Shown here in pieces: positions 1-64,000 of a DNA stretch of 64,000 nt. The notes beneath the pieces are model-generated. The model saw nothing but the letters and a program-made list of their open reading frames with translations, was not told where the DNA came from and searched no databases. The position numbers and the translations under genes were made by a program. The first letter of the stretch is position 1. Every line of letters begins with the position of its first letter. This DNA comes from Candidatus Marinacidobacterales bacterium (GTDB taxonomy: Bacteria; Acidobacteriota; Vicinamibacteria; Marinacidobacterales; DATDRI01): positions 1,600,001 to 1,664,000 of the forward strand of contig OZ244742.1 of the NCBI GenBank assembly GCA_965219415.1. The letters run 5' to 3'.

Positions 1-511
1 ATTCCGGCAATACCCCGAACTTTTCTTCGACCCCCTTTTCATCCAACACCCTTTGACGACGACGATCCCAACACACGACCCGCTTTCCCACGACGCACTG
101 CGTGAGATCCTTGTCCGGTGTGCAAATCACGACCTGCTCGACGCCCTTCGCATCCCTCCACCGGGCGGCTCCAGCGGCCAGGGCGTCGTCCGCTTCGAAC
201 TTCACCATCGGCCACACCACCATCCCGAGTGCGTCCGCGGCTCGCTCGGCGAGTGGGAACTGCTCCCATAGTACGGGTTCGATCCCCTCTCCGGTCTTGT
301 AGCCGTCGAAGAGATCGTTACGGAAGGACTCGATCACGTGATCGAAGGCGCAAGCGACGTGCGTGACATCGTCTTGGAGGAGTAGCGCAACAAAGCTGCG
401 CATCAACCCTCGAGTGGCGCCAACCTCACGTCCCTTTGGATCGAGCGCGCTGGGGGCGCCGTAGTAGGCCCTAAAGAGCTCATAGGTCCCATCGACCAAG
501 TGGATTTTCAT
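1..511 (-). CDS. 5'-3' exonuclease / flap endonuclease (Xni/ExoIX-like), runs off window start
   Basis: Manual translation from ATG at 511 (absent from ORF track): MKIHLVDGTYELFRAYYG...AFDHVIESFRNDLFDGYK...FEADDALA...TPDKDLTQ...EKFGVLPE; acidic motifs of the 5' nuclease family. Confidence 0.9.
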   Translation of the reverse strand, partial: MKIHLVDGTYELFRAYYGAPSALDPKGREVGATRGLMRSFVALLLQDDVTHVACAFDHVIESFRNDLFDGYKTGEGIEPVLWEQFPLAERAADALGMVVWPMVKFEADDALAAGAARWRDAKGVEQVVICTPDKDLTQCVVGKRVVCWDRRRQRVLDEKGVEEKFGVLPE

Positions 512-559
512 CGGTGCGTTGCCCGTCCAGTTCGCATTCTATGGATCGGGGGGCAGAGT

Positions 560-1034
560 TCAAACGGCAGGATGTTTGGCGAGTCGATACTGAACGTGGA
601 GTAGGTAGGCTCCCCAGATCAGGGCGATCACAATGAGAACCGACCCCGAAAGATGGGCCAGGCGGGCGAGGGTGTGATCCCACGTGAGAAGACCCAGCTG
701 CGACAGAAGGCTGTTCCAGTCGTGATAGCCGGGTACATCCCGGCCCGTCACGCCGCCCAGTAGGATCATCCTTTGCGCTCGGGCGTCGTTAATGCACGGC
801 GCGAGCTCACACATGCTCTGACCCGTCGCGCGACAAAATCAGATGCACGAAGCTGGGTGCCAATTGGGATCGCTCGATGGACGCGAAAACGACGCTCCAG
901 CTCAAAAGGAATAGAGCTATCCAAACAACCGGCTCGGCCGACCAAGTCCACGTGCTGGTGTGGCTGGGAAGATAGAGGGCGCGTCGGAGCAGGTAATCCG
1001 TGACGTCCCGCTTCATGTGGGAGGACCGTCGCAA
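560..1034 (-). pseudogene. Fragmented membrane protein (INDARA...GGVTGRDVPGYHDWN family), internally deleted and frameshifted
   Basis: Two hydrophobic ORF pieces (807-1034, 560-814) in different frames; C-terminal HDWN motif present, central part apparently missing. Confidence 0.5.
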
Positions 1035-1048
1035 CGAGCTTGGCTTGG

Positions 1049-1840
1049 CTAGTACTTCCTTGCGTCCACGCGCACTTGGGCGTCTAGGAAGGTCTGATAG
1101 AGTCGTGTGCGCTCGTACATTGTGCTCCGCAGCAACTCGTCGGACGCCCCGATATCTTTGGGACTAAGCACCAAATCGACCATGGCGGCAAAAGCCTGCG
1201 TCCCGTCGCCGGTGCTCAGATCGCTCCCCACCAAGACGAGGAATAGATTGCGCCGGGCCTCGGGCGCGAACGTGATGATGCGATTGTAGAGCCCCGCGCC
1301 GTTCGCGTTGCCATTTCGCGCCGTCGCGACGAGCGCGTAGCTTTCCCGTTCCAAGAAGCGAACCCCCTGATCTGCATCGGGGACAACGTCCACTCCGAGT
1401 CCAATCCGTTGTAGTGCGGCAGCCATCACGTTTTGCACGCTCTGATCGTCGAGCACGATGAGGGCGCGCCTGCTGGAACCATCGTCCTGACTCGGCTCGC
1501 CGACGGAAGCGGGTTGCGATTGTTGAACTGGTTGAGACCGCGGCGTCGGCGAAGGTGGCGCTGCCTGAGCCGGTGGTGGAGCCTGTTTCGACGCAGGTGC
1601 CTGCATAGGTGGTGGCGCGGGTTTCGGTTTGGGGACGGCCGGCTTTGGTGACGGGGGAAAAGCAGCCGGTTGGGGTGGTTCCTGAGCGGCCGCACTTTCT
1701 CCCGTCGGTGCCGCACCTGCCTTGCCGGGCAATTTGATAGCGTTCTGACATTTGGGGCAGCGGAGCATGAAAGGCCCGGCCGGAACTTTCGCATCTTCGA
1801 CGACGAGTTTTTGCGAACACTTCGGACAGTTCGTTTCCAC
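1049..1840 (-). CDS. Zinc-ribbon (MJ0042-like) protein with Pro/Ala/Gln linker and receiver-like C-terminal domain
   Basis: CPKC...CPKC at N-terminus, Pro-rich linker, ALIVLDD beta-strand; starts 2 bp after the pilT stop. Confidence 0.75.
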   Translation of the reverse strand: METNCPKCSQKLVVEDAKVPAGPFMLRCPKCQNAIKLPGKAGAAPTGESAAAQEPPQPAAFPPSPKPAVPKPKPAPPPMQAPASKQAPPPAQAAPPSPTPRSQPVQQSQPASVGEPSQDDGSSRRALIVLDDQSVQNVMAAALQRIGLGVDVVPDADQGVRFLERESYALVATARNGNANGAGLYNRIITFAPEARRNLFLVLVGSDLSTGDGTQAFAAMVDLVLSPKDIGASDELLRSTMYERTRLYQTFLDAQVRVDARKY

Positions 1841-1842
1841 GT

Positions 1843-3033
1843 TTACCTCTCGATCAGCGTGTCCATATCCGAGCCTGCACCCACACTCGCCTCGTCACTG
1901 GTGGAGGTGCCCGCACTGCCCTCGCCGTCTTCGATCCCGTCGGCGTGGGAACCGAGGCGCAGACGAAGGTTGGTTGGGTTGGTCGCATACGTCAGCGCTT
2001 CCCCAGCCCCCAGGTTGCCCGCTTCCACGAGTCTTTGGAGCTCGGAGTCGAACGTCTGCATTCCATCCAGCGCTCCATCTTCCATGGCGTCGTTGAGGCT
2101 CTTCCCTTCCCTTTCACCCTCCTGGATGTACTCGCGAGTCCGCGAGTTGGCGCGCAGTATCTCGCAAATAGCTCTGCGGCCCCCGCCCTCTTTCGGAATC
2201 AGCTTCTGGCTGACGATCCACTTGAACGATTGTGCGAAACGCATACGTATCTGACGCTCTTCGTCCTTGGGGAAGACACCCACGATGCGATCGATGGTCT
2301 TGGCAGCGTCGATGGTGTGGAGCGTCGAGAGAACGAGATGTCCGGTCTCCGATGCCTCGAGGGCGGTGGAGATGGTCTCCAGGTCTCGCATCTCACCCAC
2401 CAAGATGACCTTGGGGGCCTGGCGCAGGGCGGCCCTCAGGGCGTTGGCGAAATTCTCGGTGTCGGTGCCAATCTCTCTCTGATTGATGGTCGCCTTGTCG
2501 TTGCGGTAGAGATACTCAATAGGATCCTCAATCGTGACGATGTGTATCGCCTTGTCGTGGTTCATCCGGTTGATGAGCGCCGCCAGCGTCGTGGATTTGC
2601 CCGAGCCGGTAGGGCCGGTCACCAGCACGATCCCGTTTCGCTCCCGCGTGATCTCATTGAGTTGGCTCGGTAGTCCGAGCTCTTCGACCGTCGGGATCCT
2701 GTTAGGGATAACCCGCAAAACTACGGAGTACGTCCCCCGCTGGGAAAATATGTTGACCCGAAACCGAGTTCGCCGGGGCAAAGAATAGGAGAGGTCGGCC
2801 GAGCCGGTCCGTACAAGCTTGTCCGCCAAGTCCTTTTTACCGCGCATCAGCCGCAAGGCGATGAGCTCGGTGTGGTAAGGCATCAACCGTTCGATGGAGG
2901 CATAAGGAACGCCGCGTAGTTGCCCGTCCACCTCCACCTGAGGGGGTCTCCCTACAGACAAGTTCAAGTCGGATACGGTGGGAGCTGTGTCCAACATCGC
3001 TTCTAGCAGCGGGTTGAGATCAAAATAGGGCAT
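1843..3033 (-). CDS. pilT: PilT/PilU family type IV pilus retraction ATPase
   Basis: GPTGSGKST Walker A, TIEDPIE Asp box, ILVGEMRD Walker B, GHLVLSTLHT His box, GMQTFD. Confidence 0.93.
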   Translation of the reverse strand: MPYFDLNPLLEAMLDTAPTVSDLNLSVGRPPQVEVDGQLRGVPYASIERLMPYHTELIALRLMRGKKDLADKLVRTGSADLSYSLPRRTRFRVNIFSQRGTYSVVLRVIPNRIPTVEELGLPSQLNEITRERNGIVLVTGPTGSGKSTTLAALINRMNHDKAIHIVTIEDPIEYLYRNDKATINQREIGTDTENFANALRAALRQAPKVILVGEMRDLETISTALEASETGHLVLSTLHTIDAAKTIDRIVGVFPKDEERQIRMRFAQSFKWIVSQKLIPKEGGGRRAICEILRANSRTREYIQEGEREGKSLNDAMEDGALDGMQTFDSELQRLVEAGNLGAGEALTYATNPTNLRLRLGSHADGIEDGEGSAGTSTSDEASVGAGSDMDTLIER

Positions 3034-3137
3034 CCGCGATCCTCCACACGGCCTGCGGCGGCAATTTCGTTTTTTTTAGTTACGGGATAGATTTTCACTA
3101 TAACATACCTTCCGAACCCTAACCAGGGACTCACAGG

Positions 3138-4031
3138 TTGATGAGCACTTCCAAAGAGCCGATCCCGTTTGCTGGGTGTTTCCGAAACGATTCCTCGCCC
3201 GAGTCCAACCTTGTCTTCGTTGGGATTCCCGACGACTCCCAATCTTCCTATCGCTTCGGTTGCGCGGATGGACCGAAAGCCATTCGCAGCGCGTACGATG
3301 GGAGAAGCTTCAACTCCACGACCGAATCCGGCGTCGACCTCGTGGCCGCGATCACCGATCTGGGTGATTTGGCGCCGGAGGAAACGTGGGAGGCAAGCGC
3401 AGAAAATTACCGCATTCACATCCATGACTTGCTCCGTAAGAACCAAACACCTTTTGTTGCCGGAGGAGATCATGCGGTCACGGTTCCGGTCGTAGAAGCT
3501 TTCGCCGGGATGGGAGCCCCGGTACACCCGATACATGTTGTCCAGATCGACGCGCATCCGGACGTCTATCCGGATTTCGAAGGGAGCCTGTCATCCCATG
3601 CGTGCGTAGCGGCGCGTCTGCTCGAAATGGAACACGTCGCATCGGTGACCCAGCTAGGCATCCGAACGTTGAATGCCGAGCAGTCAGGCCAGTTGGACCG
3701 CTACTCCGATCGCCTTCGCATCCTCTACGCCAAGGATCTGATCGGTGACCTTCCCAAGTTGTCACATATAGCAACCGGAGCGCCCGTTTACATCACCGTG
3801 GACCTCGATGGGTTCGACCCGTCGGTCGCTCCCGGCGTGTCCCATCCCGTGCCCGGCGGATTGACGTCGCGGCAAGTCCTGAGCTTCATGGCGAGCGCCG
3901 ACCGGCGAATGGTGGGAATGGACGTGGTGGAGCTCAACCCCTCCGCCGACTTGAACCAGCTCACCGCGATCCTGGCGGCACGGTTGCTACACGAAGGAAT
4001 GGGTTACGTTGCGTCGAGAAAAGAGGTCTAA
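3138..4031 (+). CDS. Ureohydrolase (agmatinase/arginase family)
   Basis: GGDHAV, DAHPD, DLDGFDPSVAPG, DVVELNP Mn-binding motifs. Confidence 0.9.
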   Translation: MMSTSKEPIPFAGCFRNDSSPESNLVFVGIPDDSQSSYRFGCADGPKAIRSAYDGRSFNSTTESGVDLVAAITDLGDLAPEETWEASAENYRIHIHDLLRKNQTPFVAGGDHAVTVPVVEAFAGMGAPVHPIHVVQIDAHPDVYPDFEGSLSSHACVAARLLEMEHVASVTQLGIRTLNAEQSGQLDRYSDRLRILYAKDLIGDLPKLSHIATGAPVYITVDLDGFDPSVAPGVSHPVPGGLTSRQVLSFMASADRRMVGMDVVELNPSADLNQLTAILAARLLHEGMGYVASRKEV

Positions 4032-4063
4032 GAAAACAACACTCTAGACAGGATGAAGAGGGC

Positions 4064-4870
4064 CTAACTAAGCGATCGGAGTTTCTTCATGAAGTCTCTC
4101 ACCCGGCTTGTGTCCACGGGATTTTCGACCTTCCCGCCGACCTTGAAGTAGCTACCCACGATAAGCCCATCGGCCAGCGCCAAGTAGTCCTCGACCGAAT
4201 CGAGAGTGACCCCGCTTCCCACGAAAACCGGGGTCTCACCGGACACCGCCTTCGCACGTTCCAGTTCCTTCACATCGGCCGCTTTCCCGGTCCCGGTGCC
4301 GGACACGATGATCCCATCGGCACCAGCGCGATCGATGAGATCGGCCACTTCGTCCTCCAACTTGACGGTCCCCAATGGAGCCGAATGCTTGACGTTCACG
4401 TCCGCCAGGATTTTCGTTTTTTCGGCTCCAAGTAGCTTTCGATCCCGCAGGAGCTCGTGGGCAACGCCCTCGAGAACTCCTTGATCCGTTACCCGTGCGC
4501 CGGCCAGGACGTTCACGCGAATGAATTGAGCGTCCGCCGCGTGAGCGACGGCGAGCGCCGCCCGCGCATCGTTCCGTAGAACGTTAATGCCCAGCGGGAT
4601 GTCGAATCGCCGACGGGTCTCGACGGCGAGAGTCGCCACGTGGGCCGTGGTCCACGGCGGGACATTCCGAGGAAAAAACGGGCGATCTCCGAAGTTCTCC
4701 AGCATGAGACCGTCCACACCGGCATCGACTAACGCCTCGGCGTCCCGCCACAATCCAACGCGGATGGCTTCGAGCTCACCACCGAAGGCTGGCGATCCGG
4801 GAAGCGCCGGCAGGTGCAGCATTCCGACTACCGGTTTGCTTACCGACTTCCAAGCATCGATCAAGGCCAT
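4064..4870 (-). CDS. BtpA/SgcQ family protein
   Basis: GMLHLPALPG, ENFGDRPF, GINVLRND, DVNVKHS, VSGTGTG, GSGV; start taken at MALID (4870). Confidence 0.9.
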   Translation of the reverse strand: MALIDAWKSVSKPVVGMLHLPALPGSPAFGGELEAIRVGLWRDAEALVDAGVDGLMLENFGDRPFFPRNVPPWTTAHVATLAVETRRRFDIPLGINVLRNDARAALAVAHAADAQFIRVNVLAGARVTDQGVLEGVAHELLRDRKLLGAEKTKILADVNVKHSAPLGTVKLEDEVADLIDRAGADGIIVSGTGTGKAADVKELERAKAVSGETPVFVGSGVTLDSVEDYLALADGLIVGSYFKVGGKVENPVDTSRVRDFMKKLRSLS

Positions 4871-4895
4871 TGAATACAATCTCGCATAACCACGC

Positions 4896-7367
4896 TCAGA
4901 AATCGAACCCAAATCTCATACCTGCCGAGAGCGGCACACTGTCCGCGAACTCCCCGAAGAACGGACTACCGATATTGCTATAGACGTCGCGGGGGTTGAA
5001 GTGACTCGTGGTGTTGAAAATCTGAAAGCCGATGCGAAACGTCTTACGGTGAAACGTGAGCTGCTTCATGACCCGAATGTCGAACGAAAAGAACGTTGGA
5101 AACCGGCCGCCCCGGTTGCGCTCACCAACGACACGGTAGTCCGGCGTGAAAGTAGTGTATGGAAAACCCGAGCGCCACTCGAATCCAGGCGTCAGAAAAA
5201 TGTCATGAGGCAGTTCGACCACACCCCACAGAAGAAACCGATGCGGCACGTCGAAGGGTTGCAAGGAGAACTCGTTGTCGAGCAGGATCGGGCTTCGTCG
5301 ATCGCGGTAGAGCGTCTCAAAGTTGTTCAGGTCCGATGAAGTGCGAGACTTGACATACGAGAAGAAGAGTCGCCCGCCCGAAGAAAGGTTCTTCCGCACC
5401 GTGATGTCGAACTCCTTACTGTTCGAGTTACCGTCTGACGACAGCAGGAGCATCGGCCCCTCCGGGGTCTCCTCCAGACGATTGATGACCATCTCGTCGT
5501 TCCCGCGCCGCTCCTGATACTTGACCCGCACCAGCCAATCCTCGCCGAGCTGATGGTTGACCTCCACGTTCCAGGTTGTGCTAACCGGGACGTCCAAGTC
5601 CGGGTCGATCACATTGCGGAACACCAATGGCGGACCGACCGGCTCTCCATCCAGCCCAAACTCCGTCTCCACCCGTGTCTGAAGCGACTCGAAGTCGCCG
5701 GCATGGAGGAAAACGTGGTCGAAGAACACGCCCCAACCACCCTTGAGAATGGTACGCCCTTCTTCCCACGGCGAATAGGCGACCGCGAACCGAGGCGCAA
5801 AGTGCTGACTACGGGTGATCCGGTTGTAGTCGTAGCGGAGGCCCGCGTCCAAACCGAGTCTCGACGTGGGGCGCCATTGATCTTGAACGTAGCCTGCGAT
5901 GACCCAATCCGATGCACCAACTTGGGGACTGCCCATGAACTCCGTCGTGCGAAGTATGTTTCCGTCCGTTCCCAGCGTTTCAATCATGCTGCTTCGATCG
6001 ATTCCGCTGAACGTCGCGTAGGAAATATTGCTACCGATCTTGAGGACATGATGGCCGCGTTTGCTGGGAATGAAGTGGGTACAGGAGTTCTTGAACTCGA
6101 ACAAAAGGCTCTGGCGATCGATCTCATTGAAGTAGTTTTGGCGAAGTCCGTTCACCGTTAGAAGCGAGTCGCCCTCCCCCTGCGACGTGACCCGGACATC
6201 GTAGTTTTTGACGGCGAACAGGGTCTCCCACAACGTGTTGGAGCTGGTCGTGGCTCGCTCCGCGATCGCCAAATTCCACCCCGAAGCATGGAACTCGGGG
6301 GTCGCAGTCTCGGGCTGCAAGACGCTCAGTCCCCAGTTCTCGATCTCCACGGGGAAATAGGAGAACGTCGTCGTGAGAGAGTGAACCTCGTTGAGCTTCC
6401 AATCGAATTGCGTGAAACTATCGATATTCTCGACGATCTCCTCGTCCGAACCGACGATGTCTTCACGCACCCGAGAGCGCACGAACCGATAGGCGACGCC
6501 CTGGGAAATCCAAGCCTTTCCTTTTCGCAGCGGACCGCTTACTTGGACGCGAGGAGTCCATGAGTTGATCCCTTGAACCTTCCCGCTGCGCCATCTGAAG
6601 CTGGGGAAGAGCGCACCGAAATCGACATCCCACTCGTCACTTCCAGCCCGGGTCACCACGTTCGCCACCGCTGCGGTCACGCTCCCGAACTCGGCCGAAT
6701 AAGGAATCGTGTAGACCTCGACGCTATCCACGGCCTTCAACGGTAGCTCGAAGGCAAACTCCCCGGTCAACGGGTCGGTCGCGTTCGAGCCGTTCACCAG
6801 CAGCATGCTTTGGGCGGAACGGGCACCGTTGAAGTTGAGGCGCCCCCTTCGCCCCCGGACCACGCCAGGGAGAAGGGGTAACGCCTCTTGGAATCGATCG
6901 GTGGGAAGAGGTAGTACCTCGAGGATATTACTGCTGATTTCTTCCTCAGGCACGGGACTCGTAACGTCATTCAGCGGTGTTTCTTCGACGCGTACCTCTT
7001 CGGAAACCGCCAGTCGAAGATTCAAGGAGATCTGAATCGTCTCGCCAGACTCTAGGTCGAGGGGCGAGTGGATGAAATCTCTGAAACCCGCCAACGCCGC
7101 GACCGGAGTGTAAATAGCGGGAGGGAGCTTGGTAAAAACGAACTCCCCCGATTCATCTGTCGTCGATACCCGCGCCGTGGAGGCGTCCGATGAATAGAGT
7201 GAAATCACCACCCCCGGCAACGGAACACCGGTGGGGTCGTAGACGGTGCCCTCGATAATGCCGTCGGAACATAGAGCGTCCGCCGAGAACGCGGAAAGAA
7301 AAAACAAGAGCGATAGATGCCCCACGTGAAAATGACTTGGGATGGTGTTTCGTAAGAGCTCGAGCAA
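4896..7367 (-). CDS. TonB-dependent receptor with N-terminal carboxypeptidase-regulatory-like domain
   Basis: Signal peptide, GTVYDPTGVPLPG, plug LPGV/YSAEFG, YVQDQWR, GLRYD, terminal Phe; exact start uncertain. Confidence 0.88.
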   Translation of the reverse strand: MLELLRNTIPSHFHVGHLSLLFFLSAFSADALCSDGIIEGTVYDPTGVPLPGVVISLYSSDASTARVSTTDESGEFVFTKLPPAIYTPVAALAGFRDFIHSPLDLESGETIQISLNLRLAVSEEVRVEETPLNDVTSPVPEEEISSNILEVLPLPTDRFQEALPLLPGVVRGRRGRLNFNGARSAQSMLLVNGSNATDPLTGEFAFELPLKAVDSVEVYTIPYSAEFGSVTAAVANVVTRAGSDEWDVDFGALFPSFRWRSGKVQGINSWTPRVQVSGPLRKGKAWISQGVAYRFVRSRVREDIVGSDEEIVENIDSFTQFDWKLNEVHSLTTTFSYFPVEIENWGLSVLQPETATPEFHASGWNLAIAERATTSSNTLWETLFAVKNYDVRVTSQGEGDSLLTVNGLRQNYFNEIDRQSLLFEFKNSCTHFIPSKRGHHVLKIGSNISYATFSGIDRSSMIETLGTDGNILRTTEFMGSPQVGASDWVIAGYVQDQWRPTSRLGLDAGLRYDYNRITRSQHFAPRFAVAYSPWEEGRTILKGGWGVFFDHVFLHAGDFESLQTRVETEFGLDGEPVGPPLVFRNVIDPDLDVPVSTTWNVEVNHQLGEDWLVRVKYQERRGNDEMVINRLEETPEGPMLLLSSDGNSNSKEFDITVRKNLSSGGRLFFSYVKSRTSSDLNNFETLYRDRRSPILLDNEFSLQPFDVPHRFLLWGVVELPHDIFLTPGFEWRSGFPYTTFTPDYRVVGERNRGGRFPTFFSFDIRVMKQLTFHRKTFRIGFQIFNTTSHFNPRDVYSNIGSPFFGEFADSVPLSAGMRFGFDF

Positions 7368-7374
7368 GGATGAC

Positions 7375-7855
7375 CTGGGGAAACGGCCATGCGGGGTCCC
7401 GTAATCTCACCATCCTCAATAGCATCTCTAAGCGCGACGTCGGCGTCTCCGCGCCCACCCACGTTGCGAACAGTAGTGAAACCCGCGTCGATCGTTTTTC
7501 GCGCGTTGACGACTCCATGGATCGCTCGCCTCGGTATCGAAAGAGTCAGCTGGCGGTAGCCGTGGTAGCGATGGTCACCCGTCAAATGGACGTGCAGGTC
7601 GATGAGGCCTGGTAGGATCGTCGCTCCGCCGAGGTCGATCACCTTCGCCCCATGAGGCACTTCGACATCGTCCCAATGTCCGACTCGTTCGATCCGGTCT
7701 CCACGGATCAGGATCGCCTGATTCGAAACCGTGTGACCGGAACGGACGTCGAGGAGTCGTCCGGCTCTTACGTAGACGGCCTCCTCCTGTGCGACCAAGG
7801 CGTTAGCTAGAAAAAGCGCCGAACAAAAAGACGATTGGGTTAGCAGTCGTTGCAT
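7375..7855 (-). pseudogene. Amidohydrolase family protein, N-terminal fragment only
   Basis: Signal peptide, IDLGGATILPGLIDLHVH, AGFTTVRNVG, GPRM; homology ends after ~160 aa and abuts the TonB receptor start. Confidence 0.8.
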
Positions 7856-7984
7856 GGCGGCCTCGTAGGAAAAGAAGTAGCGGCGCTATACTAGCATGCG
7901 ATGTAGACGCATCGGGCAACCCCATGAAAGAATAGCCTCCCAAGAAGGCCGACTGGGTCATCCTGTGGCACATAGGCGACATCC

Positions 7985-10007
7985 ATGAAACCGGCTGTTG
8001 GTGGGGATTACATGAATAGCAAGCTCAAATTTCGTTCTCTCCGGTTCTCCAGCTCTCTCGCTCTTAGTAATGATTCCGACTTGTGGGGGGTACCGGCTGG
8101 GCACAGGACTCGGCGGCTACAAAGAGGAATCAGCTGTCACCAGCGTCGAGGTCAATCCGGCGGAGCTTTCAGCCGAAGCCGGGCAGGTGCTCACTTTTAC
8201 CGCGGTCGCAAAAGACGAGGCGGGTAACGCGCTCGACGAGGAGCCGAGTATATGGTTCGCGGCACCTTGGGATCTCGCCGCGATGGAGGACGGGACAGTA
8301 ACGCTTCATCGTGCCGGCAAGGTGCGCGTGGGTGCGGTCATCGGTGGCAAGACCGGGTATGCGACCATCGACGTGAAGCCGGCCGCGATTGCCGCGATAG
8401 ATCTCGACCCGCCTGACTCTCCCGTGGTCGTGGGGGGCGAGGCGAAGCTCGAGGCCACGGCGCGCGACTCCCGAGGGGATCCACGAGAAGACGTGGTCTT
8501 CGTCTGGAACGCCGAGGCTCCTTCCATCGCTACGATCGATGAAGGGGGTATCGTCAGCGGAGTATCTCCGGGCCGCGCGACCTTCTCGGCGAGCGCTTAA
8601 GGAACCCTTGGCAGAGTCAGCGTCGACATCGTTGCTGGTCGGGTCGCGTCGTTGTCGATCGCGCCCCGGCCTCCAAGGTCCGAACCGGAGATGTCGTACG
8701 CTTCGTCGCCACCGCGGTGGACAGCGGCGGTGCTCCCGTGGACGATCCCGCCGTCCGCTGGGCGGTCAGTGGCCAGGGAGCCACGATCGAGGAAGACGGA
8801 GCCTTCGTGGCGGAGCGAGCCGGCGTCTTCCCGGTCTTTGGGATCAGTGGAACGGCGGTGGCTTCGGTCTCGGTCATCGTCACTCCCCGCAACGCGGAGC
8901 GAGAGCTCGAGCTCGTCGGAAGAGTGCTGAACAATGAATTTCAGACCGCCGAGCAGTGGATCTTCGACGACTACGCGTATCTCGCCTCCATCGCGGACAA
9001 AGTACAAGTCTTTGACGTGACGGATCCGTCCGCACCGAAGCAGACCGATACCATCACCGTGGATGCCCGTCTCATCAACGACGTGAGTGTCACCCCGGAC
9101 GGCAAGATCGGGGTTCTAACGCGTGAAGGCGCTTCCAGCCGCAAGAACGGTATCGTCTTTCTGGACACCGCCGATCCCGCCCATCCTCAGATCCTCTCGG
9201 AATACACCGAAACGGTGAGCGGAGGTGTCCATAGCGCTTTCATCGACGGTCACTACGTCTATCTCACCGACGACGCGACCGGTTCTTTGCGGATCATCGA
9301 CTTCGAGGACGTGCATGCCCCGCGCGAGGTCGCGCGATGGCAAGTGGAAAGCCCGACCGCCAAGACCATCGTCATGAAGACACCGGAGGGCGAACATCGA
9401 GTCTCCTCCGGCAGGTACCTTCACGATGTCTACGTCAAAGATGGTCTTGCCTACCTCGCCTACTGGCGAGACGGCCTCGTCATTCTCGACGTTGGCCGCG
9501 GCGTCAAGGGAGGCAGCCCGGTGAAGCCACAGTTCGTGAGTCAGCTCCGCTTCAACTATCACGAGCTCTATGGAAACGATTGACGAGGTCTTCCCCGCCC
9601 AGTTCGATCTCAGTTCGAAGAATCGCTTCCCAGTGCGGGGCATTGCCTTTGTCGTCGACGTCTCCGACATCGAGGCCCCGCGCAAGGTCGCGGAATACAA
9701 CGTTCCCGAGGCCGGTGCTCACAATATCTGGGTCGAAGACGGCATTATGTATATGGGCTACTACAACGGTGGGGCTAGGGTGGTCGACGTGTCCGGCGAG
9801 CTCCGCGGGGATCTCTATCGTCAAGGCCGCGAAATCGCCAGGTTCTGGACCGGCGATCCGGACGGCTTTCGGGTCAATCTGCCTTTCGCCTGGGGTGCGA
9901 AGCCCCACGGCGACCTCATTTACTATAATGACCTCAACAACGGGCTCTGGATCCTGAGACTGGGGAAACCGCGGAACAAAGGATCGACGACCGCGCCTGG
10001 CTACTGA
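7985..10007 (+). pseudogene. Secreted Ig-like (Big_2) plus LVIVD-repeat protein, disrupted
   Basis: Pieces 8070-8600, 8717-9583, 9570-10007; in-frame TAA at 8598, frameshift near 8670, apparent deletion near 9580; GLVILDV and GARVVDVSG repeats. Confidence 0.8.
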
Positions 10008-10013
10008 GGAGGT

Positions 10014-11099
10014 CTATCGTTCGACCGTCTTCCAAAAGGCGATCCCGGCGGCCTGCTCACCCACGTCGACCGTGGCAGCAGTCTCGAGGGTCGAGAGGTC
10101 GATGACCTCGACGGTGCCCGGCTCTGAACCAACCCCTTCCACCGATATGAAGACGTACCGATCATCGGGGGCCACCGCCGCTCCATGCACGACTTTCCTC
10201 TTGGTCGGAATGCGGGCCAGTTCCTTGCCGCTTTCCAGATCGAACACCGATACCGACTGACCGCGTTTATTGGTGGCGACTAACCGGCCGTCGCCGGTCG
10301 ATGCGAGGTTGTAGACCCCAGAGCCCGCAGGAAGACGACGGGTGACCGTCCAAGAATCCGTGTCGACCTCGACGATCTCGTCGGACTGGTTACAGGCCAC
10401 ATAGACGAACGCCCCGTCGGCCGAGGGCTCGGCCCACGTTGGCGAGCACGAGATCGGTTGCCTGGGCTGCGCTCCAACTGGCGCTCCGTGCCTTCCGCTC
10501 TCCTTGCCTTACGAGAGTAGAAAATGACGCGCCACCCGGAACGTCCGTGTATCGATCTCGACCAACGTGTCATCCATCATGCAGGTCGAGTACTGTTTCG
10601 TGCCTTGCGGGTTGATCCGAGAACCGTGTGGCATTGTGCAGGTAGGAATGCGTGCCACCTCGAGCATCTCATCCGTGGCAACGACCGAGACCGACGAAGG
10701 GACCGGATCGCCGTGAAGATTGAAATTGACTACGAAAGCGAATGCACCGTCGGGTGTCACCTTTAACGTTGCCGGAAACAACCCCAGGCTGATCCGACTC
10801 ACCACGGAATCGTCTGCGGCCCGATATTTCCAGAGTGAGCCATACGGACGTCCGTGGCCGAGAGACACGTAGTAGAACTCTCCATCGGGAGACACATCGA
10901 CACCATGCGGGCCATCGATATCCACAGGCATCATCCCGGTTTCAATTTCGCGGTCGACGCTTGCACCATCCGGTCCGAAACGAACGCGAACCACCGTGTC
11001 GGCCGATTCGCAAACGACGTAGACCAGATAGTCTTTCGCAGGCGGGTCGTGAGAAGGAGCGAAAGCAAGAAGGACCAGCGGGGCAAGAGCGAACCACAT
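10014..11099 (-). pseudogene. YncE/YVTN beta-propeller secreted protein with an in-frame stop
   Basis: ORFs 10509-11099 and 10014-10400 share a frame and are separated by a single TAA at 10509-10511; GPHGVDVSPDG and VHGAAVAPDD blades. Confidence 0.85.
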
Positions 11100-11107
11100 A
11101 TCGCGGG

Positions 11108-11944
11108 CTATTGCTCTCGAATTTTCTTCAGGCGATCCAAAATTCGACGATTCTCCGGGAAATCGACCAGCAAGGCCTCGAGCGTCTCTTGTGCTGCGTC
11201 TTTTTCACTGGCCGCTTGTAAAGCATCTGCTAGGAGTAGTCCTGAGCGGTAAACAAGGCGTCGATTGTCCTCGGAGATCGTAATTCCGTCGAGCGCCGCA
11301 AGAGCCGCGGTTGCATCCCCGCGATCTTCCAGCAAGGACTCCGCCGCCATGAGTTGCACGGAAGCACTCTCTGGAAAGCGTCGGGCCATCTGTTCGAAGA
11401 GTCTCGCCGATTCCTCCGAACGCCCTTGTCTCCTTTCGAGCTGCGCTTGATGATAGATTCCCGCGAGCAAGAGCCGGCCAACATCCTCGGGGTCCCCGGA
11501 GCGAACACCTACTCCACCAGCGTATGAGTACACCAGCTCTCCCCCATGCTCGCTCGCTTCGTAGAGACAAAAGAGTCCGCCGAGGCCGACCAGCGCGCTC
11601 GCGATGTGAAGTGGTCGCGAGCGTCCTCGTTTCTTCAAAACCAGAGCCAGAAGCTCGAGCGCCACCACGAGAAGGAAAACGTTTCGGGTTCGTTCTCCCC
11701 ACTCCTCGTGCTCCTTGACCATATCCCTCGATCCCGGCACGCGCTCCGCCGGTCCGTGGGCATCGTCACCCGATTTAACCGCGACGACGGCCGCTCCGGT
11801 GCCCAGCAACAGCAGGGTCAGTGCGGCAGGGCCGGTGAACGCCACGCGCCCGGTCAAGGAAATCAACCTGAAGAGGATCCCGACCACCAAGAGAGCGATC
11901 GCGAAATGGACTACCGCTGGGTGGTAGTAAGCGAGAGACGGCAC
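11108..11944 (-). CDS. DUF2231-like membrane domain plus TPR-like C-terminus
   Basis: HPAVVHFAIAL, HEEWG, HGGELVYSYAGGVG; helical repeats in the C-terminal half. Confidence 0.75.
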   Translation of the reverse strand: MPSLAYYHPAVVHFAIALLVVGILFRLISLTGRVAFTGPAALTLLLLGTGAAVVAVKSGDDAHGPAERVPGSRDMVKEHEEWGERTRNVFLLVVALELLALVLKKRGRSRPLHIASALVGLGGLFCLYEASEHGGELVYSYAGGVGVRSGDPEDVGRLLLAGIYHQAQLERRQGRSEESARLFEQMARRFPESASVQLMAAESLLEDRGDATAALAALDGITISEDNRRLVYRSGLLLADALQAASEKDAAQETLEALLVDFPENRRILDRLKKIREQ

Positions 11945-11948
11945 GACG

Positions 11949-12416
11949 CTAGTCGCCCAGCTGAGCGTGGAGAAGCGAGAACATCTCTCCCACTTTTTTT
12001 CGAACCTGAGGATTAGCCCTGGCCAGGTCGGTAACGATCTCGTCCCGCCGTGCCGAGATGCTTTTGAGGGCCTGCAGCTTGCTCTCGGAAAGCGACGGAC
12101 TCTTTTCCAAATAACTCGTCAAGCCGTCGAAAAATGGAGTCACCTTGTCCGCGGCTATCCCGAAGTTGTTGTCGTTGACATCGATGAAAATCTCCCCGAG
12201 TCTTCCCAAGAGGTCCGCCATTCCAAGGACTAGCTGCGCTTGCTGGAGAGCCGCCTGGGTTTTTTGAGTCTCGGCCTCGGCAGCACCCACCGATGCCTCC
12301 AAAACGCTCATGGCCTGGCGGGCAGGAAGATGGGCGGTCGGATAGCCGGCACCGAATGCGACCACAATGGCAACCAAGCCGATTATGGTCCACTTGCCGC
12401 TCGACATACTTGACAT
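11949..12416 (-). CDS. Hypothetical single-TM coiled-coil protein
   Basis: GGAGG RBS upstream of ATG 12416; N-terminal TM, helical body with NNFGIA. Confidence 0.65.
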   Translation of the reverse strand: MSSMSSGKWTIIGLVAIVVAFGAGYPTAHLPARQAMSVLEASVGAAEAETQKTQAALQQAQLVLGMADLLGRLGEIFIDVNDNNFGIAADKVTPFFDGLTSYLEKSPSLSESKLQALKSISARRDEIVTDLARANPQVRKKVGEMFSLLHAQLGD

Positions 12417-12523
12417 TGGGGGACACCTCCTCGTTCGACGGCGAAGAACAGACGTTCTCGAAGCCGGCATCATAACATGCGGTAAAGCCTTTGCTATAAT
12501 CCCCTTTCGTCGGAGGTACAATC

Positions 12524-13132
12524 TTGGCTTTCGGTTCTCATTTCAAGCGTAGCTTGTTCGCCGGTCTGGTGGTCGTCGTGCCGCTCCTGGTTACCGGTTT
12601 CGTTCTGGTCTGGCTTGCCCGGCTCATCGAAGGCTTGATGGCTCCGGTATTGTCGTGGGCTCTCGGTAGATCCGTTCCGGGGCTCGGCTTCGTCGCCGCG
12701 CTGACGGTGGTCATCGTCGTGGGCATCGTCGCGACGACCGTGGTGGGTGGCAAGATCCTGGCGCGGGGTGAAGACTTGCTGACTCGGATTCCTCTTTTCA
12801 AAGACATCTACGTGCCAGTCAAGCAACTGATCGGTGCCTTTTCCCCGGCGAACGAATCCGGCTTCAAAAAAGTCGTACTGGTTCCCCACGCGCAGGGAGG
12901 TAGCCTCCGATTAGGCTTTCTCACCCGCGAGTTCGAGATGAATGATGCGGACGGCCGAGCCGTGAGCTGGGCGGCGGTCTACCTTCCGACCAACCACCTG
13001 TACCTGGGCGACGTCTACTGTTTTCCGAGAGAGTCTCTGGTGGACCCGGCGCTAACGGTCGAAGAAGGGGTGCGAATCGTCCTCACGGGGGGGACGTCCT
13101 TCCCGCCTAAGGTAAGACTCGAACCGGAGTAG
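12524..13132 (+). CDS. DUF502 membrane protein
   Basis: AGLVVVVPL, RIPLFKDIY..VKQL, FKKVVLV, GFLT, VYLPT, LTVEEGVRIVLTGG. Confidence 0.88.
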   Translation: MAFGSHFKRSLFAGLVVVVPLLVTGFVLVWLARLIEGLMAPVLSWALGRSVPGLGFVAALTVVIVVGIVATTVVGGKILARGEDLLTRIPLFKDIYVPVKQLIGAFSPANESGFKKVVLVPHAQGGSLRLGFLTREFEMNDADGRAVSWAAVYLPTNHLYLGDVYCFPRESLVDPALTVEEGVRIVLTGGTSFPPKVRLEPE

Positions 13133-13982
13133 GTGTAACGCGCTTGCGGCGCGAGGTCGTCGGGCGAAACAAAATAAAAGTAAGGTCATCGGCCTTCGAA
13201 GGGGCTCTGCCGCTATCTTCCCTCATACGCGAACGCCCGCGCTCCGCCAGCCATGTTCATGGCCTTGGCCAGTGATCCTTTCCTTATATAGTCGACGATC
13301 TCTTCGTTCTTCAGGTTATCGACCAGCCCATCGCTGGCGATCAGCAGAGTGTCTCGAGCCGCAGCTCGAGCGCAGAGCCGACGTCGATTCGCATGTCGTC
13401 GACCCCCACCACGTTGGAAACGATGTGACGATCCTCATGCTGCAGGGCCTCCTTTTCGTCGAGGAAACCTCCCTCGAGACCGTATCCCACCGGCGAGTGG
13501 GAAATGCTCTGCAACTTGATCTTCCCTTGCTGTCCAACTGCAAGAATCGGTGAGTCACCTACGTGATAGGGCCGGATCTTCCTACCCTGAACCTCCACCA
13601 CCGCTAACGTCGTCCCGGCACCCACTCCGAGGCCTAACACGGCGCGGTTGGCCGCTTCGAACCCATCCAGAATGGCGCCTCTCAAGTTTCCCTTGTTTCC
13701 GAGACCGTTCTCGAACACATTTTTCAGGGCCCTCACCGCGAGGTTCGACGCTTCCATCCCGGCGCGAGCCCCTCCTAGGCCATCGGCGACCGCGAGTACG
13801 CAAGCCTCGTCACCACACGGAATGAGCACCGCAGCGTCCTCATTCGGCGTTTCCTTTCCCGGACAACGCGAGGGATAGACCGCGGCCACGCCCGACCCAA
13901 TCCCCAGCAACAGACCCTCGTTCATGTCCTCGTCGACGACGACTCTGGTGCGTAGCTCCGAGAGGAGCCCGTTTACTTCCAT
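13107..13982 (-). pseudogene. PP2C-family Ser/Thr phosphatase with two frameshifts
   Basis: NEDA, AVADGLGG, GTTL, HVGDS in 13341-13982; DTLLIASDGLVDNL and KADDLTFILF continue in other frames to a TAG at 13107. Confidence 0.85.
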
Positions 13983-14713
13983 TGCATCATCTCGAGGTGC
14001 TGTCGGAGGTGCGAGGTGGTCGGGAAGCGGTCGAGGATCAGCGAGCGTTTCAGCCCGCAGCAGATGTCTTTGATTTCACCAGGCTGATTCTTGTAGCGTG
14101 CCGACCCCCCGGTCGCGTCATAGAAGATACGAACTAGGTTACAGATGTCGTCTTGGATGTTTTCCCTCTTGGGCGCCGTCCAATGGAACATGTCCAGCAG
14201 TTTCAAGTCGAAACGCAGTCCGTAGCGGCTGACGATGATGTTCTCATCGTGGAGATCCCCGTGGTACTCGCGGAGGCTATGCACGGCCTCGATTCCCACT
14301 ACCAAAGAGTGAAGGAGGTGCACTGCCTGAAAGGGGCTGATGCGTTTACCCGGTTGCTGCTTAAGGAACTCACTGAGAAGGATTCCTTCCACGTACTCGG
14401 ACACGAGAACGGTAATCGCGGCGCCACGGAATTGAATCGTCTCCTCGGTGTTGTACTGAATGACGATTGGGCAGTGGCGGAGCTTGTGAAGCTTCCGAGC
14501 GTAAAAGCTCGAGGTCTTGTTACGAACGTTCCGCTGCGGGAAAAATAGCTTGGCGGCACGTTCGATACCGGTGTTTTTCTCTCGAATCTTATAGACTTCG
14601 CCTTCCCATCCGGCTCCGAGCAACGAAATGACTTCGTACTTGCGCGCGATGACGCGTCCCGGCGACAAGTCGAATGAGTCTACCTTCGCCTCTTGCTTCC
14701 CGTTCTTTGGCAC
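13973..14713 (-). CDS. Stand-alone small Hanks-type protein kinase-like protein
   Basis: LGAGWEGEVY Gly loop, AAK, VSEYVEG, HGDLHDEN, DMF in place of DFG; 246 aa; overlaps the PP2C start. Confidence 0.85.
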   Translation of the reverse strand: MPKNGKQEAKVDSFDLSPGRVIARKYEVISLLGAGWEGEVYKIREKNTGIERAAKLFFPQRNVRNKTSSFYARKLHKLRHCPIVIQYNTEETIQFRGAAITVLVSEYVEGILLSEFLKQQPGKRISPFQAVHLLHSLVVGIEAVHSLREYHGDLHDENIIVSRYGLRFDLKLLDMFHWTAPKRENIQDDICNLVRIFYDATGGSARYKNQPGEIKDICCGLKRSLILDRFPTTSHLRQHLEMMQWK

Positions 14714-14998
14714 TCTTCGGTCGATTCTTGTGTGTTTGAGGGTTGTTGTACCCCACTGCGCGCTTCACTGAATAGACGTTCCGCCAGCGTTTAATCTTCA
14801 ACTAGTCGTCGAACCTGCCCCTCCTGCCCGAGCTGTCCAGCCTATTCCAGGCGTTGGTTCCCGCGTCTTGACACACGGCGGGGATCGAGACACAATCTCC
14901 CGTCGTCTATCCTCTCCTACGTTTTCGAGGCGCGGTTGTGACCCCGCTGACAGCCTGACAAACTGAAAAGGCCGCGGTCCCTACCGAAAAAGGACGCA

Positions 14999-17134
14999 GT
15001 GAAAGCCAAGTTCACCAACAAGGAAATCAGCTGGCTGTCGTTCAACGCCAGAGTGCTCCAAGAAGCGGCTGACCCGAGCGTCCCACTCCTCGAGCGCCTG
15101 AAGTTTCTTGGGATATTCTCGTCGAATATGGACGAGTTTTTTCGCGTTCGGGTGGCAACGCTTCGTCGCCTTTCCAACATCGGCAAGAAAGCCAAGAAGG
15201 TGGTGGGCCAGGATCCGAAGAAAATCCTCAAGAAGATCGGAGAAATATCGGTCGCCCAGTACAAGCTGTTCGATTCTGTCTACGAGGAGATCCTAAGAGG
15301 GCTGGCAAAGGACAGGATCTTCATCATTGACGAGAAACAACTCACCGCCGAGCAGGGTGAGTTCGTCAAGTCGTATTTTCGGCGCAAGGTTCGTCCCAAG
15401 CTCATGCCGATCATGTTGGACCAAACGTCAACCTTCCCCCGTTTGCGCGACGACGCCATCTATCTCGCGATTTCCTTCCCCAAGGATCAAAAGAGCTCGA
15501 AGAACCGATACGCCCTGATTGAGGTTCCCAGCAATGGCGTTTCACGATTCCTGCTGCTTCCGCCGATCGATGGAGCCCAATATATCGTTTTACTCGATGA
15601 CATCGTCCGCTATTGTCTCCCGGATATCTTCTCCTTGTTCTCCTTGTCCGATATTTCAACCCTTGAGGCCTACACGGTCAAGGTAACTCGCGACGCAGAG
15701 CTCGACATCGACAACGATCTCACGGAAAGCTACGTGAGGAAGGTTTCCAAAGGCGTCAAGCAAAGAAAGAAGGGCAATCCGGTTCGGTTCGTCTACGATG
15801 CGAACATCTCCGAACCACTACTAGAATTCTTGACCAAGAAACTTCGGCTAACCAAGGAGGACACCCGAATACCCGGCTCGAAATATCACAACTTCAAAGA
15901 TTTCGTTGCCTTTCCGAAGGTCGGCCCCAGTAGTTTGCGGTACGGGCCCAAAACGCCGGTTCCGGTGAAACGCCTCGAGCCGGCCAAAGGTGTCCTCGCC
16001 GCTGTGGCCAAGAACGATATTCTGCTCCACTGCGCGTACCAGTCGTTCGACCACGTCCTGGCCTTGCTGAGAGAAGCCGCCATCGACCGGAATGTGACCT
16101 CCATCAAAATCTCACTCTACCGTATCGCGCGGGACTCCGGTGTGGTAAGCGCCCTGATCAACGCCGTTCGCAACGGTAAGCAGGTCACCGCAGTCGTAGA
16201 GCTTCAGGCTCGGTTCGACGAAGAGGCCAACATCCTCCTCTCCACCAAATTTCAGGAAGAGGGAGTGCGTGTCATTTACGGTGTACCCGGACTGAAGGTT
16301 CACGGAAAGCTGTGCCTCATCACGAGGAAACAGCGGCGTCGAGAAGTTTTATCCGCGTGCCTCGGCACGGGAAATTTCAACGAAGATACCAGTACCATCT
16401 ACAGCGATCACTGCTTGCTCACCTCCGACGAGCGATTGACCCACGAGGTCGCATCGGTGTTCGACTTCTTCGAGAACAAGTACCGGTTCGGCAATTACAA
16501 GCACCTACTGGTGTCCCCTTTCAACGCACGTAAAAGGTTTGCCAAACTAATACGAACCGAGATCCGAAATGCTCGCAAGGATAAAAAATCGTACATCATT
16601 GCGAAATTGAACAACCTGGCCGATCCGGACATGATGCGGCTGCTCTACCAGGCCAGCAACGCCGGCGTCAAGGTGCAATTGAACATCAGGGGCATGTTCT
16701 CGCTGGTACCCGGACTGCCCGGACTCAGTGAGAATATCGAAGCGATAGGCATTGTCGATCGATTCTTAGAACACTCTCGCATGATGGTGTTCTCTAACGG
16801 TGGCGCCCCGAAGTACTTCTTATCCTCCACCGATTGGATGACGAGAAACCTGGACGGGCGCGTCGAAGTGACGTTTCCTATCTACGATGCTTCTCTTCAA
16901 GAAGAGATTCGATCTTTTCTCCAAATTCAATGGCAGGACAACGTCAAGGCTAGGCTTCTCGACGAGAAGCTAGGGAACACCTACCGTGAGGCCACCTCAC
17001 CAGAGAGAGTCCGCGCCCAAGACGACATCTATGACCTATTAATGAACTTGCACAGCGGAGAGGAAGGAAAGCCCAGTCAACCTAGCCGACCCAGCAAGGT
17101 CGCCCAGTTCCCCCGAACAGCATCATCCTCTTGA
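14999..17134 (+). CDS. ppk1: Polyphosphate kinase 1
   Basis: NKEISWLSFNARVL, SSNMDEFFRVRVA, ELQARFDEEAN, LKVHGK, GTGNFN, RFLEHSR, DWMTRNLDGRVE. Confidence 0.97.
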   Translation: MKAKFTNKEISWLSFNARVLQEAADPSVPLLERLKFLGIFSSNMDEFFRVRVATLRRLSNIGKKAKKVVGQDPKKILKKIGEISVAQYKLFDSVYEEILRGLAKDRIFIIDEKQLTAEQGEFVKSYFRRKVRPKLMPIMLDQTSTFPRLRDDAIYLAISFPKDQKSSKNRYALIEVPSNGVSRFLLLPPIDGAQYIVLLDDIVRYCLPDIFSLFSLSDISTLEAYTVKVTRDAELDIDNDLTESYVRKVSKGVKQRKKGNPVRFVYDANISEPLLEFLTKKLRLTKEDTRIPGSKYHNFKDFVAFPKVGPSSLRYGPKTPVPVKRLEPAKGVLAAVAKNDILLHCAYQSFDHVLALLREAAIDRNVTSIKISLYRIARDSGVVSALINAVRNGKQVTAVVELQARFDEEANILLSTKFQEEGVRVIYGVPGLKVHGKLCLITRKQRRREVLSACLGTGNFNEDTSTIYSDHCLLTSDERLTHEVASVFDFFENKYRFGNYKHLLVSPFNARKRFAKLIRTEIRNARKDKKSYIIAKLNNLADPDMMRLLYQASNAGVKVQLNIRGMFSLVPGLPGLSENIEAIGIVDRFLEHSRMMVFSNGGAPKYFLSSTDWMTRNLDGRVEVTFPIYDASLQEEIRSFLQIQWQDNVKARLLDEKLGNTYREATSPERVRAQDDIYDLLMNLHSGEEGKPSQPSRPSKVAQFPRTASSS

Positions 17135-17147
17135 GTGAGCAACGTTA

Positions 17148-18782
17148 GTGACGAAGCTCCCGCCCGAGCTCTTGGATCGGCAACCCGAGGAAGTGTCTCG
17201 CGTTCTCGCCCTATCCTTGGTCGAGGAGGCCGCCACTGCCCTGGAGCGGATGGGAAACCCCGAAGATGACGAGGCCCTGCACGATTTCCGCGTCGGGCTG
17301 CGTAGACTTCGGAGTGCTATTCGGGCTTACCGCCTATACCTGAAGGATAGCGTTCCCGCGAAAACACGGAAGGCACTCCAGTCTCTCGCTGCATCCACCA
17401 ACAGCGCACGCGACACAGAGGTTCAACTAGCCTGGATCCAGGCCCAGGGGCCACGATTAAACGAGACGGAGAAGATCGGAGTTCGCTGGCTGGCCGAGAA
17501 ACTGGAGGCGACCGGTGAGGACCCTCGCGACGACCGGCTACGGAGCCTTTCACAAAGTTTCAACCTGATTCGGAAAGTCCTGACCAAAAGACTTTCTTTT
17601 TGGAAAGTTCGTCTCGACGTCGCCGACCAGGACAAGAATCCGTCGTTCCGGAAAGTGACAGGCACCATCTTACTGCAGCAACTTGCGACCCTGGTTGCCC
17701 AGCTCGACGCCATCCACGCACCCGAGGACGACACTCAGGCTCATTCGGCCAGAATCAGTGCTAAACGACTTCGCTACCTGTTGGAACCACTGAGCGGAGC
17801 CGTTCCAGGGACGAAGGCCGTAGTGAAACAGTTCAAGCGGCTGCAAGACCTACTGGGCGACCTGCACGACAGCAATCTCATGGTCGCAGAGATCGGTTCT
17901 GCGATGGAGGCCTCGGCCATCGAACGGGCTCGCCGTCTGCACGAGCTCGCCTTTCGGCACGAAGAACAGGTCAATCCGGTAGGCCCGGACGAAAACCCCG
18001 GGTTACTCGCCCTGGCGAGATTGCTAAAGGAGAGACGCCAAGCGCTCTTCACGCGAGTCAAAACCGAATGGCAAGGCGCCCGACTCGCGAAGTTTCGCGC
18101 CAAGCTCGAGGAGCTCGGAGACCAAATGAGCTCGTTCGGAGATGATCGGCGCGCCATCCGCCGTTACGTTCTCCACCGAGCGCCAGACGAGATGAGACGC
18201 TACCCCAGCACGTTGATCCAGGAGGGGTGGCTTCCAGGCGCTAACATCGAAGAGTTTCTGAGAAGGGTGCGCACCAGTGAAGGCGTTCGCTACTTCCGCA
18301 TCATTCCCGAGAATACAGAAACCAGGGGAACCGCTCGGGAAGAATCCATATCCCGGCGGATCTTCGAGAGTTTTTGGCCGTTGACTGCGAAGCGACGGAT
18401 AAGAAAGCGGCGCTACGAGGTTTCGGACGGTTCCCGAACGTGGCACGTCGACGTCTTCGCGGGTATCGGGCTAGTGCTTGCAGAGACTAACGCGCTCCCC
18501 GATGAGCCCCCTGAAGAAGAGCTACATCTGCCCGACTGGCTTGCCGGGTACGTGAAAAGAGAAGTCACCGGCGACAACAAGTACTTGCGCCCGTATGCGA
18601 TTCGCCAAAAGGGAGTACGGCGACGAAAGACTAGCCCGTTGAGCGCTCGGGCGAACTCGAGCCCAACCCGGCCCCCGAGGAGAAGGGCGGTCCGCGTTTT
18701 GGAGGAAAAGCCTCCTAGCAATGGGCGCGATAGAAGCCTTCCTCCTCAAGCCTCCCCGGACGTCGGCCCGGAAAAACAGTAG
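17148..18782 (+). CDS. CHAD domain fused to C-terminal CYTH-like domain and basic tail
   Basis: LHDFRVGLRRLRS, RDTEV, HSARISAKRLRYLLE, LQDLLGDLHD; then IRKRRY, WHVDVF, LVLAE, REVTGDNKY. Confidence 0.88.
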   Translation: MTKLPPELLDRQPEEVSRVLALSLVEEAATALERMGNPEDDEALHDFRVGLRRLRSAIRAYRLYLKDSVPAKTRKALQSLAASTNSARDTEVQLAWIQAQGPRLNETEKIGVRWLAEKLEATGEDPRDDRLRSLSQSFNLIRKVLTKRLSFWKVRLDVADQDKNPSFRKVTGTILLQQLATLVAQLDAIHAPEDDTQAHSARISAKRLRYLLEPLSGAVPGTKAVVKQFKRLQDLLGDLHDSNLMVAEIGSAMEASAIERARRLHELAFRHEEQVNPVGPDENPGLLALARLLKERRQALFTRVKTEWQGARLAKFRAKLEELGDQMSSFGDDRRAIRRYVLHRAPDEMRRYPSTLIQEGWLPGANIEEFLRRVRTSEGVRYFRIIPENTETRGTAREESISRRIFESFWPLTAKRRIRKRRYEVSDGSRTWHVDVFAGIGLVLAETNALPDEPPEEELHLPDWLAGYVKREVTGDNKYLRPYAIRQKGVRRRKTSPLSARANSSPTRPPRRRAVRVLEEKPPSNGRDRSLPPQASPDVGPEKQ

Positions 18783-18815
18783 TCAAGCAATACTCGAGGT
18801 CTCGTCGCAACGGCC

Positions 18816-19628
18816 TCAGACATCATCGGCGAGCGGCTCCTGGAAGATCTCCCGATCTTCCAAACGGACCGCGGTCAACGCTCCGCCCCACACGCAACCG
18901 GTATCGATCGCCATCAGACTACTGTCCAACCGTAAGCCCAATGCCGCCCAGTGTCCGCAGACGACGGTGCCCGATCGGCGAGATCCCGCAGGCAATTCGA
19001 ACCAAGGAACGCAGCCTGCGGGGGCCGCGCCGGGGGGACCGCTGAAGTCCATGCACATGCGCCCGCCCTTGGTGCAGGTTCGCATGCGGGTCAGGGCGTT
19101 GGTAATGACTCGGAGACGTGCCGGACCGGAAAGGCTCTCGTCCCACGAAAGAGAGTCTCTGCCTTCGAACATAGCCTTCAAAACGCCAACTCGGCCTTCG
19201 CTGCGGAGCGCGGCTTCTACTTCTCCTGCCAGCTTCCGCGCTTGGACCACGCTCCATGCCGGCAGCAGTCCCGCATGCACCAAAACGAACGACTCCTCCA
19301 CATGGATCAGGGGGCGACAGGCCAGCCAGTCCAACAGTTCCTCGCGATCAGACGCCGCCAGAATTTCGTCCAGTGTGTCGCGAGGCTTGGCTTTCCTCAC
19401 GCCGGCGGCGACGGCGAGGAGATTCAGATCGTGGTTACCCAAGACCGAGGTCAGCCGATCCCCAAACGAGTGGGCCCAACGCAGGACATCGAGCGAGCGG
19501 GGTCCTCGATTTACGAGGTCTCCAACCAACCAAACACGATCCTTCCCTGGGTCGAAGCCAACTCGCTCGAGCAGCCGGGTCAGGGTTTCGAAGCAGCCCT
19601 GTATGTCACCGATCGCGTACGTCGCCAT
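18816..19628 (-). CDS. apaH: Symmetrical bis(5'-nucleosyl)-tetraphosphatase
   Basis: MATYAIGDIQGC, GDLVNRGP, LGNHD, VHAG, TRMR, GHWAALG, DTGCVWGG. Confidence 0.95.
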   Translation of the reverse strand: MATYAIGDIQGCFETLTRLLERVGFDPGKDRVWLVGDLVNRGPRSLDVLRWAHSFGDRLTSVLGNHDLNLLAVAAGVRKAKPRDTLDEILAASDREELLDWLACRPLIHVEESFVLVHAGLLPAWSVVQARKLAGEVEAALRSEGRVGVLKAMFEGRDSLSWDESLSGPARLRVITNALTRMRTCTKGGRMCMDFSGPPGAAPAGCVPWFELPAGSRRSGTVVCGHWAALGLRLDSSLMAIDTGCVWGGALTAVRLEDREIFQEPLADDV

Positions 19629-19664
19629 TTGTCGCTACAATTCTAATCGAACGTCGAGCCGGCT

Positions 19665-21164
19665 ATGAGTGGCAAAGAGAAGTCCGACATGTACGGCGCC
19701 GTCGATTTGGGATCGAACAGCTTCCACATGTTCGTGGTCCGCGTCGCTCAGAACGACGTACACATCCTCGACCGGCTCCGGGAGAGAGTGCGGCTGGCGG
19801 CTGGCTTGGACTCGAACAATCATCTCACCGAGGACGCCGAGGCCCGTGCGCTCCTTTCGCTCGAGCGCATCGGGGAACGTCTTCGCGATCTTCCTCCTCA
19901 TCAAGTGCGCGCAGTGGGAACGAATACCCTACGTCGCGCCCACGACTCCGCAGCGTTCCTCCGCCGCGCCTCGAAAGCGCTGGGACACCGGATCGAGGTG
20001 ATATCCGGACTCGAAGAAGCGCGCCTCATCTATCTCGGCGTCTCACACACGCTGCCCGACTCCCCCCAGCGCCGATTGGTGATCGATATCGGTGGCGGCA
20101 GCACCGAGTGCATCGTGGGCGAACGCTTCGAGCCACTCGAGGTAGCGAGCCTATACATGGGCTGCGTTTCCTATAGCATGAAATTCTTTCCGCGCGGCGA
20201 GATAAATGAAAAGAACATGTTGCGAGCTGAGACCGCGGCACGTGTCGAGCTAGAAACCATTGAGCGGAAGCTGAGAGACCTCGGATGGGATATGGCCTTC
20301 GGATCTTCGGGCACTGTCTTCGCTATCGAGGAAATCCTTCGGCAAAACGAGTGGAGCGACCACGGCATTACTCGCAAGGGACTCCGGAAGCTTCGCAAGG
20401 CTTTGTACCGAGCAGGCAACACGGAAGAGTTGGCGCTTCCGGGTCTCAAAGCAGACCGCGCGCCGGTACTGCCCGGAGGGCTCGCCATTCTCAACGCGGT
20501 CTTCGACAGCCTCGAGATCGAACAGATGAGTCCGAGTACCGGTGCCTTGCGAGAGGGTATCCTCTACGATCTGCTTGGCCGTATCCGCCACGAAGACGTT
20601 CGTGACCGCACCATCCAGCGGCTCGCCGAACGCTACCACATCGACCGTGCGCAAGCCGCACGCGTCGAGCGCACTGCCCTCAACTGCTTGACTCAAGTAA
20701 CCGACGCATGGGAGCTAGGCGGCGAGGAGTTTCGCCAGGTCCTCGCGTGGACCACCAGGCTCCACGAAGTGGGGCTAACTGTGTCTTATAGCGGCTACCA
20801 AAAGCACGGCGCCTACTTGCTGGGGCATTCCAACCTACCGGGCTTCTCGAATGACGAACAGCAGCTCCTGGCATCCCTGGTAGGGAGTCATCGCCGTAAG
20901 TTATCTCGAGAGCCGTTCGAGGACCTCCGCTCTGTTTCTATCGATCAAGCGCTCCGACTCTGCGTCCTACTTCGACTCGCGGTCCTCGTTAACCGCGGCC
21001 GGAGTCCGCGTCCTATCCCCCGTTTCAAGCTGAAGCCGGAGAAGAACAAGCTCGCCATCACCTTTCCTGACGGCTGGCTCGAGGAGCATCCCCTAGCACA
21101 CGCGGACCTCGAAGAAGAGGCGTCCTTCTTGAAAAAAGTGAGTTTCCAACTCGTGGTAAGCTGA
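19665..21164 (+). CDS. ppx: Exopolyphosphatase Ppx/GppA family
   Basis: DLGSNSFH, GTNTLR, SGLEEARLIY, DIGGGSTE, GSSGT, GALREG, LHEVG. Confidence 0.95.
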   Translation: MSGKEKSDMYGAVDLGSNSFHMFVVRVAQNDVHILDRLRERVRLAAGLDSNNHLTEDAEARALLSLERIGERLRDLPPHQVRAVGTNTLRRAHDSAAFLRRASKALGHRIEVISGLEEARLIYLGVSHTLPDSPQRRLVIDIGGGSTECIVGERFEPLEVASLYMGCVSYSMKFFPRGEINEKNMLRAETAARVELETIERKLRDLGWDMAFGSSGTVFAIEEILRQNEWSDHGITRKGLRKLRKALYRAGNTEELALPGLKADRAPVLPGGLAILNAVFDSLEIEQMSPSTGALREGILYDLLGRIRHEDVRDRTIQRLAERYHIDRAQAARVERTALNCLTQVTDAWELGGEEFRQVLAWTTRLHEVGLTVSYSGYQKHGAYLLGHSNLPGFSNDEQQLLASLVGSHRRKLSREPFEDLRSVSIDQALRLCVLLRLAVLVNRGRSPRPIPRFKLKPEKNKLAITFPDGWLEEHPLAHADLEEEASFLKKVSFQLVVS

Positions 21165-21196
21165 ATCCCCGCTTCACGCCAAGGACGACCGCTTTC

Positions 21197-22682
21197 ATGT
21201 TGGAGAAGGTAAACCTATCCCAGAAAACCTCCAAAGACGACTACCGCAACAAGATCTCGGAGTTGGAAAAAGAGCTCGGTAGCCTGCTGAGGCGGGCGAA
21301 GGAGCTCAAGATTCCCCTGGCCATCGCGTTCGAGGGCTGGGGAGCGGCCGGCAAAGGCACAGTCCATCAACCGCCTCATCCTGTCGATGGATCCGAGACA
21401 ATTCAGCGTTCACCTCACGAGGGCGCCGAATGAGGAGGAACGGTCTCGGCCTTTTCTATGGCGGTTTTGGATCAAAACACCGGAGCGAGGAAGAACGGCT
21501 GTCTTCGATCGATGTTGGTATCGCCGGGTTCTCTCGGAGCGCATCGACAGGGTCGTCAAGAAGCCCGTATGGTCCAGAGCGTACGGCGAAATCAACTCCT
21601 TCGAACGACAACTGGTCGACGGTGACACGGTTATCATCAAATTCTTTTTTCACATCAGCAAGAAGGAACAAAGGAAGCGTTTCGCGAAACTTCGGCGCAA
21701 TTCGATCACCGCGCTCAGGGTCACCAAGGAGTACCGAAAACAACACAAGCATTACGGAAAGTATCTGCAAGCGACGGAAGACATGCTAGCCAAGACCGAC
21801 ACTGCAGTCGCTCCCTGGACGCTCGTGCCCGCGCACGATCGCAGGTTCGCCACTATCAAAGTATTTCGAACCGTCATCGGCTTTCTCGAGCAGAAGATCA
21901 AAGCCATCTAAGAAAAGTCACCCCCGGCGGATGCCGGTTACTTTCAATTGCCGAGCCCTACGTCCTCCGTTCTCGACGAGGCCGACTTGAGCCTGTCCCT
22001 CACCCGGACTGAGTACGAGAAAGAGCTGAAGCGCTGCAAACATCGACTCGTCGAGGCCGAGTATCGAGCCTACGCCAAGAAAATCCCGGTGGTGATCGCC
22101 TATGAAGGCTGGGACGCAAGCGGAAAAGGGGGAGAACATCAGGCGGCTCGCACAGGCGATGGATCCGCGAGGCTATGAAGTGATCCCCGTTGCCGCTCCC
22201 ACCGGGGAAGAAAAATCCCATCCTTACTTGTGGCGTTTCTGGAAGCGATTCCCTAGGGCCGGGCACATCGCCATCTTCGATCGCTCGTGGTACGGACGTG
22301 TCTTGGTTGAACGCGTGGAGGGCTTCGCCACACCGAACGAATGGAAGAGGGCCTACAACGAGATCAATGAGATGGAGGAGCAATGGGTCCACTTCGGCTC
22401 GGTTTTGGTCAAGTTCTGGATGCACATCGACCAGGATGAGCAGCTAAGAAGGTTCCGGGAACGCCAGGAAAATCCCTTCAAGAAATGGAAGATCACCGAC
22501 GAAGATTGGCGAAACCGAGAGAAGTGGCCTGCCTACAAGCCTACAAGTCTGCGGTGGACGAAATGCCCCGCCGCACGAGCACCACCTACGCGCCCTGGAC
22601 GGTCGTCGAGGGAAACAACAAATTACACGCTCGAATCAAGGCGCTCCGAACGGTACAAGCTGCCATTGAAGACCGTCTCTAG
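21197..22682 (+). pseudogene. Two-domain PPK2 (polyphosphate:AMP phosphotransferase type), disrupted
   Basis: FEGWGAAGKG/FDRCWY and YEGWDASGKGG/FDRSWY; frameshift ~21365, in-frame TAA 21909, frameshift ~22130, GCCTACAA duplication ~22531-22546. Confidence 0.9.
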
Positions 22683-23010
22683 CAAGCTAGACGCAATATA
22701 TATCATGAAACACTTTTGGGCCTCGGGAGCGCTGAGCGCGCGCGAGGTTCATGAGCGTCTCCGACCCACCACCGAATGGGCTTACTCGACCACGCGCACC
22801 ACGCTCGATCGCATGGTGAAAAAGCGCCTGCTGACGAAGAACGATTTTCACGGCATCAACCTCTATGAGGCTCGGATCACGAAGCCGGTCGGGATCGCCC
22901 AGCTCGTCCGAGACTTCGCGGATCGGGTTCTCGAAGTGGAGTCAGCCACCGTGGTGTCGCTGTTTGCGAAAAGTGAGTCCCTCACCGAGGAAGAAATGAA
23001 GGAATTGTCC
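22683..23010 (+). pseudogene. BlaI/MecI/CopY family repressor, truncated
   Basis: SAREVHE...WAYSTTRTTLDRMVKK...Y...DFADRV...LTEEEMKEL; no proper start, fused to the PPK2 tail frame. Confidence 0.75.
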
Positions 23011-23184
23011 GCAGCCTACTGGCAGGAAATCAGGTTTCCGTCGTGGACGGGGCCCTGCCGGTCTGGGAGGCGAACCACACGATTCACTCGGTGACTTCTC
23101 TTCCAGATCGGTATCTCACGGTTTCTTGGCGCACCGTCGTTCAAGAGGAGGTTCTCGATGCGAATCCGACACATTATGAACGAT

Positions 23185-24568
23185 GGGTTTACGCGGATTC
23201 GTGTGGGTAAGTTCTGACGGAAAAACAGTGTAACTCATTGTGTGGAAAAGGTATCGAGTACTTCATCAGGTGCTGAAAAGTGGTCCATTTTTAGGATAGG
23301 CTAACCGAGTGAAAAATTCCCAGTCGATCCGCTCGCTGTTTGCGCTGCCAGGTTTCGTGGTTGGTGCCGGATTGAAGGGTCTATTCGGTGACCGATACGC
23401 CCGTGTCATCCAGCTCAAGAGGCGAAAAAAACAGCTGTGTGCTCTTACTGTGGGCAACGGTGCCGGGGGCGCTATGACAAGCAAGTGTGCCGGGTCCGCG
23501 ACCTGTCGTTGGCAGGCTGGCGGATCTATCTGGAATACGAGCGTTGGCGCGTCAACTGTTCTGGGTGCGGCGGTGTGCATGTAGAACACCTAGACTGGCT
23601 GGCGAACAACTCGCGCTACACCCAGCGTTTTGCGACGCATGTGGGCAAGCTGTGCCGGGATATGCCGAACAAGGCGGTGGCCGAGATGGAACGTCTGCAC
23701 CACGGTACGGTGAAGGCTCTGGATACGCTCTACATGCAAGAGCAGGTCGACCGGGCGGGGCTACCGGCGCCTCGGGCCATCGGTGTCGATGAGATCTCCA
23801 TCCGCAAGGGACATAACTATCGCGTCATTGTCAGCGACCTGGAGCGGGCGCGTCCCATCTGGGTGGGCGGTGAGGGTCGCAAAGAAACCGACATCGATTT
23901 GTTCTTCAAGGCGCCGGGCGGAAAGAAAAGCGCCCGTATCAAGCTGGCCGCCATGGATATGTGGAAGCCCTTCCGGAACTCGGTGATTCACAACGCGCCT
24001 AATGCGCGGATCATCTCCGACAAGTTTCATATCATGCGTCATCTGTCAAAGGCCCTCGATGAGGTCCGGCGCGGTGAGTACAAACGCCTCAGCGGCAAGG
24101 ACCGGTCGTACATCAAGGGGCAGCGTTACACTTTGCTTTCCCGGCGGGAGAACCTGAGCCTAGACGGTCGCCGCGCACTCAAAAAGTTGCTCCAGGCCAA
24201 CCGGCGCCTGAACACCGCCTATATTTTGAAGGAGGCCTTCGGGCAACTCTGGGGTTACCGCACCGAACGCGGCGCTCGCGCCTTTTTCACTCGTTGGAAA
24301 GACAGCCTCAAATGGCAACGCCTGCATCCGTACCAGAAGTTCGCCGGTATGATTGAGTCCCATTGGGACGGTATCGCCTCCTACTGTCATCCGGAGAACA
24401 AAGTCAGTCTCGGCCTAGTTGAAGGGGTCAACAACAAAATCCGTGTTCTGCAACGACGCGCCTACGGCTATCGCGACGAGGAATATCTCAAGCTGAAGAT
24501 CGTGGCGGCTTTCCTTCCGCCATTACCCAGAAATGCAGTTTTCAACCCACACGAATCCGCGTAGACCC
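23185..24568 (+). mobile_element. ISL3-family insertion sequence, 1384 bp
   Basis: TIR GGGTTTACGCGGATTCGTGTGGGT / ACCCACACGAATCCGCGTAGACCC (1 mismatch in 24); 8-bp TSD TGAACGAT at 23177-23184 and 24569-24576. Confidence 0.96.
23309..24564 (+). CDS. ISL3 transposase, joined by a -1 frameshift at A7 (23425-23431)
   Basis: CSYC/CSGC Zn finger, IGVDE, MDMW, DKFH, EGVNNKIRVLQRRAYGYR. Confidence 0.9.
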
Positions 24569-25111
24569 TGAACGATAAATCCTGGCAGGGTCCACGACCC
24601 CTTCTATCAGTAACCCTCGCACTGGCACTGGCCTCGCTGCTGTTGCCCATGGCCGATAGCGGCGCACGCGAACTGCGAGTCGAAAGCGCTAGGCTCCAAT
24701 CTCCTCAAATGACTCACCCCCTCTGCGAAGGAAAGTTGACCTCCGGCTTTGGATCCAGAAAGGATCCTTTTAGTGGTCAAGTTGTAGACCACCCGGGCAT
24801 CGACATCGCCGCACGAGCGGGCGCCGACGTATTGGCACCGGCCGACGGCACGGTAGAGATCGCGGCGGCGAAGTACAGCGGTGGGGCCCGCCTTGGGACG
24901 GTCATCATCATCGATCATGGCAACGGGCTCAAAACGTTCTACGCCCATCTAGGGAGCCTCACGGTGGAGCCCGGTCAGAACGTGCGCGGTCAAGAACCCA
25001 TTGCGAAGGTCGGGTCGACCGGAGAGTCCACCGGCCCCCACCTTCACTTCGAGATTTGGGAGCGTGGCAACCCGGTTGACCCGCTACGATTCGTCGCTCG
25101 ATAGCAGAGAT

Positions 25112-25882
25112 TCAATCCGAGAAGCTGACCAGCACGGGGGCGTGATCGGAGGGTTGCTTTCCCTTGCGCTCTTGACGGTCGACCTCGGCCGCTTGGGAGC
25201 GACCCGCCAGTTCGTCGGTGACGAAGACATGGTCGAGTCTCAGCCCGTCGTTCTTCGGAAAACCGAGCTGCCGATAATCCCACCAGGAATAGAGGCCGTC
25301 CTCGGTGCGTCGCAGTCGGAAGGCGTCCACCAGCCCCCATTCGCACACCGCTCGGAGTGCCTCTCGCCCCCCCTCGTGACACAAAACGCTACTGCGCCAT
25401 TTGTCGGGGTTGGCCACGTCGCGATCTTCGGGGGCCACGTTGAAATCTCCGCAAAGCGCCAGGGGCTCGGAGGGGTTGTAATTCGCGTCTAAGTAGGACC
25501 GCAATCGACGCATCCAATCGAGCTTGTAGTCCCACTTGTCGGATCCGACGACCGAACCGTTGGGCACGTAGACCGAAACGACCCGTACGCCATCCACAAC
25601 GGCGGAAACGAAACGAGCTTGAGGATCTTGGACCCCATCTTCGAAAGATTTCCGGACGTCCTGCGGCTCGGAACGGCTAACAATGGCGACACCGTTATAG
25701 GTCCGCTGTCCTTGCACCGCGGCGAAGTAGCCGGCCTCTCGCACCGGCTCGAAGGGAAACTGCTCCTCGACGGCCTTCAGTTCTTGCAGGCATAGGACGT
25801 CGGGCTGGTGTCTTTCCAACACTCCGAGCAGCCGATCCAGCCGGATGCGAATCGAATTCACGTTCCAAGTTGCGATCTTCAT
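25112..25882 (-). CDS. xth: Exodeoxyribonuclease III
   Basis: ATWNVNSI, LQELK, YNGVAI, YVPNG, GDFNVAP, YSWWDYR, GLRLDH, SDHAPV. Confidence 0.96.
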   Translation of the reverse strand: MKIATWNVNSIRIRLDRLLGVLERHQPDVLCLQELKAVEEQFPFEPVREAGYFAAVQGQRTYNGVAIVSRSEPQDVRKSFEDGVQDPQARFVSAVVDGVRVVSVYVPNGSVVGSDKWDYKLDWMRRLRSYLDANYNPSEPLALCGDFNVAPEDRDVANPDKWRSSVLCHEGGREALRAVCEWGLVDAFRLRRTEDGLYSWWDYRQLGFPKNDGLRLDHVFVTDELAGRSQAAEVDRQERKGKQPSDHAPVLVSFSD

Positions 25883-25918
25883 TTGGTAAGGAAACAGCGG
25901 CTTGCTAGACTCGACGCG

Positions 25919-26566
25919 ATGCTAACCCAAACGATCCTCGCATCGTTGTCCGCGGCTGCATTGGTCCTGGTTCCGGGTGAGCCTCCCGAACGAGGCTTCG
26001 AGAACGGTGTGTTCACATCGGAGCGGCTCCCCCGAATTCGGATGAGGGTAGACCCGGCTTTCGCATACATCGGAAATGTCACCTTCGAGCTCAAGAACAT
26101 TGCTCTGGTCGATCGACACGTATTCGTCGACGCTGACGGTGAGCGCATTAACCGAATGATCGTGCTCCAGTTCGAGGGTTTCCTCGATGACAATGACCAT
26201 ACGTACGTCTGGGACATCACCAACCCGATCTCTCTCGGAGAACATGAGTACAAACACAACACGTTCTTCTTCGACACCTCCAAGGCCATGGAGGAAAATC
26301 CCGGCGCCGAGACGGACCACACGGTGGACTTTCTCGAACGGGAAGGGTACCAGTTAGCGAGCGAGCAAATGGTTTCACGTTTCGCCCGAGTCGTCGATGC
26401 TGCACGACGCCACGAGCTAATCATCTTCTATCACGAAAACGTCCGGGACTCGGGACATTCTCTCGGCGAAATCTCCGAGGATGGCGGGGTCCTACCTCAA
26501 CACGCCGCTATCGCCGAGGCTTTGACCGAACGGTCTCTCAGCAGCCTTTCCGTGTTAGACGACTAA
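25919..26566 (+). CDS. Hypothetical secreted protein
   Basis: Signal peptide from ATG 25919 (MLTQTILASLSAAALVL); globular composition, QFEGFL and ELIIFYHE. Confidence 0.7.
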   Translation: MLTQTILASLSAAALVLVPGEPPERGFENGVFTSERLPRIRMRVDPAFAYIGNVTFELKNIALVDRHVFVDADGERINRMIVLQFEGFLDDNDHTYVWDITNPISLGEHEYKHNTFFFDTSKAMEENPGAETDHTVDFLEREGYQLASEQMVSRFARVVDAARRHELIIFYHENVRDSGHSLGEISEDGGVLPQHAAIAEALTERSLSSLSVLDD

Positions 26567-26718
26567 GCCCCCGACAGGCTAGCCGCTCAATGGGTTCGTT
26601 CGCTCCGCCGTCGAAGCCAAGCGTCTGATCTCAATCCGACGATCCCAGAGACGCCGCCGGGTAAAAGGATGCAATTCTTACACTCCTAGCAAGAATGGGA
26701 ACGCGGTTCCAACGCCCT

Positions 26719-26901
26719 CCGGGCCCGAAGGGGCTGAAACTCCGCGCCGCAGCTTGCCGGTAACCAAACCATTCGGATAGGCGCCTAAACCTCGCGGATA
26801 GCCTGTCATCATTGAAGCAAAAGGTGCCGCCATCGCTGGACACCGTAAGCTGCCACACTTCAACGCTTAGCGCCTTCCCACCACGGCGCTTGCTGACCCG
26901 G
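26719..26901 (+). ncRNA. Candidate rod-like structured RNA or leader (unclassified)
   Basis: Nested complementary segments 26727-26737/26867-26877 and 26749-26761/26842-26853 flanking an 11x13-nt internal loop; G-U pairs favour the + strand. Confidence 0.35.
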
Positions 26902-26962
26902 CCCCTTGGCACGGACGTTGCACAACTTCGCAGTGGAAACTATCGACGGAAGGGGTCTTGCC

Positions 26963-27223
26963 ATGCACCAAGGACGGACGCTCCCACCTGCGCAACAACT
27001 CCCCTGTCCGAACTGTTTGAGCTACGCCCTCGAGTTCAAATCACGCTCCGTTCCCGGTTACTCGGAAAGTGTCCGCGTGGCTCGATGCGAAGGCTGCGGC
27101 TACCCCCTGCTGTTCGACGGTCCACTCGAACAGCGCATGAGAAGGGCGAGAGTCTCTGGAAATGGGCCGCTGCCCTCTCTGCGGTTCCCCAGACACGAAG
27201 CCGGGCGTTTTTTCTCAAGCTAG
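26963..27223 (+). CDS. Small Zn-ribbon protein (CPNC...CEGC)
   Basis: GGAAGGGG upstream of ATG 26963; two CxxC pairs; followed by a GC hairpin. Confidence 0.5.
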   Translation: MHQGRTLPPAQQLPCPNCLSYALEFKSRSVPGYSESVRVARCEGCGYPLLFDGPLEQRMRRARVSGNGPLPSLRFPRHEAGRFFSS

Positions 27224-27286
27224 GTCGCAACAATCTCTCCTGTTAGGTCAGTGCCACACCTGCCGACGGCAGTTTGCTCCGGGGAC

Positions 27287-27322
27287 GGCGGCCTAGCTCG
27301 GGCCGCCTGCCGACTTCTCTTA
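27287..27322 (+). terminator. Possible intrinsic terminator
   Basis: GGCGGCC-TAGCTCG-GGCCGCC hairpin followed by a weak pyrimidine tract. Confidence 0.35.
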
Positions 27323-27351
27323 AAACACACCAACCTTCGGCGATTATCCAC

Positions 27352-27380
27352 TTTACACAACCAAGCAAAGGGTATATCAT
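27352..27380 (+). promoter_or_regulatory. Inward sigma70-like promoter in the left TIR (transposase promoter)
   Basis: TTTACA (27352-57), N17, TATCAT (27375-80). Confidence 0.6.
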
Positions 27381-27541
27381 GACCTCATGAAATCAGGAAC
27401 GCCTTTTTTGTCAACGGCTTCCACAGCTTTGTCTAGCTCTTTCTTGAGGCGTTTTCCGAATACCTTTTCTGCTAACTCTGCGTCCGTCATTTGGGTCGCG
27501 GGCTTGCCTTTTCTCTTCTCTTTCTTAGGGGTTTGACTCAT
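27377..27541 (-). CDS. Small basic protein (54 aa) inside IS1595, antisense and head-to-head with the transposase
   Basis: MSQTPKKEKRKGKPATQMTDAELAEKVFGKRLKKELDKAVEAVDKKGVPDFMRS; AAGGAG 9 nt upstream of the ATG. Confidence 0.6.
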   Translation of the reverse strand: MSQTPKKEKRKGKPATQMTDAELAEKVFGKRLKKELDKAVEAVDKKGVPDFMRS

Positions 27542-28424
27542 GGACATCATCTCCTTGTTTGATCGATTCCGTAATGACGACGTATGCAGAAAGCATCTTG
27601 AGAGTTTGCGCTGGCCTGGGGGCGTCGCATGTACCCGCTGCGGAGACATGGCAGTGACTCCGATTAAGAGGCGAGGTCAATGGGACTGCCAAGGGTGTGG
27701 ATACCACTTCAGTGTCAAGTCCGGGACCGTCATGCACGATTCCCATCTTCCCTTGCGTAAGTGGTTTGCTGCCACCTATCTGATGTGCGAATCGAAGAAG
27801 GGGATGTCCGCTCTCCAACTCAAGCGCACTCTCAATGTATCGTACAAAACGGCGTGGTATCTGTGTCACCGCATCCGCGAAGCGATGGGTAACGACAAGT
27901 TCGAAGGCCCAACGCTCTTCGGTGTCGTCGAGGTCGATGAGACCCTGGTCGGCGGGCGTAAGCGTGGCCGTGGCAAAGGCTACCGGGGCAACAAGACTTG
28001 GGTCGCGGGAGCCATCCAGCGCGGCGGTCAAGTCCATCTCGCCCGTATCCCTAACATCAGAAAGCATACCCTCCACAAGTTCGTCGCCAGCACTATCCGG
28101 GACGAGGCCGAGGCCATCTACACGGACGAGCTTCGGTCCTACATCGGCATTGAAGACGACGACACCATCCACCGGACGGTCAACCACTCGGCTGAAGAGT
28201 GGGTTGTCGGAGACGTTCACACCAACAGCATCGAGGGCGTCTGGAGCCTGTTCAAGCGGTCCATCATGGGGGCGTTCCACAAGGTCAGCACCAAGCACCT
28301 CGACCGCTACCTCGAAGAGCTGGAGTGGCGGTTCAACAACCGAAACAACCCGCACATCTTCAACGACACCCTGTACCGGATCCTGACCGCAGACCCTCTC
28401 ACCTATCAGAATCTCGTGGCATGA
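27540..28424 (+). CDS. IS1595-family DDE transposase
   Basis: LRWPGG, CTRC...CQGC Zn ribbon, HTH (SALQLKRTLNVSYKTAW), VEVDET, YTDE, VNHS, HTNSIEGVWS, YLEELEWRFN. Confidence 0.95.
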   Translation: MDIISLFDRFRNDDVCRKHLESLRWPGGVACTRCGDMAVTPIKRRGQWDCQGCGYHFSVKSGTVMHDSHLPLRKWFAATYLMCESKKGMSALQLKRTLNVSYKTAWYLCHRIREAMGNDKFEGPTLFGVVEVDETLVGGRKRGRGKGYRGNKTWVAGAIQRGGQVHLARIPNIRKHTLHKFVASTIRDEAEAIYTDELRSYIGIEDDDTIHRTVNHSAEEWVVGDVHTNSIEGVWSLFKRSIMGAFHKVSTKHLDRYLEELEWRFNNRNNPHIFNDTLYRILTADPLTYQNLVA

Positions 28425-28431
28425 CATTATA

Positions 28432-28616
28432 GAATTCCACGCTCTCGCTCATACCAACAGAATTTAGAAGTCAAAACGTCCTTCTTGGTATGCCTTTATA
28501 AGGCGTCGTATGAATTGAAGCGTAAAAACCTACGCGGAACCTACGCGGAACATCCTGCGACGGATTTGCCATCAACCAGAGCATCAGACGCTCTATGAGG
28601 GGATACACGTGAATTC
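28432..28616. ncRNA. Candidate multi-hairpin RNA or miniature element inside IS1595
   Basis: Ends pair (GAATTCCACG/CGTGAATTC; CTCATA/TATGAG); five internal hairpins; 11-bp tandem CCTACGCGGAA. Confidence 0.4.
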
Positions 28617-29030
28617 CTAATCCTTTAGAACCCAGTTTGCTAAACTCACGACCCACTCAGTGGCGAGCACCGAAAAATAGACGCCTAAAATACCAGCAAG
28701 AATGGTTGTAACCATAATCATCGCCAGGCCAGCAACGTAACTCCGCGTAGGCTGATCCTTGTAAACTGTGACCCATGCTTGGAAGTCTGATCGAATCCCA
28801 GCCTTGATGGCTTTAAAGTCAAATCGGCGAACCAGCCATTCCTTCGTTCTCTCCACCGCGAAGATGAAAAGAAGTGTACCGCCTGAGAACAGAAAGAAGT
28901 CTCCTAATCGATCACTCATACCTAACCACCGCTTCCAAGTTGTCCCGTCATCGATCCAGCCGGGCAATTTCCAAAGGATGAGGAGAACGACACCGAACGG
29001 GCCAGCCCAAAAGCGCTTACGCTTACGCAT
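28617..29030 (-). CDS. IS passenger: hypothetical membrane protein (137 aa)
   Basis: About three hydrophobic segments, Trp-rich, lower GC than the host; convergent with the transposase. Confidence 0.6.
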   Translation of the reverse strand: MRKRKRFWAGPFGVVLLILWKLPGWIDDGTTWKRWLGMSDRLGDFFLFSGGTLLFIFAVERTKEWLVRRFDFKAIKAGIRSDFQAWVTVYKDQPTRSYVAGLAMIMVTTILAGILGVYFSVLATEWVVSLANWVLKD

Positions 29031-29036
29031 CCGCGC

Positions 29037-29066
29037 ATGCTATTCTCTCCTCAATGGTTGTGTCAA
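29037..29066 (-). promoter_or_regulatory. Inward sigma70-like promoter in the right TIR, probably giving a leaderless passenger mRNA
   Basis: TTGACA (29066-61), N18, TAGCAT (29042-37), 6 nt, then ATG 29030. Confidence 0.6.
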
Positions 29067-29142
29067 GTGGATAATTGCCCAACCTTCGGCACCGCCCTGT
29101 CCGACAGTCAGTGTGTCGCTTGCCTCGCAGGGACTTTCGACT

Positions 29143-29330
29143 ATGATTCCCCGATGCCGACCCTCACCCAATTGCTCGAACGAGGCAAGGACGACGTTAT
29201 CGCAATGGGGGCCCCTGGCCGCCAGCCGCACACCTATGCGGATTTGCGTCGTCACGTAACGGAGGGCTTCACCGAGGGTTGGTTCCGGAGCGGGATCAGG
29301 GCGTCATCGACGACGCGGTTCTCGCTATGA
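29143..29330 (+). pseudogene. Heavily deleted AMP-forming acyl-CoA ligase remnant (oxalate-CoA ligase-like)
   Basis: N-terminal GAPGRQPHTYADLRRHV fused directly to a C-terminal FTEGWFRSG(DQ)GVIDDA motif. Confidence 0.55.
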
Positions 29331-29362
29331 CGAGACTGCGGGCTCGCACCGCTGGGTGAAAC

Positions 29363-30835
29363 GTGTCGGGAGAAAAGAACAAAGATCTCGAGGACTTGGA
29401 GCTCCCTCGCACCAGTCCGGGCAATCTCTTAAGGTTGTTTGGCCCGGGCATGATCTTGATGATGACCGGTGTTGGGACGAGTCACATGGTGACCGCCCCG
29501 GTAGCCGGGGGCCGCTTCGGCTATGCCCTACTCTGGTGCATTCCCGTCGCCTACATTTTCAAATACTACGGGTTCGAGATGGCCTTCCGCTTCACGCACG
29601 CCACGGGAAGGAGCATGCTCGATGCCTATGCCACCGCCTGGAAACGGTGGCCCTTGTGGTACGTGCTGGTCACGACATTGATTCAATGCGTCGTCGGGCA
29701 AGCGGGGCGATTGGTTGCCGCATCGGCGGTGGTCTACTACTTCCTTGCTGAATATGTCGGCGTCAACGTTCCGATCCCGCGTCTCGGATTGACGTTAGGC
29801 CTGGTCGCGGTCGGAATTATTCTACGTGGCCGATACGAAGTGGTCGAAGTCGCCGCCAAGATTGCGGCTGGCGTTCTCATGGTATCGAGCTTGGGCATCT
29901 ATCTCGTCGAGCCTGCTCCTTTGTCCTCGATGAGTCACTTCTTCTTGCTCGACACTCCGGAGGGATCCTGGCTCGTCATCGCCGCGTTTCTAGGACTTCT
30001 ACCCACCGGAATCGACGTCTCCTTGCAAGCATCGGAGTGGGGAAAAGCAAAGAAGGCGGGTATGGGTGGAATCCGGGAGCGACTCGAGCAGCTCGGTCTC
30101 GCGCCCACGTTCGATCCTTTTGCATCACGCAAGGGAGATTTGACCGTCGACACTTCGAAGCTATCGCCTCACACGCGGGCGTACTGCCGTCGCTGGTTCA
30201 AGATCGGATTATGGGATTTCCGGCTGGGTCACGTGATTTCGTTCCTCACCGCCTGCGTGTTCCTCTTGCTGGCGGCAGTATGGCTCTATCCGAGTCCGGT
30301 CGAGGGCGCTGCGGTGATGGGAGAGATTGCGAAGATCTTCACCTTGAGCGTCGGGCCGTGGATGATGATCGTATTCCTAACTGGCGCTTTCGCCGCAACC
30401 TATTCGACCGCTTTCAACTATTTCGATGGCTGGCCGCGCGTCGTGGCCGCGTGCTGTCGGAACTTGTTCAAGCCCACGGCATCACTAAAGGGAATCGCGA
30501 AGGAGGATCTTACGCCCGAGCATCGAAGCAAGTGGTACTCCGAGTACAACATCTACCGCATGACGATGCTCTTCTCTCTGGTGGCCTCGGTCTCCATCAT
30601 CGCCGGCGCGCCAAAACCGGTGTGGTTAGTCCTAGTCGCTTCGGCGCTGGCGTTTTTCATCGCCCCAGTGGTCTTCTATCTGAATCTCTACTATTGTTTC
30701 TCCGTGATCCCACGAGACGATAAGGAGTTCTATCCCTCCCGTTTTGCGACGTGGTTCAGCTGGGCCAGCCTGGCGATATTCACAGGCATGACCGCGCTAC
30801 TGATACTGGCCCGCGTTCTTAAGGTCGAGTTTTAG
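29363..30835 (+). CDS. Nramp-like / APC-fold divalent metal transporter family protein
   Basis: FGPGMILMMTGVGTSH, GGRFGYALLW, RFTHATGRS, AATYST..FDGWPR; about 11 TMs. Confidence 0.8.
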   Translation: MSGEKNKDLEDLELPRTSPGNLLRLFGPGMILMMTGVGTSHMVTAPVAGGRFGYALLWCIPVAYIFKYYGFEMAFRFTHATGRSMLDAYATAWKRWPLWYVLVTTLIQCVVGQAGRLVAASAVVYYFLAEYVGVNVPIPRLGLTLGLVAVGIILRGRYEVVEVAAKIAAGVLMVSSLGIYLVEPAPLSSMSHFFLLDTPEGSWLVIAAFLGLLPTGIDVSLQASEWGKAKKAGMGGIRERLEQLGLAPTFDPFASRKGDLTVDTSKLSPHTRAYCRRWFKIGLWDFRLGHVISFLTACVFLLLAAVWLYPSPVEGAAVMGEIAKIFTLSVGPWMMIVFLTGAFAATYSTAFNYFDGWPRVVAACCRNLFKPTASLKGIAKEDLTPEHRSKWYSEYNIYRMTMLFSLVASVSIIAGAPKPVWLVLVASALAFFIAPVVFYLNLYYCFSVIPRDDKEFYPSRFATWFSWASLAIFTGMTALLILARVLKVEF

Positions 30836-31434
30836 CTACCCTGCTTCGGACGAACCTTGAGATCGTTCTCGAGCGTCTTCACCATCCCGCCGACGGACAG
30901 TACGGCGCGTGAGGCCGTCTCTTTGTCTTCCTCGGAAAACACGTAACCCATGAGCTTGACGTCGCCCTTTACGACGACGATATGCATCGGGTGAGGACCG
31001 CGGGGCAAGGAGCTCTGCGCGCCGACGGCATAGTACATCGCCTCTTTCGCGTAGGGTTGCATGGTGGTGTAGTAGATTGAGCGGTAGATTTGCCGGCGGA
31101 GCTGTTCGTCCGACTTCGGGGTCCGGGTAAACTCAATTTCGTTTTTCACTTCCTTGACCCCTTTGACCTTCTTGACCGCCGCGGGAGCCTGGGACCTAAG
31201 AGAGGTCCGGTGCGCGAACCCCCTCAAGTAGACGACATTGTCCTTGATGCCGAACGTAAGCCAGTCATAAACGGTGTAGTCAGGCAAGTTCGCGATGACG
31301 GACAGAATGTCCTGCGTCATCTTCATCAGTTCTTCTTGATCTGCCTGTCCATGCGCGTCGACGCGGGGCGCCACCGTCATTGCGGCCAGAATCACTGCTA
31401 GTGCTGCGGGACGTATCCGTTGACGCGTACTCAT
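30832..31434 (-). CDS. BON domain periplasmic protein
   Basis: Signal peptide; two BON repeats (VYLRG...VKGVKEVKNEI; VKLMGYV...LENDLKV). Confidence 0.85.
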   Translation of the reverse strand: MSTRQRIRPAALAVILAAMTVAPRVDAHGQADQEELMKMTQDILSVIANLPDYTVYDWLTFGIKDNVVYLRGFAHRTSLRSQAPAAVKKVKGVKEVKNEIEFTRTPKSDEQLRRQIYRSIYYTTMQPYAKEAMYYAVGAQSSLPRGPHPMHIVVVKGDVKLMGYVFSEEDKETASRAVLSVGGMVKTLENDLKVRPKQGS

Positions 31435-31597
31435 TCATCTCCTCCTCTGTGACCACCTTCGGCAGGTGGCGTCGGCCCGAAATTTCAAACCGGAAGGATA
31501 GCCGGCCGGACAGCTTATGTAAAGCCCAGTACAAAGGGGGGAGCGAATCCTCGATGTGATAGGATTCTGCGAATTTCAGAGCGATTGGAAGGCTCGG

Positions 31598-31804
31598 ATG
31601 AAAGATTTCTTTCCCATGCTCAAGAGTGAGGGCCGGTATCTGTGCGCCCTGCTGCTTTTCTCCATCCTCGCCTTCCTCCCTTGGTGGCGGGAAGTGTATG
31701 TCGCCGGCATGTCCGTGTTTGGGTGGCTCATGGCCATCCTCATGGTCTTTTCTCCCGCGACCGCCTTGATCCTCTTCCGTTGGGAGCGCAAGCGAGACTC
31801 ATGA
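31598..31804 (+). CDS. Small 2-TM partner of a solute:sodium symporter (DUF485/DUF3311-like)
   Basis: Two TMs, GMSVFGW; ATGA overlap with the symporter. Confidence 0.65.
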   Translation: MKDFFPMLKSEGRYLCALLLFSILAFLPWWREVYVAGMSVFGWLMAILMVFSPATALILFRWERKRDS

Positions 31805-33219
31805 GTCTCGAAATGGCGTTGGTTCTCGCCTACCTGGGTGGGTGTATCGGGATTGGTATTTTCGCCTCACGCAAGGTCTTGGCGTCGAAGGACGAGTACT
31901 GGGTGGCGGGCCGTCGGATAGGAACTTTCGTCAATTCCATGGCGATCATGGCGACCCTCGCTAGCGGCGGCTCGATCATCGGTGTCATGGGATTGGCGTA
32001 CTCCCGCGGTATCCCCTCGACGCTGGCGTTGTTTGCAGGTGCCGTGCTCGGATTCCCTATCGCATCGGTCCTGGTCGCGCGACCGCTCAGGAATTTCGGC
32101 AAATACACCATCACCGACTTTCTCGCCTTCCGCTATCCCCATCCCGTCGTCAGATATCTCGTCCCTTCCCTCATCGTAGCTAGCTTCACCGTCTACATCA
32201 TCGCGCAAATGAAGGCCGCGGGGATTACTGCCAACGTCATGTTGGGAATTCCGTACGATGTTGCGCTCACCTTCGCGACCTTGGTTTTCATCCTCTATGT
32301 TTCAGTGGGAGGCATGCTGGCCATCACCTGGACCGACGTGATCCAGGGTGTTCTCATGTTCACTGTCATCATCGGCTGCGCGCTGGTGTTGATTTGGCGC
32401 GTCGGATCCCCACTGGGCTTGATGGCGCAAGCGACCACCGCAGCGCCCGAGCTCGGTCAAGTCTCGGGGCAGTCACTAGGGAGTTACCTCAGCTTTTTCG
32501 TCATTTGGGCGGCGGCTATCCCGGTTATCCCCCACATCGTCATGCGCGTTTTCACCGCGAAGAATGCTGAAGGAGCGAGGCTTTCGCTCAATATCGCCAT
32601 GCTGTTTTACAGCATCATGATCCTGGCAGCGGTGCTCGCCATCGTGCCGGTTGGAAAGATGTATTTCCCCGACCTCGCGGATGCGGACCAGGTTTTCCTG
32701 ATGGTCATGGGACAAGAATTCCCTCCGATCTTTCGTGGCATCGCCGTCGCCGCGGTGCTGGCGGCGGTCATGTCCACGACCGATGCCCTGTTGCTCGCTT
32801 GCAGCTCCGCGATCTCCCACGACCTGCTCGGCAAGTGGACCGACAAGCTCGGGCCGAAGGGGAGTGCCTGGGTCGGGATCGGATCGGCCTGGGCCATCGG
32901 CCTCCTCGCTCTTTACTTTGCGTATTCGCCCCCCGAGCTCATCAGTGAGTTTTATACTTCGGCGGTCGGGATCTTGAGCGCCGGCCTCTTCGTACCGATG
33001 ATCGCCGGACTCTGGTGGAAGCGTGCCAACCTGCTGGGCGGCGTCGCCGCTTTGATGACGGGAAGCTTCCTCTATCTTTACTTGCAGCTTGCCACTTCAG
33101 TCCCCGCGATTCTGATCGCGTTGCCAGCCAGCGCCATCGCCATGTGGATCGGAGGCCGAGTCGGAGCCCCGGAAAAGTCCGAGATGCTGCAAGCGATTCA
33201 TCGCTTGCACCAGAATTGA
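31801..33219 (+). CDS. Sodium:solute symporter (SSS; ActP/PutP-like)
   Basis: YWVAGRRIG, TITDFLAFRY, GGMLAITWTDVIQ, PHIVMRVF, AAVMSTTD. Confidence 0.92.
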   Translation: MSLEMALVLAYLGGCIGIGIFASRKVLASKDEYWVAGRRIGTFVNSMAIMATLASGGSIIGVMGLAYSRGIPSTLALFAGAVLGFPIASVLVARPLRNFGKYTITDFLAFRYPHPVVRYLVPSLIVASFTVYIIAQMKAAGITANVMLGIPYDVALTFATLVFILYVSVGGMLAITWTDVIQGVLMFTVIIGCALVLIWRVGSPLGLMAQATTAAPELGQVSGQSLGSYLSFFVIWAAAIPVIPHIVMRVFTAKNAEGARLSLNIAMLFYSIMILAAVLAIVPVGKMYFPDLADADQVFLMVMGQEFPPIFRGIAVAAVLAAVMSTTDALLLACSSAISHDLLGKWTDKLGPKGSAWVGIGSAWAIGLLALYFAYSPPELISEFYTSAVGILSAGLFVPMIAGLWWKRANLLGGVAALMTGSFLYLYLQLATSVPAILIALPASAIAMWIGGRVGAPEKSEMLQAIHRLHQN

Positions 33220-33229
33220 TCGCAACACC

Positions 33230-34666
33230 GTGGAAGAGAGAATCAAGGAACTCGAGGCGACGTCCCGCGTCTTGGAACCGGGACCCGGGGCGAGGCGATC
33301 TCAGCTCGACGCGGTCGTTGCCTACTGCGATCGTTTTCTCGATCGGTTGCCGGAGCTACCCGCCTTCGAGCGGACCGAAGACAAGGGCATCGGGCTCTAC
33401 GACGCACCCGTCTCCGAAGACCCCGTCGCGATGGAAACGCTGTTGAATCTCCTCGATCACAACGTCGTTCGGCCCGGCTTGAACCCCGCTTCCGCAGGAC
33501 ACCTCGGCTACATCCCGGGCGGAGGAATCTATACGTCCGCGCTGGGCGACTACATCGCCGCAGTCACCAACCGTCATGCCGGGGTTTTCTTCCCCGGCCC
33601 GGGGGCGGTGCGCATGGAGAACTTGCTTCTCGATTGGATGGCCGAGCTCGTGGGATACCCGGCGAGCGCCGCGGGGAGCTTGAGCTCGGGGGGCAGTATC
33701 GCCAACCTGGGCGGGATCGTCACCGCACGGGACGCCCACGGCTTGATGGCCAGGGATTTCGAGCGCTCAGTGATCTACTTGACCGATCACGTCCACCACT
33801 CGGTGGATAAGGCGATCCGCATCGCCGGCGTCGGTGAGTCGGTTCGGACGATCGTACCTGTGGACGAACGTCGCCGAATGGACTCCGAGGCCCTCGAGAA
33901 GGCGATTCAGAAAGACAAGGCCGCCGGACGGAACCCCTGGCTCGTCATCGCCTCCGCGGGTACTGCCGACACCGGCGCGGTGGATCCGCTCGGAGACATA
34001 GGCGAGATCGCCAACCGGCATTCTCTCTGGTTCCACATCGACGGCGCCTACGGAGCGTTTTTCGCCTTGTGTGAGGAGGGAAAGAAGATCCTTCTGGGTA
34101 TGGATCGCTCCCACTCGCTGGTGATGGATCCACATAAGGGGCTCTTCCTGCCGTACGGATCGGGAGCGGTGCTGGTGAAGGAAGGAAAACACCTCTCCAA
34201 TGCTCACTACTACCACGCCCACTACATGCAAGATGCCGCCAAGAGCAGGGACGAGCTTGCACCCGCCGATCTCTCCCCCGAGCTCAGCCGGCATTTTCGC
34301 GGCCTCAGACTTTGGTTGCCGCTGAAGCTTTTCGGAGTACGACCCTTCCGGGCCGCTCTCGAGGAGAAGTTGCTTTTGGCTCGCTACTTCCACGAAAAAA
34401 TTCAATCCGTGGACGGGTTCGAGGTCGGTCCTTACCCAGACCTCTCAGTGGTCACGTTCCGGTACCTTCCGCAGCAGGGCGATCCCGACGCCTTCAACCA
34501 ACGGCTCACCGACGAAATTCAAAAAGACGGCAGGGTCTTTCTCTCCACGACCCAGTTGGATGGGCGCTTCGTTTTGCGGCTCGCGGTCTTGTCCTTTCGC
34601 ACTCACTTGGACACCATTGACCTCGCCCTCGAGATCCTGAAGGAGAATATCAAAGCGATCGGCTAA
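33230..34666 (+). CDS. Group II PLP-dependent amino-acid decarboxylase
   Basis: SGGSIAN, HHSVDKA, SAGTADTGAVDPL, WFHIDGAYG, DPHKGLFLPY (PLP Lys), ELSRHFRGLRLW. Confidence 0.92.
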   Translation: MEERIKELEATSRVLEPGPGARRSQLDAVVAYCDRFLDRLPELPAFERTEDKGIGLYDAPVSEDPVAMETLLNLLDHNVVRPGLNPASAGHLGYIPGGGIYTSALGDYIAAVTNRHAGVFFPGPGAVRMENLLLDWMAELVGYPASAAGSLSSGGSIANLGGIVTARDAHGLMARDFERSVIYLTDHVHHSVDKAIRIAGVGESVRTIVPVDERRRMDSEALEKAIQKDKAAGRNPWLVIASAGTADTGAVDPLGDIGEIANRHSLWFHIDGAYGAFFALCEEGKKILLGMDRSHSLVMDPHKGLFLPYGSGAVLVKEGKHLSNAHYYHAHYMQDAAKSRDELAPADLSPELSRHFRGLRLWLPLKLFGVRPFRAALEEKLLLARYFHEKIQSVDGFEVGPYPDLSVVTFRYLPQQGDPDAFNQRLTDEIQKDGRVFLSTTQLDGRFVLRLAVLSFRTHLDTIDLALEILKENIKAIG

Positions 34667-34739
34667 AGCCGACCAAACGAAAGAGCCAAACGCAAAGACA
34701 AGCTCTGGACCAGGGCCTTGCTTCTCACCCAGACGAGTC

Positions 34740-34935
34740 AACTTTGAGCCCGCAGCGCAAGGCTGCCCTTCGACGCCGATGGGCCCATCTCATCCGACGG
34801 GTGTTTGAAGTCGACCCGCTCAGCCCATTCGTTAGCCCCCAAGGCCGGGACAACTCCGCGTCGTGGCCTTCATCACCGAGCCACGAGTCATCCGAAAGAT
34901 CCTCGACCCTCTCAAAAAGCCTAACCGCAATAACC
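34740..34935 (+). mobile_element. IS91-like (Y2) transposase C-terminal remnant
   Basis: RRWAHLIRRVFEVDPL and, in a shifted frame, LRVVAFITEPRVIRKILDPL. Confidence 0.6.
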
Positions 34936-35171
34936 GGGCCCCGCCTCAGCAACAACCCGTCTCCCTCATGGCCTAGGCCCCACCCAACATCTGCCAATTC
35001 GACGCCCGTCGTGTATCTCCTCGAGGAACAGGCTTCGCTACCAGCACATATACCCTTTCCCCATTACCTCGAATGTGCTATTTTCCGGACCTACCGACAG
35101 CCGAGGCGGTCTCACCAACATGAACTCACTCGTTTTTGCTCACGCGGCCACGGTCAAATTTCCTATGTTTT

Positions 35172-36233
35172 TCAGTCGCCCGCGCGGTTTTTCTCTAGAC
35201 GCTCGTCCACGAGAGTAACGATCTCGTTCACCGTCTCCGACTGCAAGTCTTGTTGTTTTGCGATCTGGCGCACCAGGCAGTCGACGCGCTCGATGTCCTT
35301 GGCGCCGCCGAAAAGCGCACGTGCCGCGGACGACGGTTTCGCTAGCCCTTCCGCCGCTTTCGCGTATTTCTCGAAGGGAACCAGGTCGGCATCCGCAGCT
35401 CCGAGCTTCGTACACAGTTTCGCGGCCCACGCGTAGATGTCCCGAGACATCTCGAGATCGGCGTGCACCGCGTCCTTGATCGGAATCATTTCGTCACGCC
35501 GGATGCAGCGGTAGTTGCCGGTGACGAGCATCGGCCACTTGGCGAGTGGCACGAAGAGCGAATCGTGCACCTTGAGCTTTACCGGAATCTCGATGGCGCC
35601 ATCGCCGGGATCGAACCGGATGGCGTCGATGTCGGACTCCAACTCGCGAAGAATGTTCGTGTGCTCTTCGGCTTCGAAGCGCGCCGCCTTGAAGTTCGTC
35701 GGCAAACCGACTTGAAGAACGTTCTTCGGCTCGGCGGGCGGCCGAGATGCTTGGGGATCGGGACTCGCGAGGGTGACGAGCGCAGGTTCAAAGCCTTCCC
35801 AAACGCCGGGGTCCGCAAAACACTGCCTCAACGGCTCCGTCGAAAGTCCGGGAATGCGCTCGAGGTAGGCAAGTGGCGGCATGTTCATGATCGCGAGGCA
35901 CGGTACCCGTGCCGTAGCGATGCGTTCCATTAGCTCGCGCACGCCGTCGGAGCCGTACTGAGCTTCCTGCATGCCGAACACGACCAAGTTGAAATCACCG
36001 GGCTCGACACCCTCTGGTGTGTTTGCGGAAAGCTGACCGTCGAGACCCTTCGACGTGATCTCGACCGGCGTCTCTCGGCCGCGGATGGGGAAGCGGACGA
36101 TGGTTCCGTCGCGGTTGATCAGCTCGGCGGTGAGCTTCGTACAGATCAACGTTGCGGAGTGTCCGGCGAGCAACAACTTTGTGCTGAATAGTGAACCGTA
36201 AGAGGCACCGAGAATCAGCACGTTGTATTTCAC
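35172..36233 (-). CDS. Conserved Rossmann-fold protein (ketopantoate-reductase-like), cotranscribed with frc
   Basis: NVLILGASYGSL dinucleotide-binding start, MQEAQY, IMNMPPL, PFEKYA, IERVD; GTG start 4 bp after the frc stop. Confidence 0.7.
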   Translation of the reverse strand: MKYNVLILGASYGSLFSTKLLLAGHSATLICTKLTAELINRDGTIVRFPIRGRETPVEITSKGLDGQLSANTPEGVEPGDFNLVVFGMQEAQYGSDGVRELMERIATARVPCLAIMNMPPLAYLERIPGLSTEPLRQCFADPGVWEGFEPALVTLASPDPQASRPPAEPKNVLQVGLPTNFKAARFEAEEHTNILRELESDIDAIRFDPGDGAIEIPVKLKVHDSLFVPLAKWPMLVTGNYRCIRRDEMIPIKDAVHADLEMSRDIYAWAAKLCTKLGAADADLVPFEKYAKAAEGLAKPSSAARALFGGAKDIERVDCLVRQIAKQQDLQSETVNEIVTLVDERLEKNRAGD

Positions 36234-36237
36234 CGTG

Positions 36238-37485
36238 TCAGATCGCTCCCTGCTCGCGTGCCGCCTCGATTTCCTTGTCATCGAGACCGGCGACGGTTTT
36301 GAGGATCTCTTCGGTATGCTCGCCGAGAAGCGGTGCGCGCCGGACGTCGGCGGGCGACTCAGACAGCTTGATCGGGTTCCCGACCGTCAGATACTTGCCG
36401 CGTTCGGGGTGATCGACCTCGACCACGGTACCAGTCTTCCGAAGAGTTTCTTGTTCGGCGATCTCTTTCATGGACAGAATTGGACCGCACGGCACGTTCA
36501 ACGGGTTGAGGATGTCCATGACCTCCATCTTGCTTTTGGTCAAGGTCCACTTCTCGATCTCATCAAACATCTTGTCCAGCTTGGGAAGGCGTGCCTTGGG
36601 CGTGTTCCATTCGGGGTCTTCCAGCCAATCTTCATGACCGATGGCCTTGGCCAGCCCGGCGAACGCGGCCAACTGGGTGATGACGTATATGTAGGCATCG
36701 GGATCGGTCTCCCATCCTTTGCATTTGACGATCCAGCCCGGCTGGCCACCACCGGATGCGTTACCGGAGCGCGGCACCGCATCGCCGAACTTTCCGTTGG
36801 GATACTGCGGGTACTCAGTGAGTGGGCCGTGGGCGAGTCGCTGCTGGTCGCGGAGTTTCACTCGACAAAGATTGAGCACGGCATCTTGCATGGCACATTC
36901 CACGCGCTGACCCTTGCCGCTTTTCTCGCGGTGCAGTAGCGCGGCAAGGATGCCCGCCACGAGGTGGATCCCAGTACCGGAATCGCCGATCTGGGCGCCG
37001 GTCACCATGGGAACCCGATCGATCTCGCCGGTGGTCGACGCTGCTCCGCCGGTGCATTGGGCGATGTTCTCGTAAACCTTGCAATCCTCGAACGGACCGG
37101 CGCCGAATCCCTTCACCGAGGCGTAGATCATGCGCGGGTTCAGCTCCTGAATTTTCTCCCACGGAAATCCCATGCGATCGATCGCGCCGGGCGCGAAGTT
37201 CTCGACCATGACGTCACATTCCTGGATCAGCTTGGCGAAGATTTTGTTGCCGGCTTCGGTTTTGGGATTCAAGGTGATGCTGCGCTTGTTGGCGTTTAGC
37301 ATCGTGAAATACAGGCTGTCCACTTCCGGAATGTCGCGTAATTGGCCTCGTGTGGGATCGCCGGATCCGGGGCGTTCGACCTTGATGACGTCGGCGCCGA
37401 ACCACGCCAGGATCTGGGTGCACGTCGGTCCGGACTGAACGTGAGTCATATCCAGGATCCGAGTACCTTCGAGAGCTTTTCCCAT
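36238..37485 (-). CDS. frc: Formyl-CoA:oxalate CoA-transferase
   Basis: [29 protein letters not shown] (catalytic Asp), [10 protein letters not shown] loop; RBS GAGGAG; 415 aa. Confidence 0.95.
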
Positions 37486-37814
37486 AGTTCTCCTCTTTTT
37501 CAATTGGTGTCGGAACGCCTGGTGGAGTTTCGACTTCGAGGCGATCAGCCACGATATTATCAAGCTTGCCGTCCGGGCGAAAATGGGCACCTGGGACGCG
37601 GGGCTCATTTCGTTCTCGCCTTCGGCCAGCCGGTTGGAGCCCGACGGCGAGAGAATCATGCTCGCGAGCTGGAGCGGTGCTTGGTGAAAGAAGGAGAAGG
37701 TCAAAGGAATCGGCAAGTGCCGTTCCAACGACACTCGCCTAGCGCGATGGTAGCCTAGTGGCAACGCCAAGAACGATGTGTATCACGCTCTAGGCGAATC
37801 AAGTTGGAACGGCA

Positions 37815-38590
37815 CTAGGTCTGCAGTTTCGATCGAAGAGCCTTAGCGGTTACCGGATCCAAGCGGAGCTCTCGTTTCAGAAGAATGGAGCGCCGAAGCT
37901 GCCTTCCCATGAGTCCCTCATCCCGGTGCGGGTGACCGGGGAGCGACAGCGTGAACGATCTCGTGGGCCAACACACGACCCAAAGCGCGGGCGACTTGGC
38001 GCCACCTCCCCACGTTGCGTCGGAATGAAGACCTAGAGTTCGAAGAACATTCGGGAGAAAAACAAAGACGGTGTGAGTCCGTCCAGGTGTCTCCTGATTC
38101 CTCACCGCAGCCCCCATCACTTGTTCCTCATGTCCCCAATCGCTGGAGTCCACACGCAGAAGCACGAGACGGATCGCCATCGAGCCCGGGGGCTCGTTCT
38201 CACGCCACAGCCCATGGCTGCCGTCGTGCCAGCAGACCTCTACTCCACACGCAGAAGCACGAGACGGATCGCCATCGAGCCCGGGGGCTCGTTCTCACGC
38301 CACAGCCCATGGCTGCCGTCGTGCCAGCAGACCTCTACTCCGATCTCCGAGAAGATGCGTTCTACTTCGCGGGACATGGCGCCGAGAGAATGTGAGGCCA
38401 AGCGATAGCCGTCGTACCACAGGAGCGTAAGCCGGGGACGATGGTCGCCCTCGAAGAGGCTCTTGATGCCGGCTTCGCTCCCGTCCGAGCTTGGAGCGGT
38501 CAGAAAAGTGACGAGCAGGAAGATGAAAATGAAGGAGCGCTTGCCCCGGACCGCTCTCAAGGTTCGTAGATAGACCTCCCAAGTTTTCAT
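37815..38590 (-). pseudogene. Secreted zincin-like (HExxH) protein, disrupted
   Basis: EVERIFSEIGVEVCW; ALGRVLAHEIVHAVAP in a shifted frame near 37950; HRDEGLMG; broken by a 95-bp duplication and frameshifts. Confidence 0.65.
38149..38341. repeat. Perfect 95-bp tandem duplication
   Basis: 38149-38243 equals 38244-38338; TCC microhomology at the boundaries. Confidence 0.95.
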
Positions 38591-38796
38591 TCTTTCCTCC
38601 GAGGCTTTCAGTTGTCGACGCAACGAACCAATCGCTCGCCAGTGTTTGATCTATGAGACGTATTCGTCCTTCGATTGGTTCTACATTTTTCTTAGAGTGC
38701 CGACGATTTGTGTAGGTCGTTGGCGAAAATCAATTTCTTGAAATGAAATCCAATATTTGGTTCATCGTGCGAGAAACTTCGGAGATAGAATAAGGA

Positions 38797-39903
38797 ATGC
38801 GCTGGAAGGAAATGTCTCGAGCCAGGCTTATCGCCTGGTCGGTCGCCTTGACCTCGGGGCCGACGACGCTTCTCGTGATGGCGATCGCTTTTCGATATCC
38901 AGCACACACCGAGCGCATCTACGGCAGGTGGCTCTACCCTCGAATCGCCAGTGTGCTGGGGACACTGAATGGAGCGTTCCCGTTCTCACTCGCTCAGTTA
39001 GTGGCTTTTTTCCTACTAGTCGGAGGAATACTCTATTTTGTCTTGCGCAGACGCCGTAGCGGTTCGTGGCTCGCCGCAGCCGGGCGTGCGTTCCTAGTCG
39101 TTTGGGCACTAGCCGGGATCCTCGCTTTCTTGTTCGTAACCTCATGGGGACTAAACTATGCGCGACCGGCATTGGAAGAACGCCTGGAGCTTTCAACCCG
39201 GGACATCGAGCTCGAGGAAGTACTGGACGCCGGCAAACGATGTGCATCGCTTGCCACGGAGCTCCACACGTCACTCGAGCAACCGATTGACGAGCCCACC
39301 GTTTCACCCCTGAGTTTCACTCGCCTGAACGAGCTCATCGACCGAAGACTCCGGGACCTTCGGCTACCCGGCGACCGCATCACCGCTCCCACTTCCCCCG
39401 CGAAGAAGCTGTGGGGCTCGAGCGCCATGGCCTACCTCGGGCTCAGCGGGATATTCGTTGCCTTCACCGGGGAGCCATCGGTCAACTCGATGGTGCTAGA
39501 CGCATCGCTGCCCATCGTCGTTGCTCATGAAAAAGCCCATCAACGCGGCATTACCAACGAAGGGGAAGCCAACCTGGTAGCTTTCATGGCGTGCTCGGGG
39601 GAATCCGAGTCGACGTACGTTTCGTACTCGGCCTATCTGTACGCGACCGGACAACTCCTCGGGGCCGCATCGCAGCAATCGCGGGAAGAGGCAGAGTCGG
39701 CCTGGGCCACACTCGGGTCTGGTCCACGCCGAGATCTCGTCGCGATCCAGGAGTTCTGGAGCCGCTATCATGGGCCCGCTGCTGAAGCCGCGAACAAAGT
39801 CAACGATGCCTATCTTCGTTCTCTCCGCGTGCCCGGTGGCGTTCACAGCTATCGGAGAGTGGTTCAACTGTTGATCGCTCTGGACCGCAGAGGAAAGCTT
39901 TAG
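38797..39903 (+). CDS. DUF3810 family membrane-anchored zincin-like protein
   Basis: FPFSLA, WGLNYAR, GLSGIF..FTGEPSVN, AHEKAHQRG..NEGEAN, SYRRVV. Confidence 0.88.
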   Translation: MRWKEMSRARLIAWSVALTSGPTTLLVMAIAFRYPAHTERIYGRWLYPRIASVLGTLNGAFPFSLAQLVAFFLLVGGILYFVLRRRRSGSWLAAAGRAFLVVWALAGILAFLFVTSWGLNYARPALEERLELSTRDIELEEVLDAGKRCASLATELHTSLEQPIDEPTVSPLSFTRLNELIDRRLRDLRLPGDRITAPTSPAKKLWGSSAMAYLGLSGIFVAFTGEPSVNSMVLDASLPIVVAHEKAHQRGITNEGEANLVAFMACSGESESTYVSYSAYLYATGQLLGAASQQSREEAESAWATLGSGPRRDLVAIQEFWSRYHGPAAEAANKVNDAYLRSLRVPGGVHSYRRVVQLLIALDRRGKL

Positions 39904-39917
39904 GGGGCATCCCCGCT

Positions 39918-41159
39918 ATGTCCAAGGTCGTCGTGATCGGCACGGGTGTCATTGGACTCTCCTGCGCCTACGAGCTCGTGCGCAAGGGAGCGGAAGTCAC
40001 CGTCTTGGACAAAGGGCGGCTCGGTGAAGGCGCGGCTTGGGGAAGCGCCGGCTGGGTCACCCAGATGCTCTCCGCTCCCCTTCCCGCGCTCGGGCTGGTG
40101 GCAGCGTCCCTCAAGTGGATGACGAAAAAGGACAGTCCCCTCTACATCAAGCCATGGGCAAACTCAGCACTCCCGAAATGGCTATGGGATTTTTGGCGAC
40201 ACTGCAACCGGCGTGATCACGAGAGAGGCCTCGGGGCGATGGCCGCCTTGACGCAGCACACGATGACCTTGTATGACGCGCTTGCGAAAGACGGGATCGA
40301 ATTCGAGATGGAAAAAGCCGGAATGCTCTTCGCTTTCACGAGCGAAGAGGGACTGCAGCACACTCACGACGAACTTCGCGCGATGGAGAAATACGGCTAC
40401 TCGGCACCGCCGGTGCTCGACGGTGATTCCGTTCGCGATGCGGAGCCCGCCCTTGCCAAAGCGGTCGTGGGCGGTATGTTGGTCGAGTCTGAGCGCCACG
40501 TGCGTCCGGAGCTCCTAACTACCGGTCTCTCCCGCCGACTTGCGGAATCCACTGCAGAACTGAAGGCGAGTACCAAAGTCACCGGCGTCAAGCGGCAAGG
40601 GTCGAGGATGACCGCCGTCGTGACAACCGCGGGCGAGGTGACGGGCGATGGTTTTCCCATTGCAGGTGGTGCCTGGTCCGCCTCGCTCGCCCGGATGGCG
40701 GGCTTCCGATTACCCGTCCAGTGCGGAAAAGGCTATAGCGTGACGATCGCCGAGCCCTCGGTAAGGTTGCGACGGCCGCTCTATCTCGGCGAGGCGAAAT
40801 TGGGCGTCACACCCTTTCGGAACGCCCTCCGCATCGCCGGGACGATGGAGCTTGCCGGGATTAGCGAAGCGTTGGACCCTCGACGCCTCGCCGCCATTCG
40901 CGCATCGGCGGATCAATTTATCGTCGGTTGGCGCCAGGGTAAGAGCGAAGAGGAATGGGCGGGCATGAGAGCAGTGACGCCGGACGGCCTCCCCACCATC
41001 GGGCGAGCCCCCGGATACGACAACCTTTATGTCGCAACCGGTCACGCCATGCTCGGCGTCACGCTAGCACCCGCCACCGGTGTTGCGATAGCAGAGCTCA
41101 TGCACTCCGGTAAGTCGGAAGTCGACTTGCGGCCCTTCGATCCGAACCGATTCTCTTAG
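39918..41159 (+). CDS. FAD-dependent D-amino acid dehydrogenase (DadA-like)
   Basis: VVIGTGVIG, GKGYSVT, AGTMEL, WAGMR..TPDGLPTIG, GHAMLGVTLAPATG. Confidence 0.9.
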   Translation: MSKVVVIGTGVIGLSCAYELVRKGAEVTVLDKGRLGEGAAWGSAGWVTQMLSAPLPALGLVAASLKWMTKKDSPLYIKPWANSALPKWLWDFWRHCNRRDHERGLGAMAALTQHTMTLYDALAKDGIEFEMEKAGMLFAFTSEEGLQHTHDELRAMEKYGYSAPPVLDGDSVRDAEPALAKAVVGGMLVESERHVRPELLTTGLSRRLAESTAELKASTKVTGVKRQGSRMTAVVTTAGEVTGDGFPIAGGAWSASLARMAGFRLPVQCGKGYSVTIAEPSVRLRRPLYLGEAKLGVTPFRNALRIAGTMELAGISEALDPRRLAAIRASADQFIVGWRQGKSEEEWAGMRAVTPDGLPTIGRAPGYDNLYVATGHAMLGVTLAPATGVAIAELMHSGKSEVDLRPFDPNRFS

Positions 41160-41806
41160 CGAGAGGATTTCAAGAGTCGGGCCACCCCAACCGTGAGCAG
41201 AGGTAGCGCGTAGAGAAGAAGGAACGCGTAGGCCATCGCCCCGTATCCCTTGGCTACCAACGTAATGATGCCTATCCGAGAGAGCACCGCCGCCGACAAG
41301 AGCAGTCCAACCGTCACCACTACAATCTGTCTCGGCGTAAGTGCCTTTCTGCCAGTCTCCTCGAGGCTGACCGAGACCCGGTCTGTCACCGCATGGATGA
41401 GCCCGGTACTCGTCTCGATCCAGAGTCCATAACACGACCAAAGCGTAGACGGTGATGACGCCGGTCCCGGAAACCTGCTTCAACATCACGAGCCAGGGCA
41501 CCGGAGCCCCTAAGACCTGTTCTTCTGGATAGAACCCCATCACCGCGAAGTAAGTGAGTGCGAACGGGACTTCACGAACGTTCGATAGTCGTAGGCGCGA
41601 TTGAGCCGGGCGAACTCGTAGGTCAGGCTCACGAAGATCGTAAAGCCGGCGAAGATCGCAGCCACACTCCAAATACCGAGCGAGCCGAACTTCGCTCCGT
41701 ACTCCAAGATCTCTCGGCCCGTCGCATAGGCGCCGCCGATCAGAACAGATTGAAAGATGATTCCAGGAAGGATGTATTGCTCGAAACGGGTCTTGAGGGA
41801 ACTCAC
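41156..41806 (-). pseudogene. YkvI-like membrane protein, internally deleted and frameshifted
   Basis: QSVLIGGAYATGRE..AYDYRTF fused to C-terminal APVPWL and GIITLVAKGYG pieces in three frames. Confidence 0.75.
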
Positions 41807-41828
41807 CGGCCCGGTCCGTTACTAGGCT

Positions 41829-42483
41829 TCAATAGACGCCCGGGATCAGCCGCCGGGTCTTCGCACTGTATTCCTCATAGAGAGCGCCATACTTCTTCCC
41901 GCATGTGGGCCTCTTCCCGCCGAATCCTCCTCAGGATAAGCGCAACCCACGCTATTGCGAGAAACCATCCGAGGACACTGGCGAAGAGGAGTGAAAAGGC
42001 GACGCGGCTAGCCATGATGCCGGTGTAGCGAGGGTGCCGCACAAGAGCATAGGGACCGGCGGTGATGATCCTGCTACCCATGTCGGGATGTCCGAAGTGC
42101 TCCCGCAAGTACTTGTCGGCCCAGAGAAGCCACAAAGGCGTCACGGCCCAGATGACTAGGCCGGTCGACTGAAGAACCGGTTGGGCTAGTTCGGGGAGCA
42201 ACCGCCAATGCCCGTAGTCCAAGAAAACCGCCAGCTCGACGAGGGTGAGGGGTATGACCCATTGGTGAAGGCCCGGATCATACGTATTGCCCAGCGCCTC
42301 GTCCTGGAGTTCCTTCGTGGCGCTCACGCTCTTCAAGAATGTCCGGTTCTCGAAGAACCAGAGCGGCGATAAGGCGAAAAAAAAACCCGAGAAGAGATCG
42401 ATGTGCGACGCCGGGTGTGGGCTTCCCCACTGCCAGAGGGATGCCCATGCGGCTGCCAGATAGACTGCGAAGAAAAAACCCAC
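41829..42483 (-). pseudogene. Isoprenylcysteine carboxyl methyltransferase (ICMT/PEMT) family, C-terminal frameshift
   Basis: ITAGPYALVRHPRYTG, RIRREE; tail KYGALYEEYSAKTRRLIPGVY lies in another frame. Confidence 0.75.
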
Positions 42484-42504
42484 ACCTCTCGGCCCGGCTC
42501 TCGT

Positions 42505-42747
42505 CTAAGCCCTCTTGAGGGCACCCACGACCGCCAGCAAGACGACCGCACCGACTGCCGCGACGAGGAGCGATCCGATGGGACCGGATCCCGCGATGCC
42601 TAGGAGTCCAAGGAGATGCCCCCCCAAAAACGCCCCCACCACGCCCACCACCATGTTGCCGACCAGGCCGAAACCCCGGCCCTTCATGATCTGACCGGCG
42701 ATCCAACCGGCCGCAACGCCAATGGCTAGAAAGAGTATGAGTTCCAT
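42505..42747 (-). CDS. GlsB/YeaQ/YmgE (transglycosylase-associated) membrane protein
   Basis: IGVAAGWIAGQIMKGRGFGLVGNMVVGVVGAFLGG; GGAGG RBS. Confidence 0.9.
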   Translation of the reverse strand: MELILFLAIGVAAGWIAGQIMKGRGFGLVGNMVVGVVGAFLGGHLLGLLGIAGSGPIGSLLVAAVGAVVLLAVVGALKRA

Positions 42748-42861
42748 AAGTTCCTCCTAGGCACTCAATACTCTAATCGCGTCTGGCATTTCAACCTCAT
42801 AGGGATGGCAGGGCCAAGGGGCCTGTGCTAGATTCTGCCCGTCCGATACGGAGGTGTCCCG

Positions 42862-44746
42862 ATGAAATGCTCTGAGAATCGTCGACCGCCCACGCTCCTC
42901 ACAAGCCTCCTGCTTAGTCTTGCGATAACAGCCACCGCCGGCCCGGGTGCCCAAGAAACAGAACCGCGCCAGTTCGGAGGCACCTACGATCTGCTGGAGC
43001 CCGGGCAACGGGGGCTTATCGACGATTGGGTCCGCCGATTCGATGAAGTCACCGAGCGCGACACACCCCCCGACGTCTTGTACAACGTGATCCGACTTTC
43101 CACCCGCACGACGTTCGACACGGTGACCCATGCTTTGACAACAACGGCGCTTACTGACGAGTCTGGACAATCGCTAGGCACGGCACTCGATCTCATCGAC
43201 TACATGGAGACGATCAAGGGTAAGGTCAAGGGAGAAGGAGGCGACCGGCAGTTCCGCATGTATGCCGTAATGAAGCCGGACACCAAAGAGATCCTGACAA
43301 AAAGCCAAGAGTTCAAACGTGGCGCGGACAACACGATCTATCACAAGGGATACCCCGTCAATTACCGTCAGGCTGGAAAGATCCCTTCGATACAGATCTC
43401 TATGGCGAGAGAAGGGAACCGAGCCGACATTGACGTGGACTACCGTTCCTCCGGGTTCCCGCAGGCACTCTTCAACGGCCACTTGAGCAGCACCAACTCC
43501 GACGTTCGTGCCGGGAACAACCATGACTGTCATGTGAACCGATGGGGAACCGGACTCGAGGACTGGTGGCGAGGCATCTTCGGAGTGCGCATACGTACCA
43601 GCGGAGACGATGTGGGCGAGGAGCTGATTCCCCAGCAGCCCCCCGCCGGCAAACTCAAGTTACAAGCAGCGGTCCACGATTTTCTCGAGCTCTGGTTGGT
43701 GGAAGGGGCAGTGAATGTGGCGATGAGCTACATGTCCGATCGCGCGTTCGAGTGCCTGCAGCTCGAAACAAGAGACACGACTCGACCGAGGAATGGCACC
43801 CATCATGCTCCTGAGAGGGATGGGAGCGGTGCACGAAGCTCTGGGCGACGTATCGAGCGTGGCGGACGCCACGGTGGGGGTGCGCCTCAACCATCCCGAG
43901 CTCAAGGTGGTCGAGAATAAGCATCATGCCCAATTCGTTCTGTACGATGTCCCCACCGACGTCGCAGCCAGTTTCGAGTGCATCAACCGAACGGAAGCGG
44001 TCGCGCGAACCTCTGCGAAAGCCGACCGTCGCTACGGAGAGTACTACGCCTCGATCTTCTACATCGGAGGTCCGGTCCGAGGCGAGACCATCGCTCTTCT
44101 CTGGGCCAAGGAAAACGGCTTTTGGAAGATCGTCTCTTACGAGAGCGAGGTCGAAGGTGAGGATCCCAACCTCCCCGACATCCGGCCTGCCGAAACCATC
44201 GAGGTCAAGCGAACCGAGGGCGATCCACACCTGATTTCAGTCGCCGAGGACTTCCACCGCACGTGGCCCATCGAGAAGAATGCCAAGCGGGCGCACGAGT
44301 TTCTCTCACCACGCGCCTACTCTTGTTACAACTTATTCAGACCCGCGGACCGGCCGGAAGCCAAAACGTCCGAGGAGGCGGGTCGCTATCTTCTCGAAGG
44401 ACTGGAGCGCGTCACGCGGGACGTGCCGGATGCCTCTAGCCTGAATGAGATTATCGAGGGGGTCGAAACCGTCGATGCACAACTCCTGGTCGTCACCCAT
44501 CCTGACGAGAGCGCATTTGCGCTGGTGGCGGGCCCGGATTACCAGGGAGAAGGTGCCGACTGCGCCAAGCGGGCCCAGGGACTAGAACCGCGCGACGTCA
44601 AACCGACGCTCAAGGACTACGGCAACTACTTCGCCACCGGCTTCCAGTTCAAGGTCGACCAGGGTCAGGGAGCTACCTTGGCACTCGTTTGGGCCAAGGT
44701 AGGTGGCGAGTGGAAGATCGTCGCCTACGATGTCAAGACGCCCTGA
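42862..44746 (+). pseudogene. Large secreted hypothetical protein split by a frameshift near 43770
   Basis: Signal peptide; ORFs 42862-43920 and 43793-44746 overlap; duplicated C-terminal module. Confidence 0.7.
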
Positions 44747-44772
44747 TTAACTAGACGGCTCGGTCCGCACCT

Positions 44773-46251
44773 CTATTTGGAGTAGCTTTCGAAACGTTGG
44801 CAGAGATCGACCAGCATCTTGAGCCCGAAGCCGGTGGCACCTGCTCCGTAGTACTTCCAGTTCTTCTCCAGCAAGAAAGGCCCCGCGATGTCCAGGTGAA
44901 CCCAGGGGGTTCCCTCCGGCACGAACTCCCGCAGGAATAGGGCCGCGGTGATCGTCCCCGCCATCTTGCCGCCGACGTTGTTGAGATCCGCGTAGGGCGT
45001 CTTGAGCGTCTCCTTGTACTCTTCGACCATCGGGAGCTCCCAATACATCTCGCCTTGCTGCTCGCCAGAACGAATCACGGCCTGGATCAGATCTCGGTCG
45101 TTCCCCAGGACTCCCGCGACCGACTCTCCGAGCGCACGAACGACGGCACCGGTGAGCGTCGCGATATCGATGATGTGAGTGGCTCCCTCCTCGCCGGCAC
45201 GCGCCAACCCATCGATGAGTACTAAACGACCTTCCGCATCGGTATTGTCAACCATCACCGACTTGCCATTCTTGGCGATGAAGATGTCCCCCGGCCTCTG
45301 GGCACGCTGACCGGGAAAGTTCTCGGCGGTCGGCACGATGCCGGTAACCCGCACCGACGGCTTCAACCGTCCGATGGCCGCCATGGCATAGATCACCGCC
45401 GCGCCGCCGGCCATGTCCCCCTTCATGGTGAACATCCCCTCGGGAGGTTTCAGTGAAATGCCACCGGTGTCGAACGTGATCCCTTTCCCCACCAAAGCGA
45501 CATGGTGTTTACTCTTCTGGCGTGGCTCGTAGCGAAGAACGATCATCCGCGGCGGCCGCATACTTCCCTGGCCCACAGCAATCAAGCCGCGGTACCCCTG
45601 TTTCTCCAGCTGCTTTTCGTTGAGGACGGTACACTTGAGCTTGCTCTGCGACGCGACTCTCTTGGCAAGTCGGGCTAGGGTCTCCGGATAGATCACCGCC
45701 CCGGGCTCGTTCACAACATCTCGGCAGCGGTTCGCTTCCTCCGAGACGACGTTGTAGCGACGGAGCTCGGCATCTGCAGCGGCGCGGTCCTCGGAACGGA
45801 CAAGAATGGACACCGTGATCTCATCCTTCGTTTTCTTCTTCTTGTACTTATCGAAGCGATATCCACCCAGCAAGTAACCCTCGGCCACCTTTCCGACGAA
45901 CGGTGCTCCGTCCGCCGCACACAGCAGAAACACGATCCGGTCGAAACTGTAGCCTTTCGCATACCCAAAGGACTTGGCCGCGAAGATCTTCAGGTTCTCT
46001 TGCAACTCGTAGTTCTTGGACAACGTCGTGGAAAAAACCAGCAGATTCTTGATGGGCGATTGCCCGGAAAAAGAATGGAAGAGCTCGCGCTTCTGTCGCT
46101 CCTCTTTGAACGCCCGTTGAGCACCCTGTAGGACGCGTCGTACCTCGGGTTGATCCACTTTGCATAGGGTCTTGTCGGGATCCAGCACCGCCACGGCCAG
46201 ATCCGCTTTCACTCGAGAAGGCGGTTGTGTCACAACGGTTAGCTTCATCAT
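44773..46251 (-). CDS. pepA: Leucyl aminopeptidase (M17)
   Basis: VGKGITFDTGG, MKGDMAG, NTDAEGRL, DIATLTGA, HLDIAG. Confidence 0.95.
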   Translation of the reverse strand: MMKLTVVTQPPSRVKADLAVAVLDPDKTLCKVDQPEVRRVLQGAQRAFKEERQKRELFHSFSGQSPIKNLLVFSTTLSKNYELQENLKIFAAKSFGYAKGYSFDRIVFLLCAADGAPFVGKVAEGYLLGGYRFDKYKKKKTKDEITVSILVRSEDRAAADAELRRYNVVSEEANRCRDVVNEPGAVIYPETLARLAKRVASQSKLKCTVLNEKQLEKQGYRGLIAVGQGSMRPPRMIVLRYEPRQKSKHHVALVGKGITFDTGGISLKPPEGMFTMKGDMAGGAAVIYAMAAIGRLKPSVRVTGIVPTAENFPGQRAQRPGDIFIAKNGKSVMVDNTDAEGRLVLIDGLARAGEEGATHIIDIATLTGAVVRALGESVAGVLGNDRDLIQAVIRSGEQQGEMYWELPMVEEYKETLKTPYADLNNVGGKMAGTITAALFLREFVPEGTPWVHLDIAGPFLLEKNWKYYGAGATGFGLKMLVDLCQRFESYSK

Positions 46252-46255
46252 TCTA

Positions 46256-48235
46256 TCAGGCCTCTTCTTCGTATTTCTCCTTGAGTTTCTCTACCACTGC
46301 CGGATCGGCGAGCGTCGTCGTATCCCCCAGTGCCTTACCCTCGGCAATGTCTTTGAGTAGCCGTCGCATGATCTTGCCGGAACGCGTCTTGGGAAGGTCG
46401 GCCGCGAAGATGATGTCATCCGGGCGGGCTATGGAGCCGATTTTCTTGACCACATGCCCTTTGAGCTCATCGATCAAGGAGTCGCTCGACTCGACGCCTT
46501 GCTTCAGGGTCACAAAAGCGGCGATGCCTTCACCTTTGATCTCGTGCGACCGGCCGACCACGGCCGCTTCGGCCACGTCCTGGAAGTCCACCAACGCACT
46601 CTCCACCTCCATCGTCCCGATGCGATGGCCGGCCACGTTTAGCACGTCGTCCACGCGACCCAGGATCCAAAAGTATCCGTCCTTGTCTCGCTTGGCTCCA
46701 TCACCGGGGAAATAGGTCTCCTTCGACCACTTGCTCCAATACTGCTTCACGTAGCGATCGGGATCGCCATAGATGCCGCGAAGCATCGCCGGCCATGGCG
46801 ACTTGATGGCCAAGAATCCGCCCCCGACTGCGGTCGACTCTCCCTTCTCGTTCAAGATATACGCCTCGATCCCCGGAAACGGTCGCGTCGCGGATCCAGG
46901 CTTCGTGGTCGTTACGCCCGGCAGTGGAGTGATCAGAATCATGCCGGTCTCAGTTTGCCACCACGTGTCGACGATGGGACACTTCCCGCCTCCGACGTTC
47001 TCGTGGTACCACATCCACGCTTCCGGATTGATCGGTTCGCCGACCGTACCCAGCAGCCTGAGAGAAGACAGATCGTGCTTGGCCGTCCACTCGGTTCCCC
47101 ACTTCATGAAGGCCCGAATGACCGTCGGCGCGGTATAGAACACAGTCACCCCGTACTTCTCGACGATGGTCCAAAAACGATCGTTCTCCGGCCAGTTCGG
47201 AGCGCCCTCGTACATGACGCCGGTGACTCCCAGCGACAGCGGGCCGTAGACCAGGTAGCTGTGCCCAGTTACCCATCCGATGTCTGCCGTGCACCACCAG
47301 ACATCATCTTCTTTGAGATCGAAGACAAATTTGGTGGTGGTGTACACACCGGTGAGGTAGCCGCCCGTTGTATGTACGATTCCCTTGGGCTTACCCGTGG
47401 TGCCCGAGGTATAGAGAATATAGAGCATATCCTCGGCGTCCATCTCCTCAGGCTCGCAGCGGTCACCGGCATCTTTCATGAGGTCGTGCCACCAAAGATC
47501 CCGCCCCCTCTGGAAATTGATTTCGAAATCGCCGCGGTTCACCACCACTACGTTCTCGACCGATGGGGTTCCAGCTACGGCTTCGTCCGTCATATCCTTG
47601 AGCGGAATCACACTCCCGCGGCGGTATCCGCCGTCGGCGGTGATCACCAACTTGGCCTGGGCATCATTGATCCGGTCGCGGAGCGACTCCGAGCTGAATC
47701 CCCCGAAGACGATGCTGTGAACGGCGCCGACTCGCGTACACGCGAGCATCGCAATGGGAAGCTCCGGAATCATGGGGAGATAAATGGCCACCCGATCTCC
47801 CTTTCCAACGCCCAGCTTCTTTAGGACGTTGGCAAAGCGATTGACCTCCCGATAGAGATCCCAATAGGTCAGCGTTCGCGTATCACCGGGCTCACCTTCC
47901 CAGATGAGCGCCGCCTTGTTTCGGCGCCAAGTTCTGACGTGTCGATCCACGCAGTTCACGCTCACGTTGAGCTTTCCACCCACGAACCATCGTGCGTGGG
48001 GAGGCTCCCACTCCAAGACCTTGCTCCACGGCTTCATCCACTCGAGCTCGCCCGCCATGCGGGCCCAGAAACCCTCCCGATCCTCGGCCGCCTCGCGGTA
48101 GACCGACTCGTCCCGAATCGTCGCCTTCTCGCGGAAGGAATCAGGCGGAGCGAACCGACGCCCCTCCTGAAGTAACGTCTCGATCTCCATCGACGACGGG
48201 TCTTTTTTCTCGGGCTTGTCAGGCGTATCCGGCAT
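46256..48235 (-). CDS. acs: Acetyl-CoA synthetase (AMP-forming)
   Basis: [51 protein letters not shown]; start MPDTP at 48235. Confidence 0.96.
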
Positions 48236-48505
48236 CCAAGAGCCTCCGTACCAGCTGCTGAGTGGCCATCTTATGACAAGCAACCATGCCAGGGCCAGTT
48301 GCGTTGGTACCCGACGGGGGCGCCGAAACCCTTGTGGCGCCGCGCTTTCGAGTTGAAAAGAATCGCGAGCCCCGCAAGTCGACCCGGCGACCGGCGTGAC
48401 GGCGATCACGTCTCGGCGAGGGCAGCAACTTTTCGGGCCGCTGGAAATGAACTACAACGTAATCAATCAGTTCCAATTGAATAACGAGGTTGGGGAGCGC
48501 GCCGA

Positions 48506-49198
48506 ATGCTGTGCTTGTCTCTATCGGTCTTGCTGCTGTTGGCTCCACTTCAGCCCAACGACGGAAGCCTGCTGGGTGGGGTCCTCGAGAATCGACGACT
48601 GCACCTTCGTGTGCGACCGCCGGTGGGCTGGAAGATCGTGAGTGCGGGTGTGACGGAAGACGAGCCCATCGAATTCTGGAAGGATGGTGAGAACGGGCCT
48701 CGAATCCAGATCACCTCGTACCCTTACCCGATATCCGAAGGCTCCGACATCGACAAGGTTCAGGCGGAGCTGAGCGAAGCTCTCAAGCGCAAGTTCCCCA
48801 ATCTACGCGTGGACCAGGAGACGAAACTGATCCACCAGGGTAATCCCGCCATCGAAGTCATGGCCACTCTTCCCGCGGCCGATACCTACTACCATGTCAT
48901 CCAGCGCTGCCTCTTCGCTCGTGGACGCATCTTCATCATTACGTGCGCCTCGTTCGAATCATCGTTCCTTTCCGACCTCAGCAGCTTCCGAGCCTGCCTG
49001 GACGGTCTCGAGGTCCTCGGCGAGATCTTCGAACCCGATCCCGCTGGCGACGGCGTTCCCCTATTCACCGTTCGCACCGCCGGGTTCGTAGGCTTCGGAT
49101 TCCTGGCGCTCGGTTTCTCCGCCGCTTCTCGGCCGCCCGACTCGACCGCATCGGACGTTGACCAATCATGCCGATCCCTCTCACGCACGAACAGATGA
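48506..49198 (+). CDS. Hypothetical exported protein (PsbP/Mog1-like fold possible)
   Basis: Signal peptide, RPPVGW, GRIFIITC, C-terminal TM; tail may be frameshifted. Confidence 0.55.
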   Translation: MLCLSLSVLLLLAPLQPNDGSLLGGVLENRRLHLRVRPPVGWKIVSAGVTEDEPIEFWKDGENGPRIQITSYPYPISEGSDIDKVQAELSEALKRKFPNLRVDQETKLIHQGNPAIEVMATLPAADTYYHVIQRCLFARGRIFIITCASFESSFLSDLSSFRACLDGLEVLGEIFEPDPAGDGVPLFTVRTAGFVGFGFLALGFSAASRPPDSTASDVDQSCRSLSRTNR

Positions 49199-50555
49199 CG
49201 GTCCAGCGACTTCCCTGGATCACCATCGCGATGGTGATGGCCAACGTCTTTATTTTTCTTTACACCCACCCGCAGACGCAGAGAGACGAAGACCGGCTCT
49301 ACGAGGTGATCGACGAGCTCCACGAGTTCGCTGCGGCCAACCCTGGAATGTCGCAGGAGGATTTTTCGAGCGAAGAAGAGCTCGGGGAGTATCAGCGACT
49401 CGTCGAGAAGTTCAACAACATCAATCGGAGTCGCCTTTTCGGCCGCTACGGCTTCGTACCCTCACGCCAAGAGTGGCCGGACGTCATGAGCTCCATCTTT
49501 CTGCACGGTGGCTGGATGCACCTCTTGGGCAACATGTACTTGCTTTGGCTTTGTGGGTGCTGCATCGAGGATATGTGGGGGCGCCCGGTCTTCGCTCTGA
49601 TCTATCTATCGAGCGGGCTGGTCGCGTGCATGGCCCACGCCGCCGCATTCCCACTGAGCGACGCTCCCTTGGTAGGGGCGTCCGGGACCGATCGCAGGGC
49701 TGATGGGGGCGTTTCTGGTGCGACTCTACGCGACCCGCATTCGTTTCTTCTACATGTTTTGGATTCACTGGGGAACGTTTTATTCGCCAGCCTGGGGTCA
49801 TGTTGCCCCTCTGGCTCGTGAGTCAACTCTTCTACGCCGTGATGTATCGCGACGGAAGTCCGGTGACATTCTGGGCCCACGTAGGCGGATTCGTCTTCGG
49901 CGCCGGCGTCGCGCTTTTCATCAAGCTCACGCTGGTAGAAGAGGCTTTTCTCGCTCCCGCCATCGATCAGAAAACGAATCTCTTCGCCCAGAATCCAAAG
50001 GTCACTTCGGCGCTGCATCTCATCGACAGCGGGAAACACCTGGAAGCCGTTCGCCCTCTCTTGGGAGCAATCCGAGACAATCCCGACGACGTCGATGCTC
50101 TGGACCTGCTCGCTTCATCTTACCAGTCGATGGGAAATGAAAAGGACGCCGCGCAGGCCCATGCGCGCAAGGTCCGGACCCACCTCAAGCGACGCGAGAA
50201 GGATCTCGCCATCGGTGCCTACTTCGACATGGTGGAATGCAGCCGAGATGTTTCGTTGCCTCCGCGGGAGTCGTTGGCGATAGCGCCCGCACTGATGGAA
50301 GACGACAGCCGCGACGAGGCGGTGGTGCTTTACCAGGGAGTCATCGGTTCGGCCAGCGATCCATCCATCAAACTGCGGGCGTCCCTCGCGCTGGCCGATC
50401 TGTACATTGCCGATCACAACGGAAAACGAGCCCTTCAAGTTCTGAACGCCGCCGCCCCCCTGGCCGAAACGCTCCCCGAGTGGAAGCTGCACCTGGAGGA
50501 AAAGCTCGAGGCGACGCGGAAGCTCGTGCCAGCCCTTTCCCCCGTTGAGATCTGA
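49168..50555 (+). pseudogene. Rhomboid intramembrane protease with TPR-like C-terminus, frameshifted
   Basis: FLHGGWMHLLGNM, LVGASG then frameshift ~49690, second shift ~49795, WAHVGG. Confidence 0.85.
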
Positions 50556-50646
50556 TTCCGTCGCCAATCAGTCTCTGCGCCTCAAGAGCCGTCTGGCGAG
50601 CCAGTTCGTGGCACCGCCCTCTTTTGACGGCCAAACTGTGCCCAGC

Positions 50647-52098
50647 TCAGGCCCTACGCCTCAAAAAGAAGAGAACGAGGATCGTATAGAGCTCGAGTCT
50701 TCCCACGATCATCATCAAGGCAAGTAGCAGCTTCGCCAACCCCGGTAGCGCCGCATAGTTCATCGTCGGTCCGACCGCCCCGAATCCTGGGCCTATGTTA
50801 CCCAAACACGCGGCGGATGCGGAAAAGGCGGACAGCGCATCCACGCCCATTAGCGTGAGCAACATCCCCCCCGCGGTGAATAAGACCAGGAAGAGCAGGA
50901 AAAAAGTGGTGACCGCGGAGACCACATCCTCGGGGATTGCCTTGTCGCCTATCCGCAGAGGCAGCATCGCGTGGGGCCGAACCATGCGTCGCAGATCGAC
51001 CGCCACTTTCTGGACCACGATGAGGATCCGTACCACCTTCACCGAGCCACCGGTGGATCCGGCGCAGCCACCGACGAACATCATGACGAACAGCAACGTG
51101 CGGGAAAAGTCGGGCCATGCGTCGAAGTCGGCGGTGGCGAATCCCGTCGTGGTCACGATAGTGCTCGCTTGGAAGAGGGCGAACCGGACCGCCGAGCCCA
51201 CCCCCTCGTATGTCCCTTGCCAAAGCAAGTCGGACGCAATCAGGAGCGCGCTCACCGCTACGATTCCGATGTAGACCCGGAACTCGGGGTCACGGAGTAG
51301 AGGCTGAGCCCGACCGCGTATCCAATGAAAGTGAAGCGCAAAGCTGGCACCGGCGAGCAACATGAACAGAACGATCGTCATCTCCACAGCCGGGCTATCG
51401 AACGCGGCTATGCTGGCGTTCCTAGTGGAGAAACCGCCAGTGGCCATGGTGGCGAAGCTATGCGTGACTGCGTCGAAGAGCCCGAGGCCCAGGGCCGTCA
51501 GGATGAGAACTTCCGCCCCCGTAAAAAGGATGTAGATGCCCCAAAGCGCCTTGCCGGTCTGGGCCAAACGAGGCGTCAGTTTTTCCTTGATCGGCCCCGG
51601 AGCTTCCGCCCCCAAGAGCTCCATACCGCCGATCGCCAACTTGGGAAGTATCGCGATCCCCAACACGATGATCCCCATGCCCCCCAACCATTGTGTAAGA
51701 GCCCTCCAAAGAAGAATGGAATTCGGTTCGCTTTCTACGTTCGGTAAGATCGAGGCGCCGGTCGTCGTGAAGCCCGAGACCGACTCGAAGATCCCATTGA
51801 CTATGAACCCAGGTCCCTTGATGAACACGTAAGGCAGCGTTCCCACCATCGTCGCCACAACCCAAGCCGAGGCCACCAGAACAAACGCCTCGTGCCGGCC
51901 AAAGGAGAACTCCTGTCGCTGAACGAACTTCCGTTCCAAAAAAATTCCTGAGACCGCCGCAACCCCCGCGGACATAAGAAAGGCGACCAACTCAATCCGT
52001 CCATCGGAGAAGTAAGCGACGGCGGCCGGAATGAGTAGGGCTACGGAGAGGACGAGAAGGAGGCGACCGAGAAGGAAGAAGACTCCGTGAAGATTCAT
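50647..52098 (-). CDS. trkH: Trk potassium uptake membrane protein
   Basis: SGFTTTG, WLGGMG, ATGGFS, TTTGF, GGCAGSTGG, GNIGPG, GRLE. Confidence 0.95.
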   Translation of the reverse strand: MNLHGVFFLLGRLLLVLSVALLIPAAVAYFSDGRIELVAFLMSAGVAAVSGIFLERKFVQRQEFSFGRHEAFVLVASAWVVATMVGTLPYVFIKGPGFIVNGIFESVSGFTTTGASILPNVESEPNSILLWRALTQWLGGMGIIVLGIAILPKLAIGGMELLGAEAPGPIKEKLTPRLAQTGKALWGIYILFTGAEVLILTALGLGLFDAVTHSFATMATGGFSTRNASIAAFDSPAVEMTIVLFMLLAGASFALHFHWIRGRAQPLLRDPEFRVYIGIVAVSALLIASDLLWQGTYEGVGSAVRFALFQASTIVTTTGFATADFDAWPDFSRTLLFVMMFVGGCAGSTGGSVKVVRILIVVQKVAVDLRRMVRPHAMLPLRIGDKAIPEDVVSAVTTFFLLFLVLFTAGGMLLTLMGVDALSAFSASAACLGNIGPGFGAVGPTMNYAALPGLAKLLLALMMIVGRLELYTILVLFFLRRRA

Positions 52099-53426
52099 TT
52101 AGCGCGAAACATCTTCTCGAGCGCCGGTTCGGCTTTCAGGAGAGTGAACACCAAGGCCCGGTCGCCAGGCTGAAACGTGAAATCGCCACCCGGGACGTGA
52201 CGTTCGTCGCCGCGTATCACGGCGCCAATGATCGAGCCTTCCGGAAATTTCAAATCGCGCAGCGGATGGCGGATGACGGTGCAGTTGTCGGGCACTTCGA
52301 ACTCCACGACCTCGGCATCACCACTCTCGATCAGATCTAGGTTCAGAATCTCGCGCGGGTGAATCATTCGCAAGATTGTGCCGGCGGTGACGAGCCGCGG
52401 CGAGAGTGCGATATCGACGCGCGCGGCGCGAAGAACGTTGAGAAACTCGGGCCTCTGGTAGAGGGTCACGACCAGGCGGGCACCGAGCTCCTTCGCAAGA
52501 AACGAGGAAATGGCGTTCGCTTCATCCGCCTGTGTGGCGGCGACGAAATAATCGGCGTTATGCACTCCCGCCTCCCGGAGGAGGGCCGGATCGGTGGCGT
52601 CACCGCGAAGCACCAGGGTTTCCGGCGCTTCCGAGGCCAACGCGAAGGCCTTCTTTTCTTGGCGTTCTATCACCGTCACCTGGATCTTTTGTTCCACCAG
52701 CCCCTTGGCGAGCCACTGACCCACGTGGCCGGCACCGGCAATGACGACGTTGCGCGGCGGAGCCGACTCCACGCCGATCGCCTGCAAGAACTCCTTGATG
52801 GTCTCGGTTTGACCGACGGCATAGATTTCCTGGCCGGGCATAAGCACGGTGTCCCCCCGAGGCACAGTTAACCGGAGACCTTGCAGCACACCCACGAGAA
52901 TCCACCCGTCTGGTCCTTCTAGGTGTCTTAACGGCTTGCCGTAAATGTCCACCGACATCGACGGCCGTGCATGGAGGAGCACCAGTTTGTCATCGGCGAA
53001 GAAGTGAGCCTTGGTGGCGCCGGGAACTTTCGTTAGCCCGAGAATCTCCTCGGCCACCAAACGTTCCGGATAGAGAGGAATGATCTCTGGATCGGCTTCA
53101 AGTAGCGGATTCGATCCGTGATAAGGATCCCCCACTCGAGCCACGCATCGTTTCGCACCCATTTTGCGAGCGGTGAGCGCTACGAGCAGGTTGGTGGGAT
53201 CATTGTCGGAAACAGCGAAAACGAGCTCGGCGTCTTCGACGCCGTGCTCTTCGAGAATTGCCGGGTTGCAACCGTCACCGGTGACCGCAAGGACATCCAG
53301 CTCGCTTTGCAGACGCTGAACTTTTTCCGGATCGCGCTCGATGACCACCAGGTCATGACCTTCTTCAGAAAGCGAGCGGGCGATGTGAAAACCGACTTCG
53401 CCGACGCCGACGATGAAGACCTTCAT
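52095..53426 (-). CDS. trkA: Trk system regulatory subunit (two RCK repeats)
   Basis: GVGEVG and GAGHVG Rossmann motifs, GDG/GDAT; overlaps the trkH start. Confidence 0.93.
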   Translation of the reverse strand: MKVFIVGVGEVGFHIARSLSEEGHDLVVIERDPEKVQRLQSELDVLAVTGDGCNPAILEEHGVEDAELVFAVSDNDPTNLLVALTARKMGAKRCVARVGDPYHGSNPLLEADPEIIPLYPERLVAEEILGLTKVPGATKAHFFADDKLVLLHARPSMSVDIYGKPLRHLEGPDGWILVGVLQGLRLTVPRGDTVLMPGQEIYAVGQTETIKEFLQAIGVESAPPRNVVIAGAGHVGQWLAKGLVEQKIQVTVIERQEKKAFALASEAPETLVLRGDATDPALLREAGVHNADYFVAATQADEANAISSFLAKELGARLVVTLYQRPEFLNVLRAARVDIALSPRLVTAGTILRMIHPREILNLDLIESGDAEVVEFEVPDNCTVIRHPLRDLKFPEGSIIGAVIRGDERHVPGGDFTFQPGDRALVFTLLKAEPALEKMFRAK

Positions 53427-53448
53427 AGCGCGCTCATACTAGCATGGC

Positions 53449-54774
53449 TCATCGAATCAAATAGAGCTCGCTCTGTCTCCCGTCGATCCAATGCCAACCA
53501 TCTTCAAGAAGAGCCGCGTCTTCTTCCAGCGCGAATCGCACTTCCTTGCCGCCCCACTCCGGCACCTCCTGCTTAACATTGAGCTCGACGGAAAGCCAAG
53601 TGTTGGCTCGAAAGACAAACTCTCCTATTCCCGGAATTCCGTCCTGATAATCGGTCATGCCGATGGACGCGCCGGGAGCGTGACCGTAATAACCGATTGG
53701 GTGGCTATAGATCATGGGGTCGAGGCCTTCTGCCTTGGCTTGCTCCAACGCCTCTGCGAGAGCCTGATTCCCAGTGCGGCCAATGCGCGCCTTCTCCATG
53801 ATGATGTCTTGAAGTCGGTTGCCCGCCCGCTGACCGGCCGCCAAACCTGCCGGCGCCTCCGATTCTCCTGGCCGGAGAACGTAAGCGTTATGCTGGGTAT
53901 CGGTGGCAAGACCCAAGTAGCGGACGCCGAAGTCACAATGCAGGAAGTCGCCGCGCTCGATCACGTCGTAGCCAGGCTCGCCGTCTTCCGGTAGCTCGCC
54001 ACGACGTTGGATGGAGACCGACGGATGAAACCACTGCCCCAGCCCGAGCTCCGCGACTCTTTGTCTCATCCACCACTCGACATCGGCGGTCGTCGTCTGC
54101 CCCGGAACAATGACGCGATTCGAAAAGGCCTCCCGAATGATTTCATGAGCCACCTGCATGACGTGCCGGTACATGTCCGTCTGCTCAGGAAGCTTCACTT
54201 CGACCCATCCCACCGCAAGGTTCTCGGCCGAGACGACCCGGCCCGCGTACTTGGGAGTAAGAGCGTCGATCAGTTTTTCATGCTCGGTGAAGGTCAACCC
54301 GTCTCCGTGGTACCAAATGTCCGAGGTATTGATCCCGATAACCTTAGGGTCGCGTTCCTCGACGACTTGGCGAAGTCCCTCCCACTGTTCGTCATTCTTC
54401 GTCTTGTGCACTTCGAAAAGGCCCCGATAGTCGAAGCGCCCGATGGAAAGCCGTTCCACTGGTGTTTCCCCGCCCCGGTCGAAGAAGACGAGGATCGTTC
54501 GGCGACGAGACGCGTAGGTGGTAAGGGGCGCCATGGATCGAAAAACAGGATCATCGTTGTACTCCCGCGACACGATGATCCACATGTCGATCCCCTCGCG
54601 ATGCATGAGTCCTGGCAATAGCGTGTCGAATTTTTTCTCGATCCAGCCGTACGCGATAGGCGCCTGCTCGCGGTGGGTAAGCACGCGATTCGTGAGCCGC
54701 TCCTGACTCGCCGCCGTACCGGCCAGCATCAGGCCGCCCGCGAACAGAACGGAAACCCTCGCCAAACTACGCAT
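53449..54774 (-). CDS. M24 family (Xaa-Pro) aminopeptidase, secreted
   Basis: Signal peptide, REYNDDP, HCDFG, TDTQH, YSHPIGYYGH, SVEL, ALEED. Confidence 0.88.
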   Translation of the reverse strand: MRSLARVSVLFAGGLMLAGTAASQERLTNRVLTHREQAPIAYGWIEKKFDTLLPGLMHREGIDMWIIVSREYNDDPVFRSMAPLTTYASRRRTILVFFDRGGETPVERLSIGRFDYRGLFEVHKTKNDEQWEGLRQVVEERDPKVIGINTSDIWYHGDGLTFTEHEKLIDALTPKYAGRVVSAENLAVGWVEVKLPEQTDMYRHVMQVAHEIIREAFSNRVIVPGQTTTADVEWWMRQRVAELGLGQWFHPSVSIQRRGELPEDGEPGYDVIERGDFLHCDFGVRYLGLATDTQHNAYVLRPGESEAPAGLAAGQRAGNRLQDIIMEKARIGRTGNQALAEALEQAKAEGLDPMIYSHPIGYYGHAPGASIGMTDYQDGIPGIGEFVFRANTWLSVELNVKQEVPEWGGKEVRFALEEDAALLEDGWHWIDGRQSELYLIR

Positions 54775-54843
54775 GGAAATCCCCCCTTTGATGGCTGCGG
54801 ATTGCGCGCAGAGTCTAGCATGGATTGAAGTATCCTCTTCGCG

Positions 54844-56169
54844 ATGGGTCCCCCTCTATACCGGCTGCTCCTACCCCTGGCCCGCATCTTGGTCTGGCTC
54901 TTCTTCCGAAAAGTGGAAGTGCGCGGCCGAGAGCACGTGCCGCCGGATGGCCCGATCGTCGTCGCGTCCAATCATCCCAACATGCTCATGGACGCCGTCC
55001 TCCTCGGCACGACGCAGCCACGAGCCCTGAGCTTCCTCGCCAAAGCGACCTTGTTCAGCAGTCCCCTACTGGGACGTTTTCTCGCGGCGGCCGGCGTCCT
55101 GCCGGTTTTCAGGAGAAGCGACAACCCCGAGGAGACGGGCAAGAACGAACTCACCTTCGGCGCCTGCTACGAGTTGCTTGAGAACAGCGGTGCCCTCGCC
55201 ATCTTCCCCGAAGGCGTCAGCCACGAACGGCACGCGGTGCCTCCGTTGAAGACCGGGTGTGCGCGCATCACGTTGGAGGCGGAAGAGCGAAACGATTTCC
55301 GCTTGGGCGTCAAAATTGTGCCCGTGGGTCTCTACTTTTCCGCTCCTTCCATATTCCGAAGCGATGTCCTCGTCGCCTACGGCCCCGCTATTGATCCGCA
55401 AGAGTACTTCGATCGCTATCGTTCCGAGCCCCAAGAGACGGTCCGCGAGCTCACCACCGCGCTCGGGCGCAGGCTAAGAGAGCTCACGCTCCACGTACCG
55501 CAGTCCGGGGACGAGCCACTGTTGAGCGCCTTGCGCCAGATATTCCCCGCGGGGCATGACATCAGCAGTCGCCTCGAGGTCGATCAAGAGCTCTTCAAGG
55601 CCATCAAGCACTTCAGCGTTCACGATCCGGCTCACTATCGCCGCTCGCGAGAGGATGTGCTGCGCTACGTTCGGTTGTTGGATGCGTTTGGATTGGAGCA
55701 CTCTCAGGTGAAGCGGCGTTACCCATTAGGACCGGTGCTCCGCTACATGCTGCCAAGAGTGGTCGTAGCTTCGCTGGGACTTCCTATCTTTCTGTACGGT
55801 GCGATCAACAACTTCTTGCCGTACAAAACACCCGGCTGGCTCTCACGCCTAGTTGCTCAGCACCCGGTGGAGATCGCGACCGTCAAGTTCGTCGCCGGGC
55901 TCTTGAGCTTCCCGCTCTTCTACGCCCTTCAGACCTGGGCGGTGGGCCACTGGACTGGAGTCGGCACTGCCATCATCTATTTAGTATCACTACCCATGAC
56001 CGGCCTTCTTGCTCTCGACTACCAAGAAAGAATGTCCGGCTTCTTCGAAGAGGTGCGGCTTTTCTTCGTCCACCTGTTCCGGCGCGATGAGATTAGCCGG
56101 CTCCAGCAGCGACGCGAATCCATTAAGCGTGAGCTCAAGCTCTACCGCGAGGAGTATCTGAAACTATAG
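54844..56169 (+). CDS. Lysophospholipid/glycerol acyltransferase family
   Basis: NHPNMLMD (HxxxxD), FLAKATLF, IFPEGVSH, LKTG, IVPVGL. Confidence 0.88.
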   Translation: MGPPLYRLLLPLARILVWLFFRKVEVRGREHVPPDGPIVVASNHPNMLMDAVLLGTTQPRALSFLAKATLFSSPLLGRFLAAAGVLPVFRRSDNPEETGKNELTFGACYELLENSGALAIFPEGVSHERHAVPPLKTGCARITLEAEERNDFRLGVKIVPVGLYFSAPSIFRSDVLVAYGPAIDPQEYFDRYRSEPQETVRELTTALGRRLRELTLHVPQSGDEPLLSALRQIFPAGHDISSRLEVDQELFKAIKHFSVHDPAHYRRSREDVLRYVRLLDAFGLEHSQVKRRYPLGPVLRYMLPRVVVASLGLPIFLYGAINNFLPYKTPGWLSRLVAQHPVEIATVKFVAGLLSFPLFYALQTWAVGHWTGVGTAIIYLVSLPMTGLLALDYQERMSGFFEEVRLFFVHLFRRDEISRLQQRRESIKRELKLYREEYLKL

Positions 56170-56185
56170 CAACTGCGTCCGGACC

Positions 56186-56242
56186 TAGTAACCAAAGGTA
56201 ACAACTTCGCTTCGGTCTACAAAGTGTAAACAAAGAGTAACG
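56186..56242. promoter_or_regulatory. Candidate regulator binding array (GTAAC direct repeats)
   Basis: GTAAC at 56188 and 56198; GTAAAC at 56226, GTAAC at 56237; AT-rich intergenic. Confidence 0.35.
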
Positions 56243-56441
56243 ACGCGGCCGTCACATTGAACGCTATACCGAGCCCACACATCTCAGGCGACGCTAGACG
56301 TCAAATCCGTCCTGTCAAGAAAACCGCCCCTCCGTAGGCCTTTCACCACGGCCAGCCAGCGGCGCCGGCGGTAAGCTCTTACCAGCAAAGACCTTGATCC
56401 CGATTGTCCGCGGCACAAAGCTTGCACCTTTTTTGGGAAAA

Positions 56442-57897
56442 ATGTCGGCCGCACATCCAACCAAAGTCGGGAAGTACGACGTCTCATCGGTCTTGGGACA
56501 CGGTGCCATGGGCGTCGTCTATCGCGCCGTCGATTCCGGGCTAGGACGACAGGTCGCCATCAAGGCGATGTCCACCGACCTTCCGTCCGACTCCGAGTTC
56601 AGGATTCGTTTCGTTCGAGAAGCGCGGGCGGTCGCCCAGCTCCAACATCCCAACATCATTACCATCCACGAGCTGGTCGAAGAGGAAGGCACGCACTACA
56701 TCGTGATGGAGCTCCTCGAAGGTGCTTCACTCAGCACGCTCATCAGGAAGCGACCGATGGATCTGGCGGAGAAGCTCTCCATCCTTCGCCAAATCGCGGC
56801 CGGACTCCAGTGCGCACACGAAGACGGAATCGTCCACCGCGATCTCAAACCCAGCAACTTCTTCGTGCTGCGAAACGGTGTCGTCAAAGTCTTGGACTTC
56901 GGCGTCGCCAAGATAGGCGAGGGTGAGTTGACCCGCGCAGGGACGGTTTTCGGGACCGTTGAGTACATGTCACCCGAGCAGGTACGTGGCGAATCGGTGG
57001 ACACCCAAGCCGACATCTTCTCTCTCGGCGTCGTGGCCTACGAGCTTCTCATCGGACGCAATCCCTTCCGGGCCGAGACACTGGCCGCCTCGGTTTTCAA
57101 GATCCTTTCCGATGAACCGGGGAGCCTTGCGAAACAAGCAGAGGGCATCACCTCGGGATTGGAAGATCTCGTCTTTCGCGCCATCGCCAAGAAGACGGCG
57201 GCACGATTCGGAAGCATGGCGGAGTTCAGCGAAATCTTGGACGCCGTTGCGCTGGACGCCGGGATCGAACCTCGCCCTCCGGTGCTCTCGGACGACGACA
57301 TCGAGACCGGAAAAGAAGTGGTACCGGAGCACGCCCCTACTGCCGATCCGGTAGTCAATCAGTGGTCGCGTGTGGCCGAGGTCGCCGGGCAACTCGAAGA
57401 GGTCTATCAGCAAGGCCTCGACAAGTTCAACGCTCAGGATTACGAAGGCGCCGTCCTTTCGATGAGCCAAGTCCTTGGACGAGGTGCTAGTCCACTCGAT
57501 GGCGCTCCACTATTTATCTCAGAGCGAAGAGAAACTCCGACAGAAAAGCTTGGATGAATCCAAACACCAAGAAGCGACGACACTACTGGTCGCGATGAGA
57601 ACGGCACACCGGCAAGCCGATCCCAAAGAAGTCATCGACATCGTGACCAAGGTCCTCGCGGTCGATCCGGAATCGATGGAAGCCAGGTGGTACCGGCGCG
57701 CCGCGGAAACAAGGCTCACGTCTTCGTCGCACACACGGGGTGGCTCGGTCGTCTCACCAAGGAAGGTCCGCAGCCGATTGCAGCAGCAGGACGCCGCCGC
57801 CTTGAAACCGACACTCGTCGTACCGGTCATGTCCTCCTCCGCGCAGCAACGCTCCCTCGGTGTTTGGCTCCTCGCGGGCGCGGGCGCGCTCGGCTAG
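56442..57897 (+). pseudogene. Hanks-type Ser/Thr kinase (PknB-like) with TPR and TM; frameshifted and truncated
   Basis: GHGAMG, VAIK, HRDLKPSN, DFG, YMSPE intact; frameshift ~57480; ends mid-TM at TAG 57897. Confidence 0.8.
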
Positions 57898-58899
57898 TTG
57901 CCTGCGAGCTCGGACAACGTCCATGTCGCTATCGGCTTCATGAAGTCGCTCAAACCCGGTGGCGGGACGAATCTCTACGACGGACTTTCTATGGGACTCG
58001 AGGACCTGGACGACGATCGAGCCTCTAGCATCGTGCTCGTGACGGATGCGGTCACCAACACCGGCATCGTGGATCCCAAGGAGTTCCATCAGCTGATGCA
58101 GAGGGTCGACGTGCGGGTCTTCAGCTTCCTAATGGGGAACAATGCGAACTGGCCGCTGATGCGGACCATCACCGACGCGAGTGGGAGCTTTTGGAAGCCG
58201 ATCTCGAACTCCGACGACATCATCGGCGAGATCTTGCTGGCCAAGAGCAAGATTACGCATGAGAGCCTTCACGACGCCGAGATCAAAGTGCGCGGGGTCA
58301 AGGTCTTCGATGCCACCGACGAAATGATCGGAAAGATCTACCGCGGGCAGAGCTGGTTCTCTTCGGGCGTTACGAGACAGGCGGCAAAGCGAACCTATCA
58401 CTGGATGCTCGCATGACTGGCGAGGACAAAACCTATTCGACGAGCTTTGACTTCCCGGACATCGATACCGACAACCCCGAGATCGAGAGGCTCTGGGCGC
58501 TCAATCGCATCGAGACCATGGAGGCCAAGCGAGACGCAGGCTTCCTGCCGGAGAATGAAGCCCGGCAGGCCATCGTTGACATGGGCGTCGCCTACCAACT
58601 CGTCACCGACCACACCTCGATGGTCGTACTCTTCTGATGAGAGTTTCGTAAAGCGTGGAATCGACAGAAGGAATCAGCGTCGGACTGGAATCGAGCGCCA
58701 AGCCCAGGCGGTTCGGAGCAGTCAGCCACCCAGCAACCGGCGGGTGGACCAATCGTCACCCATGTTCAAGCACCGCGCACCGAGGCCCGGCCGCAGCCGA
58801 GGGGGCGGAGCCATCGATCCCTTGACCGGAACGATGGCACTGGGTCTCGTCGGCTGGGCGCTCGCGGCGCGCCGGCGCAGGAAGACTCTCGATCGGTAG
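57898..58899 (+). pseudogene. C-terminal part of a (VIT)-vWA protein with GlyGly-CTERM sorting signal
   Basis: GGGTNL, IVLVTD, ERLWAL, LVTDHTSMVVL, GGGAIDP-TM-RRRRK; three frames, N-terminus missing. Confidence 0.8.
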
Positions 58900-58903
58900 G
58901 TCG

Positions 58904-59581
58904 ATGAAGTTAAGAGCACTTGGTGATGTAGCGAGGCGCTTTCCGTGCGCCTCGCTGCTCCTCGGTGCCCTTGCAGTCGTGGTCTACGCGTTTCCGGCGC
59001 TCGCGGATGGGCTTCAATACGATCGGGCGGCGGTCCTAAAGGGAGAGCTTTGGAGGATCGTCACGTGCCATTGGACACATTGGTCGCTCGATCACCTGTT
59101 ATGGGATCTCGCGATCTTTGTCGGGCTGGGCGCCGCGTGCGAGCAGATGAATCGCTCGCGCTACCTTGCCGGACTGACGCTGTCCGCGATCCTCATCCCC
59201 TTGACGGTGTTGGTTCTCCTGCCCGGCATCGAGACCTATCGTGGCCTATCGGGTCTCGACTCCACGCTTTTTGCGCTGCTCGTGATTTTCAACCTGGACA
59301 AGAGATTGAGCCTCGGCGTGGGGTTTTTCGTTGGCTTTCTTCTAAAAACCGCCTACGAGTTGGCGACCGGCGGGACCGTCTTCGTTTCGGGCTCCCCCGA
59401 CATCGTGTCGGTCCCGTTGGCTCACGCGGTCGGCGCGGCGATTGGAATACTCATGGTGCTCGATAGGCGTGGATTAGGAACAACGACCCGCCCCCAAGCT
59501 CTTTGTGCTAACCTCCGTGACAACCGGCGGAGGGCCTTCCGTTGCTCCTCGATTTCGGAATCATCGCCAGCTACTTTCTGA
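58904..59581 (+). CDS. Rhombosortase (rhomboid family)
   Basis: GELWRIVTCHWTH, HLLWD, YRGLSG (Ser), AHAVGA (His); adjacent to a GlyGly-CTERM target; C-terminal tail may be extended. Confidence 0.85.
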   Translation: MKLRALGDVARRFPCASLLLGALAVVVYAFPALADGLQYDRAAVLKGELWRIVTCHWTHWSLDHLLWDLAIFVGLGAACEQMNRSRYLAGLTLSAILIPLTVLVLLPGIETYRGLSGLDSTLFALLVIFNLDKRLSLGVGFFVGFLLKTAYELATGGTVFVSGSPDIVSVPLAHAVGAAIGILMVLDRRGLGTTTRPQALCANLRDNRRRAFRCSSISESSPATF

Positions 59582-61098
59582 TCGTTCTTCTCATCGGATT
59601 GTGGTCCCGAGTGGGCAAGGACGTTACTCCCGATCAGTACTTCCTCAGCTCGCGCTCACTCAAGTGGCCTTCCATCGCCATCTCCACCATCGCAACGAAT
59701 ATCCATGCCGGACACTTCGTCGGAATGACTGGCTCGGCGTATCTCTACGGTTTGGCGCAAGCGAACCTCGAGATCAACGCCATCTTCGGCATTGTCATCG
59801 CCACACTCTTCTTCGTGCCGCTATTTCTGCGACAACGAGTCACGACGATCACCCAGTTCCTCGAGAACAAACTGGGACCCTATGTTGCCCTGGCCTACTC
59901 CTCGTTCATGATCCTCCTGTACGGGTTCTTGTTCATGGGCTCGGCCCTCTTTTGGGCTTCCTATGCGATCGATGGACTGTTCGGCGAGCTCATCGGAACC
60001 TCGGCTCTCGCCCCCCCCTGGGGTCTTTTTGCCTTGTCCATCGTCCTGGCAGCGTTCTCCGCCTTCTACACTTACCTAGGAGGCCTCCGGGCCGTAGTTC
60101 GCACCGATGTGGTTCAGTTCGTCCTGCTCCTCGGTGGTGGACTGGTCACCGTTTTCTTCGCCATCAAAGCGCTGGGTGGATGGCCGGAGCTCTGGTCCCA
60201 AACCCCGCAACTGATGCACTTGCACTTGCCGCGAGATCACGAAGCGCTGCCCTGGATCGGGCTCTTCGGCATGAACCTCCTCAATCTGAACTATTGGGGA
60301 GCCAATCAAGTCATTCTGCAGAGGGCGCTGGCAGCCAAAGACCTTCGACAGGCTCAAATCGGCCTCTTGGTGGGCGGCGCCATCAAATACGTCATGGTCG
60401 TGATCGTGATCGTTCCGGGAATCGCGCTCGCCGGAATCCTCCGAGACGATCCGCTCGAGGATCCCGATCAAGCGTATCTGACTCTGGTGAAGACTCTCCT
60501 TCCGGTGGGCCTCCGGGGGCTCGTCCTCTGCGGTCTTTTCGCTTCATTGATGAGCACGGTCGACTCCATCTACAACTCGGTGTCCACCATGTGGTCGGTG
60601 GACATCTACAAGAGGCACTTGAGACCGGAGGCGAGCAATTCTCAGATGGTGCGGGCCGCCCGAGCGGCCATGGTCGGCACGATGCTCTGTGGCTTGGCTT
60701 TCGCGTTCATGATGATCAGCGCCAAGCTCGGCAGTCAATCGTCGGCTTTCACGCACTGGTTCAACGAGCTCTCCTACTACGTCAAGAACGGTTTCGTGTT
60801 GCTCATTCTGGCGGCCGTCCTTCTCATCAAGCCGGCTAGAGCTCTCGTTCTGATCGTTCTAATCTCGAGCTGCTTGCTGTACTACGTTTTGAGCTTGGCT
60901 TTTCCAGCTATGAATTACTTCGTCCGCTCGGGCTGGGTCATCGTGGCGAGCTTTGCGATCGTCGCCATTCCCACTGTCTACAGGAACGGTTGGCGGCTGC
61001 CCGAAGGTAACTTCCTCGAGGTTTCTCATCCGCGGGTGGGGCACTTTGCGCTGGCCCTACTCGCTTCGCTCGTCTTCTGTCATATCGTTTTTCACTGA
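59542..61098 (+). CDS. Sodium:solute symporter (SGLT/SMIT-like)
   Basis: YFLSSRSL, ATNI..GHFVG, GGLRAVVRTDVVQ, YWGANQVILQRALAAK, ASLMSTVDS. Confidence 0.92.
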   Translation: MLLDFGIIASYFLIVLLIGLWSRVGKDVTPDQYFLSSRSLKWPSIAISTIATNIHAGHFVGMTGSAYLYGLAQANLEINAIFGIVIATLFFVPLFLRQRVTTITQFLENKLGPYVALAYSSFMILLYGFLFMGSALFWASYAIDGLFGELIGTSALAPPWGLFALSIVLAAFSAFYTYLGGLRAVVRTDVVQFVLLLGGGLVTVFFAIKALGGWPELWSQTPQLMHLHLPRDHEALPWIGLFGMNLLNLNYWGANQVILQRALAAKDLRQAQIGLLVGGAIKYVMVVIVIVPGIALAGILRDDPLEDPDQAYLTLVKTLLPVGLRGLVLCGLFASLMSTVDSIYNSVSTMWSVDIYKRHLRPEASNSQMVRAARAAMVGTMLCGLAFAFMMISAKLGSQSSAFTHWFNELSYYVKNGFVLLILAAVLLIKPARALVLIVLISSCLLYYVLSLAFPAMNYFVRSGWVIVASFAIVAIPTVYRNGWRLPEGNFLEVSHPRVGHFALALLASLVFCHIVFH

Positions 61099-61333
61099 GG
61101 CAGGGACATTTGAATTGACTTGACGTGCGGGTTCTTTTGATGCATTGTGAGGACGCCTTCGAGCTTCTGCCTGTTGAAATCACGCTGCCGGGGCTAGCCT
61201 GAATCTGCTCAGGTAACCAAGCGGGGTCGCGCGGCAAGCGAGACCGCTCTTCTTCAACTTGGCATCACGCAACACGCCCCAGCTCAGCTGTCCCGGAGCG
61301 CGTGACTCTCCGGTGTTTCCAGGGAGGACAAGT

Positions 61334-62134
61334 GTGAAGAGAGGACAAATCGCTGTCGCGAACGGGACCGCCGAACACTTCTCGGTCATCGCACCACGCT
61401 ACAGCGATCTCCGCACCACCGACCCGGAAGTGATTTCTCGCCTGATTGAAAAACTACCGGCCCGACGACCACTCCGCATCGTGGACGTCGGTTGCGGAAG
61501 CGGCCGGTACGATCTTGAGCTGCTTTCCCGGTTGGGCCAGACATCGAGCTTGATTTGTCTGGACTACAATTTCGAAATGCTCCGTACCCTTCACCAGGAG
61601 CTCCAACGGCAGTGCCTGGCCGGCTACTCCGTGCTACGAGCTTCTGCGTGCGCTCTCCCTTTCCGCAAGCAATATTTGGATTCCGTGCTGACGTTCAACG
61701 CTATCCATCACTTCAACGTCCCGGCGTTCTTACGTGAATGCGCCCGCGTCGTGCGTCCCAACGGCTCGGTTCTCATCTATACGCGAACCCGCTCTCAAAA
61801 TCGCAGCAACATCTGGGGGCAATATTTCCCTTTGTTCTCCGAAAAGGAGACGCGGCTCTTCGAGCTCTCCGAGCTCGAAGAGCTCGTTACAAAAACGCCG
61901 GGGCTCAATCTCGAGGAGGTCCAGGAGTTCCGATTCGATCGTCTAGCCTCGATCGATTGGCTGATCGAGCAAGCAACAAATCACCATTACTCTACGTTCG
62001 CGCTCTATGAGCCCGACGAGCTCGACCGAGCGATGGGGCAATTCAGGGACAACGTCCGCCGCGACTACCCGGATCCGGCGCACGTGACTTGGCAAGACAC
62101 CAACACGCTACTCGTTGTGCGGTCAGGCTCCTGA
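61334..62134 (+). CDS. Class I SAM-dependent methyltransferase
   Basis: VDVGCGSG, LDYNFEML, ALPF, AIHHF, RVVRPNG; GGAGG RBS before GTG 61334. Confidence 0.88.
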   Translation: MKRGQIAVANGTAEHFSVIAPRYSDLRTTDPEVISRLIEKLPARRPLRIVDVGCGSGRYDLELLSRLGQTSSLICLDYNFEMLRTLHQELQRQCLAGYSVLRASACALPFRKQYLDSVLTFNAIHHFNVPAFLRECARVVRPNGSVLIYTRTRSQNRSNIWGQYFPLFSEKETRLFELSELEELVTKTPGLNLEEVQEFRFDRLASIDWLIEQATNHHYSTFALYEPDELDRAMGQFRDNVRRDYPDPAHVTWQDTNTLLVVRSGS

Positions 62135-62152
62135 CATTTCCCGTGAAAAGGG

Positions 62153-63631
62153 TCAGAATTTCCGCGACCACTCCTTGGGCCAGCGCTCCACGACGACTTT
62201 CGCCTGCGTAAAAAATTCCACCGCGTGGCGGCCTTGCGCGTGGAGATCACCGAAGAAACTGTCCTTCCATCCGCTGAAGGGGAAAAACGCCATCGGCGCG
62301 GCAACGCCGGCGTTGATGCCGATGTTCCCCACCTGAGCGTCGAAGCGGAACTGGCGTGCCGCGGCTCCGCTGCCGGTGAAGAAACAAGCCATGTTTCCAT
62401 AGGAACCGCCGTTGATGAAAGCGATCGCCTCTTCCACCGTTTCCACATGCATCAAGCCCAGAACCGGCCCGAAGATCTCGGTGCGAGCGATTTCGCCTTT
62501 GGGATTCACATCCCGCAGAACGGTCGGACCGACGAAGTTCCCTCTTTCGTACCCGGGGGTCGAGGCCCCTCGACCGTCCACCAGCAGCTCGGCCCCCTCG
62601 TCGGCACCGGTTTCTATCAACCCCTCGATCCGGGATTTGCTTTGGGTCGTAATCACCGGCCCCATCTGTACGCCGTCTTCCAAACCGTAACCGACGACGC
62701 GCGAGGAAGCCGCCTCGGTCAACGCTTCGGCGAAAGGATCGCGTGCCTCTCCGACGGTAATCGCAAGTGATGCGGCCAAGCACCGCTGCCCCGCACAACC
62801 GAAGGCACTGTCCGCCGCGATGCGCGTCGTCATCTCCAAGTCGGCGTCGGGAAGAATAATGATGGGGTTCTTGGCCCCACCCTGGCATTGGGCTCGCTTA
62901 CCATTGGCGGTCGCTCGGCTATAAACGTAGCGGGCGACCGGTGTGGAGCCCACGAAACTGACGGCTCGAATATCCGGATGATCGAGGATGGCATCCACCG
63001 CCTCCTTCGTGCCGTTCACCAAGTTGACGACCCCTTTGGGAAGCTTTGTTTCGTCCAGCAGCTCGAAGATCTTAGCCATCGTGAGAGTCACTTTCTCCGA
63101 AGGCTTCAGCACAACGGTGTTCCCACAGGCAATGGCATAGGGCAGGAACCAAAACGAGATCATCGCCGGAAAGTTGAAGGGGCCGATCACCGCTACCACG
63201 CCAATGGGTTGACGGATCATCAGCTCGTCGATGCCTGGGGCGATGTCTTCCGAAGTCTGCCCTTGCATCATGGCCGGGATACCGCACGCGACCTCGACGT
63301 TTTCGATAGCCCGCCGCATCTCACCACGGGACTCCTCGAGCGTCTTGCCGGACTCCTTGGTGATGATGTGAGAAATCTCCTCCAAGCCTTCCTCCAGTAG
63401 GACCTTCAGCCTGAAGAGATACTGAATGCGTTCGCCCGCAGGGGTTCGCCTCCAAGACTCGAAGGCGACCGAAGCAGCCCGCGTCGCTTCCTGAACGTCC
63501 AGAGCTGGGCTGAGCGGAACCTGGGCTAACACTTCGGTGGTGGCGGGATTCAATACCTCCAGCGCCTCGGTGGCCTGTGAGTTTCTCCAACTGCCATCAA
63601 TATAGTTATCGAGAAATTGGCTCTCTCCCAT
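62153..63631 (-). CDS. mmsA: CoA-acylating methylmalonate-semialdehyde dehydrogenase
   Basis: [52 protein letters not shown]. Confidence 0.92.
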
Positions 63632-63725
63632 TTCCCAGGGCCTCCAGAAACAGAACCTGTTTGTTTCATCCAGTATAGCGTTCTTTTCCCTGTGTTAGAA
63701 TCACGGCCAATGCAGAGGACTTCGA

Positions 63726-64000
63726 GTGGCTGACTTTCTTCCCCTGGGCAAACTCAACCCACAACTGTTGCGGGATTTTCTGACACGACATGGTGTCTCC
63801 GATCCTCGGGTCTTGGTTGGACCCCAGATCGGTGAAGACGCGGCCGCGGTCGACCTAGGAGACCGTTACCTCTTGCTCGCGTCCGATCCCATCACGTTCA
63901 CGCCAGAGCGCATCGGTTGGTACGCCGTCCAGGTAAACGCCAACGACATCGCGGCGATGGGTGGCACGCCCCTCTATTTTCTGTCTACCGTCCTTTTGCC
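63726..64000 (+). CDS. AIR synthase / HypE-like family protein (partial, runs off window end)
   Basis: Manual translation: MADFLPLGKL...GPQIGEDAAAV...SDPITF...NANDIAAMGGTP. Confidence 0.85.
   Translation, partial: MADFLPLGKLNPQLLRDFLTRHGVSDPRVLVGPQIGEDAAAVDLGDRYLLLASDPITFTPERIGWYAVQVNANDIAAMGGTPLYFLSTVLL

What the first reader, a model, noticed from the sequence alone, without database searches (positions are those of the whole stretch)
27331..29087. Four-part IS1595 element: transposase, antisense microprotein, structured RNA-like segment and membrane passenger
Seen: exact boundaries (24-bp TIRs, CAACCTTC TSD), an intact transposase, and both TIRs supplying -35 boxes for inward convergent promoters. 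All remaining space is filled by a 54-aa antisense ORF, a ~185-nt multi-hairpin segment and a 137-aa membrane ORF. Known: IS1595 members can carry passengers, but I know of no RNA or antisense-protein component for them. Inference: a compact self-regulating or addiction/defence-carrying transposon. This is the best candidate for an undescribed system here.
Basis: partly seen in the sequence, partly recalled or inferred. Interest (0 to 1): 0.75.

Follow-up and report, generated by a model that had tools for sequence, protein, structure and literature searches.

The report
IS1595 transposon with conserved small gene
This is a recently mobile jumping gene of the known IS1595 family. Besides its transposase it carries a small, previously undescribed protein gene kept in all its close relatives, and a swappable cargo slot that here holds an orphan membrane protein.

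Summary
The element is real and exactly bounded: window 27339-29079 (1741 bp), 24-nt inverted ends (22 of 24 matching) and an 8-bp target duplication. A contig in another public run carries the empty site, skipping exactly 1749 bp.

The transposase is an intact IS1595-family enzyme.

The 54-aa ORF (orfS) is a real gene. It is under purifying selection. It lies head-to-head with the transposase in 31 of 31 genome loci and 5 of 6 metagenome loci. Its transposases form one clade spread across phyla.

The 137-aa membrane ORF is an orphan. It sits in a variable cargo slot: cores 91-95% identical carry unrelated cargo, and one relative carries a DUF4258/MqsA toxin-antitoxin pair.

Both ends carry a -35/-10-like promoter followed 5-9 nt later by a start codon. 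This pattern recurs in relatives and implies leaderless mRNAs for the cargo and for an upstream ORF in front of the transposase.

The 185-nt "structured RNA" is not supported: z -2.4 and -1.7, no Rfam match, not conserved.

Verdict: a new variant of a known kind, an IS1595 element with passenger genes. Functions of orfS and the cargo are inferred only; no RNA data were available.

The parts
27331..27338 (.). Left copy of the 8-bp target-site duplication CAACCTTC
   Evidence: direct repeat D12. The empty-site joint 27329->29079 skips 1749 letters in runs X7 and X4.
27339..27362 (+). Left terminal inverted repeat (IRL). It contains the -35-like hexamer TTTACA at 27352-27357.
   Evidence: (I1). 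Relatives keep CTTGAC-type hexamers at the same place in their TIRs.
27352..27380 (+). Inward promoter-like site P(IRL): TTTACA, 17 nt, TATCAT. The -10 overlaps the orfS stop codon.
   Evidence: 10 of 12. An equivalent pair is found in 19 of 19 related element types. Pattern match only; no RNA data.
27387..27536 (+). Upstream ORF (49 codons). Its ATG lies 6 nt after the -10. It is in frame with the transposase and stops (TGA) one codon before the transposase ATG. It lies fully antisense to orfS, and the third codon positions of the two frames coincide.
   Evidence: A start codon 5-7 nt after the -10 occurs in 19 of 19 types. An ORF of 47-60 codons reaching 3-15 nt from the tnp ATG occurs in 18 of 19. 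The T that makes the TGA is kept in 14 of 17 unique sequences although orfS codon 2 changes amino acid. Translation is inferred, not shown.
27377..27541 (-). orfS: a 54-aa basic small protein. It is divergent from the transposase (ATGs overlap by 2 nt) and has AAGGAG 9 nt upstream of its ATG.
   Evidence: Seven protein clusters in the database. FGKR and K34 are invariant. Variability by codon position is 2 < 1 < 3, and pN/pS is 0.33. No Pfam, NCBIfam, PHROGs, PADLOC or PDB match. The AF2 model shows a disordered N-terminal tail plus one helix at residues 20-46, mean pLDDT 66.
27540..28424 (+). Transposase, 294 aa: N-terminal zinc ribbon plus IS1595-type DDE domain
   Evidence: D133, D196, E232 and K239 are invariant in 16 clade members. 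Naming these residues as the catalytic motif is recalled, not tested.
28425..28616 (.). Spacer between the convergent transposase and cargo genes. It contains an exact 11-nt tandem duplication at 28527-28548 that differs in other runs.
   Evidence: (D15). The fold z-scores are weak, there is no Rfam family and no terminator-like site, and the segment is not conserved in relatives.
28617..29030 (-). orfM: 137-aa cargo ORF with three hydrophobic segments (about 7-24, 43-59 and 97-125). Its ATG lies 50 nt from the right end and 6 nt after the -10.
   Evidence: It is an orphan: only itself and one near-identical protein carrying in-frame indels, and only itself in 1.84 billion representatives. One decayed relative (28-30% identity over about 90 residues) lies in a transposase-less element, L006.
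29037..29066 (-). Inward promoter-like site P(IRR): TTGACA, 18 nt, TAGCAT, then 6 nt and the orfM ATG (predicted leaderless cargo mRNA)
   Evidence: 10 of 12. The same layout was read at 12 of 15 right ends of related elements.
29056..29079 (-). Right terminal inverted repeat (IRR)
29080..29087 (.). Right copy of the 8-bp target-site duplication

Best explanation
Window 27339-29079 is one recently mobile copy of an IS1595-family insertion sequence of the kind that carries passenger genes. It belongs to a distinct clade, spread across phyla, with a fixed three-part core and a variable slot.

Shown:
- A DDE transposase with a zinc ribbon.
- 24-nt TIRs and an 8-bp duplication.
- An empty-site allele in other samples.
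- A small basic protein gene (orfS) that always lies head-to-head with this clade's transposase and is under purifying selection.
- A cargo region between the transposase stop and the right end whose content is exchanged between otherwise near-identical cores.

Inferred from sequence patterns only:
- Each TIR supplies the -35 of an inward promoter, and a start codon lies 5-9 nt after the -10.
- The right end would therefore express whatever cargo is plugged in as a leaderless mRNA. Here that is the orphan 3-helix membrane protein orfM.
- The left end would make a leaderless mRNA that first translates a ~49-codon upstream ORF. That ORF ends one codon before the transposase ATG, so transposase synthesis would be coupled to it and kept low.
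- Transposase bound to the TIRs would sit on both -35 boxes and repress both promoters.
- orfS is encoded on the opposite strand of the whole transposase leader. Its mRNA would be complementary to the leader, the ribosome-binding site and the start codon of the transposase message.

My most likely reading is that orfS is the element's own transposition regulator. Its transcript would act as an antisense RNA, and its product (basic tail plus one helix) would bind either the ends or the transposase.

The 192-nt stretch between the convergent genes is a spacer, not an RNA gene.

The confidence given (0.7) is for the architecture. The regulator role of orfS alone I put at about 0.4.
For: Boundaries and mobility: (a contig in X7 bridges the empty site and skips 1749 letters; element-bearing pieces have depth 2.6-4.2 against 15.4 for the empty form). 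The element is single-copy in its own 8.05-Mb genome.

Family.

orfS is a real gene:
- Across 19 unique sequences, entropy by codon position is 0.79, 0.49 and 1.37. pN is 0.269 and pS 0.808 (ratio 0.33). The ratio is 0.47 for the shared-wobble antisense frame and at least 1.04 for the other four frames.
- A Shine-Dalgarno-like AAGGAG or AGGGAG precedes the ATG in most types.
- Gene callers report seven protein clusters of it.

orfS is linked to the transposase:
- It is adjacent in 31 of 31 genome loci, with a 2-nt ATG overlap in 21 of 31 and the transposase broken in 2.
- It is adjacent in 5 of 6 metagenome loci; the sixth sits at a contig end.
- None of 23 loci with more distant IS1595 transposases (34-41% identity) listed has such an ORF.
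- The 23 orfS-linked transposases form one clade (UFBoot 98, SH-aLRT 95) that mixes Acidobacteriota, Gemmatimonadota and Pseudomonadota.

Variable cargo:
- Copy alignments define seven further element types of 1757-2119 bp, and the TIR match delimits L009 at 2270 bp. Cargo regions do not align between types.
- Transposases 91-95% identical carry unrelated cargo proteins.
- Of 22 cargo proteins scanned against Pfam, only the L039 pair passes a curated cut-off: DUF4258 at 2.2e-5 and MqsA antitoxin at 2.2e-8.

Promoter and start-codon layout.

Selection on the stop that closes the upstream ORF: the third base of orfS codon 2 is T in 14 of 17 unique sequences, although the encoded residue varies among S, V, T, N, A and G. 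Background T at third positions is 137 of 854.
Against: - No transcript, start site or protein has been seen. No RNA run holds the stretch, so every expression statement rests on consensus patterns.
- No sigma-70-like promoter for orfS is conserved within 160 nt upstream of it, so its transcription source is unknown.
- The upstream ORF shares third codon positions with orfS. Its openness therefore follows largely from orfS composition: T before His/Gln codons is not depleted, 3 of 26 against 16% background. Only its start and stop positions argue for translation.
- orfS has no recognisable DNA-binding or other domain, and its model is of modest confidence (pLDDT 66).
- orfM could be a non-functional ORF. 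It has no intact homologue anywhere, and its only relative is decayed.
- The many related MAGs have similar record names and may come from few projects, so the loci are not fully independent samples.
Confidence: 0.7

Rival explanations
1. orfS and orfM form a two-gene addiction or defence module, with a small membrane toxin or effector and a small basic partner. The transposon carries the pair and the transposase is only the vehicle.
For: Both genes lie on the same strand. In the transposase-less element L006 the orfM-like and orfS-like ORFs are directly adjacent inside TIRs with an 8-bp duplication. A relative carries a true toxin-antitoxin pair in the cargo slot. Most first cargo ORFs have hydrophobic N-terminal segments.
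Against: orfS stays constant while the cargo is replaced by unrelated proteins between cores 91-95% identical. It therefore cannot be a specific partner of orfM. The L006 adjacency is what any internal deletion of the transposase would leave, and its orfM-like gene needs two frame changes to be read. No PADLOC or Pfam family matches either protein.
Confidence: 0.1
2. orfS is not translated. The conserved stretch is the transposase leader with its upstream ORF or an RNA element, and the orfS frame is a by-product on the other strand.
For: The upstream ORF has a conserved start 5-7 nt after the -10 in 19 of 19 types and a selected stop next to the transposase ATG. The two frames share third positions, so each mimics coding in the other (ratio 0.47 for that frame).
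Against: Position 2 of the orfS codons is the least variable (0.49 against 0.79 for position 1). That is the order expected if orfS is the coding frame and the reverse of what the upstream ORF alone would give. orfS also has its own Shine-Dalgarno-like sequence and ATG, and its substitutions are conservative (K/R, V/I/L, D/E) across the alignment.
Confidence: 0.1
3. The 28425-28616 segment is a functional structured RNA (regulatory RNA, ribozyme or bidirectional terminator) belonging to the element.
For: The plus-strand fold has z = -2.41, with 2 of 200 shuffles folding as well. It lies between two convergent genes, where a terminator would be useful.
Against: There is no Rfam match at E <= 1 and no terminator-like site there. 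The minus strand gives z = -1.66. Related elements have no alignable counterpart, and in several the cargo ORF fills or overlaps this space. The segment varies between runs at 28530-28540.
Confidence: 0.05

Closest known systems
IS1595 family insertion sequences with passenger genes (ISfinder groups such as ISNwi1 and ISPna2 and their '+' forms). Group names are confirmed in passages of PMC8101967. The '+' forms, size ranges and end consensus are recalled from ISfinder and Siguier et al. 2009, which I could not read.
   Same: DDE_Tnp_IS1595 domain plus N-terminal zinc ribbon, TIRs starting GG, an 8-bp duplication, and extra genes downstream of the transposase. The window's end GGCGATTAT fits the recalled ISNwi1 end consensus.
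   Different: PMC8101967 describes the family as having a single transposase gene. A conserved divergent small protein gene, promoter plus start-codon pairs at both ends, and an in-frame upstream ORF were not mentioned in anything I could find. Subgroup membership could not be tested because no ISfinder reference sequences were available.
IS1 InsA, a small element-encoded protein that binds the inverted repeats and represses the transposase promoter (recalled; no paper read)
   Same: It works like my preferred reading of orfS: a small basic protein encoded next to IRL of a related IS family, with the promoter partly inside the IR.
   Different: InsA is co-directional with the transposase frame, forms the N-terminus of the fusion transposase and has a zinc finger and a helix-turn-helix. 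orfS is divergent and stands alone (the 4 'longer' hits are miscalls or junction fusions). It has no recognisable DNA-binding domain.
IS10/Tn10 RNA-OUT antisense control of transposase translation (recalled; no paper read)
   Same: A transcript from the opposite strand would cover the 5' end, ribosome-binding site and start codon of the transposase mRNA.
   Different: Here the antisense transcript would also encode a conserved protein. Its existence and its promoter are not shown.
Toxin-antitoxin pairs as integral cargo of Tn3-family transposons (PMC7157771; title and start of the abstract seen in the search listing only)
   Same: One clade member (L039) carries a DUF4258 / MqsA-type pair in the cargo slot.
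   Different: A different transposon family. In the window itself the cargo is an orphan membrane protein, not a recognisable toxin-antitoxin pair.

Membership tests
IS1595 family of insertion sequences | Transposase with the DDE_Tnp_IS1595 catalytic domain | tested here: met
   Pfam PF12762 at 2.4e-36, 125.5 bits against a cut-off of 27. NCBIfam NF033547 at 1.6e-63.
IS1595 family of insertion sequences | N-terminal zinc-ribbon domain (present in all groups except IS1016, per PMC8101967) | tested here: met
   Pfam PF12760 at 1.2e-13. C31, C34, C50 and C53 are invariant in 16 relatives.
IS1595 family of insertion sequences | Terminal inverted repeats and 8-bp target duplication | tested here: met
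   The empty site skips 1741 + 8 letters. The related element L006 has the 8-bp duplication TTTTCATA.
IS1595 family of insertion sequences | Single transposase gene as the only coding content | tested here: not met
   There is one transposase gene, but also orfS (conserved) and a cargo ORF. This fits the recalled 'with passenger genes' forms rather than the plain form.
ISNwi1 group of the IS1595 family | Group-specific end sequence, catalytic motif and clustering with ISfinder reference transposases | not testable with these tools
   No ISfinder references are held. The fit of GGCGATTAT to the group's end consensus rests on my recollection. In the plasmid collection, 475 records match and all are below 60% identity, named only 'IS1595 family transposase'.
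Type II toxin-antitoxin module (for orfM with orfS) | Adjacent co-transcribed pair with recognisable toxin and antitoxin domains | tested here: not met
   In the window the two genes are separated by the transposase gene. Neither matches any Pfam or PADLOC family. Only the cargo of relative L039 meets this test.
Known structured RNA families (for 28425-28616) | Match to a curated covariance model, or conserved structure | tested here: not met
   0 Rfam matches at E <= 1 over 27000-29400. The segment cannot be aligned in relatives.
Antisense-RNA-controlled IS (IS10 type) | An antisense transcript overlapping the transposase 5' end | not testable with these tools
   No run on record as RNA holds the stretch. 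No conserved promoter is found upstream of orfS.

The most novel reading that the evidence does not exclude
This clade of IS1595 elements may be a minimal cargo-exchanging transposon platform with a dual-coding control region. One ~160-nt stretch next to IRL would encode, on opposite strands with coinciding third codon positions, two things: a leaderless upstream ORF that gates transposase translation, and a conserved small protein (orfS) whose mRNA is the antisense partner of the transposase leader. The right end would provide a universal leaderless expression socket (TIR-embedded -35, a -10, then ATG). Unrelated membrane-anchored proteins or toxin-antitoxin pairs are swapped into it, so the transposase bound at its own ends would co-regulate its cargo.
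Probability: 0.3. Interest if true: 0.65.

Novelty: new variant of a known kind. Interest (0 to 1): 0.45.

Why it matters
IS1595 elements are usually described as single-gene insertion sequences, some with passengers. Here a whole clade, spread through at least three phyla, keeps a second, undescribed small protein gene wired into the transposase control region, and it shuffles its cargo at a fixed expression site.

If orfS proves to be a transposition regulator, it would add a new type of IS-encoded control factor and a natural example of a coding antisense RNA. The cargo socket would explain how very small transposons acquire and express diverse accessory genes. The cargo proteins themselves (mostly membrane-anchored, with no known families) are a pool of untested candidates for addiction, exclusion or defence functions.

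For annotation, the practical point is that the 50-60-aa gene next to these transposases is real and should be called.

Tried and rejected
- RNA evidence: the look-up of sequencing runs listed 13 holders in 7 studies, none on record as RNA. No statement on expression is possible.
It was never accepted because the queue was full, so the question of whether orfS binds the transposase was not tested.
- orfM homology: the search for homologous proteins found 2 proteins, itself and a near-identical variant. phmmer over 1.84 billion representatives found only itself. Searches of 401 genomes of the phylum found 1, its own. Searches of 55 genomes of the order found 3, including its own, one decayed relative and one E = 0.0014 hit that I treat as chance. 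The Atlas gave a best score of 0.85, below the usable range.
- orfM structure: the single-sequence AF2 model has pLDDT 65 and pTM 0.32, which is too weak, so I did not run a fold search.
- orfS function: no hits in Pfam, NCBIfam above cut-offs, PHROGs, PADLOC or PDB sequences. The Atlas scored 0.88-0.89 to unnamed 47-51-aa clusters, which is a lead only. A search for fused forms gave 4 hits, all miscalled antisense ORFs or insertion-junction fusions.
- Common ancestry of all cargo membrane proteins: an all-against-all BLASTP of 25 cargo proteins gave only a few significant pairs (L048-L052 8.7e-21, L062a-L067a 1.3e-14, L006b-WIN 4e-9, L062b-L067b 2.5e-7, L040-L048 2e-4). The N-terminal motif I thought I saw (PGxxDDxxxWxRW) is not significant. 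I dropped the idea that orfM is a conserved core gene.
- Promoter for orfS: none is conserved within 160 nt.
- Right ends of L039, L047, L053 and L025 could not be located, so their cargo limits are unknown.
- The L006-type element has only one further fragment in its genome. It is not a multiplied MITE.
- Literature: searches for IS1595 with passenger, for ISNwi1/ISPna2, for ISSod11/ISNha5/IS1016/ISH4, and for leaderless with insertion sequence found no description of such a small ORF. The key family papers (Siguier et al. 2009; the 2014 review tried by DOI) are not held, so prior description cannot be excluded.
- Earlier findings of this scan: nothing relevant.
Full report
THE OBSERVATION

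- The element proper is 27339-29079 (1741 bp).
- Its ends are 24-nt inverted repeats that match at 22 of 24 positions (read; one search reports the pair as 28 nt at 89%, because it runs into the flanks).
- They are flanked by CAACCTTC on both sides. The exact direct repeat is 12 nt (27330-27341 and 29079-29090), so the cut points are ambiguous by a few bases.
- The element is single-copy in its own genome of 8.05 Mb in 3 contigs.

Independent proof of the boundaries came from laying contigs of four public runs on 26300-30100.
- In run X7 one 6574-nt contig (depth 15.4) runs from 26300 to 27329 and continues at 29079. It skips exactly 1749 letters (1741 + 8), with 12 letters that fit either side.
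- The element-bearing pieces in that run have depth 2.6-4.2.
- Run X4 has one contig with the same joint (depth 14), but only 18 letters on its shorter side.
- The insertion is therefore polymorphic in natural populations, which means recent movement.
- Only mechanical ORFs of 87 codons or fewer span the reconstructed empty site. An Nramp-family transporter gene starts 275 nt downstream. The insertion looks intergenic.

THE TRANSPOSASE

ORF 27540-28424 (294 aa) matches several curated models:
- Pfam DDE_Tnp_IS1595 (2.4e-36) and Zn_ribbon_IS1595 (1.2e-13);
- NCBIfam IS1595 family transposase (1.6e-63).

In an alignment of 16 clade members the four zinc-ribbon cysteines and D133, D196, E232 and K239 are invariant. 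Reading the latter four as the catalytic motif rests on my recollection of the family. The gene is intact.

THE SMALL ORF IS A REAL, CONSERVED GENE

ORF 27377-27541 (minus strand, 54 aa; here orfS) is not antisense to the transposase coding sequence. It is divergent from it, and the two ATGs overlap by 2 nt.

A database search found seven protein clusters of 51-66 aa. A pattern scan of one genome per species then found 31 loci. These lie in MAGs labelled Acidobacteriota, Longimicrobiales, Gammaproteobacteria, Burkholderiales or simply 'bacterium'.

Linkage to the transposase:
- In 31 of 31 loci an IS1595 transposase 58-82% identical to the window's lies head-to-head with the small ORF.
- The 2-nt ATG overlap is present in 21 of 31 loci. 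In 2 loci the transposase is broken.
- In the metagenome collection 5 of 6 loci show the same arrangement, and the sixth sits at a contig end.
- None of the 23 loci holding more distant IS1595 transposases from the same order (34-41% identity) has such an ORF.
- In a maximum-likelihood tree of 48 transposases, the 23 that are truly adjacent to orfS form one clade (UFBoot 98, SH-aLRT 95). The clade mixes phyla.
- Three further rows labelled 'orfS' by my locus-wide motif rule fall outside it. Two are unrelated second transposases in the same locus (L047_b, L057). One is a long-branch relative with an orfS-like neighbour (L073) that sits beside the clade.

Evidence that it codes for protein: across 19 unique sequences (of 34 collected), over 23 codons around the invariant FGKR motif:
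- Variability by codon position is 0.79, 0.49 and 1.37 bits.
- Mean pN is 0.269 against pS of 0.808.
- The ratio is 0.33 in the orfS frame. It is 0.47 in the antisense frame that shares its third positions, and at least 1.04 in the other four frames.

A Shine-Dalgarno-like AAGGAG or AGGGAG lies 8-10 nt before the ATG in most types.

The protein has no match in Pfam, NCBIfam (above cut-offs), PHROGs, PADLOC or PDB sequences. The AlphaFold model from 22 sequences gives a disordered basic tail and one helix at residues 20-46, with mean pLDDT 66. No fused form exists: the 4 'longer' hits are miscalls or junction artefacts.

THE MEMBRANE ORF IS ONE OF MANY CARGOES

ORF 28617-29030 (137 aa; here orfM) has three hydrophobic segments and is an orphan.
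- It matches only itself and one near-identical protein. That protein differs by an in-frame 21-residue duplication and a 3-residue deletion.
- It matches only itself among 1.84 billion representatives.
- It matches 1 of 401 genomes of the phylum, its own.
- In the order it has one real relative at 28-30% identity. This relative lies in locus L006.

L006 is an 833-bp element with related TIRs and its own 8-bp duplication (TTTTCATA). It has no transposase, and the orfM-like and orfS-like ORFs are adjacent in it. Its orfM-like gene needs two frame changes to be read, so it is decayed. The arrangement is what an internal deletion of the transposase would leave.

Copy-to-copy alignments within genomes and TIR matches defined eight further element types of 1757-2270 bp.
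- Every one has a cargo region between the transposase stop and the right end, on the strand opposite to the transposase.
- These regions do not align between types.
- Transposases that are 91-95% identical (L041, L044, L048) carry unrelated cargo proteins.
- Most first cargo ORFs have a hydrophobic N-terminal segment.
- Of 22 cargo proteins scanned, only one pair passes a curated Pfam cut-off: DUF4258 plus an MqsA-type antitoxin in L039. None matches a PADLOC effector.

I first suspected a shared N-terminal motif among the membrane cargoes. BLASTP does not support it, and I dropped the idea.

PROMOTER-LIKE SITES AND START CODONS AT BOTH ENDS

The consensus scan finds exactly two sites inside the element. 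Both score 10 of 12, and both have the -35 inside a TIR and read inward:
- plus strand 27352-27380: TTTACA, 17 nt, TATCAT;
- minus strand 29066-29037: TTGACA, 18 nt, TAGCAT.

At the right end the orfM ATG follows the -10 by 6 nt. The same layout (a start codon 6-9 nt after the -10, about 50 nt from the end) was read at 12 of 15 right ends of related elements. Two ends (L062, L067) have a leader instead, and one (L072) is ambiguous. This predicts leaderless cargo mRNAs from a conserved 'socket'.

At the left end an ATG or GTG follows the -10 by 5-7 nt in 19 of 19 element types.
- In 18 of 19 it opens an ORF of 47-60 codons that ends 3-15 nt before the transposase ATG.
- In 17 of 19 it is in frame with the transposase. 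For three types the transposase ATG was not placed exactly.
- In the window this upstream ORF is 27387-27536, and it stops one codon before the transposase ATG.

The stop appears to be selected. The T that creates it is the third base of orfS codon 2. It is kept in 14 of 17 unique sequences while that codon changes among six amino acids, against a background of 137 T in 854 third positions.

The openness of the frame itself is not strong evidence, because it shares third positions with a Lys/Glu-rich gene. T before His/Gln codons is not depleted, at 3 of 26.

THE 'STRUCTURED RNA-LIKE SEGMENT'

The 192 nt between the two convergent genes give little support for a functional RNA.
- They fold with z = -2.41 (plus) and -1.66 (minus) relative to shuffles.
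- They match no Rfam family at E <= 1.
- They contain no terminator-like site.
- They have no alignable counterpart in relatives. In several relatives the cargo ORF fills or overlaps this position.
- The segment holds an exact 11-nt tandem duplication that is replaced by other letters in runs X4 and X7.

I read it as spacer.

HOW IT MOST LIKELY WORKS

Shown:
- an intact IS1595-type transposase, with TIRs and an 8-bp duplication;
- recent mobility;
- a conserved protein-coding orfS tied to this transposase clade;
- exchangeable cargo.

Inferred:
- The transposase binds TIRs that carry the -35 boxes of both inward promoters, so it would repress its own gene and the cargo together. Promoters partly inside IRL are a classical IS feature (recalled).
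- The left mRNA starts at the upstream ORF's ATG, and transposase synthesis depends on re-initiation after its stop.
- orfS mRNA, whose promoter I could not find, would be complementary to the whole transposase leader, including its ribosome-binding site and start codon.
- The orfS protein, with a basic tail and one helix, acts on the ends or on the transposase.

I put about 0.7 on the architecture as described, about 0.4 on orfS being a transposition regulator, and about 0.3 on the full dual-coding, socket model. The function of orfM is unknown. A membrane-acting addiction, exclusion or defence role is possible but untested.

COMPARISON WITH WHAT IS KNOWN

Family membership in IS1595 is met on every testable criterion. 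[quoted passage not shown]

IS1595 members with passenger genes are a known kind (ISfinder classification and Siguier et al. 2009; recalled, not read). The window's end sequence fits my recollection of the ISNwi1 group consensus. I could not test subgroup membership.

What I could not find described is:
- the conserved divergent small gene;
- the paired promoter and start-codon layout;
- the in-frame upstream ORF.

The main family papers are not in the library, so prior description cannot be excluded.

Functionally the nearest analogues are IS1 InsA and IS10 RNA-OUT (both recalled). For the L039 cargo, the nearest analogue is the toxin-antitoxin pairs of Tn3-family transposons (PMC7157771, search listing only).

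VERDICT

This is a real, recently mobile IS1595 element. Its four-part interpretation is half right: the small ORF is a constant module, while the RNA segment is not a module and the membrane ORF is replaceable cargo. It is a new variant of a known kind, of moderate interest.

Noticed in passing
L039:2161-3068 (Acidobacteriota MAG contig, cargo slot of a related element): The cargo is a DUF4258 protein (2.2e-5) followed by an overlapping MqsA-type zinc-ribbon/HTH antitoxin (2.2e-8). This is a toxin-antitoxin pair carried by a small IS1595 element.
   Followed up: partly
L038:1934-7632 (= L009 plus L025; same contig, G439:C4): Two different members of the orfS clade (transposases 82% and 72% identical to the window's) lie 2.3 kb apart in the same orientation. 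ORFs that look by eye like a type I restriction-modification methylase C-terminus and a specificity subunit lie between them. No right end was found for the second element. It may be a composite, or an insertion into cargo.
   Followed up: no
window 28527-28548: An exact 11-nt tandem duplication (AACCTACGCGG twice) lies in the spacer. Contigs of runs X4 and X7 carry other letters at 28530-28540, so this stretch varies between copies of the element.
   Followed up: partly
P0001 against window 28617-29030: The only other database copy of orfM differs by an in-frame 21-residue tandem duplication and a 3-residue deletion. Run X8 shows an in-frame 6-nt deletion at 29016. All three indels keep the reading frame.
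   Followed up: no
window 29475-29601: Summed contig depth jumps to 195-356 in all four runs against about 8-30 beside it. The stretch lies inside the Nramp-family gene and is single-copy in the window's own genome. It is probably a conserved stretch shared by many organisms in those samples.
   Followed up: partly
G000:C3:4531934-4532041 (L078:1495-1617): The same genome holds a second, degenerate orfS-like ORF (40 aa, with FGKQ instead of FGKR; E 1.5e-7). It lies next to a different transposase gene and looks like a relic of another element's left end.
   Followed up: partly
L062:661-1405 and L067:2346-3045: Two elements from different phyla (Burkholderiales and Longimicrobiales MAGs) share a two-gene cargo: a 112-122-aa protein with paired CxxC motifs (1.3e-14 between them) and a 122-127-aa protein with two hydrophobic segments (2.5e-7). 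Here the cargo is expressed with a leader rather than from the leaderless start.
   Followed up: no
window 26812-27296: Just left of the insertion site, short ORFs contain paired CxxC motifs (for example 27162-27296 and 26906-27223). None matches Pfam. It is unclear whether these are genes.
   Followed up: no
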